Below, one piece after another: positions 1 through 32,000 of a stretch of DNA of 32,000 bases (the stretch's first letter is position 1; every line of letters begins with the position of its first letter). The notes under the pieces were generated by a model. It saw only the letters and a program-made list of their open reading frames with translations, was not told the origin of the DNA and ran no database searches. The stretch comes from Vulcanisaeta distributa DSM 14429 (GTDB taxonomy: Archaea; Thermoproteota; Thermoprotei; Thermoproteales; Thermocladiaceae): positions 1,650,001 to 1,682,000 of the forward strand of contig NC_014537.1 of assembly GCF_000148385.1 (NCBI RefSeq), read 5' to 3'. A program made the translations under genes and the position numbers.

Positions 1-190
1 CCCTCTGTAAATCAACAACCTTTGATAGACTTACAATGCCCGTACCAATGTGTATATAGCCACTTATCTCAAAGCCTATGTAATGCTTCAGCTTAGCCCC
101 TGTCTCCAGGTATTGCCTTAACTCGTCAACCGTGAGTACCTCCTCCGTTGGATACCTGGTTATCAATGATAATCTCTCCTCAATATCCAT
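1..190 (-). CDS. tyrS: tyrosyl-tRNA synthetase, N-terminal fragment (gene continues past the left window edge)
   Basis: This ORF is not in the ORF track. My own reverse-complement translation from the ATG at 190 gives [63 protein letters not shown]. This resembles the archaeal TyrRS N-terminus (IGFEPSGxIHxG class-I HIGH region followed by ..DLQ). Confidence 0.65.
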
Positions 191-241
191 TATTATTACC
201 GTTAAAATTAAGATAATTAAGCTTTATTGATATAAATCTAC

Positions 242-706
242 GTGGTTCGGGTAGTCATTGATAGGATAAGGGCTTGGGGTCATGTCAATGTTAGGGCTAG
301 GCATAGGACCACGATTGAGATTACAAGGGATGATTACTTAACGCCCAGGGGTGATTGTATAATCGGTATTAAGGCCGATAAGGGTTTATCGGGTATAAGC
401 CCCGAACTTAAGGAGATTATTAAGAAGGATGGGTCAATAGTGATAGCAATGTTTGTGGTTGACGACTATCTCGACTACGTAGTTGGTATGGGCTCCTCAA
501 AGCTTACCCTGGGCAATGATAATAAATTAATCATTAGGAGGAGTAATTACATTGATGATGCAACACTAATGATTAGGGCGAATAAGGCGGCGATTGATAT
601 AGATAGAAGGCTCATAGATAGGTTAAAGAAAGAGAGCCCCTTGACAGTCTATATTATAGGTGTTGACCTTGAGCAGGATAGAACAGTTGAAGGCGATGGC
701 ACTTAG
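242..706 (+). CDS. DUF371-family protein (conserved archaeal protein of unknown function)
   Basis: 154 aa with a GTG start. The signature ...HRTTIEITRDDYLTPRGDCIIGIKADK... is what I associate with DUF371/COG2090. The ORF overlaps the next gene by 11 nt. Confidence 0.6.
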   Translation: MVRVVIDRIRAWGHVNVRARHRTTIEITRDDYLTPRGDCIIGIKADKGLSGISPELKEIIKKDGSIVIAMFVVDDYLDYVVGMGSSKLTLGNDNKLIIRRSNYIDDATLMIRANKAAIDIDRRLIDRLKKESPLTVYIIGVDLEQDRTVEGDGT

Positions 707-1391
707 GAAGTTGATCCACGTTGCGCTATCTATATTCTTAATAATACCATTTATAGTGAACCTGAAGACCTACGGCATATCAACAACACTGTACTTCACG
801 CTAATTACCCTAGGCGTTTCCGTGATATACGTTATCCAGGTTAAGAGGCCAATAATTACTATAGTCCTGCTTGACGCATTAACAAGCGCCAGGAGGTCAA
901 TACTACAGCAGATCACTAAGTCGCCAATAGGCTCGGCAATACCGATAGATACCCTAGACGATGGATTAATGAAACTTGAGAAGACCGTTAAGGAATTACT
1001 TGAGAGTGTTGAGAGGGATTATGAAAGAAGAGGTGGCTACTTAGGCATTTTAATGGGCGCCATCGGAGTACTAATTAGTCAGTTGCTAACTGGTAATTAC
1101 GTTATTTACGGGATAATGTCAGTGATAGTCTACGATACAATGAGCGCGATAGGTGGTATACTCCTCGGTAGAGTCAGGTTGCCCTTTAGCAATGCCACCA
1201 TGGAGGGCACACTCGTGGGCATGGCATCGCTAGCCACAGTACTATTCCTATTCACGAATCAATTAATCGGCTCCCTGGCAGTAACAGTAGTTGCAGCATT
1301 AGCCGAAGCATACGGGATGGAGGATAACCTGGCGATACCAATAACCACGTCTTTAATGGCCATGGCCCTCAGGCTACCCGTAATTACGTAA
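696..1391 (+). CDS. polytopic membrane protein, CTP-dependent polyprenol (dolichol/phytol) kinase family-like
   Basis: The protein has multiple hydrophobic helices. Family-like motifs are YDTMSAIGGILLGRVRLPF..TMEGTLVG and the C-terminal AEAYGMEDNLAIPI (the DNLxIP-type end of COG0170/SEC59-like proteins). I prefer the ATG at 696 (MALRKL...) over the GTG at 660. Confidence 0.55.
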   Translation: MALRKLIHVALSIFLIIPFIVNLKTYGISTTLYFTLITLGVSVIYVIQVKRPIITIVLLDALTSARRSILQQITKSPIGSAIPIDTLDDGLMKLEKTVKELLESVERDYERRGGYLGILMGAIGVLISQLLTGNYVIYGIMSVIVYDTMSAIGGILLGRVRLPFSNATMEGTLVGMASLATVLFLFTNQLIGSLAVTVVAALAEAYGMEDNLAIPITTSLMAMALRLPVIT

Positions 1392-1409
1392 TGACAAGAT
1401 AATAGGCAT

Positions 1410-2402
1410 TTACTTACGCCTACCCAAGGCCCTATAGAGCCTATCCTCATCCTGCCAAACCCTACCTCTCATTATCTCATCCCAAAGCCTATTGAAGACT
1501 GGATAGCCAAGCATCCTCTCGAGAGCCCATTCCCTAGCAAATGTGCCATCCTTAATTTGCCTAATCGCCTCCCTCATTAATTTCTTAACCTCATCAGTCA
1601 CGTACCTAGGACCCCAGGTTAAGTGGCCATATTGACTAGTCGTGGAATGACCCTTAAGCTGTGCGAATAATCCCTTCTCAACGATCGCCTTAGTAATGGC
1701 TATCAATTCACCAGAGGCCCAAAGCTCAAGCATGGCAGCCTCAGGAGACACGCCATTCTCAACAAGCACATTATAGCCCTCAGCCAGTAGAAATAAGAAT
1801 GCCCCAGCCCACGTATGCTCACTGAATAAGTCTGTTATCGTCTCCTCCTCAAAGCTCGACTCGACAGCCACACCACCTGGTTTACCAATGGCACCAATGG
1901 CCTTTGAGTATGCCAGTGCGTGGTCCCATGCCCTACCACTATAATTATTCGCAACACCGATCAGTACGGGAAACCCCTTACCATTCACGAAGTTATCCCT
2001 AACTCCTTCACCGATCATCCTCGGAGCGACCATTATAACGTCAACGTCCTTAGGCGGCTTTATGAAACCATAATATACATTATAACCACTTAGGAAGACC
2101 ACGATTTTACCTGGCGATAAATTCGGCGCAATGTCTCTTATCCAAACCTCTGGCTGAACCTCATCTGGAATAGCCATAACCACAACATCACCGCGCTTAA
2201 CAGCTTCCGGTATTGAATACACAGTGAAGCCAAGACTCCTAGCTCGGTTTGCATACTCATCCTCTATATTACCTATTATAACGTTGAAACCACCATCCCT
2301 AAGATTTAGGGCTTGGGCGCTTCCTTGGTTACCAAAGCCTATCATCGATATAACCTTACCCCTTATCAACTCAGCATCTCCGTCGAAGTAAAGCTTCGCC
2401 AT
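1410..2402 (-). CDS. ilvC: ketol-acid reductoisomerase (class I)
   Basis: MAKLYFDGDAELIRGKVISMIGFGNQGSAQALNLRDGG... is the typical KARI N-terminal Rossmann motif, and the whole length looks like KARI. I place the start at the internal ATG (MAKLY) rather than the track start at 2438. Confidence 0.9.
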   Translation of the reverse strand: MAKLYFDGDAELIRGKVISMIGFGNQGSAQALNLRDGGFNVIIGNIEDEYANRARSLGFTVYSIPEAVKRGDVVVMAIPDEVQPEVWIRDIAPNLSPGKIVVFLSGYNVYYGFIKPPKDVDVIMVAPRMIGEGVRDNFVNGKGFPVLIGVANNYSGRAWDHALAYSKAIGAIGKPGGVAVESSFEEETITDLFSEHTWAGAFLFLLAEGYNVLVENGVSPEAAMLELWASGELIAITKAIVEKGLFAQLKGHSTTSQYGHLTWGPRYVTDEVKKLMREAIRQIKDGTFAREWALERMLGYPVFNRLWDEIMRGRVWQDEDRLYRALGRRK

Positions 2403-2461
2403 AATAAGCAGATAATAAACATTAATATAAACATTCATAATAACGCATTAGAATCCAAGGT

Positions 2462-3376
2462 TTATCCCTCACTCCACCGCTTAAGTAATTCACGCGCAGC
2501 ATTCACCCCAAGCTCCTCAGGATTTGATGGCGAACCGCTTAGCTTAACAAGGACTTTCCTCTCCCCATTTAAATCAGCCATACCTGCAATAAACTCCATA
2601 CGAGCCCCCTCATGAATAGCCATACCGCCAACGGGTACGTGACATCCACCACCGATAGTCCTTAAGAACGCCCTTTCAGCTAATGCCTCAGCCCTAGCCT
2701 TGGGGTCGCTAGCCTTATTCAGGAGATCTACTAGGTCCGTGTCCTTTTCACGGGCAACAACCGCTATTATGCCCTGCCCAGGCGCTGGTGGTAACACATC
2801 AGGGGATATGCGGGTGTACTTAATGTTAAGTGATTTCACGTCATTTATTAGTCTCACAAGGCCTGCCTCCGCGATTACAATGGCGTCGTAATCGCCCCTG
2901 ATTAATTTATTAATTCGTGTGTCGACATTACCCCTAATTACGTTTATTGAGATATCCCTCCTAACATTAAGGAGGAATGCCCTACGCCTAACACTTGATG
3001 TGCCAACCCTAGCACCACTTGGTAATGCCATTAATTCACTTGGGTAATCATCCTTAACGACTAAGACATCGAATGGCGGATCCCTAGGCGAGAACCCAGC
3101 AACCACAAGACCTGGACTAATCTCACTGGGCAGGTCCTTGAGGCTATGTACGGCTATGTCCGCCTCATTCCTCAGCAGCGCCAGGTTAACCTCCTTCTCA
3201 AAAATCCCCTTAACACCAATGGCATATAATGGCTTATCCTGAATAACATCGCCTGTGGTCCTTACAATTATCACGTCAAACCGCACGTTAGGCTCAACCC
3301 TCCTAATCATGTTCATCACAATCTCCGTCTGTATCAGCGATAACCTACTTCCCCTTGTCGCAATTCTAATTCTCAT
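2462..3376 (-). CDS. hemC: hydroxymethylbilane synthase (porphobilinogen deaminase)
   Basis: The N-terminus MRIRIATRGSRLSLIQT and the stretches ..AVHSLKDLP.., ..GTSSVRRRAFL.. and ..GGCHVPVG.. are canonical HemC motifs. Confidence 0.9.
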   Translation of the reverse strand: MRIRIATRGSRLSLIQTEIVMNMIRRVEPNVRFDVIIVRTTGDVIQDKPLYAIGVKGIFEKEVNLALLRNEADIAVHSLKDLPSEISPGLVVAGFSPRDPPFDVLVVKDDYPSELMALPSGARVGTSSVRRRAFLLNVRRDISINVIRGNVDTRINKLIRGDYDAIVIAEAGLVRLINDVKSLNIKYTRISPDVLPPAPGQGIIAVVAREKDTDLVDLLNKASDPKARAEALAERAFLRTIGGGCHVPVGGMAIHEGARMEFIAGMADLNGERKVLVKLSGSPSNPEELGVNAARELLKRWSEG

Positions 3377-3404
3377 TACGCAATAGTCCTAGTAATCACT
3401 ATAT

Positions 3405-5798
3405 TTAAACACTAATTGATTGAGCGAAGTCCTGGTACTTCCTAAACGTGTCTTCACATATTATGCTTGTACCATCCCTAGATGACAAGTATAGCTTTAT
3501 CTTCTCAATAGCCTCAACGGCCGGGCACGACTTAATTATACCCTTAATTACCTCCTTATCCTTATCATTAACTCTAAGCTTACCCTCAATAACCTCATTA
3601 ATATAATCATCATAAATAGGCAATATGGGTATCACTGCATCAACGTTTTTCCTAATAAAGTCGGGATCCACAGACCATGGATTACTACTCTCAAACACAA
3701 TGACTAGGTGCTTAGCCCTGGCTATGTTCAAAAGCTTAAGCACATGGTTCAAATCCTCGTTAATCGCTCCCTCAAAGTTCGGTACGTGAACTATTGCATT
3801 ATCAATTATGGAAATACTTGGGTCCTTATAATCAATAATCGCCACTCCAAGGTGCTTAGCCACGTAGTTTATTAACGCGGTCTTCCCCGACTTAGGTGGA
3901 CCCACCACTAATATTGACGTTATGTACTTAAGCCCAAGGTTACTCATCATATCTCTTAACCTAATAGACGAGTCTATATAATCAATGAGTTTAGACTTTG
4001 TGTTCATACTTATTAAATCAACGGGATCAAGCGTAATCACAACATTGGCATTAACATTCTTACCCCTAGCCCTGGGCTTCTCCCTCGTCGTCTCGCCTTT
4101 CGTCTTTTCCTTACGTATCGAGGGCTTAGGACCCTCTAAGGCCTTTTCCTCCTTCGTAATACCCTTTTCCAGTTGTAAATTAGTGGCTACCTCATTATTC
4201 CTGTTCACGCTTTTCTCATTAACTACTCTGGCAGGTGTTGTCGTGATTTCCATATTTATTGGTGCATTACTTGTCTGAATTGGCTCCTCATTAATTGGAG
4301 TTGGGTTATTATTTAGGGCGTTAGTGTTAATGACTGTTTCAGTCATATTACCTTGCTTTAATTGTGTCTCCTCAACATTCTTAGTCTGCTTTTGATTAAT
4401 CTCCGTATTCTCCGTCTCACCATAAGTTATGACTTCAATGCCGTACTTCCTCAGTTTACTTATAACGTCATTATTACCATTATTTATTATTAAGGCATAA
4501 AGCTTCATGCGTTTGTTATAATCAATTAGACTTAATATCATGTCCTTATTAATTTCGTTCGGAATCAATACAAGCAATGCCTTCTCATGGGTTCTAATAA
4601 ACCAATTAACGTCATTTGTTAACTCATTGATATCACCCTTAATTATGAATCCCTTAGCTCTAGTTAATCCAAATAACGCCTTTGCGATTATTTCAACCTT
4701 ATCCTGAGGTAATGAGGCATGCAATGCTACTACTCCGGTCTTAGATAATATATTTACTATGGTATTCGCAAGATCAACATAGTCCTTAGGCAATTTCTTA
4801 ATCCAATAACCGTACTCGGTGATCATTAATGGATCAATTATTGGTATTACAATTGGGGACCTCTTTCTAGTACGTAATACTGATTGAGTCACTACCTTAA
4901 GCCTAGACTGCGCAATATCAAGTGCGTAGGTACTAAACCCAATAATTAGCGACCCAACGACAAGTAGTGGTGTTATGTAATAATTCCATAAATCATTAAT
5001 TAAGGGTATATAAAGAAGAGATACCGTTATTAATTGTGGTACTAAATTCATTATTATTTGCGAGATATCTCTACTCATTGGCCATATTATGGTGAGTCTC
5101 GGCAAATACCTGCTTATCAAAGGTGGTATTGTCATGATTATTATGAAGACGAAGTAAAGCATCACATTACTTAATTCACTATATATAGTGAGTAAATTAC
5201 CTGAACCATCGAATATTAGGGACTCCATTCCACGTACTAAGTTAAGGTTCGTTACGTGAATGACCATTATCGGCGTCCACGTAATACCCTGGTACGCAAC
5301 ACCAATTACGTACAGTAATGTGAGGAGTGAGAAGATGACCGCTGACCTGACACTATAGCCCTTTATAGATGGTGCTATTGAGAGGGGTATTGATAGCCAA
5401 TACAGCGGTGTGAATAGTAAGGCCCATGATACTATGGCTATGTCATTAATGACACCAGCCTCGGTTATTAAGTAGGTAGTTAGGAGCAGTGGCATTATTA
5501 GTAATGATGCATGGCCTAGGGCTGTAATGAATGTCAGCACCACATATGTTACTAAGATGGCTGTCGTTAAACCGTACCTTTTAAGTGCCGATGATGTAAT
5601 GATTAGGGCTAATAATGTTATAAATACGTAGAAAGGTATTATTGGAAAGACTATGTAAAGTAATGTGGCTGTAGCAGTATCCGTTAGCGTAAAGAGAATG
5701 TTTGTTGTTACGTTCTGTTTCACATAATAAAAACTACGAGATACTTTATAAACCGTTTCTCTCTTAATAATCGAAAGAGAGAAACTAAACGTCGGCAT
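3405..5798 (-). CDS. large polytopic membrane protein with a low-complexity linker and a C-terminal AAA+ ATPase module (unrecognised architecture)
   Basis: Track ORF 3405..5882. About 8-10 hydrophobic helices occupy roughly the first 330 residues. An N/T/E/K-rich linker is encoded at about 4044..4418. The Walker A motif VVGPPKSGKT lies at 3879..3902, followed by AAA-like VFESSNPWSVDPDFIRKNVD. The start is uncertain; MPTF at 5798 minimises the overlap with the upstream gene to 14 nt. Confidence 0.6.
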   Translation of the reverse strand: MPTFSFSLSIIKRETVYKVSRSFYYVKQNVTTNILFTLTDTATATLLYIVFPIIPFYVFITLLALIITSSALKRYGLTTAILVTYVVLTFITALGHASLLIMPLLLTTYLITEAGVINDIAIVSWALLFTPLYWLSIPLSIAPSIKGYSVRSAVIFSLLTLLYVIGVAYQGITWTPIMVIHVTNLNLVRGMESLIFDGSGNLLTIYSELSNVMLYFVFIIIMTIPPLISRYLPRLTIIWPMSRDISQIIMNLVPQLITVSLLYIPLINDLWNYYITPLLVVGSLIIGFSTYALDIAQSRLKVVTQSVLRTRKRSPIVIPIIDPLMITEYGYWIKKLPKDYVDLANTIVNILSKTGVVALHASLPQDKVEIIAKALFGLTRAKGFIIKGDINELTNDVNWFIRTHEKALLVLIPNEINKDMILSLIDYNKRMKLYALIINNGNNDVISKLRKYGIEVITYGETENTEINQKQTKNVEETQLKQGNMTETVINTNALNNNPTPINEEPIQTSNAPINMEITTTPARVVNEKSVNRNNEVATNLQLEKGITKEEKALEGPKPSIRKEKTKGETTREKPRARGKNVNANVVITLDPVDLISMNTKSKLIDYIDSSIRLRDMMSNLGLKYITSILVVGPPKSGKTALINYVAKHLGVAIIDYKDPSISIIDNAIVHVPNFEGAINEDLNHVLKLLNIARAKHLVIVFESSNPWSVDPDFIRKNVDAVIPILPIYDDYINEVIEGKLRVNDKDKEVIKGIIKSCPAVEAIEKIKLYLSSRDGTSIICEDTFRKYQDFAQSISV

Positions 5799-6348
5799 GT
5801 ATCGACTTAATGACGTCGATCCATGGATTATCTCGTATAAAATCAGGCAACGAATCATTATTAAACTGCTCATTATTAACAATAATGTCCTGCCCCTTCA
5901 CAGTACCAGGGATGCAACCATCCTTACTCCTCTTCTCAAGCTCCTCAACCTTCTCAATGAGCTTGCCAATTAATTCTTTAAGAGATTTCAATTCCTTTAT
6001 TAACTCACCTTGATAAGCGCTCTCATATAAATAATCATTCCTTAGTTGTGGATCAGGCATTCCCGTAATGATAGATAGGCTCACGTTAAGGATATTGCCA
6101 TAACCACCTAATAAGTATGAGCTATTGTTATTATTCATTTGAGTATCTACTTTATTTAATTGCTTATCATCATTCAGCTGATTTAATGCCTGGTCAATAT
6201 TTTTGGTGAAGGCCCTATACTTAGATATTGCCTTGTACACGGTGTTTACGGATATACCGAGCTTCTGAGCTATCTCCTTAGGTTTCAATCCCTCATTAAA
6301 GTAAAGCTTAGCAGCTAACTCCTCAGTCTTCGTTAATTTACTCGACAT
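5785..6348 (-). CDS. HTH DNA-binding protein with a C-terminal coiled coil
   Basis: The N-terminus LAAKLYFNEGLKPKEIAQKLGISVNTVYKAISKYR looks like a sigma-r4/LuxR/terminase-small-type HTH. It is followed by an N/Q-rich segment and the heptad-like stretch GELIKELKSLKELIGKLIEKVEELEKRSK. Confidence 0.6.
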   Translation of the reverse strand: MSSKLTKTEELAAKLYFNEGLKPKEIAQKLGISVNTVYKAISKYRAFTKNIDQALNQLNDDKQLNKVDTQMNNNNSSYLLGGYGNILNVSLSIITGMPDPQLRNDYLYESAYQGELIKELKSLKELIGKLIEKVEELEKRSKDGCIPGTVKGQDIIVNNEQFNNDSLPDFIRDNPWIDVIKSIHADV

Positions 6349-6481
6349 ACATTTATTGGTACTGTCCTCGGTTAAAAATCAGTTTATGTCCTTAAATTAA
6401 TGAATTACCCATGTAATACTTATTAATATACAGTAGCAATGATAAATAATATAAGGGAAGACTAACCACTCTTAAAACTTG

Positions 6482-7432
6482 ATGAACGTAAAGGCCACGA
6501 TCGCGGTTCACGGAGGTGCTGGTAGCCTGGGTTACTTCGTTAATGAGGAGCACAGACAAAGATACTTAAATGGTTTAGTAAATGCTGTAAGGGCAGGTCT
6601 CGAGGCAGCCAAGAGGGGTAATGCCCTGGACATGGTTGTTGAGGCCGTTACATCCATGGAGCTTGATGGATCTTATGATGCTGGTAAGGGTTCGGTACTG
6701 AATTTATATGGTGAGGTTGAGCAGGACGCCGGCGTCATGTGGGGTAAAGACCTAAGTGTTGGAGCTGTGGCATCTGTTAAGCATGTTATAAATGCGATAA
6801 GGCTCGCTAGGCTTGTTATGGAGAGAACCGATCACGTATTAATAACCGGGGAGGGCGCTGAAGAATTAGCTAGGCAATTTGGGCTTTGGGTACCATCAAC
6901 GGAATTAATAAACGAATCTAAAATTAATAGGTATAAATCCTTGCTCAGGAATTTACGTTCACGATATGAGAAAAACACGGACCTCGCCAGGAGGTTAGGC
7001 TTATTGGGTACGGTGGGCGCAGTCGCATTGGACAGGGATGGTAACCTGGCCGCGGCAACGTCGACAGGTGGTACGATACTTAAGTGGCCTGGTAGGGTTG
7101 GCGATTCACCACTTCCAGGTGCTGGCTATTGGGCTGAGAATGGTGTATGTGCGGTGTCTGCTACGGGCATTGGGGAATTCATCATTAGGGCCATGGCCTC
7201 ATTTAGGGTTGCCATGCTGATTAAAGGCGGCATTAAGGTCAGTGATGCCGTTAAGCAAGTCGTTAATTACGTGACCAGCCTATTCGGTCCAGGTAATATT
7301 GGGTTGATAGCAATTGATAGTTTAGGTAATGTAGCTTCAGCATTTAATACGGAGGTCATGGGGAGGGCATGGGGTAGGGAGGGCATGGATAAAGTAATAG
7401 TGGCGCACTTCCCCGGTGACCCATTCCCATGA
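6482..7432 (+). CDS. isoaspartyl peptidase / plant-type L-asparaginase (Ntn hydrolase)
   Basis: AVHGGAGS near the N-terminus, the autoprocessing site ..GTVGAVALDRDGNLAAATSTGG.. and ..GRVGDSPLPGAGYWA.. are typical of the family. I use the ATG at 6482, one codon after the TTG at 6479. Confidence 0.85.
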   Translation: MNVKATIAVHGGAGSLGYFVNEEHRQRYLNGLVNAVRAGLEAAKRGNALDMVVEAVTSMELDGSYDAGKGSVLNLYGEVEQDAGVMWGKDLSVGAVASVKHVINAIRLARLVMERTDHVLITGEGAEELARQFGLWVPSTELINESKINRYKSLLRNLRSRYEKNTDLARRLGLLGTVGAVALDRDGNLAAATSTGGTILKWPGRVGDSPLPGAGYWAENGVCAVSATGIGEFIIRAMASFRVAMLIKGGIKVSDAVKQVVNYVTSLFGPGNIGLIAIDSLGNVASAFNTEVMGRAWGREGMDKVIVAHFPGDPFP

Positions 7433-7445
7433 ATGAGTGCTTTAT

Positions 7446-8729
7446 TCATATGAACTTACCTATGAAGTCATTAAGTCTTTCGCTGATTCTTCTTGCCCGT
7501 TCCCTAAACGCTTGATAATCCCTGGACTTATCATAAATTATCTTACCATTAACGATTACCATATCCACGTCTGAGCCGTCCGCTGAATAGACAATATTTG
7601 ATAGAATATTATCAAGCCTAGCAGGTTGAAGCCTCGGACTACCTAAGTCAAGCAACACTAGGTCTGCTACGCAACCATTATTTACGCAACCACCATTAAG
7701 GCCTAGTAATTTATAGCCATTAAGTGTTGCCGCCTTGAATGCGTGAATCGCCTTAATGCTCACGTCCCAATATGAGTGTCTCTGAAGCAGTACTGCCATC
7801 TTCATCTCTCTAAACATGTCAAGGGAATTATTACTAGCGGGCCCATCAGTGCCCAACGTCACCACAACGCCAATATCCATTAACTCCCTCATTGGAAAGT
7901 GACCGGCAGTGGCCAGTTTCATGTTTGATGTTGGTGCGTGGGTTACACGGGCATTAGTCCTGGCTATAATATTCAACTCCCAATTAGTAACCCATCCTAA
8001 ATGAACGAGTTGAGCCCTACTAGAGATTAAACCCAGTGAGTTTAGGTATTCTACAGGGAACATGCCATACTTCTTCTTCGACTCATAAACCTCATCCCTC
8101 GTTTCAGACACATGTACCTGGATTGGTAAATTAAGACCATCACTTAAGTCTTTAATCCTTAACAACGTATCCTTACCCACAGCATAGATACTATGGACAT
8201 TTATTATCGGTCTTATCAACGATGAATCACCGTACTTACTCACGAAATTCCTTAATTCATTCTCAACACATGAGGGTCTCCTTAATGTGTCTATGAACGT
8301 GGGACCCAAGGCAGTTCTCAACCCGTACTTTAACGCTACGTCAGCGGTCACGTCTGGGTAATGATACATGTCTATGAATGCCGTTGTACCGCTCATTAAC
8401 ATCTCAATAATAGATAACTCACTGCCGAGGGCTACTATGTCCCTCGTTAATTCACGCTCCACACTCCACATCTTGCTAAGCCATGTCATTAATTCGGCAT
8501 CATCATAGAAACCCCTCAATAGAGACATTGGTGTATGGGTATGCGCATTAACAAGCCCTGGAATTACGACATGACCTGAACAATCAATCTCCTCAAACCC
8601 ACCCTCAGTTATAGTGCCAACATTCATTATTGATCCGTCACTAATTGCTATATCCACGTTCTTAAGTATCCTAAGCTCATCATTAATCCACGTTAGTACA
8701 AAGTCGCAATTTTTAAGTAGATAATCCAT
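7446..8729 (-). CDS. mtaD: amidohydrolase, 5'-methylthioadenosine/S-adenosylhomocysteine deaminase-like
   Basis: The metal-binding motif PGLVNAHTHTPMSLLRG, plus ..HVSET.. and ..GTDGPASNNSLDMF.. in a 427-aa protein, fit the MtaD/TRZ-ATZ amidohydrolase pattern. Confidence 0.75.
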   Translation of the reverse strand: MDYLLKNCDFVLTWINDELRILKNVDIAISDGSIMNVGTITEGGFEEIDCSGHVVIPGLVNAHTHTPMSLLRGFYDDAELMTWLSKMWSVERELTRDIVALGSELSIIEMLMSGTTAFIDMYHYPDVTADVALKYGLRTALGPTFIDTLRRPSCVENELRNFVSKYGDSSLIRPIINVHSIYAVGKDTLLRIKDLSDGLNLPIQVHVSETRDEVYESKKKYGMFPVEYLNSLGLISSRAQLVHLGWVTNWELNIIARTNARVTHAPTSNMKLATAGHFPMRELMDIGVVVTLGTDGPASNNSLDMFREMKMAVLLQRHSYWDVSIKAIHAFKAATLNGYKLLGLNGGCVNNGCVADLVLLDLGSPRLQPARLDNILSNIVYSADGSDVDMVIVNGKIIYDKSRDYQAFRERARRISERLNDFIGKFI

Positions 8730-8748
8730 GAGCGACCAATGTTATAGC

Positions 8749-9450
8749 TTATTTATTATCTAAAACCTTTGGTTCCAGGTGTACGGACTTAATTATGTAA
8801 ATCCATGAATATTGACCTAATTTCTTAACTTCACCATCATCAATGACAACCCTATATCTAAATAATGGTGCATCGACAACGAAGGTCTCCCCCTCACCAC
8901 CCTCTAATGCTGGGTTAAAGCCGTACTTCAACGCTGAGCTTATTAATTCCTCAATGTCATCAAGTGTTAACACCCTGCCTAACAACCTAGGGTTTATACC
9001 CATGGTACTTATTGACGTTAATACGAACCTAAATCCCTGGCGATATAAATCCCTTAAGTAAGTGACTTGATCCTTCCTCCATAACGGTGAATAAACCCTT
9101 AAACCTACGTCGTGGGCTACGATATTTATCATCATCCTCTGATAATCAGATAATAAAGCCCCAGTCACTATACCAATGATCCCATACTTCCTCTTAACTT
9201 CGTTAAAAGCAATCTTCAAGTCCTCAAGCTCAAGATCCTTAACGCCACTAGTCTCATAAATAACCTGGGAAATGCCCAACGCCTCCGCTTGATACCTTGT
9301 CCACTCAATATTTGGGTAGTGGAACATCCATGAGTCAACACGGTGAGGCATTAACGTGAGCAAGCAAACAACGTCAAAACCCTTAAGTACAGCCCAATGT
9401 AGAGCGTAGGTCGAGTCCTTACCACCTGAGAATAATGAACAAACCTTCAT
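8749..9450 (-). CDS. PP-loop ATP-binding protein of the MJ0570 / diphthine-ammonia ligase (Dph6) family
   Basis: The N-terminal PP-loop is MKVCSLFSGGKDSTYAL. At about 230 aa, its size and pattern fit the archaeal Dph6-like family. Confidence 0.7.
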   Translation of the reverse strand: MKVCSLFSGGKDSTYALHWAVLKGFDVVCLLTLMPHRVDSWMFHYPNIEWTRYQAEALGISQVIYETSGVKDLELEDLKIAFNEVKRKYGIIGIVTGALLSDYQRMMINIVAHDVGLRVYSPLWRKDQVTYLRDLYRQGFRFVLTSISTMGINPRLLGRVLTLDDIEELISSALKYGFNPALEGGEGETFVVDAPLFRYRVVIDDGEVKKLGQYSWIYIIKSVHLEPKVLDNK

Positions 9451-9614
9451 TATCGATGTTTCTAAGTCTATAAAAATTTAAAATACTAATTTAGATCGTA
9501 CTTAAAACTGAATTGTAAAATTCGTACGTAGTAGAGGAGAACTTATGAAAATTCAATATTCGTAATCCGTAAATAGAAATGTTTTTAATTCACTAAATAG
9601 TGCCCAAACCCTCG

Positions 9615-9857
9615 ATGAGTAGCGAAGGAGAAGAATGGCAGTTCCCTGAGGATTGGGAGTACTCGGGCGGTGTACCAGAGAGATTGTTAAAAATTAGGGC
9701 TAAGTGTCCATACTGCGGCCATGTCTTTGAGGTCGAGATGGGTGAATCCTGGTATAACATGGGTATATCAATAGCATGTCCAAAGTGCGGTAGGCAATTC
9801 TCGATAAGCATGTATGGAGAGGTCGTTGGTGAAGTTAAGAAGACAGCAAAGAAGTGA
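9615..9857 (+). CDS. small zinc-ribbon protein (hypothetical)
   Basis: There are two CxxC pairs, CPYCGHVFEV...CPKCGRQFS. The N-terminus is acidic and the tail is basic. The start could be the GTG at 9600 or the ATG at 9615. Confidence 0.5.
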   Translation: MSSEGEEWQFPEDWEYSGGVPERLLKIRAKCPYCGHVFEVEMGESWYNMGISIACPKCGRQFSISMYGEVVGEVKKTAKK

Positions 9858-9890
9858 TATTAAAAATTAGTAACCTGGTGTTGCTTAATA

Positions 9891-10322
9891 ATGAGTAATG
9901 TGGAGTGTATTGATGATTTGTTGAATGCCCTGATGACCTTTTACTCCGTGGCAGTTATAGAGCATTACATGATATTTCTATTATTAATTAAATCTAGAAA
10001 TAATGAGGCAATACATGATCAATTGTTAAATACTGTGAGGGATCATTTGGATAAAGAGAATAGAATGCTAAACAATATGTTAAGATTATTAATGGAATGT
10101 TTTAATGAAAATACAACATCCCTAGTTAATGAATTCGTTAGGAACGTTCAGGATGGAATCACGTTAATTAACGACCCAGAATTCATAAGCAATTATATTA
10201 ATGACTTCGCAACGGCTGTAAAGACCCTAGTTAAGTATGTCTTAAACCATGAGGAATTATTATCAAGAGTAGTTAATTTATTGCGGGAAAACGTTAGAAA
10301 ATATATAAGTAGTTTTACATGA
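9891..10322 (+). CDS. hypothetical all-helical protein
   Basis: 143-aa ORF in an AT-rich stretch. I recognise no motif. The coding call rests only on ORF length, the intergenic context and the 33-nt spacing after the previous small gene. Confidence 0.4.
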   Translation: MSNVECIDDLLNALMTFYSVAVIEHYMIFLLLIKSRNNEAIHDQLLNTVRDHLDKENRMLNNMLRLLMECFNENTTSLVNEFVRNVQDGITLINDPEFISNYINDFATAVKTLVKYVLNHEELLSRVVNLLRENVRKYISSFT

Positions 10323-10342
10323 ATTTATCAGCGTAATTCTTG

Positions 10343-11272
10343 CTATGATAGGAATTGCGGAGGCACCTGCATTAGATTCTTTCTAATTGCCTCTACACTT
10401 GCTAAGAATTTCTTCTTCTGCTCCTCATTTAAATTAAGCTCTATTATTTTCTCAACACCGTTCTTACCAAGTACAACAGGAACCTCCGCAAAGACATCCC
10501 TTACTCCATACTCACCATCTAAGTACACTGATGCCTCGAATATTCTCTTTCTATCCTTCTTTATCGAGTCAACCATCAATGCAAGGCCAGCTGCTGGACC
10601 CCAGTTACTACTGAAGCCTCTTAGGTTAGTTATCTCTGCACCGGCCTGAACTGTCTTCTTAACAATATCGTCATACTGTTCCTTTGTTATGAACTCAGTG
10701 AGTGGCTTTCCATATACGAAGGATGCCTCCGGCACTGGGTACATGTTTTCGCCATGCTGCCCAAGCACAACGGGTATTATTGACTCTGGGGCGATACCAA
10801 CTAGCAGGGATGCATAGTAGGCCATTCTCTGTGAGTCAAGAACACCGCTGAAGCCGATGACCCTATTTCTTGGGAAGCCAAGCTTCTTGTAAAGCACGTA
10901 AACCATCGCATCGAGTGGGTTTGTCGTGATTATAACAATGGAGTTCGGCGCGTACTTCCTAATCTGCTCAGCTATTGAGGCTACGATTTCCGCATTCTTA
11001 GCCGCCAACTCCTCCCTGGTCATTCCAGGCTTTCTGGCGAGACCAGCAGTGACTATTACTAGGTCACTACCCTCCATGTCCTTATAATCATTACTACCCC
11101 TATACCTAACAGACTTACCAAGTATTGCAGCCGCGTGGTTCAGGTCAAGAGCCTCACCCTGGGGCAGGTTCTTTATTACATCTATGAGGACTATCTCATT
11201 GTCTGGTTCGAAGAACATGAGGAAGGCAGCTGTGGTTGCACCGACACGACCACTACCTATTATCGTTATCAT
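10343..11272 (-). CDS. mdh: malate dehydrogenase (LDH-like MDH family)
   Basis: MITIIGSGRVGATTA Rossmann motif, ..VIVTAGLARKPGMTREEL.., ..ITTNPLD.., ..GQHGENM... An SD-like GGGTGA lies about 6 nt upstream of the ATG. Confidence 0.9.
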   Translation of the reverse strand: MITIIGSGRVGATTAAFLMFFEPDNEIVLIDVIKNLPQGEALDLNHAAAILGKSVRYRGSNDYKDMEGSDLVIVTAGLARKPGMTREELAAKNAEIVASIAEQIRKYAPNSIVIITTNPLDAMVYVLYKKLGFPRNRVIGFSGVLDSQRMAYYASLLVGIAPESIIPVVLGQHGENMYPVPEASFVYGKPLTEFITKEQYDDIVKKTVQAGAEITNLRGFSSNWGPAAGLALMVDSIKKDRKRIFEASVYLDGEYGVRDVFAEVPVVLGKNGVEKIIELNLNEEQKKKFLASVEAIRKNLMQVPPQFLS

Positions 11273-11402
11273 CTAATTCACCCATTACTTACATTAATTG
11301 ACGTATTTTTAACTTTAATCCATCTACAATGTATCAATAGTAATAAGCGCTTCTGAATCTGTGATTTCAATTTATGAAAGACGTTACTGAATCACCTATT
11401 AC

Positions 11403-12560
<1,158 letters not shown>

Positions 12561-12569
12561 CTAGATAGG

Positions 12570-12580
12570 TTTATAAATAA
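12570..12580 (+). promoter_or_regulatory. TATA box for the DUF59 gene
   Basis: TTTATAAATAA lies 28-38 nt upstream of the ATG at 12608, which is consistent with a leaderless or short-leader archaeal mRNA. Confidence 0.5.
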
Positions 12581-12607
12581 GTCTCCGTGACACTGTTGGT
12601 GATTTTA

Positions 12608-13069
12608 ATGGCAGTGTCTAATGAAGAGGTAATAGGCACTACAAATAATGAAGAGACAGAGGAACCAATATTCAAGACGAACCTGCCCAATGATAAGGTT
12701 AAGGAGTTGATAGAAATTTTGCGTAATGTGTATGACCCAGAAATACCGATTAACGTGTATGACCTAGGGCTTATTTATGAAGTAATGATGGATAATGATA
12801 AAGTCGTTCATGTAAAAATGACACTAACAGCAGTGGGTTGCCCACTATCTGAAAACCTTGGTTATCAGGTTGGTGCCGCAATTCAACAGGCCATACCAGA
12901 TGCAAAGGACATAGAGATTGACGTGGTCTTCGATCCACCCTGGACCCCATTAAAGATGACGAAGTTAGGACGTGAGATGTTTAAGGCGATTTATGGCTAT
13001 GATATTGTTGAACAATGGTTAAAGACCCAGAACGAACAAAATCCCCAGGTAAGTGAGGGTGAGCAGTGA
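12608..13069 (+). CDS. DUF59 / MIP18-family Fe-S cluster assembly protein (SufT/PaaD-like)
   Basis: ..VYDPEIPINVYDLGLIYEV...VKMTLTAVGCPL.. is the DUF59 signature. A TATA box at 12570..12580 favours the ATG at 12608 over the GTG at 12587. Confidence 0.8.
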   Translation: MAVSNEEVIGTTNNEETEEPIFKTNLPNDKVKELIEILRNVYDPEIPINVYDLGLIYEVMMDNDKVVHVKMTLTAVGCPLSENLGYQVGAAIQQAIPDAKDIEIDVVFDPPWTPLKMTKLGREMFKAIYGYDIVEQWLKTQNEQNPQVSEGEQ

Positions 13070-13167
13070 ATTAATGAAAGCCAAAGTCAATGATTATTTC
13101 TCATTGTCTATTTCTAAATAACTGCACTTCTGTATTATGAATAAAAGATTTAAAAGGTATATTTAGA

Positions 13168-13596
13168 ATGGAAAATGTGTTATCATCATCAAGCAGTATT
13201 CCATCAGGAAGAACATTGACCGAGCGGGTACAGCAAAAACTAAGTGAAATATTGGAATCAAGTGACTTAATAAAGTTCGTTGCCTTAGTTACAATGGATG
13301 GATTCACAATAGCATCAGAGATGAAAGATAATATTAATGTCAACCCAAAGTGGTTAGGTGCATTAATAGTGTCCTCAATAAAGAACCTTGAACTTAACCT
13401 AAGAAAGGCATTGAATGAGGCAAACCTGTCCGAGCTGGTGATATCCCTAGGGCAGGACCTACTGATTGTAAAATCCATTGGTAAGTTGGCATTAATAATG
13501 ATTGTTGATAAGGCATTGGACATGAATTTTGTGATGTATGAGATTGAGGAGGGATTACGTGATCTATCAACGGATTTAGGTTTAGGAATTGAGTAA
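13168..13596 (+). CDS. Roadblock/LC7 (MglB-like) domain protein
   Basis: ..IKFVALVTMDGFTIAS.. together with the later ..LLIVKSIGKLALIMIVD.. matches the Roadblock/LC7 alpha-beta-alpha pattern. Confidence 0.6.
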   Translation: MENVLSSSSSIPSGRTLTERVQQKLSEILESSDLIKFVALVTMDGFTIASEMKDNINVNPKWLGALIVSSIKNLELNLRKALNEANLSELVISLGQDLLIVKSIGKLALIMIVDKALDMNFVMYEIEEGLRDLSTDLGLGIE

Positions 13597-13610
13597 TTTT
13601 AACCATTTAA

Positions 13611-14081
13611 TTAATTGGAGTTACCGTCAGACCCCTCCTCATTTGCCATGCTATTTAACGACTCTATTAATGCAGCTGATGTTAGATTCTCAATTAATTG
13701 CTTCGACTTCTCATAGTATGCATTAATTAACTGTAGCAGCTTCTGCTTAACATAGTCTATTGGCTTCGTGTAATAAACATAGGTATAACCTCCATTCTTA
13801 GCGAGTACAGGTCTCCTAGCGATCAAGCCAAGCTGGACAAGCTTAACTAAGGACCTTTCAATAGTACTTCTTGACTTATTCATCTCTTTCGCTATCTCAG
13901 CTACGGTCAGTGGTTCCTTGGCCTTATTCTGCAGTAGGTAGTAAATCTCAACCTCAGTTGGTGAGAGCCTAAGTATGCACCTAAGGATGTACTTAATATC
14001 GACGTCCTCAAGGATCTCTTCGGTACTCTTCTCCTTAATTGTTATGAGAGACACCACGTTAACCACCAACATCAGTGTCAC
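13611..14081 (-). CDS. winged-helix transcription regulator (TrmB/Lrs14/MarR-like)
   Basis: ..LSPTEVEIYYLLQNKAKEPLTVAEIAKEMNKSRSTIERSLVKLVQLGLIARRP.. is a typical archaeal wHTH. The C-terminal tail is helical and acidic. Confidence 0.7.
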   Translation of the reverse strand: MTLMLVVNVVSLITIKEKSTEEILEDVDIKYILRCILRLSPTEVEIYYLLQNKAKEPLTVAEIAKEMNKSRSTIERSLVKLVQLGLIARRPVLAKNGGYTYVYYTKPIDYVKQKLLQLINAYYEKSKQLIENLTSAALIESLNSMANEEGSDGNSN

Positions 14082-14165
14082 AGAGTTTCTTTATAAACCT
14101 TTTTCTCCAACATTTTCCACTATAGATGCATGATTTTATCAAATTATTTATATATAATTAAGACC

Positions 14166-15146
14166 TTATAGCTCTACAGTGACACCCATATTCTTACTTT
14201 TCACTAAGTTATATATGTAAGTTGCCGCCGCAAGATCCTCAACAGCAATACCAACAGACTTAAACAACGTAATATCCTCATCTCTCGATCTACCCTGTCT
14301 TACCCCGCTTATTATCTCACCTATCTCAATTAAATTCTTTTCAGATATTAAGCCATTCTTCATTGGAATTATTATATCGCCAGTCTCATTCATAACAGCA
14401 GCGCGTGAGTCAACAGCTATCACGGATGCTTTACGAATAACATCATCATCCAATTCCCTAGCATTAACCTCAGGTGCGCCGATTGATGCTATGTGCATTC
14501 CCTCATGAAGCCATGAGCCGTGAATGACGGGTTCTTTGCTTGTCGTTGCCGTTATTACAATACTAGCTTGCTTAACAGCGTCATAACCTGAATCAACTAC
14601 CACGGCATCAATACCTCTATCCTGGGCTATTTTAGCCAATTCAAGAGCCCTTTCTTTCGTTCTTGAATGTATGAACACTCTCCTTATGGGAAAAGCCCTA
14701 GATAATAATATTAAATGGTACCTTGCCTGCAATCCAGCACCAATAATTGTCACGTTATCCATACTTCGTGCCATATATTTGACCGATACCGCAGTCGCGG
14801 CTGCGGTTCTCCACGCCGTTAATGCTGTGCCATTAATGACTGCCATTGGCTGTCCCGTAATATCATCCATAAGTACGACTATTCCCTGGGTCGTTGGTAG
14901 ACCACGTGCCTTATTACCCTCAATAACATTGACTATTTTAACGGAAAATCCGAGGTTACGTGCACCACAGGGCATAACACCCCACCAATCATTATTAAGG
15001 TAAATAACTGTTCTTTGCGGCATCTTAACAACGCCGGAGCTATAGTCCTTAAAAGCCGCGGCTATGGCATTTATTAATCCGTTAACGCCATCCTTACTAT
15101 CTAGGGCCTCATCAACCTCCCTTCCATTTACTATTAATAGTCTCAT
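14166..15146 (-). CDS. ornithine cyclodeaminase / mu-crystallin family NAD-dependent enzyme
   Basis: ..LTAWRTAAATAVS.., the Rossmann motif ..VTIIGAGLQARYHL.. and ..IASIGA.. are spaced as in the OCD/mu-crystallin (archaeal alanine dehydrogenase-like) family. Confidence 0.8.
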   Translation of the reverse strand: MRLLIVNGREVDEALDSKDGVNGLINAIAAAFKDYSSGVVKMPQRTVIYLNNDWWGVMPCGARNLGFSVKIVNVIEGNKARGLPTTQGIVVLMDDITGQPMAVINGTALTAWRTAAATAVSVKYMARSMDNVTIIGAGLQARYHLILLSRAFPIRRVFIHSRTKERALELAKIAQDRGIDAVVVDSGYDAVKQASIVITATTSKEPVIHGSWLHEGMHIASIGAPEVNARELDDDVIRKASVIAVDSRAAVMNETGDIIIPMKNGLISEKNLIEIGEIISGVRQGRSRDEDITLFKSVGIAVEDLAAATYIYNLVKSKNMGVTVEL

Positions 15147-15272
15147 ATTACATTTGAACTATGATGAAAAATTTAAGCATTATTCTCTATAGATATGAAT
15201 AGAGAAATACCGTCTATACATTTTGCGACAGATTTATTAATTCTAGCTATAAGTAAAATAGTGGGTGAGCTT

Positions 15273-15566
15273 ATGGCGATTAAATGCATTGATTGCAAGT
15301 ACTTTAGACTTCATGAATTACGTGATAATATTGGTATTTGTACGAATAAGGATAGCCCATATTACATGAGGTTGGTCATGACCGAGTGGCAATGCCCATT
15401 CTTCGTAGAATTTAATGAGGAGATGGATGAGGACGAATTTTACTGGTGCTCGGACTGCAAAACGATGGTGCACAAGTCATTATTAACACTTCATAAGGGA
15501 CATAAATTAGTTAAGACACCGTACATTGACGAGGAATCCCACTTGGAAACCTATGTAGCTGATTAA
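15273..15566 (+). CDS. small Cys/His-rich metal-binding protein (hypothetical)
   Basis: MAIKCIDCKYF..GICT..WQCPFF gives a C-x2-C-x13-C-x18-C pattern. It is followed by WCSDCKTMVHKSLLTLHKGH, a C-x2-C...H-x2-H pattern. I place the start at the internal ATG. Confidence 0.45.
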   Translation: MAIKCIDCKYFRLHELRDNIGICTNKDSPYYMRLVMTEWQCPFFVEFNEEMDEDEFYWCSDCKTMVHKSLLTLHKGHKLVKTPYIDEESHLETYVAD

Positions 15567-15581
15567 CTTACCTCCTTCAAA

Positions 15582-16205
15582 TCATGCATTTAAACAGTAT
15601 TTTCGCACAAAGCTTTCAATGGCCTTAGCTATCACCCTAATATCCTTACCTCTAGGTGTATGCGGCATACCCTCAACACGTATTAACTCAATCACATTAC
15701 CAAGCGACTTAGCCCTATCATAGTAATCCTCCACCTGCTTTATACTCACTAACTCATCATTAGTGCCATGAATTAAAAGTATCGGCGGTAGGTTGGGTCT
15801 TAAGTAATTTATTGGTGAAGTCTTCACGAGAAATTCCTCAGTAACCTGCCTATTATCAATTCTCATTAATTCCTCATAAGTCCTCCTTCTAATACTACCA
15901 GGCTCACCTGAGAGCAACCACCTAATCTGCGCTAACCTATCAGTTGGTCCTGACACGGAGATTGCGCAAGCTACTCGATCCACGGTTGATGCAGTAAGTA
16001 ATGCTATTGTACCACCCATTGAGTGCCCAGCGATGATATATCTGTCATTAGCCCCCTCAAGTAACTCCCTGACCTTATTAAGACCGTCCTCAAAATCCCT
16101 ATATGTTGGTGCTATTACCTCTAGGTTTAATGATCTCAGTGGGCCAATAAGCCAATTTATCTTCTCGGGGCTTGAACCAAAGCCATGTAGTGCCAACGCC
16201 TTCAT
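15582..16205 (-). CDS. alpha/beta-fold hydrolase (esterase/lipase-like)
   Basis: LHGFGSS near the N-terminus, the nucleophile elbow GHSMGG, and late ..HGTNDELV.. and ..MPH.. fit a Ser-Asp-His triad layout. Confidence 0.75.
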   Translation of the reverse strand: MKALALHGFGSSPEKINWLIGPLRSLNLEVIAPTYRDFEDGLNKVRELLEGANDRYIIAGHSMGGTIALLTASTVDRVACAISVSGPTDRLAQIRWLLSGEPGSIRRRTYEELMRIDNRQVTEEFLVKTSPINYLRPNLPPILLIHGTNDELVSIKQVEDYYDRAKSLGNVIELIRVEGMPHTPRGKDIRVIAKAIESFVRKYCLNA

Positions 16206-16295
16206 TGTTAAGGCATGTGCATTGAATTGGTTATAAAGTTTTGGTACCGGTGGAGAGTTAACCTAATAAATTTATTATAGATCCTAACATCGATC

Positions 16296-17030
16296 ATGGC
16301 AAAATCAAGAAAGACAAAAAGACCCCAAAGGCGTAGAGGAAGACTGTTTTACTTAGCGCTGGCGTTAGTGATACTTGGTGAGGCGGCATTCATAATTGTC
16401 CTATTCTTACCCGGCATAGTATCCAAGCTAACAATGAACCAACAAACCCAGACTGAGCTTAACGCCACGGTTATTACCGAGTATATGCTCTCAACATTAA
16501 TAAATCCATATAATAATTCAATAGTAAATGCCACAGCGTTAGGATTGATAAATAACACGAAGCCCATATTAATGTACTTAACAGTTAATGACCCATACCT
16601 AATAGATGAATCATGCAATATCTGGCCAATACTTTATAATGCTGCACGGTACCACAATTATAACGTCATAATTATAGTATTTCCTAATCCGCCAACTCAG
16701 GCCCCCGCAACATTATCAGTGATACAGCAATTCGATAATTACGTATATGAACTTTGTAGTTTCAGCCCTGGAACATCGAACTTCATGGTTACGACCGCGT
16801 TTTGGGGTAATTATACGTATGGATCGCAAGTGCTTATTGTTGGTTATGGAACGTTATTACCACAATTACTCACTAAATTGGGTATTAATGCAAGTAGCGT
16901 TTACTTCCCATTGTTAATAGTAGTTAAGCCTCATAACACCGTAGATGCCTCAGGGATAATTTATGGCTCACAGCTCATGAATAGCACATACCTAAATGAG
17001 ACATTATTTACATCATTAGGGAGTAGTTAA
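16296..17030 (+). CDS. membrane-anchored, probably N-glycosylated extracellular protein (hypothetical)
   Basis: A basic N-terminus (KSRKTKRPQRRRGR) is followed by one hydrophobic helix and then a domain with many NxS/T sequons. It is possibly DUF929-like with the CxxC lost (..DESCNIWP..), but I cannot verify that. Confidence 0.5.
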   Translation: MAKSRKTKRPQRRRGRLFYLALALVILGEAAFIIVLFLPGIVSKLTMNQQTQTELNATVITEYMLSTLINPYNNSIVNATALGLINNTKPILMYLTVNDPYLIDESCNIWPILYNAARYHNYNVIIIVFPNPPTQAPATLSVIQQFDNYVYELCSFSPGTSNFMVTTAFWGNYTYGSQVLIVGYGTLLPQLLTKLGINASSVYFPLLIVVKPHNTVDASGIIYGSQLMNSTYLNETLFTSLGSS

Positions 17031-17779
17031 TCAGATAAAAACCTCGTGCATTTACTGGGCTCCTCGTCATGAAGTATCCTACTTATTGATTCCAAATCCC
17101 ATATCGCACATAGGTAGGTCCTTGTATACCTAGCCAATTCCATTGCGGACTGGATCTTCTTCATGAGGCCTCCAGTCACGTCTATATGATAAGTACTCCT
17201 CTCATTAACAATGGATGCTTTAGTTAATTGTTTAATGACATCACCATTAGTATCAAGTATTCCAGGTACGTCAGTCAAGAATATCGACGCTGACGGCCTT
17301 AACTTTGAGCCTAAGTCAAGCATTATATCATCACCACTGATTATGGAGAAATCCTCATCACTAGCAACAACATCCCCATAAAGCATTGGTACTACACCCC
17401 TTTCAATTAATTCGATTATGTGCATAGGCTCTATCAACAGGTGGGGCTTACCATCTTTAATTATGTATATTGAGCCTGTCCTTAACGGATAAATGGGTAA
17501 CCCAACCAACGTCAGTGTAAGTGTTATTTTCATGCTTAAAATATTGAGTACGGCTGAAGTGAGGGATACACCAATTAATTGGTCGTGATCTCTATACCTA
17601 TTTAATCCATAAGCCAATGCCATAGGATGCGCGAAGCTACCGCCTCCGTGAACCAGGATAAACCTATTACCTGTCTTGAACTCCTTAACGAGTAAGGTGC
17701 CCAGTTTCCTTACCCAATCCTCCCTATAACTAAGTGGCCTTGACTTATCACTTATTGCGCTACCCCCCAACTTTATCAT
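17027..17779 (-). CDS. isopentenyl phosphate kinase (amino-acid-kinase fold)
   Basis: MIKLGGSAISDK.., ..LVHGGGSFAHP.., ..ISGDDIM.., ..DVPGILD.. in about 250 aa match the IPK pattern. The gene is adjacent to a prenyl synthase gene. Confidence 0.75.
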   Translation of the reverse strand: MIKLGGSAISDKSRPLSYREDWVRKLGTLLVKEFKTGNRFILVHGGGSFAHPMALAYGLNRYRDHDQLIGVSLTSAVLNILSMKITLTLTLVGLPIYPLRTGSIYIIKDGKPHLLIEPMHIIELIERGVVPMLYGDVVASDEDFSIISGDDIMLDLGSKLRPSASIFLTDVPGILDTNGDVIKQLTKASIVNERSTYHIDVTGGLMKKIQSAMELARYTRTYLCAIWDLESISRILHDEEPSKCTRFLSD

Positions 17780-17863
17780 GAAAAGCCTCATCGGCCCTCC
17801 GGTGGTTAATACCGTAAGCTGGACTTATAAGTATGAGGTTATTCATGTTTAATATAAATTTCA

Positions 17864-18895
17864 CTAGAATTCCCTAGTTACCGTAAACCTCAAAATCTCC
17901 CTAAGATCATCAACAAACTCATTACTCCCTAACTCACTTAATGCCCTTTCAGACTTCTCCGCAAAGTCCATGGCAATCCTCAACGCGTTTCCCCTGGCGT
18001 TAGTCTTCGATATTATCTCCACAGCCCTCTTAACATCGTCATTCGTGACAGTGGTCTTACCGAGAATACTCAATAATTCCTCCCTATCCTTATCGCCTAA
18101 TTCCTTCAACGCCATTACAACGACCGCATTACCCAACTTATGCTCCTTAATGTCCTTACCAATTTCCTTACCAAATTTCTTAACATCACCAAAAATGTCT
18201 AATATGTCATCTAATACCTGAAAGGCAAGCCCCAGATACGTGCCATAATCAGACAATGGCTTAATACAATGTGGCGCATTAGCAGACATCGCGCCAAAGA
18301 CAGCGGCCGTCCTTATTAAGGCGGCGGTCTTAAGGCTTATCATCTTCACGTAAGTATTATACAGGGCTTCCCAATTGCTCAGCAACCTGGGCCCTAATCT
18401 ATTCTCTACGAAGTATGGATCCCTGCGCCCAGCATATTCAAGCAAGATATCTAATCGCTCACCCTCGTCTATTGCGCGTATGGTATTCGCCGTCTCCCTC
18501 GCGAAGGCTATTGGATCCCTAGTCTCGAGTATGGCTTCTTCAATGGCCTCCCTATACCATATACCGATTAATATTGCTGCGTAATCACCGTACTTAGCCC
18601 TAACCGTAGGCTTATTCCTCCTTAGTAATGCCTCATCTATTATGTCATCATAGATCAGGGAATAATTGTGTATTAATTCCACGATTGCTGCGGCGGGTAG
18701 CGCAACCCTATAATCACCGCCACAAGCCCTCGCGGCTGTCAACGTTATTAATGGTCTTAATCTCTTACCGCCAGTGGATACTTGGTAAATCACGGCATCC
18801 CTAAACTCCTCACTCACCTCCTTACTTAGGTATTTAATTAATTGCTCGTCAATTTCACGTCCATAGAGACTATGAAGCTTCTCTAAAATGTCCAT
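17864..18895 (-). CDS. polyprenyl diphosphate synthase (geranylgeranyl diphosphate synthase-like)
   Basis: The first aspartate-rich motif is LIYDDIIDE, the second is FQVLDDILD, and ..GGKRLRP.. is upstream. Product chain length cannot be read from the sequence. Confidence 0.85.
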   Translation of the reverse strand: MDILEKLHSLYGREIDEQLIKYLSKEVSEEFRDAVIYQVSTGGKRLRPLITLTAARACGGDYRVALPAAAIVELIHNYSLIYDDIIDEALLRRNKPTVRAKYGDYAAILIGIWYREAIEEAILETRDPIAFARETANTIRAIDEGERLDILLEYAGRRDPYFVENRLGPRLLSNWEALYNTYVKMISLKTAALIRTAAVFGAMSANAPHCIKPLSDYGTYLGLAFQVLDDILDIFGDVKKFGKEIGKDIKEHKLGNAVVVMALKELGDKDREELLSILGKTTVTNDDVKRAVEIISKTNARGNALRIAMDFAEKSERALSELGSNEFVDDLREILRFTVTREF

Positions 18896-19048
18896 CGGGT
18901 TTACGATTAACGCCAGTAATTAAGTTATATCCCCATGATATCTACGATATTTTTAACTGTTGAATATGAATTAGTTAATATCTGAAGCAATTGTTAACCA
19001 TTAATTATGGACAAAGCTTAATATTGCTTAATCAATTGCTAAAGACGT

Positions 19049-20239
19049 ATGAGCCAGGATATAGTCATTACGGGCTTCGTAAGGACACCCATTGGTAAAT
19101 TTGGTGGTGCATTTAAGAACGTTAAGACACCTTACTTAGCCGCTGAAGCCATAAAGGCGTTAATTAGGAGAACAGGCATTGAGGGTAAGCTTATTGACGA
19201 GGTTGTCTTTGGATCAACACTTCAGGGTGGTATGGGTCAAAACCTTAGTAGGTTCGCGGCATTGCTTGCTGGGTTACCGATAGAGGTTAGTGCATTTACT
19301 GTCAATAGGGTTTGTTCATCAGGAATGCAGGCGATTATCGAGGCCGTCAGGGCCCTAAAGGTTGGTGACGTAAATGTGGTAATTGCAGGTGGCGCTGAGT
19401 CCATGAGCACGCAACCGCTTGCCCTGCCGCACGAGGTTAGGTGGGGAATTAAGCACCTAATTGGTAGGGATTTGAGATTCATTGATTTGATGATTTATGA
19501 TGGGTTAACAGACCCCACAAACATGATGCTCATGGGTCAGGAGGCTGATAAGGTGGCCATGGAGCACGAAATAACTAGGGAGGAGCTGGATAAAGTGGCT
19601 TACGAGAGCCACATGAGAGCTCTAAAGGCCACTGAGAATAAGTATTACCTCGAGCTAGAGCCTGTGGATACCGTGATAAATGGCGAGAGGGTTTACCTGG
19701 ATAGGGATGAGGGTATTAGACCTGATACAAGCCTTGAGAAATTAGCTAAGTTAAAGCCAGCCTTTGGTCCCAATGGCTTACATACTGCCGGTAATTCGTC
19801 ACAACTATCTGACGGTGCTGCGGCATTGTTGTTGACCACTATGGATAAGGCTAAGGAGATTGGTTTAAAGCCCATTGCGAGGATCGTTGGCTATGCGTGG
19901 CACATGCTTGAGCCCTGGAGATTCCCAGAGGCGCCGATTTACGTGATTAGGAAGTTGCTGAGTAAGGTTGGTTGGAGCATTAATGACGTGGATGTTTTCG
20001 AGGTTAATGAGGCCTTCGCCGTGGTTAATGTCCTGGTGAATAAGGAGTTGGGTATACCGTATGATAAGATGAACATATTTGGCGGTGCAATAGCCCTGGG
20101 ACACCCACTTGGTGCCAGTGGTGCTAGGATAGTTACGACGTTAATATCGGCATTAATACATGTTGGTGGTAAGAGAGGTGTGGCAGCGCTGTGTCATGGC
20201 ACTGGCGGTGCCACTGCACTGGCTATAGAGATGCTTTGA
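19049..20239 (+). CDS. acetyl-CoA C-acetyltransferase (classical thiolase II type)
   Basis: ..VNRVCSSGMQAI.. carries the nucleophile Cys. ..NEAFA.., ..GGAIALGHPLGASGARI.. and ..LCHGTGGA.. are also present. Confidence 0.9.
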   Translation: MSQDIVITGFVRTPIGKFGGAFKNVKTPYLAAEAIKALIRRTGIEGKLIDEVVFGSTLQGGMGQNLSRFAALLAGLPIEVSAFTVNRVCSSGMQAIIEAVRALKVGDVNVVIAGGAESMSTQPLALPHEVRWGIKHLIGRDLRFIDLMIYDGLTDPTNMMLMGQEADKVAMEHEITREELDKVAYESHMRALKATENKYYLELEPVDTVINGERVYLDRDEGIRPDTSLEKLAKLKPAFGPNGLHTAGNSSQLSDGAAALLLTTMDKAKEIGLKPIARIVGYAWHMLEPWRFPEAPIYVIRKLLSKVGWSINDVDVFEVNEAFAVVNVLVNKELGIPYDKMNIFGGAIALGHPLGASGARIVTTLISALIHVGGKRGVAALCHGTGGATALAIEML

Positions 20240-20252
20240 CTAAAGCAAAAGG

Positions 20253-20262
20253 CTTTTAAATA
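20253..20262 (+). promoter_or_regulatory. TATA box upstream of the aRF1 locus
   Basis: CTTTTAAATA lies about 25-30 nt upstream of the ATG at 20286 (a 6-codon uORF) and about 70 nt upstream of the aRF1 ATG. Confidence 0.45.
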
Positions 20263-20329
20263 CAGCAGTCCTTTCCATCCATAGTATGGTTGATGCCCTG
20301 GAATAAGGGATTTCTCGGAGTTGAAAATA

Positions 20330-21436
20330 ATGATAAACCTACTCAAGAAATACAGGGGTTATGCAACGACCCTCATAAGCCTATACATCAACGGTAATAG
20401 GCCAATACCTGATGTCGTATCAATGCTTAGGCAGGAATGGGCATTGGCAAGCAATATCAAGGATAAGACCACGAGAACGCATGTTCAAGACGCACTAGAG
20501 AGGATTATAAATTCGATAAAAGGCATATCAAAGGCTCCTGAGAACGGACTTGCAATATTCGCAGGCTTTCACATGATAAATCCAGGTAATTACGAGTGGG
20601 TTTTTCACGCCATAATACCCCCAATACCAATATCGACATTTAAGTACATCTGCGATACGTCGTTCCACACTGAGATACTTGAGGGCATGGTTAAGAGCAG
20701 CGACACTTATGGGATAATAGTGATCGAGAGGGGTGAGGCGGTTATTGCACTGCTGAGGGGTAATTATTGGGAGATTGTTGATAAGGTGGAGTTCTTTGTG
20801 CCAAATAAGCATGCGGCTGGTGGACAATCAGCCCTTAGATATAAGCGACAGACGGAGCATTTAGCCGAGACATTTTACAAGCTAGTTGCTGAGAGAGCAA
20901 ATAAGGTGTTTACAGAGATACCGAGCCTAAAGGGTATCGTCGTTGCTGGACCAGGACCAACGAAGGAGGAGTTCCTTGAGGAGGGTGAGTTGGATCATAG
21001 GATTAGAGATAAGGTCATTGCCATTGTATCAGCATGTTGCGCTGATATTGGTGGCGTTCTCGAGGCCATTAGGAATGCTGAGGATAAGCTTAAGGAAACT
21101 GAGTATGTTAAGGCTAAGAAATTAATGGAGGAGATCATGTACCTAGCCGTTAAGAAGCCCGAGTACCTAATTTATGGTAAGGACTCGGTGATGGACGCGG
21201 TTAAGAAGGGCATTGCTAAGATGGTTGTTGTTAGTGAGGATGTTGGTGAGGATGAGATTATGAATTTGACAATAATGCTTAAGGGTAGGAAGGATGTTGA
21301 ATTATTCGTAATGCCTAAGTCTGTTGAGGAAAACCTGACACTAACGCAAACATTCGGTGGCTATGTGGCTATTTTATCAACACCATCATGGATCCTCGAG
21401 AGTTATAATGAAAACCAGGACAAGAGTAGCTCATAA
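20330..21436 (+). CDS. prf1: peptide chain release factor aRF1
   Basis: ..TLISLYI.., ..ASNIKDKTTR.. (the NIKS-motif position) and the GGQ motif in ..HAAGGQSALRYKRQ... I prefer the ATG at 20330, with GGAG 9 nt upstream, over the TTG at 20321. Confidence 0.9.
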   Translation: MINLLKKYRGYATTLISLYINGNRPIPDVVSMLRQEWALASNIKDKTTRTHVQDALERIINSIKGISKAPENGLAIFAGFHMINPGNYEWVFHAIIPPIPISTFKYICDTSFHTEILEGMVKSSDTYGIIVIERGEAVIALLRGNYWEIVDKVEFFVPNKHAAGGQSALRYKRQTEHLAETFYKLVAERANKVFTEIPSLKGIVVAGPGPTKEEFLEEGELDHRIRDKVIAIVSACCADIGGVLEAIRNAEDKLKETEYVKAKKLMEEIMYLAVKKPEYLIYGKDSVMDAVKKGIAKMVVVSEDVGEDEIMNLTIMLKGRKDVELFVMPKSVEENLTLTQTFGGYVAILSTPSWILESYNENQDKSSS

Positions 21437-21460
21437 GGCATTGTTTAAAATATTCCCCCT

Positions 21461-21745
21461 TTAACCACCGCCGGCTGGTGGTAGGAATACTACCTCATCA
21501 CCATTAGACAACTTAGTACTTAATCCATTTAGAAAGTCTATTGACCTACCATTAACCAGGATCACGTATTGATCCTTAAGTCTGCCATTATCATCTAGGA
21601 TAACCTTCGAGAAATTGGGGCTCACTGAGGTATCAATAACCTGTATTAAATCCTTAATTGTCGCATTGTCAGGTATGTTAAGCTCAGTCTTAAGTACCTT
21701 AGTTATGTCATATAATGATGCCAAGAACTTAACCTGAACCTTCAT
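21461..21745 (-). CDS. MoaD/ThiS-family ubiquitin-like small protein with a C-terminal Gly-Gly(-Gly)
   Basis: MKVQVKFLASL...ILVNGRSIDFLNGLSTKLSNGDEVVFLPPAGGG is the archaeal MoaD-type beta-grasp pattern ending in GGG. The gene has its own TATA box at 21768..21777. Confidence 0.75.
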   Translation of the reverse strand: MKVQVKFLASLYDITKVLKTELNIPDNATIKDLIQVIDTSVSPNFSKVILDDNGRLKDQYVILVNGRSIDFLNGLSTKLSNGDEVVFLPPAGGG

Positions 21746-21767
21746 CAATCACATAGCAGTAAAAATA

Positions 21768-21777
21768 GTTTAAAAAG
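21768..21777 (-). promoter_or_regulatory. TATA box for the GG-ended MoaD-like gene
   Basis: On the minus strand this reads CTTTTTAAAC, 24-33 nt upstream of the ATG at 21745. Confidence 0.45.
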
Positions 21778-21797
21778 CTTAATACGAAAAACATTAG

Positions 21798-22082
21798 TTA
21801 TGCAACACCGCAATGCGGTAAAAATGTTACTTCATCGCCATCAGATAACTTAGTATCAACGCCATTTAAGAAATCTGGGGATCTTCCATTAATTAATACT
21901 AAGAACTTATCTTTAATTTTATTATTACAGTCAAGGATTACCTTAGAGAAGCCTGGGTATATAGCATTATCTATTTTCCTTATTAAGTCAAGCAGTGTCG
22001 CACCATCAGGCAACTCAATCTCGGTCCTCAACGTCTTAGTCATTTCATATAGTAAAGTCAAAAATTTGACGTATATCTTCAT
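21798..22082 (-). CDS. MoaD/ThiS-family ubiquitin-like paralog lacking the C-terminal diglycine (ends ..LPHCGVA)
   Basis: MKIYVKFLTLL...LINGRSPDFLNGVDTKLSDGDEVTFLPHCGVA. By hand alignment it is roughly 55-60% identical to the neighbouring paralog. I place the start at the ATG at 22082, supported by a TATA box at 22102..22112. The track extension to 22178 is probably not real. Confidence 0.7.
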   Translation of the reverse strand: MKIYVKFLTLLYEMTKTLRTEIELPDGATLLDLIRKIDNAIYPGFSKVILDCNNKIKDKFLVLINGRSPDFLNGVDTKLSDGDEVTFLPHCGVA

Positions 22083-22101
22083 TGCTTTGCTGTTAATGTC
22101 A

Positions 22102-22112
22102 ATATATAAAAA
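22102..22112 (-). promoter_or_regulatory. TATA box for the CGVA-ended MoaD-like gene
   Basis: On the minus strand this reads TTTTTATATAT, 20-30 nt upstream of the ATG at 22082. Confidence 0.5.
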
Positions 22113-22159
22113 TCTTTTGCTAAATTTTATCAAATGAGAGATCTTTAGGAATTGATATT

Positions 22160-22621
22160 CTACTGTTGCGGTGAGCACTTACCTAGTGCCTTCAGAAGTG
22201 CCATTGCAATGCCAAGACCTCTCTGTACATCCTTATCCCCTAATGCTCTCCAAAGTCCCATTAATCCACTCACGGGTTTAGCGTTGGCTAAATCCACGTT
22301 CTTTCCTAGACAGCCACCTAAGTCTTGGACGAGGCCTTTCAACTTAAGGACATCTTGAGTATCCAGCTTATTCATCGCTTGTAAACTACCATCAACGAGT
22401 ATTGATAATAATCTAAATATCGCGGGATCCTGGAATAAGTACTGTATGACCTCATCAAATCTATTAACTATTAGCATTAACGCATCAATTACACCACTAC
22501 GCTTGAGCTCAATTAATTGATCAAGTAATCCCCTAATCTCATCAATATTCTGAACAAGTATGTTCAACGCCTCAGCAAGCTTCTCATCGGGGCTCTTTTC
22601 AGCCTGAGTTTGCTGCGCCAT
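22160..22621 (-). CDS. DUF1641-domain protein
   Basis: The protein is helical, with ..LVQNIDEIRGLLDQLIELKRSGVIDALMLIV... It sits immediately downstream of a pyridine-nucleotide-disulfide oxidoreductase, which is the usual DUF1641 context. The ATG at 22621 is preceded by GAGGTGATC. Confidence 0.6.
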   Translation of the reverse strand: MAQQTQAEKSPDEKLAEALNILVQNIDEIRGLLDQLIELKRSGVIDALMLIVNRFDEVIQYLFQDPAIFRLLSILVDGSLQAMNKLDTQDVLKLKGLVQDLGGCLGKNVDLANAKPVSGLMGLWRALGDKDVQRGLGIAMALLKALGKCSPQQ

Positions 22622-22624
22622 GGT

Positions 22625-22633
22625 GATCACCTC
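22625..22633 (-). promoter_or_regulatory. Shine-Dalgarno-like site coupling the SQR-like gene to the DUF1641 gene
   Basis: The minus-strand mRNA reads ...ACG ATG TGA GGTGATCACC ATG GCG.... The GAGGTGATC sequence overlaps the upstream TGA stop and ends 3 nt before the DUF1641 ATG. Confidence 0.5.
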
Positions 22634-23801
22634 ACATCGTTGTTGCTAGCCAGGTTTTATAAAATAGATCCTTAATCAATCTACCAAGCGGTGACGTTAA
22701 TATACTATAGCAGCTACCTACCCACGCAGCCTTATTACCAGTTAAATCAAGCTTAACATCGCAGTTAAACATCATACCAAGATCGCCATAATCCATGGCA
22801 CAGGTCATCGCATTTATCTGTGCAGGCTCTATGGGCTCACCAAGTAGTTCACCCGCTATTACCGTGGCACTCGCTAATGCCGTGAAATGCACAGGCACTC
22901 CAGCCGTTGGTAAGCCTATATATGGCATCGAGTGCTCACCAGGTAAATAAACATCATCGTACTTTAAACTCCTACCAGTATAAACATCTATAGCCGTCCA
23001 TTTACCGGTTGGTGTATCGGTAATTAATGGCGTTCCCTCAAAGGGCTTCGGAAGCCTTGCTGGCGGTACCACAATGAGCAGGTCATACTTATACTTCTCA
23101 CCGTTTGCCAGTATAACAGTCTTCTCTTTATCATCAACCTTATCAGGCTTTATGCTACCAATGTACTTAATACCCTTCTTTGCATAGACTTCCTCAGTAA
23201 TCTTAACGGCCTCAGGTCCTAAGGGCTGTATCGGCTTTTCGAAGGGATGAATAAGCGTTATATCAACCCTATCCCTAATGCCCCTCTTCCTAAATACCGT
23301 GTCAAGCTGAGCCGCGAATTCAAAGGGATACACACCGCATCTATATATGGGTTCAGGCGTGAATATGATCACCTTACCACCACTGAAGGACCTCAATGCA
23401 TCCCTTAGTTTAAGTGCTCCATCTAGCGTGTAATTGTGATAACCGACGCCCAGGTTGTAAGATTGGAAGTCAAAATCAACGCCTAGGCTCGCCAAAAGGT
23501 AGTCGTAGTTAAACTTGCCTTGATCAGTCTCCACAACCCTATTATCAGGGTCTATCTTAGTGACTTTAGCCTTAACAAACTTGACACCTCTCCTCTCTAG
23601 CATTGACAGCGGTAACTGTGCCTTGCTTGGTTCTATATCGCCAAGCGCGATATTGACGAGTAACGGTGGCAATAGATAATAATCCGTATCGCTGACTATC
23701 GTTATTTCAGCATCAACCCTACCCCTTATTCTTTCAGCAATTCTCTTAGCAGCAACGACGCCACCAACACCACCGCCTAGGATGAGTATTTTCTTCGGCA
23801 C
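22632..23801 (-). CDS. FAD-dependent pyridine nucleotide-disulfide oxidoreductase, sulfide:quinone oxidoreductase-like
   Basis: The N-terminal KKILILGGGVGGVVAAKRIAE is an FAD Rossmann motif. Candidate redox cysteines sit in ..IYRCGVYPFE.. and ..MTCAMDYGD... The C-terminus is amphipathic. The start codon is GTG. Confidence 0.75.
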   Translation of the reverse strand: MPKKILILGGGVGGVVAAKRIAERIRGRVDAEITIVSDTDYYLLPPLLVNIALGDIEPSKAQLPLSMLERRGVKFVKAKVTKIDPDNRVVETDQGKFNYDYLLASLGVDFDFQSYNLGVGYHNYTLDGALKLRDALRSFSGGKVIIFTPEPIYRCGVYPFEFAAQLDTVFRKRGIRDRVDITLIHPFEKPIQPLGPEAVKITEEVYAKKGIKYIGSIKPDKVDDKEKTVILANGEKYKYDLLIVVPPARLPKPFEGTPLITDTPTGKWTAIDVYTGRSLKYDDVYLPGEHSMPYIGLPTAGVPVHFTALASATVIAGELLGEPIEPAQINAMTCAMDYGDLGMMFNCDVKLDLTGNKAAWVGSCYSILTSPLGRLIKDLFYKTWLATTM

Positions 23802-23983
23802 GTAACCTCAGAATGAATGCTACTATTTAAGCATTATTATTAATCAAGTTACAAGTTTGTGAAAGTATAAAAAGCAATCAATTTATGAACTAATGCATTT
23901 AAATGAATTAGTACTTAATACCGTGATATATAACAATGGAACAATAAAGATTATTAATAATGGTGATGTCAATAATTATTGGT

Positions 23984-24038
23984 GTGATGATGGATCAACA
24001 AACTGATACATGATAATGAGGAGGGAGGTGAAGACTGA
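23984..24038 (+). ncRNA. candidate C/D-box sRNA (2'-O-methylation guide)
   Basis: C box GTGATGA lies at 23984..23990, followed by the 12-nt guide TGGATCAACAAA and the D' box CTGA at 24003..24006. After a 9-nt spacer comes the C'-like ATGAGGA at 24016..24022, the 12-nt guide GGGAGGTGAAGA, and the D box CTGA at 24035..24038. A TATA-like TTATTAATAA lies 24-33 nt upstream. The element is in an otherwise long intergenic region. Confidence 0.5.
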
Positions 24039-24093
24039 TTATTTTCCTGTTAGAAGTATTTTTAAGCACCATATGACTACATTAAACCGTCTC

Positions 24094-25254
24094 ATGAGTT
24101 TAAGGACGCTGTTCACAATGTCTATTAGGAACCTTAGCGGTAGGAAAACGAGGGCTATACTGACAATGCTAGCAATAATCTATAGTGTGGCATTAATGAT
24201 AACCCTGGAAACCATGACGTATGGTTTCAAGGTCGCGATTACTAACGAGGTCGAGAATATACTGCCCACGGATCTGATGGTTTATTCCCAAAGTGTCTCA
24301 ATACCCGAGGCTGTGGCACAGGTTATTGCTAAGCTTCCTCACGTGTCTTATGTAGTCCCTGCAATTATAATAAGTACGGCCCAGGTTAATGGACATGCGG
24401 TTACCCTAATTGGAATACCTAACCAGTATTTCTCGTATTTTGAGGTTCGCATGGAAAGTGGTTCATTGCCTATGAGTGATGGGGAGGCGATAATACAGGA
24501 CACCCTGGCTCAAAGGGATAACATAAGCATTGGCGATACCATTTATGTCCAGGTACTAACGGGTATTCAGGGAGGCTCTGAGATAATACCCCTCAAGGTC
24601 ACCGGAACGTTTAGTAGCATACTTGGTGGTTTCCTTGGTTTTCAATTAAACATGATCGTGACACCAATAAGCACATTACAAAATGACCTTGATGATGAGG
24701 GCTTTGTTAATGCAATATTCATAAAGCTATCACAGGAGAATCCGACATACCTCAATCAACTAGCCACTGCATTAAGTGAGTACTTCCCCAACGCTGATGT
24801 TTACGAGCAGAAGTCCGTTCTCGGCTCAATCTCTAACGCATTATCAATGGTTAATCTATTCTTCATAGTAATAATAGCACTCAGCCTAATAGTCACTGGG
24901 CTTAGCGTTGCTAATACGGCAATAATGAACGTTAGGGAGAGGACCAGGGAAATTGGAATCCTTAAGGCCCTGGGCGCATCCAATGGCCAGGTAATACTGA
25001 TATTCCTCCTTGAAATATTGATAATGAGCATCATAGGCTCAGTGGTAGGTATACTGCTTGGCATAGCAGGCGCTTACCTGGCTAGGTACATAATGATTAG
25101 GCTTAACCTCCCAATAATAATACCCGTGATACTAATACCGACGTTATACGTATATTCATTAATAATAGCCATAGCGACATCGATAATCGCGTCAATACCA
25201 TCATTAATATCAATAACAAGGATCAGACCAATGGAGGTGCTAAGGATTGAATAA
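24094..25254 (+). CDS. ABC-transporter permease of the FtsX/MacB (DUF214) type
   Basis: MSLRTLFTMSIRNLSGRKTRAILTMLAIIYSV is a typical FtsX N-terminus and TM1. It is followed by a roughly 230-aa extracytoplasmic domain and then the block ..NVRERTREIGILKALGASNGQV... with three C-terminal TMs. The start is uncertain (24073, 24094 or 24118), and the track start at 24010 is probably too long. Confidence 0.8.
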   Translation: MSLRTLFTMSIRNLSGRKTRAILTMLAIIYSVALMITLETMTYGFKVAITNEVENILPTDLMVYSQSVSIPEAVAQVIAKLPHVSYVVPAIIISTAQVNGHAVTLIGIPNQYFSYFEVRMESGSLPMSDGEAIIQDTLAQRDNISIGDTIYVQVLTGIQGGSEIIPLKVTGTFSSILGGFLGFQLNMIVTPISTLQNDLDDEGFVNAIFIKLSQENPTYLNQLATALSEYFPNADVYEQKSVLGSISNALSMVNLFFIVIIALSLIVTGLSVANTAIMNVRERTREIGILKALGASNGQVILIFLLEILIMSIIGSVVGILLGIAGAYLARYIMIRLNLPIIIPVILIPTLYVYSLIIAIATSIIASIPSLISITRIRPMEVLRIE

Positions 25255-25259
25255 TAGCC

Positions 25260-26618
25260 TTAAGAAACTAGGTCTAAGCCCTCGGTAATTCTAAAGTCAA
25301 CCCTATACCTAGTGCCTAGATTTTCTGACTCGAGCAATTGACCAAAGAGTCTCTGCGATGTTGCATCCGTGACCTTCACTCTCACGAATGCGCCAATGTC
25401 AGCCTTCCTCACGGCTATTGGCTTGTAATTATATGAACGAACAACGTAGTTCTCACCCTTAAAGTCAACCTCACTCACGATGCCCCACATCTCCCTGCCA
25501 ATAAACGTCTTATTCCTCTCCAAGGCAACCCTATTAAACACGTCAGTGGCGATTTTACTCCTCTCCTTCTTAACCTGCTCAGGCACCTGCTCCATATATG
25601 CCGCCTCAGTGAATGGCCTACGGCTATACCTAGCCAGGTTAACCTTATCAATACCCAACTCCTCAATTAACCTCACACTAGCCCAGAAGTCCTCATCGGT
25701 CTCCCCAGGGAAGCCCACAATAATGTCCGTGGCGACGGTAGCATCAGGAAAGGCATTCCTAATCCTCTTTACAATATCCCTAAATAAGTCAACCGAGTAC
25801 TTCCTCCTCATGAGCATTAACACCCTATCACTACCACTCTGCACCGGTACGTGGAAGAACCTATATACGCGCCAATCAGACTTTACAACGTCAAGGAGCC
25901 TATCAATTATTCGACTTAACTCAAGGGGCTCCATCATCCCCAGCCTAACCATGAACCTACCATCGACCTTAGCCAGTATTTTTTCGAGGAGGTCCGCCAG
26001 GTCATAACCCCTATCACGTCCATAAGCACTGATTTCCTGCCCCGTTAGATAAATCTCTCGCGCGCCCTTACTGACGGCATTTGTAATGGCATTGACTATA
26101 TCGTCTATGCCGTAACTCTTCACCCTACCAAAACCCATCCTGCCAATCTTAGTAACGCAGAAACTACAATTACCCAAGCAACCAACCTGTATTGGTACTA
26201 CATACCTATGCCCATGAAGCTCGGGGTAGTAATTAGGCAGGTACTTTGCTGGTCTATCCTCATATACATGAACATCAGTATTACTACTTACCACCTCATC
26301 TATAAGCTCGGCTCCGTGGGACGAGATAAGCATGGCATTAGGAGACACATCCTTTATAGTTGCGGGCCTAATCCTGGTTAAGCAACCAGCGACAATCAAT
26401 CTCTTACCTGGATACTCCTCACTTAGTCTCTTCAGGAGCTTAAGCTCATTTCTCTCGGCCTCCTCCCTAACGGCGCATGTATTCACGATTATCGTGTCAG
26501 CGGACTCAACATCCTCCGTGTACTCCCAGCCCAATGACCTAAGCTTCGTAATCATTATGTCACTATCCGCCTTATTCAACCAACAACCAAACGTTATCAC
26601 AGTAAACTTACCACCCAT
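25260..26618 (-). CDS. radical-SAM methylthiotransferase, archaeal MiaB/MtaB (CDKAL1-like) type
   Basis: The UPF0004 N-domain begins FTVITFGCWLNKADSD. The radical-SAM cluster motif is VGCLGNCSFCV (CxxxCxxC). The C-terminus is TRAM-like (..VRVKVTDATSQRLFGQLL). Confidence 0.85.
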   Translation of the reverse strand: MGGKFTVITFGCWLNKADSDIMITKLRSLGWEYTEDVESADTIIVNTCAVREEAERNELKLLKRLSEEYPGKRLIVAGCLTRIRPATIKDVSPNAMLISSHGAELIDEVVSSNTDVHVYEDRPAKYLPNYYPELHGHRYVVPIQVGCLGNCSFCVTKIGRMGFGRVKSYGIDDIVNAITNAVSKGAREIYLTGQEISAYGRDRGYDLADLLEKILAKVDGRFMVRLGMMEPLELSRIIDRLLDVVKSDWRVYRFFHVPVQSGSDRVLMLMRRKYSVDLFRDIVKRIRNAFPDATVATDIIVGFPGETDEDFWASVRLIEELGIDKVNLARYSRRPFTEAAYMEQVPEQVKKERSKIATDVFNRVALERNKTFIGREMWGIVSEVDFKGENYVVRSYNYKPIAVRKADIGAFVRVKVTDATSQRLFGQLLESENLGTRYRVDFRITEGLDLVS

Positions 26619-26704
26619 ACCTTCAGAGATAATTGCCCTAAGCCCTTAAAAACCTAGATGCGCCCGACAATGAGGTTTTACGTTTACCATTTAGGTAAGC
26701 AGTG

Positions 26705-26715
26705 TTTTTAAATAA
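26705..26715 (+). promoter_or_regulatory. TATA box for the surface glycoprotein gene
   Basis: TTTTTAAATAA lies 21-31 nt upstream of the ATG at 26736. Confidence 0.5.
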
Positions 26716-26735
26716 GTAATTAATTGCTACCGTAG

Positions 26736-28685
26736 ATGGTGATACTAGCGTTGATAATACACGTGATACTTACGTTACTCGGTGTGGACCCACCAACACC
26801 ATTCACGGTTACAGGAATTACCTGGTACTACGGGTCCTACACTGAACCCCTAAGCAATTACACGCATATATACACAGGCGCCAACATAAGTAGTACTATA
26901 ACGGTTGATATTAATGATAATGCACCAATACCAATCAACGTGTCTTATACCCTTAGTATTAAGAATTATACGGTTCAAGGTTCGTGGACACTACAGCCTG
27001 GGAAAAACTCATTCAACATAACAGTGCCGGCTTTAGCTGAGGGCAGTTACAACGCGTCCTTATTGTTATCCTCAGTAGGTTACTCCCTGAATTACTATTT
27101 CATGGTATTTTCCGTGGTTCCTGGAATAGTTATAAATACTACAACAACGAGACTGTACAGTGGGGTATCCCAGGTAATTACGCTTAACGTAACAAATAAT
27201 ACACCCATACCAATAAGTTCAGCGTTAATAGTAATGATTGGGACGGGCGTAGTAATTAGTAATAGCATGATTACTACAAAGCCACCAACGAGTGAAAATA
27301 TAACGGTAATACCAGGACCATACTCCCTGGGTACGGCATCAATAACATTTAGGATTAGCTATACAGATGCTGGGGGTTATACGTGGAATGAGAATGAAAC
27401 ACTCACCTTCACGATAGTGCCGACGCCCGTACACCTAACCCTAAGTGCGCAAAGCACGGTTAATTACGGTAATTACATGCCAATAACCATAAACGCAATA
27501 ACGCCGGTGGGACCACTGCAGTATCAGCAGTTGAGTATTTACGTTGATAATAATTATGTAGCGTCCGTAACCACCAATAGCAATGGGATTGCCCAATACT
27601 CACTATTTATTGATTATGACGTTGGTTATCACATATTAACGGTTGAGTTCACGAACACTACGTATTTTCAGGAGGCCCTCGTTAATTATACATTCATTGT
27701 ATTGCCAGGTACCGTATATATAATTGCCTATGTAAACAGTACTAATATAACTTACGGAAGTGCAGTTAATATTTACGTAAAGTTATCACCACCTATCTCA
27801 GGTGGGACGTTAACAATAGGTTATGAGGTTAACGGATTAGCATCTACAATAGGTAGTTATACCCCGGTGAATGGTACTGTCCAGGCAACTTGGATACCAC
27901 CCCAGGCAGGGACGTATTTAATAACAATATATTATACGAACCCACCAAACTACTTGCCAAGTTCCACAAACCTTACAATAACTGTTAGTAAGGCGCCATG
28001 CTCATTATCAATAATAATTAATGGGACACCTGAGGTATTGCATGGACTCATTATACAAAGCCAGATGAAGCCTGTAATCATAAATGCTCAATTAAACATA
28101 CTAATAATGAGTAATTTATCATCAACAAGCGGAATAATGTACATTAATGCAAGTGGCATTGGCACGTACGTATTCACACCCAAAATGCCGGGTAAGTACT
28201 CAATTATTGTGTCCTGGCCGGGAAACATTAACTATCAAGGATGCCGCGCGACCTACGTGTTAAATATAATGAAAGCGCCGTTGACGCTTTACGTAAATGG
28301 AAGTGGCAGTTTAATCGCTGCAGGTGGTTATGAAATATTCAGTATAGGTGTTGTTACCAACATACCAATTAGTTACGTTAATGGGAATCTAACGATAGTT
28401 ATCAGGAGCGGTAATAAAACGGTGAGTACGTATGATGTACCAATTACTGGGTATTTCATGAAGGCCTCAATACCCTTCCCAGAACCCGGTGTTTATGAGG
28501 TATTAATACAGTACCCTGGTAATGATTATGTTAATGCAAGTGTGTATGGGCCTTACTACGTAACGGTAATACCGGGTTTCCTAGGGATACCCTGGTACAT
28601 GCTCCTTGCCTATTTGGCACCAATAGTTCTTGGGGCATCAATAGGAATGATCATTAATCAGAGGCTCCGTCAAGTACGGCAATGA
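26736..28685 (+). CDS. large surface glycoprotein with Ig-like repeat modules and a C-terminal membrane anchor
   Basis: The N-terminus is a hydrophobic signal-like segment. By eye there are about two dozen NxS/T sequons. A module ending recurs: GxYx[ILV]x[ILV]x[YW]xGNxNY (AGTYLITIYYTNPPNY, PGKYSIIVSWPGNINY, PGVYEVLIQYPGNDYV). A C-terminal TM helix is followed by the basic tail NQRLRQVRQ. A TATA box at 26705..26715 suggests a leaderless mRNA. Confidence 0.65.
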   Translation: MVILALIIHVILTLLGVDPPTPFTVTGITWYYGSYTEPLSNYTHIYTGANISSTITVDINDNAPIPINVSYTLSIKNYTVQGSWTLQPGKNSFNITVPALAEGSYNASLLLSSVGYSLNYYFMVFSVVPGIVINTTTTRLYSGVSQVITLNVTNNTPIPISSALIVMIGTGVVISNSMITTKPPTSENITVIPGPYSLGTASITFRISYTDAGGYTWNENETLTFTIVPTPVHLTLSAQSTVNYGNYMPITINAITPVGPLQYQQLSIYVDNNYVASVTTNSNGIAQYSLFIDYDVGYHILTVEFTNTTYFQEALVNYTFIVLPGTVYIIAYVNSTNITYGSAVNIYVKLSPPISGGTLTIGYEVNGLASTIGSYTPVNGTVQATWIPPQAGTYLITIYYTNPPNYLPSSTNLTITVSKAPCSLSIIINGTPEVLHGLIIQSQMKPVIINAQLNILIMSNLSSTSGIMYINASGIGTYVFTPKMPGKYSIIVSWPGNINYQGCRATYVLNIMKAPLTLYVNGSGSLIAAGGYEIFSIGVVTNIPISYVNGNLTIVIRSGNKTVSTYDVPITGYFMKASIPFPEPGVYEVLIQYPGNDYVNASVYGPYYVTVIPGFLGIPWYMLLAYLAPIVLGASIGMIINQRLRQVRQ

Positions 28686-29298
28686 GCCTTGGTAATTCAG
28701 CGACGCTTTTAATTACGAATTTTGTTGGGAAGTCCCTAGCCCATGTTGCAACCCCTATATTTATTGTGCCTAAACCATTAATTAGGAGAATGTCCCTTGG
28801 ATGATCGGTAACGTAGGCAACAACGTTAGGTGGTAGCTTAAGGATATCAAGCGCCCTCTTAACGAGGTCAAGCTTATCATGGCCAGGTCCTAAATCGCCC
28901 AATGATACACAACCTTCTATAAACTCAGTGAATCCATAATACCTTAACTCATTCATCATTTGCGGGCACTCCAGCTCTCTTCCTGTGGCTATGACGAGCC
29001 TCTTATTCATACTGCGTAGAACCTTCATTGAATCTAAAACCCCTGGAAACACCTCACCGTAATCCCTCCTTATGGAGTACAATGTCCAGCACTCATGCCA
29101 GAACCAGAAATTCCTTGACAAATCACCTAACACCTCGCTTAGCGATGGGTCCCTATAATAGATACTGAGTAATTGGTCAATGTCATTATTTAAGCTCCTA
29201 CCATACTTCAAGGCGCATTCTCTAAGTATGTTTAGGAATTTAGGTAATGTATTTACGAGGGTCATGTCGAGGTCTAGCACGATGGCCTTAATGACCAT
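28654..29298 (-). CDS. HAD-superfamily hydrolase
   Basis: Motif I is AIVLDLDMTLVNT (DxD). Later ..VIATGRE.. and ..YVTDHPRDI.. fit HAD motifs II-IV. I prefer the internal ATG (MVIKAIV) over the TTG at 29355. Confidence 0.75.
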   Translation of the reverse strand: MVIKAIVLDLDMTLVNTLPKFLNILRECALKYGRSLNNDIDQLLSIYYRDPSLSEVLGDLSRNFWFWHECWTLYSIRRDYGEVFPGVLDSMKVLRSMNKRLVIATGRELECPQMMNELRYYGFTEFIEGCVSLGDLGPGHDKLDLVKRALDILKLPPNVVAYVTDHPRDILLINGLGTINIGVATWARDFPTKFVIKSVAELPRLIAVLDGASD

Positions 29299-29401
29299 AG
29301 TATGGGGAGTATGCTCTATTACTAGCTCACTAATAAACCATTCTATTATATTCAATGGAAAGTAAAATACTTATTAAGAAATACTGTAACTAAATTACAT
29401 A

Positions 29402-30409
29402 GTGGGTAAACCTAGGTTTAAGATTGAGGTGCTCCTTGAGCAGGATGGGAAGGTCTTAATGGATGACCTAACGGCAAGACTTCTTGAGATTCTCGAGAAG
29501 AAGGGTTCCCTATTATCGGTGGTTAAGGATCTTGGATTGCCATATTCAAGGGCTTGGGAATTAATTAATAGGTTGGAAAGTGGGTTGGACATTAAGGTCG
29601 TTAATTCAAAGAGGGGCTATAAAGGAGGCATGTCATTAACTGCGGAGGGCAGGGAATTACTGAGTACGTATAGGTCGATAATGAGTAGGTATGTGTGGAG
29701 TCCTGATGGTACTGTGTGCGACACTGTCTATGCCGGGAGCGATGATTGCATAGTTAGGGATATAATTAATGAAATGAGGAGCGAGGGTTACTGCATTGAT
29801 GCTTATTGGGTTGGTTCAATGGGTGGGTTAAACATGGTCATTAATGGCTTAGCTGACATAGCTGGTATTCATCTAATAGACCCAACAAGTGGCGAGTACA
29901 ACATACCTTACATGTATTCATTGGGTGCCTGGGATAATGCCGTCTTAATAAGGGGTTACATGAGGTTGCTGGGTATTGTGCATAGGCCGTATCTAAGCAT
30001 TAGTGATCTAACGGATATACTGGGGCTTAGGATGGTTAATAGGAATCCAGGCTCAGGCACGAGACTAGCAACGGAATTACTACTCAATGGGATAGCCATG
30101 TACACTGGGTATAGTATGGATGAGATAAGGAAGGTTGTGAAGGGCTATAACGACGTTGTTAAGACTCATATAGAGGTTACCGAGAAGGTAGCTAGGGGAT
30201 TGGCTGACTACGGCATAGCAATTGCTGGGCAAGCACTCAAAATGGGTCTTGCCATTAAGCCCATAGCCCTTGAGGAGTTCGACATTGTGGTTTCTAAGGC
30301 AAGCATTAATAAACCAACGGTTAAGGAGTTTATACGTAGGATAAGTAAGGTAGAGCCCAGACCTGGCTATGTAATGCTTAGGAACACTGGTGAGCTTTAC
30401 TCCAGGTAA
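29402..30409 (+). CDS. ModE-type N-terminal HTH fused to a periplasmic-binding-protein-like (molybdate/tungstate-binding-like) domain
   Basis: The N-terminus ..LLEILEKKGSLLSVVKDLGLPYSRAWELINRLE.. resembles the ModE/LysR-type HTH. The remainder (..VYAGSDDCIV..GIHLIDPTSGEYN..VNRNPGSGTR..) resembles a COG1910-type PBP domain. The start codon is GTG. Confidence 0.6.
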   Translation: MGKPRFKIEVLLEQDGKVLMDDLTARLLEILEKKGSLLSVVKDLGLPYSRAWELINRLESGLDIKVVNSKRGYKGGMSLTAEGRELLSTYRSIMSRYVWSPDGTVCDTVYAGSDDCIVRDIINEMRSEGYCIDAYWVGSMGGLNMVINGLADIAGIHLIDPTSGEYNIPYMYSLGAWDNAVLIRGYMRLLGIVHRPYLSISDLTDILGLRMVNRNPGSGTRLATELLLNGIAMYTGYSMDEIRKVVKGYNDVVKTHIEVTEKVARGLADYGIAIAGQALKMGLAIKPIALEEFDIVVSKASINKPTVKEFIRRISKVEPRPGYVMLRNTGELYSR

Positions 30410-31167
30410 TCATAATCACTACCCCCAACATAGACATTATGAAGAACTCTATAGAGTGCGTCAAGGCCCTCGCCAGTCTTAGCACTTATTGGTATTGGCC
30501 TTGGTATAGTACCGATGGCGGTTAATATGTCCGACAACCTAACACTTAAGTCTGCCTCTAACTTATTGGCCTGGTTAGACATCAACGCCTCCCTGAGTAG
30601 GTCCGTCTCCTCACTCCACTCAAGTATTTCATCAACTACAGACCTATCGAGCAGATCAATCTTATTGAGCACATTCACCTGAGGCATGTTAAACCTAAAC
30701 TGCGTTGAGAGAGCGAGGAGCATCGATGACACGTAACCACTTGGTGTTTGGGCCTGCGTCGCATCTATTACGAAGACAACAGCCGACCTATCCATACTCA
30801 GCCTATTAATTAGTACCGAACCGACACTCCTAAAGGCGAATAGCTCCATCTGCCCCGGCGTGTCTATTAAGACGTAATTCGCACCAATATCCATTATCTG
30901 ACTCTTAATCTCCTGGGCCCTAACTGCCAACATGTCTATGGCGGCTATTATCGAGCCATTGGGACCAAGCTTATACTTCCTCATCAACTCCCGGGCCGAA
31001 ACCACATCCCTAATATCAATGTCCGGTATGTAGGGCACGTACTCCACCGCTGGATCCAAATTAACTATGGCAACATCGTACTGATTATTCTCAAGCCACT
31101 CAGCGAAGGTACTAACAAGCGTTGTTTTACCTGATCCGGCAGTCCCCACGATAAATACTGTGAACAT
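30397..31167 (-). CDS. GPN-loop GTPase
   Basis: The P-loop is VFIVGTAGSGKTTL, the GPN motif lies in ..KLGPNGSII.., and ..IDTPGQMELF.. and ..VLNKIDLL.. are present. Confidence 0.85.
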   Translation of the reverse strand: MFTVFIVGTAGSGKTTLVSTFAEWLENNQYDVAIVNLDPAVEYVPYIPDIDIRDVVSARELMRKYKLGPNGSIIAAIDMLAVRAQEIKSQIMDIGANYVLIDTPGQMELFAFRSVGSVLINRLSMDRSAVVFVIDATQAQTPSGYVSSMLLALSTQFRFNMPQVNVLNKIDLLDRSVVDEILEWSEETDLLREALMSNQANKLEADLSVRLSDILTAIGTIPRPIPISAKTGEGLDALYRVLHNVYVGGSDYDYLE

Positions 31168-31212
31168 TCATTACGGGAGTAAAAAACCTCAATAAAAAAC
31201 TTCCGAATCGCA

Positions 31213-32000
31213 TTAAACACTGATGTACAGCGTGGCCATTAATGCCCTGGCTGCAGCATCGCCAAGTAGCATGTACCTAACACTATCCTTTAAACCCACG
31301 TAATTAGCAACCACGGTTACCAATGCACCACTTATTAATGAGCCAATTAACGTACCAACACCATAGAATAGGTTGTACAGGCTAACTGCCGTTCTCCTAT
31401 CTTCGGAATTATCGTATACGAAGGATATGTAGGCAACGTTCGAAGCAGAGTTCGTGAATCCAGCTACCATGTTTGCCAGGTAAATCACGTAAACATTATT
31501 GGCCAGGGCATATGATAATGGGAATGTCACAAGCAAGAGCCTTCCCAGGAACATTACCAACTTCCTATTCTTATCAAACCATCTGCCCACAAACCTCTGT
31601 AGTGTTAAGGTTGATATGCCGCTAATCACATTAACAATGGCTAGTTGCTCAACATTCATATTAAGCAGATAGACCTGAGCCAATGGGAAAAGAGGCCATG
31701 CGAAGCTCCATACGATAGCGAATAAAGTATTGATAAGGAGGAATTTTGCCAATTTTCTATTATTTTTAAGTATTAATAATGGTTCAGTAACCACCTGATC
31801 ACTAGGGTCAGTTAATTCAATGCTCCACACATTAATTGCATTGATGAAAATAAGCGATGCCGTGGTCATGAATACATAGTGCATTATTGCATAATTGCTA
31901 CCGACTATGATGCCCGTAATTAACGTAGCTAATAAGCTACCTATGGAGCCGTAAAACGCAAAGTTAGCCAATACCCAACCCCTACTACCCCTGCTCAATC
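31213..32000 (-). CDS. MFS-type transporter, C-terminal part (N-terminus lies beyond the right window edge)
   Basis: The ORF is open to the window edge. It has multiple hydrophobic helices and the MFS-like loop ..LQRFVGRWFDKNRK... Confidence 0.6.
   Translation of the reverse strand, partial: LSRGSRGWVLANFAFYGSIGSLLATLITGIIVGSNYAIMHYVFMTTASLIFINAINVWSIELTDPSDQVVTEPLLILKNNRKLAKFLLINTLFAIVWSFAWPLFPLAQVYLLNMNVEQLAIVNVISGISTLTLQRFVGRWFDKNRKLVMFLGRLLLVTFPLSYALANNVYVIYLANMVAGFTNSASNVAYISFVYDNSEDRRTAVSLYNLFYGVGTLIGSLISGALVTVVANYVGLKDSVRYMLLGDAAARALMATLYISV

Follow-up and report, generated by a model that had tools for sequence, protein, structure and literature searches.

A locus on the chromosome of Vulcanisaeta distributa raises the question of what is formed by a large protein that joins membrane helices to an AAA module and is encoded next to a small HTH protein. 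The locus lies in a stretch of 32,000 nucleotides (the window), to which all positions refer, and every feature given with a position is on the minus strand. Two open reading frames, at 5785..6348 (187 aa) and 3405..5882, are present and conserved among relatives, and the initial annotation had proposed a membrane-embedded ATP-driven machine translationally coupled to its HTH neighbor. We consider it moderately probable that the large protein, hereafter LARGE, is instead a vertically inherited pseudo-motor acting as a scaffold or switch on the membrane, with the HTH gene as an uncoupled neighbor. Anatomy, homology, start site, synteny and distribution are the observed basis of this explanation; from them we infer nucleotide binding without hydrolysis and the role as scaffold or switch.

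The relationship between the two genes depends on where LARGE begins. Comparison of the open reading frame with its homologues identified a GTG at 5723 as the conserved start, giving a gene at 3405..5723 and a product of 772 aa rather than about 800 aa as estimated earlier; this product is 100% identical to P0001, annotated at NCBI as a hypothetical protein of V. distributa. About 25 nt upstream of the GTG lies a TATA box, TTTATAAA (5745..5752), and the heptamer GTTTATA is invariant upstream of LARGE in nine of nine Vulcanisaeta loci, six of which have no in-frame start upstream of the GTG. The distance from the HTH stop codon to the LARGE start is 61 nt in V. distributa and ~76–215 nt at the other loci. 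The conserved GTG and the invariant TATA box thus leave unsupported both the 14-nt overlap with the HTH gene, which assumed an ATG start (MPTF) at 5798, and the translational coupling deduced from it. With a TATA box of its own and a GTG of the leaderless type, LARGE is a neighbor of the HTH gene in a conserved hemC-anchored synteny; the HTH gene, which belongs to a broader regulator family, is probably transcribed independently.

The intergenic region contains a perfect 11-bp inverted repeat, GTTTCTCTCTT-N9-AAGAGAGAAAC (5755..5785), which overlaps the HTH stop codon, abuts the BRE/TATA of LARGE and is unique in the window, with 0 expected by chance. Its T/C-rich and A/G-rich arms are largely kept in nine loci, at ~80% pairable. 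When evaluated as a covarying RNA hairpin or operator across these nine loci, the repeat was rejected, as covariation did not exceed that of shuffled or slid controls; the repeat may serve as an operator or as a terminator hairpin. The position of the repeat by the LARGE TATA box, its uniqueness and the retention of its arms would suit a regulator-target pair, in which the HTH protein binds the palindrome and controls transcription of LARGE, and possibly of hemC, with a functional link but neither physical nor translational coupling; on an outgroup contig where LARGE is absent (L006), the HTH gene is likewise found directly upstream of hemC. We regard such regulation as rather unlikely, considering the covariation result, the failure to find the motif upstream of the HTH gene itself, the occurrence of the HTH family in unrelated contexts, and the simpler role that the palindrome could have as the terminator of the HTH gene.

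The HTH gene (5785..6348; open reading frame, Pfam, 25 homologues and alignment A5) encodes a sigma-70 region-4/HTH_23-type HTH followed by a low-complexity N/Q middle, a coiled coil and a C-terminal motif. The N-terminal HTH seen by the initial annotation scores above the Pfam gathering thresholds (HTH_23, 31.0 bits vs 24.6; Sigma70_r4_2, 30.8 vs 25.7), and its motif LKPKEIAQKLGISVNTVYKAISKYR (residues 21–45, 6214..6288) is near-invariant in the family. The N/Q-rich middle and the heptad coiled coil were also recovered, the latter as a 3-4-3-4 stretch, GELIKELKSLKELIGKLIEKVEELEKRSKD (residues 114–143, 5920..6009), whose spacing was read from the sequence, is conserved in A5 and is kept across 19 homologues. 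In the C-terminal motif, LPDFIRDNPWIDVIKSI (5800..5850), defined from the alignment of homologues, P168, F170, R172, N174, W176 and D178 are near-invariant. The HTH domain is common to the small DNA-binding proteins of the sigma-70 region 4/HTH_23 type, and a relative in the PDB, 2lvs, shares the signature 'KEIA..L..S..TVYKA'. Unlike sigma-70 factors, the protein has no sigma region 2, as Pfam and profile libraries returned only region-4-type HTH matches at residues 3–50, and unlike the region 4/HTH_23 proteins, it carries a coiled coil and a C-terminal LPDFIRDNPWIDVIKS motif peculiar to its family, which is confined to Vulcanisaeta and uncultured archaea related to it.

The gene order asparaginase<-HTH->LARGE->hemC->ilvC is found in V. 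moutnovskia, V. thermophila, four JCM strains and two MAGs, and HTH and LARGE are co-oriented neighbors at all Vulcanisaeta loci with flanks, except L009. The two genes do not form the obligate pair that had been supposed: outside the genus, each is found without the other. Four further contexts (L004/5, L006/7, L016 and L017) contain HTH but no LARGE, and LARGE lacks an upstream HTH gene in L009 and on an outgroup contig, L015. The gene for P0042, a distant LARGE homologue from SRR19070096 with 27% identity and again a layout of TM, middle and AAA parts, lies directly upstream of hemC, with no HTH gene there; hemC is the common anchor of the HTH and LARGE neighborhoods. The word index yielded 10 LARGE matches in total, 11 matches below 1e-10 were found among 1.84 billion representatives, and the seven loci from the GTDB scan were Vulcanisaeta in every case. 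Searching with P0042 retrieved no new family members, only actinobacterial Cdc48-like proteins that matched in the P-loop region, and a literature search found no paper on the family. As judged by these searches, the family is tiny, consisting of Vulcanisaeta and one uncultured lineage, and almost genus-restricted.

The region is AT-rich, as had been noted by eye, with the lowest ~3-kb GC of the window (37.7% vs 41.8%, the lowest 1.4% of windows), and the HTH domain has weak likeness to the HTHs of terminase small subunits and transposases. Both observations would fit if HTH and LARGE were what is left of a virus or plasmid module after its domestication, an origin that we consider highly improbable. 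The low GC is found mainly at codon positions 1 and 2, which indicates that it reflects amino-acid composition, and GC3 (0.40–0.43) is near that of the neighboring genes (0.43–0.47). The window has no integrase, scanning it for Rfam elements and tRNA yielded none, and the matches from NCBIfam, PHROGs and PADLOC were all below cut-off and of a generic P-loop or HTH kind, those to phage families being generic P-loop matches. As the core synteny is kept across the genus at loci with flanks, LARGE is not a mobile remnant; comparison of the loci indicates a lineage-specific chromosomal gene that was inherited vertically.

LARGE is a genuine polytopic membrane protein with a remodelled Cdc48-type AAA. 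The four-part layout described by the initial annotation, comprising a membrane domain, a degenerate ATPase-like domain, a disordered linker and a classical-clade AAA with defective Walker B, was confirmed. The initial annotation knew of no archaeal family with this layout, and none of the profile libraries assigned the protein to a characterized one. The membrane domain (residues 1–270, 4914..5723) has ~8 TM helices, the topology check placing about 8 (7–9) hydrophobic helices within residues 12–268. It carries a motif that is invariant in the family alignment, SWALLFTPLYWLSIPLS (5379–5429), has no conserved charged or His residues, and has no homologue in Pfam or the PDB, where the profile search gave 0 matches at E<=10.

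The membrane domain is followed by an alpha/beta domain (residues 286–436, 4416..4868) with six beta-alpha units and no Walker A, for which AF2 predicted an AAA+/ASCE-like fold (pLDDT 87.4, pTM 0.83). AAA+/ASCE ATPases make up nearly all of the top Foldseek matches of this model in the PDB and BFVD (E 3e-4 to 3e-2, TMq 0.4–0.58); with E-values that are weak even at best (3e-4), the domain is probably AAA+-like, in line with the earlier suspicion of a degenerate first ATPase domain, here seen without a P-loop at pLDDT 87. At the sequence level no similarity to AAA was detected, as the PDB profile search produced only chance-level matches and hhalign against Cdc48 gave a probability of 0.3%. An internal duplication, with the middle domain matching the C-terminal AAA, was considered and rejected (hhalign probability 0.4%, no signal). 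The low-complexity linker (residues 437–565, 4029..4415; composition, alignment and pLDDT 22–31) is disordered and has the N/T/E/K-rich character ascribed to a stretch of ~125 residues (N19 E16 T15 K13 of 120 residues, pLDDT below 30); its length varies in the family, and it is nearly absent in P0042. The AF2 model of full-length LARGE is poor, with a pLDDT of 52 overall and 50–73 in the C-terminal module.

That module (residues 566–772, 3408..4028) is a Cdc48-type, classical-clade AAA with a helical lid. The PDB profile search retrieved NVL/Cdc48/Rix7/VAT/p97 (E 1e-7 to 1e-4), and hhalign against a Cdc48-like alignment gave a probability of 97.4% (E 1.5e-11) over 136 columns that include the SRH. 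PF00004 is matched by nine of nine family members (best E 8.4e-8), with 20.2 bits for the V. distributa protein against a gathering cut-off of 21.2, at model positions 1–57 of 131; CDC48_N (PF02359), Peptidase_M41 and Lon domains were absent from the Pfam matches. The Walker A GPPKSGKT (3879..3902) is present as annotated and reads G-P-x-x-x-G-K-[ST] in 15 of 15 family sequences. At the Walker-B-equivalent strand, AIVHVPNFE (3771..3797), H646-x-P648 is invariant, with P and N (or S) at the D-E positions. The defective Walker B reported as VHVPNFEG was corroborated by hhalign, which places the P-N of 'IVHVPNFE' at the D-E positions, where none of the 15 sequences has D or E. A low-scoring HMMER piecewise alignment to AtCDC48A had suggested 'SIIDN' as the Walker B; this was dropped because the distant homologues P0042 and P0043 lack IIDN yet keep IVHIPNL, and because of the hhalign placement at IVHV-PN.

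Further remodelling is seen on either side of this strand. Relative to the Cdc48 profile, hhalign shows ~19 residues missing between beta2 and beta3, corresponding to the alpha2/pore-loop-1 segment, and no aromatic-hydrophobic-Gly motif of pore loop 1 was found in the LARGE AAA alignment. The sensor/Arg-finger region does align to Cdc48-type AAA, as the initial annotation had read it: in the beta4/sensor-1/SRH-like stretch LVIVFESSNPWSVDPDFIRKNVD (3639..3707; alignment A6, hhalign and motif table), all nine full-length A6 sequences keep E678, P682, W683 and D695, the fragment P0043 has G in place of D695, and the SRH region (ESSNPWSVDPDFIRKNVD) aligns to Cdc48. Among the 15 sequences, N, S, D or T is found at sensor-1, and the Arg finger is not conserved, with R, K, E or a gap at its position. 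The lid (3408..3530) contains two invariant cysteines, C733 (in SCPAVEA) and C756, and has the tail ICEDTFRKYQDFAQSISV, and LARGE ends 7 residues past the lid helix; a low-score alignment to 9m4n is suggestive of a resemblance between this tail and the C-terminal helix of Cdc48 D2 (..DIRKYQAFAQTLQ, with the pattern ..RKYQxFAQ..).

These changes bear directly on the idea of an active membrane AAA+ machine, an unfoldase, extractase or translocase, with the HTH/coiled-coil protein as its coupled DNA-binding or scaffolding partner. The classical-clade descent of the module, the Walker A that is invariant in 15 sequences and the adjacent, co-oriented genes at Vulcanisaeta loci with flanks, except L009, speak in its favor. 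However, the Walker B acids are missing in 15 of 15 sequences, alpha2 and pore loop 1 are deleted and the Arg finger is unconserved, which argues against the ATP-driven machine; the partnership, in turn, is at odds with the invariant TATA and GTG of LARGE itself, with the upstream start codon missing in most species, and with the occurrence of each gene without the other. We hold this combination to be quite improbable. Another way to retain catalysis would be a rewired active site, in which His646 (of HVP) and Glu678 (at the end of beta4) take over from the Walker B acids and ATP hydrolysis or phosphate transfer drives a change of the membrane domain for transport or gating. Even the 27%-identity homologue keeps the invariant H646, P648, E678, P682 and W683, implying strong constraint around the nucleotide pocket; H646 and E678, located by the P-loop, could form such a rewired site, which may hydrolyze ATP. 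There is also weak secondary likeness to P-loop proteins of the nucleotide-kinase type, namely AAA_18, adenylate kinase 9 and a PHROG for a dNMP kinase. The aligned AAA templates offer no precedent for this chemistry, however, the Arg finger is unconserved here too, and the kinase-type matches are limited to the P-loop region, whereas the Cdc48 alignment also covers the SRH; we consider the rewired site doubtful.

The LARGE sequence is best read as that of a putative membrane scaffold or switch that binds nucleotide, rather than of a motor that threads substrates. The cytoplasmic part would derive from a Cdc48-like tandem AAA, in which the first AAA-like alpha/beta domain lost its P-loop and the second kept it, the catalytic and mechanical elements of the latter being remodelled (HVPN for hhhhDE, no alpha2/pore-loop-1, variable Arg finger). 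Such a module would bind nucleotide without threading substrates and, by analogy to NSF D2 and PEX1/PEX6 D1, would most likely serve in ATP-dependent oligomerization or switching, organizing or gating the novel 8-TM domain. The AAA domains NSF D2 and PEX1/PEX6 D1 bind nucleotide, hydrolyze it poorly and keep the ring assembled, and the analogy stems from the conserved P-loop combined with defective catalytic motifs in both cases. Their rings also contain an active AAA domain next to them, whereas the LARGE polypeptide has none and is membrane-embedded.

By sequence, the type II classical-clade proteins Cdc48/VAT/p97 are closest: the pre-Walker-A helix, beta1, the P-loop, the beta4/sensor-1/'xDPxxxR' SRH region and the lid align in LARGE, and two AAA-like alpha/beta domains follow in succession. 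In contrast to these proteins, LARGE has the 8-TM domain in place of the N-terminal double-psi barrel, a first domain without a P-loop, a ~125-aa disordered linker between the domains, and a second domain with PN for the Walker B DE, a deleted alpha2/pore-loop-1 and an unconserved Arg finger. The FtsH/i-AAA/m-AAA proteases and the inactive FtsHi/Ycf2 are likewise membrane-anchored classical-clade AAA proteins, and FtsHi/Ycf2 and AFG3L2 are among the Foldseek matches; compared to the FtsH family, LARGE is archaeal, has ~8 TM helices instead of 1–2, and lacks the M41 protease domain and the pore loop. The membrane-bound LonB of archaea is also an AAA+ protein with membrane helices, inserted within its AAA+ module and followed by a Lon protease domain, which LARGE does not have. 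To our knowledge, the fusion of a classical-clade AAA to a large polytopic membrane domain is rare, and we know of none with the LARGE layout described in archaea.

LARGE presents a Cdc48-type tandem AAA stripped of Walker B, pore loop and Arg finger, in which the P-loop and a new His/Glu/Pro-Trp signature are under strict selection. Should it turn out to be a scaffold or transporter in the membrane that is gated by nucleotide, LARGE would represent a new functional type in the AAA+ superfamily, and it would provide a handle on this conserved neighbor of hemC in Vulcanisaeta; its narrow distribution, one genus and one uncultured lineage, limits the general importance. More speculatively, and with little likelihood in our estimate, LARGE may stand for a class of pseudo-AAA proteins, as yet undescribed, that descend from Cdc48 and are embedded in the membrane. 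A nucleotide-sensing module, its active site rewired on His646 and Glu678, would then gate or assemble the new 8-TM domain, and the function would be linked either to the persistently neighboring hemC, through tetrapyrrole handling, or to the proteostasis or organization of the membrane in a Thermoproteales lineage. At the boundary to hemC, a TATA-like element, TTTAAATA (3402..3409), overlaps the LARGE stop codon ~29 nt upstream of the hemC ATG (3376) and is conserved in Vulcanisaeta loci.

Both minus-strand open reading frames described in the initial annotation are present, one at 5785..6348 (−), encoding 187 aa, and the other at 3405..5882 (−). The product of the latter, referred to here as LARGE, is 100% identical to the NCBI entry 'hypothetical protein [Vulcanisaeta distributa]' in a word-index search, and the 187-aa product, the HTH protein, is identical to a V. 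distributa 'helix-turn-helix domain-containing protein'. The original observation was largely right and the architecture of LARGE is novel. LARGE can be classified as a fusion of a novel polytopic membrane domain with a putatively Cdc48-derived, catalytically remodelled AAA module; a literature search found no publications on the family.

Residues 566–772 of LARGE constitute a classical-clade AAA module. Among PDB entries, its profile matched NVL, Cdc48, Rix7, AFG2, VAT, p97 and NSF (E 1e-7 to 1e-4), and alignment with a Cdc48-like alignment using hhalign gave 97.4% probability (E 1.5e-11, 136 columns). PF00004 was matched by 9/9 full-length members (best E 8.4e-8), with V. distributa LARGE scoring slightly below the gathering score, and 7 of the 13 C-terminal residues (TFRKYQDFAQSIS) are identical to those of the Cdc48 D2 tail, which is suggestive, not significant. 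Across 15 family sequences, Walker A, GPxxxGK[ST], is invariant. For Walker B, hhalign aligned the same strand as had been chosen in the initial annotation; it reads [IV]H[VI]P[NS][LF], so that Pro and Asn/Ser fill the Asp and Glu positions, and an acid at these positions was found in 0 of the 15 sequences. With this placement, 'SIIDN' was rejected as a Walker B candidate. The hhalign alignment also indicated that ~19 residues between beta2 and the Walker-B-equivalent strand, the alpha2/pore-loop-1 region, are deleted. In the 15 sequences, the sensor-1 position is polar (N/S/D/T) and the Arg-finger position holds R, K or E or is gapped.

The acid-less Walker B, the deleted pore-loop-1 region and the variable Arg finger argue against a threading motor. 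The motif pattern favours an AAA module that would bind nucleotide for assembly or switching, and our best guess is that LARGE would act as a nucleotide-binding membrane scaffold or switch. Alternatively, the module may have a rewired catalytic site around His646 and Glu678; H646, P648, E678, P682 and W683 do not vary even where overall identity falls to 27%. For the favoured role in assembly or switching, the nearest functional analogies known to us are NSF D2, PEX1/6 D1 and FtsHi, hydrolysis-poor AAA domains serving assembly; in contrast to these, the degenerate domains of LARGE have no accompanying active AAA domain. The family closest by sequence is Cdc48/VAT/p97, but LARGE has no N domain, no P-loop in its first domain and neither a canonical Walker B nor pore loop 1, and it adds a membrane domain and a long disordered linker, which together place it outside that family. 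LARGE is neither FtsH nor LonB, because a protease domain is absent. The lid cysteines C733 and C756 (window ~3456–3527) are invariant in all members, including the 27%-identity homologue, and could pair in a structural disulfide or belong to a redox or metal site.

The membrane domain comprises about eight hydrophobic segments within residues 12–268, the count ranging from 7 to 9 with the way in which residues 52–115 and the first segment, 36 residues long, are divided. After the last of them the chain is rich in K/R, placing the remainder of LARGE in the cytoplasm. In the family alignment, the motifs FPIIPxY, ASLLIMPLLL and SWALLFTPLYWLSIPLS are strongly conserved and no charged or His residue of this domain is invariant; no relatives of the domain were found in Pfam or among PDB sequences. 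The middle domain (residues 286–436) consists of six beta-alpha units and, modelled alone, reached high confidence (pLDDT 87.4, pTM 0.83). Its Foldseek matches in PDB and BFVD were almost exclusively AAA+/ASCE ATPase cores, including Lon, Rpt subunits, TRIP13, RuvB, Rix7, katanin, Cdc48, DnaC and clamp loaders, with weak E-values (3e-4 to 3e-2) and consistent TM-scores (0.4–0.58). The earlier suggestion of a degenerate first ATPase domain thus has the support of the fold but not of the sequence, where neither a P-loop nor similarity to AAA was found. The linker (residues 437–565), rich in N/E/T/K, is predicted to be disordered (pLDDT 22–31); its length varies among homologues and it is nearly missing in the distant homologue P0042.

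The overlap of the two genes, proposed earlier as translational coupling, depends on an ATG at 5798. In an alignment of ten homologues, residue V27 of this frame (VKQNV...) is exactly where conservation sets in; it corresponds to the GTG at 5723, which yields the 772-aa NCBI gene model. Upstream of LARGE in nine Vulcanisaeta loci, GTTTATA is invariant ~25 nt 5' of an invariant (A/T)TGTGAAACAGAACGT, and in 6/9 loci the upstream in-frame stretch has no ATG, GTG or TTG before a stop. Some gene calls include an N-terminal 'extension', whose apparent conservation as protein thus stems from translating promoter DNA. The GTTTATA-to-GTG spacing presumably reflects a crenarchaeal promoter layout with a leaderless or near-leaderless mRNA. 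The HTH stop (5785–5787) lies 61 nt before the LARGE start, or ~76–215 nt in other species, and coupling is not upheld. A TATA-like TTTAAATA at 3402–3409 (−), kept in Vulcanisaeta loci, overlaps the LARGE stop codon ~29 nt 5' of the hemC ATG, which suggests a dedicated hemC promoter within the 28 nt between LARGE and hemC; together with GTTTATA before LARGE, every gene in the row may have a separate promoter. Between the HTH gene and LARGE, a perfect 11-bp inverted repeat, GTTTCTCTCTT-N9-AAGAGAGAAAC (5755–5785, −), unique in the window, overlaps the stop codon of the HTH gene and directly adjoins the LARGE BRE/TATA. Across nine loci, the pyrimidine arm and the purine arm are both conserved for the most part, with neither covariation nor pair counts above controls, and the repeat may be a candidate HTH-gene terminator or operator.

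The N-terminal HTH, N/Q-rich middle and heptad coiled coil initially described in the HTH protein were borne out, all recurring, with a C-terminal motif, across 19 aligned homologues. The HTH domain (residues 11–45) scores above Pfam gathering for HTH_23 and Sigma70_r4_2, and is followed by the N/Q-rich low-complexity stretch, a clean heptad segment (residues 114–143) and the motif LPDFIRDNPWIDVIKSI / LPDFIRDNPWIDVIKS (residues 167–183, window 5800–5850, −). In the family, LPDFIRDNPWIDVIKS is near-invariant down to ~30% overall identity, with no Pfam or PDB match.

LARGE belongs to a very small family, confined to Vulcanisaeta and one related lineage. A word-index search of 5.8 billion sequences gave 10 matches, 11 fell below 1e-10 when 1.84 billion representatives were searched exhaustively with an HMM, several being fragments, and 185,579 GTDB species genomes gave seven loci, all Vulcanisaeta. 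The V. distributa order dph6 - amidohydrolase - asparaginase(<-) - HTH - LARGE - hemC - ilvC recurs in V. moutnovskia, JCM 14467, 11216, 11217 and 16159, and MAGs KMA_Bin30 and MG_3; V. thermophila keeps the dph6-to-ilvC order with a TnpB insertion sequence splitting LARGE and hemC. This core chromosomal position makes the virus or plasmid remnant considered earlier unlikely; the low GC (37.7% vs 41.8%) arises mainly at codon positions 1 and 2, with GC3 near the neighbours' value. In V. thermophila (L018 7625–9484), an IS-type gene of the TnpB/Cas12f-like kind (PF07282), together with a small ORF, interrupts the otherwise tight LARGE-hemC adjacency. In the JCM drafts L008, L012, L013 and L014, tblastn matches are frame-shifted and fragmented for every gene, housekeeping as well as LARGE, which resembles the effect of assembly or sequencing errors more than pseudogenisation.

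The distant full-length homologue P0042 (623 aa, 27% identity) has the three-part layout of LARGE with a short linker and is encoded by an uncultured relative, on a contig of 7.5 kb with ~50% GC; hemC lies immediately downstream, and an RsmB-type methyltransferase gene takes the upstream place of the Vulcanisaeta HTH gene. The P0042 sample also contains an HTH homologue in an unrelated gene context, two further ones occur elsewhere, not at LARGE, and one Vulcanisaeta MAG contig has an MFS-type transporter gene, not HTH, 5' of LARGE. Another uncultured relative (GCA_054027295.1, L006 7001–11942) has an HTH homologue directly 5' of hemC-hemA, with LARGE absent. HTH without LARGE and LARGE without HTH imply that the pairing is genus-level synteny, not an obligate module. 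Given this, the acid-less Walker B and the deleted pore loop, the analysis does not support the proposed ATP-driven machine with a DNA-binding protein as its coupled partner. hemC is the anchor in common. The L006 cluster continues after the HTH homologue with hemC, hemA (GlutR), a class-III aminotransferase (hemL-like) and TP_methylase, which hints at a possible tie of the HTH family with tetrapyrrole genes instead of LARGE. Elsewhere in the window (242–1391), the first 47 nt of a 243-aa hydrophobic ORF (660..1391) overlap a DUF371-type ORF (242..706), a pair also called beside ilvC in V. moutnovskia (L001 12982–14131).

Follow-up and report, generated by a model that had tools for sequence, protein, structure and literature searches.

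A genus-specific duplicate of an archaeal MoaD/SAMP-type gene with a conserved Cys-containing tail in place of Gly-Gly

Introduction

In ubiquitin-like proteins (Ubls) and their sulfur-carrier ancestors, the chemistry is defined by the C-terminal Gly-Gly end. The closest described relatives of the proteins studied here belong to the archaeal MoaD/SAMP family (TIGR01687), represented by Haloferax volcanii SAMP1 (3po0) and HVO_2177 (2m19). A link between a Ubl tail and cysteine persulfidation chemistry is provided by Urm1, which needs its own Gly-Gly thiocarboxylate for it, and QbsE, ending in ...GG-CF, is a precursor sulfur carrier that is trimmed by the JAMM protease QbsD. DsrC/TusE proteins bear a reactive Cys near the C-terminus on a flexible arm (...P-T-G-C-V), with a second Cys nearby. 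Among β-grasp and ubiquitin-fold proteins, the Halobacterial arCOG00539 carries a Cys-Cys motif at its C-terminus (Makarova and Koonin 2010, PMC2948915), and BfUbb, a ubiquitin homologue from Bacteroides fragilis, needs a C-terminal cysteine disulfide for its activity (PMC11467351).

Here we describe two tandem genes of the MoaD/SAMP type from Vulcanisaeta distributa, located in a stretch of 32,000 nucleotides (the window) that corresponds to positions 1,650,001-1,682,000 of the complete 2,374,137-bp genome. The downstream gene encodes a protein with an exposed C-terminal Gly-Gly (PPAGGG; the GGG copy), which is missing from the product of the upstream gene (the CGVA copy) and from all 12 intact sequences of the latter type. 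In size, secondary-structure order and the NG...L.G..T.L.DGDEV motif both copies agree with the archaeal MoaD/SAMP family, but unlike that family the CGVA copy ends in H-C-G-V-A and not in G-G. Its modeled structure also resembles Urm1 (4wwm from Sulfolobus/Saccharolobus, 6yuc, 2ax5), although it lacks the Gly-Gly on which Urm1 depends. Extra residues after a conserved Gly, with a Cys included in the tail, are shared with QbsE-type precursors; in contrast to these, the CGVA copy has no Gly-Gly ahead of its invariant extension, and neither the genome nor the family yielded a JAMM protease. The likeness to the DsrC/TusE arm is a functional analogy only, as the fold and family are unrelated and the CGVA protein is not a member. 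Compared by its description, arCOG00539 is likewise an archaeal Ubl lineage in which the Gly-Gly end has been replaced by a conserved Cys-containing one, but it belongs to another phylum and has its Cys-Cys at the very end. BfUbb shares a ubiquitin fold without Gly-Gly, yet it is a secreted antibacterial toxin that descends from eukaryotic ubiquitin and is not of the MoaD/SAMP type, and a Foldseek comparison with the CGVA model gave marginal likeness only (8hm2, TM 0.43).

Results

A preliminary description of this DNA had proposed two adjacent same-strand paralogs of the MoaD/ThiS type, about 94 amino acids long and 55-60% identical, each with its own TATA box, the downstream one with a canonical activatable end and the upstream one without. 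ORF reading and translation bore this out (Table 1): within 21461-22112, two tandem minus-strand genes encode 94 amino acids each, with the ends FLPPAGGG and FLPHCGVA. An ungapped BLASTP alignment of the two proteins has 55 identical residues out of 92 (60%, E = 9e-42), so their likeness is not due to chance; over residues 63-89 the identity rises to 21 of 27. The TATA-like box keeps its position in the orthologous loci of both genes (9 of 9 for the CGVA gene and 11 of 11 for the GGG gene), with the remaining spacer diverged. A literature search for Vulcanisaeta transcriptomes returned nothing usable. The position of the boxes fits separate, leaderless transcripts for the two genes.

Table 1. 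Features of the tandem pair and its upstream neighbors, in window coordinates
Feature	Position	Strand	Basis
SQR-like flavoprotein, 389 aa (context only)	22632..23801	-	Pyr_redox_2, FCSD_central
DUF1641 protein, 156 aa, upstream on the same strand (context only)	22160..22630	-	Pfam PF07849, 1.9e-16
TATA-like box of the CGVA gene, TTTTTATATA, centre ~25 nt before ATG 22082	22103..22112	-	sequence reading
CGVA copy (upstream gene), MoaD/SAMP-type β-grasp protein, 94 aa, end FLPHCGVA; ATG 22082, stop 21800-21798	21798..22082, stop included	-	ORF, translation, profile searches
Cys52 codon (TGT), loop before strand β3 of the CGVA copy	21927..21929	-	ortholog comparison
Tail codons His90-Cys91-Gly92-Val93-Ala94 of the CGVA copy, CAT TGC GGT GTT GCA	21801..21815	-	ortholog comparison
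T5 run immediately 3' of the CGVA stop codon, putative archaeal terminator	21787..21791	-	sequence reading
TATA-like box of the GGG gene, TTTTTAAA, centre ~27 nt before ATG 21745	21769..21776	-	sequence reading
GGG copy (downstream gene), MoaD/SAMP-type protein, 94 aa, end FLPPAGGG; ATG 21745, stop 21463-21461	21461..21745, stop included	-	ORF, translation, profile searches

Both copies are archaeal MoaD/SAMP-type β-grasp proteins. They pass the cut-offs of Pfam ThiS (PF02597; 53.4 bits and E = 3.9e-14 for the GGG copy, 38.4 bits and E = 1.9e-9 for the CGVA copy, cut-off 22.5 bits) and of NCBIfam moaD_arch (TIGR01687; 71.6 and 51.1 bits, respectively, cut-off 49.5 bits), the match of the CGVA copy to the latter ending at position 85 of 88. 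Pfam Urm1 (PF09138) also matches both above its cut-off (E = 5.3e-6 for the GGG copy and 1.1e-4 for the CGVA copy). The next best NCBIfam model after TIGR01687 is SAMP1, under its cut-off, and NCBIfam Urm1_like lies far under its own (26-27 bits for both copies versus 70). The AF2 model of the CGVA copy (pLDDT 91.9, pTM 0.85) has the β-grasp order of strands and helices. It is confident except for the last four residues, which are poorly defined (block mean pLDDT 49), so the C-terminal arm is predicted to be flexible. Among the best Foldseek matches of the model were SAMP1 (3po0, TM 0.81), HVO_2177 (2m19), Urm1, MoaD and CysO, with a probability of 1.00 for the top matches (SAMP1, Urm1, MoaD, CysO), and HVO_2177 was also the best PDB match by sequence. 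The genome encodes five moaD_arch paralogs in total: the GGG and CGVA copies, two others with Gly-Gly ends (...PPAEGG and ...AYIHGG), and one that ends in ...APKAFIS. This last protein shares 30% identity with the CGVA copy and forms a long separate branch in the tree.

Orthologs were searched for in 62 genomes of the order, representing 9 genera. Gly-Gly-ended orthologs of the GGG copy, 43-58% identical to it, were found in 7 of the 9 genera; the CGVA type was confined to Vulcanisaeta. The maximum-likelihood tree unites the CGVA sequences in a single clade (support 98/96, stem 0.39) with longer branches than those of the Vulcanisaeta Gly-Gly clade, from which it follows that the CGVA copy arose once, before the radiation of the genus. 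The CGVA gene is a Vulcanisaeta-only duplicate of the neighboring Gly-Gly-ended gene, derived from an ancestor of the Gly-Gly type. By the pairwise Nei-Gojobori method, the median dN/dS was 0.070 for the CGVA orthologs (median dS of about 1.1) and 0.056 for the Gly-Gly orthologs; the CGVA copy is under purifying selection as strong as that on its neighbor.

Of the 13 Vulcanisaeta genomes (V. distributa included), nine have the intact tandem pair in the order SQR-like flavoprotein, DUF1641, CGVA, GGG and a convergent aRF1 gene. Two fragmentary assemblies, in which neither copy was found, were left out when presence and loss were assessed. The CGVA gene is absent from G025, where an MFS transporter gene takes its place, and in G030 it is a remnant with a stop codon. 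On a JGI metagenome contig it is split by a 531-aa ORF, which we read as a putative TnpB-like IS element; the 3' piece still ends in ...FLPHCGVA. The gene is thus dispensable in one subclade, being absent, reduced to a remnant or IS-split.

The alignment of orthologs, which had been suggested as a check on the CGVA tail, revealed that it is conserved and not a one-off. In the 12 intact CGVA-type sequences the end has a fixed length and reads H/Y-C-G-V/I-A: Cys91, Gly92 and Ala94 never vary, position 93 accepts Val or Ile, and position 90 is His in 11 sequences and Tyr in one (Y-C-G-V-A). The codons of the tail change synonymously (CAT/CAC, TGC/TGT, GGT/GGC, GCA/GCT) while HCG[VI]A stays constant, which indicates selection at the protein level, and the stop codon varies as well. 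Strong selection, an invariant tail and a conserved promoter together argue against a decaying pseudogene. Gly92 aligns with a Gly of the Gly-Gly copy. We also considered a frameshift or stop read-through that would restore Gly-Gly and rejected it: none is encoded in the other frames or past the stop, and the stop codons differ among orthologs.

A second Cys specific to this paralog, Cys52, is present in 11 of the 12 CGVA-type sequences, the exception being G032, the most divergent ortholog. Of the nine equal-length Vulcanisaeta Gly-Gly sequences tallied, at least 90% have Asp at this position, and none of the Gly-Gly sequences listed has Cys there. Sites fixed within each paralog yet different between the two are 9, 10, 13, 17, 42, 44, 52, 59-61, 90, 91 and 94, those other than 52 and the tail sites lying within the N-terminal two-thirds of the protein; the paralog-specific changes (CGVA versus Gly-Gly) include Cys/Asp at 52, His/Pro at 90, Cys/Ala at 91 and Ala/Gly at 94.

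The CGVA copy was then searched against 1.84 billion representative proteins, and its best 150 relatives were sorted by tail. The majority (106) end in Gly-Gly, 22 have Gly-Gly followed by a short extension, variable in length and sequence (GGGL, GGGCVSYRGD, AAGGMGPT, GGAPSP and others), and 22 (15%) have no Gly-Gly. This last group has mainly hydrophobic tails (PRALFV[VL], APKAFIS, PSLILS). The HCGVA tail occurs among the 150 only in the query's own cluster and a G032-type cluster and in none of the clusters with APKAFIS- or PRALFV-type tails, placing the CGVA copy outside that lineage. A scan of the V. distributa genome revealed no other real gene with a C-G-[VI]-A end. The preliminary description stated that its reading of the tail would be refuted if ends without Gly-Gly were common and already explained in the subfamily, with no processing, for example in AOR-associated MoaD-like proteins. 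They do prove to be common, but the explanation does not extend to the CGVA copy, since the ends in question belong to other lineages and the AOR-linked copies end in Gly-Gly: AOR-linked genes were rejected as a type without Gly-Gly after both MoaD-like genes flanking AOR in a genus of the sister family were found to have Gly-Gly ends. In a sister genus within the same family, the Gly-Gly ortholog lies near MoaA. Ends without Gly-Gly are therefore not rare in the family, and HCG[VI]A is a separate derivation, of recent date, from a Gly-Gly parent.

As noted in the preliminary description, the window holds neither an E1 gene nor a JAMM gene. A single ThiF/MoeB-type E1 of 252 aa, without a rhodanese or other extra domain, is encoded elsewhere in the genome (C1:728424-729116, PF00899 247.9 bits). 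No match to the JAMM/JAB families PF14464 or PF01398 was found in the genome; the best PF14464 match in a relaxed search had E = 0.24 and internal stops, and a JAMM motif scan gave one match and nothing convincing. Across the order, Prok-JAB was missing from the other 30 genomes of this family, whereas 27 of 29 in the sister family and 2 of 2 in a third family have it. Four extended Gly-Gly tails occur in the order, three of them (GGGL, GGGCVSYRGD and AAGGMGPT) in the JAMM-bearing sister family. The fourth is the GGGL end of the Gly-Gly copy in a Vulcanisaeta metagenome-assembled genome, a hint that the genus may have some activity other than JAMM that trims C-termini.

The Pfam model for MoaE (PF02391), which a divergent MoaE could escape, had no match in the V. 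distributa genome and, at E <= 1, only a chance-level match in the other Vulcanisaeta genomes (E = 0.18, in G025). Weak PF02391 matches in sister genera were rejected as MoaE, since the 193-aa protein that contains them, next to a 117-aa ORF, is unrelated. The 173-aa ORF adjoining the ...HGG paralog had no Pfam match.

Upstream of the pair lie the genes for a DUF1641 protein and for an SQR-like flavoprotein, the latter with a partial match to type III SQR (NF049943, 139 bits, under cut-off). In the Huc, ForCE and Ndh-Ncp complexes, recent work attributes to DUF1641 proteins a scaffolding role in attachment to the membrane and in the transport of quinones (PMC13524794). An ortholog of the DUF1641 protein, and with it the SQR-DUF1641 pair, was found in 6 of the 9 genera, mostly without any CGVA gene. 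The pair persists where the CGVA gene has been lost or disrupted by an IS element, and in one subclade an opposite-strand MFS gene lies between it and the Ubl genes. An SQR-DUF1641-CGVA operon was rejected as a firm claim on the basis of phyletic distribution and synteny; given also that the Ubl genes have their own promoters, the SQR link is a minor possibility with no operon behind it, and the case for any functional link between the pair and the CGVA gene is weak. Comparison of the genomes identified no conserved partner gene of CGVA, as even the adjacent pair appears mostly without it.

Discussion

Taken together, the comparisons point to the CGVA copy as an archaeal MoaD/SAMP-type Ubl with a changed tail, restricted to a single genus, some members of which can do without it. 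Of the three mechanisms put forward in the preliminary description, namely a trimmed precursor, a non-activatable decoy or regulator and a different chemistry at the Cys, the last fits best.

We tentatively propose, at somewhat short of an even chance, that the CGVA protein is an untrimmed, non-adenylatable Ubl working through its tail thiol. Point substitutions changed ...P-A-G-G-G to ...H-C-G-V-A, and with the Gly-Gly end lost, the protein as encoded cannot present a terminal Gly-Gly to be adenylated, thiocarboxylated or conjugated through an isopeptide bond by the single ThiF/MoeB-type E1. It would act without trimming and keep the partner-binding face of the family, represented by the conserved residues 63-89. 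Cys91, carried on the flexible arm, would be the reactive group, either loaded with a persulfide or engaged in a reversible disulfide; His90 might assist it, and its resolving partner in most species could be Cys52, which lies at the arm's base. This manner of action may be likened to that of the DsrC cysteine on its swinging C-terminal arm. As published precedents for a Cys-dependent end in such folds, we note arCOG00539 (PMC2948915) and BfUbb (PMC11467351). A mechanism with two cysteines could hardly be universal, since the G032 ortholog lacks Cys52. The body of the family and its partner face are kept, and the new arm has an invariant Cys next to a His and usually a second new Cys to go with it; the thiol as the functional group is the most economical reading. 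More specifically, thiol chemistry might have replaced C-terminal acyl chemistry (adenylate, thiocarboxylate, isopeptide). Cys91 might then bear sulfane sulfur or enter into reversible mixed disulfides with targets, making the protein an E1-independent redox tag or persulfide shuttle in archaea without glutathione, possibly fed by the neighboring SQR; this narrower version has only a modest chance.

A related explanation, which overlaps with the tail-thiol proposal and differs in that the thiol does no chemistry, is a non-covalent regulator or decoy. The CGVA protein would bind the E1 or the downstream partner of the Gly-Gly copy via its β-grasp face without being activatable, its tail filling the tail channel of the partner, and so tune or block sulfur transfer or SAMPylation. 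Ubls that lack Gly-Gly and act non-covalently exist, as in the case of Hub1/UBL5. The high identity over residues 63-89 and the presence of just one E1 in the genome agree with such a role, as do the separate promoters of the tandem genes, which allow independent dosing, and the loss of the gene in a subclade, as expected for a modulator. However, a pure blocker has no obvious need for an invariant Cys, a His and a co-acquired Cys52, and a dN/dS as low as that of the essential-looking Gly-Gly copy also counts against it; we consider a decoy to have only a modest chance. The adjacent SQR-like flavoprotein suggests a special case of the tail-thiol proposal, in which Cys91 takes the persulfide from the flavoprotein/DUF1641 complex. 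SQR products need a thiol acceptor, and we know of none established in these archaea; the flavoprotein, with its Pyr_redox_2 and FCSD_central domains, resembles type III SQR, and the gene order is kept in the nine Vulcanisaeta genomes with an intact CGVA gene. Such an acceptor role is nevertheless improbable, given that the pair occurs in six genera mostly without CGVA and stays intact where CGVA is lost or disrupted, that an opposite-strand MFS gene can separate them, that the CGVA gene has its own promoter, and that the Gly-Gly ortholog of other genera is found elsewhere, adjoining AOR or near MoaA.

The two remaining explanations retain the activation by E1. In one of them, a protease would remove Val93-Ala94 from a precursor to expose ...His-Cys-Gly, and the E1 would adenylate the single terminal Gly, as in UFM1, Atg8 and Atg12; some eukaryotic Ubls do work with a single terminal Gly after trimming. 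The invariance of Gly92 and its alignment with a Gly of the Gly-Gly copy are compatible with this, and Gly-Gly tails with extensions are common among the relatives, including the GGGL end in Vulcanisaeta. Trimming to Cys-Gly, as raised in the preliminary description, has nevertheless been weakened. No JAMM/JAB protease is found in the genome or in the 30 others of its family, while the sister family, with the protease in nearly all its genomes, also has three of the four extended tails. The propeptide would always be two residues long, its Ala94 unchanged over dS >1, unlike the variable true extensions, and the penultimate residue would be Cys and not Gly. With no known trimming enzyme in the family, a near-invariant propeptide and no Gly-Gly, we regard the precursor as unlikely. 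Alternatively, the carboxylate of Ala94 might be adenylated directly in the untrimmed protein, leading to conjugates or to a thiocarboxylate of altered stability. Ubiquitin G76A can still undergo activation, though more slowly, and termini other than Gly are adenylated by E1-like enzymes such as MccB; yet the β-branched Val/Ile is invariant at the penultimate position, and the invariant Cys and the His would be left unexplained, making direct activation very improbable.

The finding is narrow in scope, covering one genus and drawn from sequence. Within it, the locus offers a natural experiment: beside its unchanged parent, a recent tandem duplicate has lost Gly-Gly and acquired a new tail with an invariant Cys under equal selection. 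If the thiol is the working group, a β-grasp carrier scaffold is able to exchange the chemistry of a thiocarboxylate for that of a persulfide or disulfide, and the protein would provide a tractable 94-residue system for studying the evolution of Ubl tails. Should the protein prove to be a decoy, it would stand as a rare case in which a paralog regulates a Ubl pathway in prokaryotes. Of the proteins compared here for their C-terminal Cys, DsrC has a counterpart in V. distributa itself: a DsrC-like ORF at C1:1976004-1976363, which ends in ...PKPTGCV.

Ubl deconjugation and C-terminal tails

No Prok-JAB (JAMM) protease was found in the genome of V. distributa (G000) or in any of the other 30 genomes searched from its family, whereas in the sister family 27 of the 29 genomes encode one. 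Deconjugation or trimming of ubiquitin-like proteins in the family of Vulcanisaeta, if it occurs, must rely on a different enzyme. Within this JAMM-less family a GG tail with an extension was seen just once, in the GG copy of a Vulcanisaeta genome assembled from a metagenome (G026), where the protein ends in GGGL. Either the assembly is wrong at this point or the tail hints at another trimming activity.

About 4 kb past the end of the window, we found a fifth moaD_arch paralog, which ends in ...APKAFIS and carries no GG. It adjoins a 271-aa ORF which, judged by eye only, was read as a putative CoA-transferase-like gene. Hydrophobic tails of this kind, likewise without GG (PRALFV[VL], PSLILS), were recurrent among the 150 best representative relatives of the CGVA copy, and this recurrence suggests a widespread class of non-conjugating MoaD-like proteins.

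Coordinates of the features described (L numbers, extracted loci; C1, contig of G000)
Feature	Location	Strand	Source
SQR-like flavoprotein and DUF1641 gene pair	window 22160-23801	-	
Fifth moaD_arch paralog, ending ...APKAFIS	L003 1477-1758 (G000:C1:1685960-1686241)	-	
GG copy of G026, ending GGGL	L010 1157-1450	-	
531-aa ORF inside CGVA-type gene	L055 3131-4726	+	JGI metagenome 3300025360 contig
MFS transporter gene	L016 1861-3021	+	
MFS transporter gene	L014 103-1260	-	
MFS transporter gene	L055 1783-2922	-	

Disruption of the CGVA gene

One Vulcanisaeta subclade has an MFS transporter gene placed between the DUF1641 and Ubl genes, and this subclade is also the one in which the CGVA gene has been lost or truncated, or is split by a putative IS element. 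The split is seen in a metagenomic contig (L055), in which the interrupting 531-aa ORF was read as a possible TnpB/OrfB-like IS element. Both fragments of the gene can still be read there, 72 aa on the 5' side and ...LPHCGVA on the 3' side, so the event is a recent one.

Molybdopterin synthase and AOR-associated genes

In a genus-wide search, Pfam MoaE (PF02391) was undetected in every Vulcanisaeta genome, and two sister genera gave no convincing match to it. Even so, related genera of the order were seen to carry MoaA and AOR genes, and several MoaD-like genes persist in Vulcanisaeta itself. The large subunit of molybdopterin synthase may have diverged strongly or been replaced. In a sister-family genus (g8; L028, L031, L060-L062), a MoaD-like gene lies on either side of an AOR gene, and both are GG-ended (upstream ...IVSPFGG, downstream ...PPVGGG). 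In genome G058 the downstream MoaD-like gene bears the extension GGGCVSYRGD.

SQR-DUF1641 gene pair

DUF1641 proteins serve in quinone transport and membrane scaffolding for Huc, ForCE and Ndh-Ncp, the last of which is reported from Bacillota only (2026 paper, PMC13524794). An archaeal SQR-DUF1641 complex of this scaffold kind may be undescribed. An order-wide search recovered DUF1641 orthologs, at 56-93% identity, in six of the nine genera.
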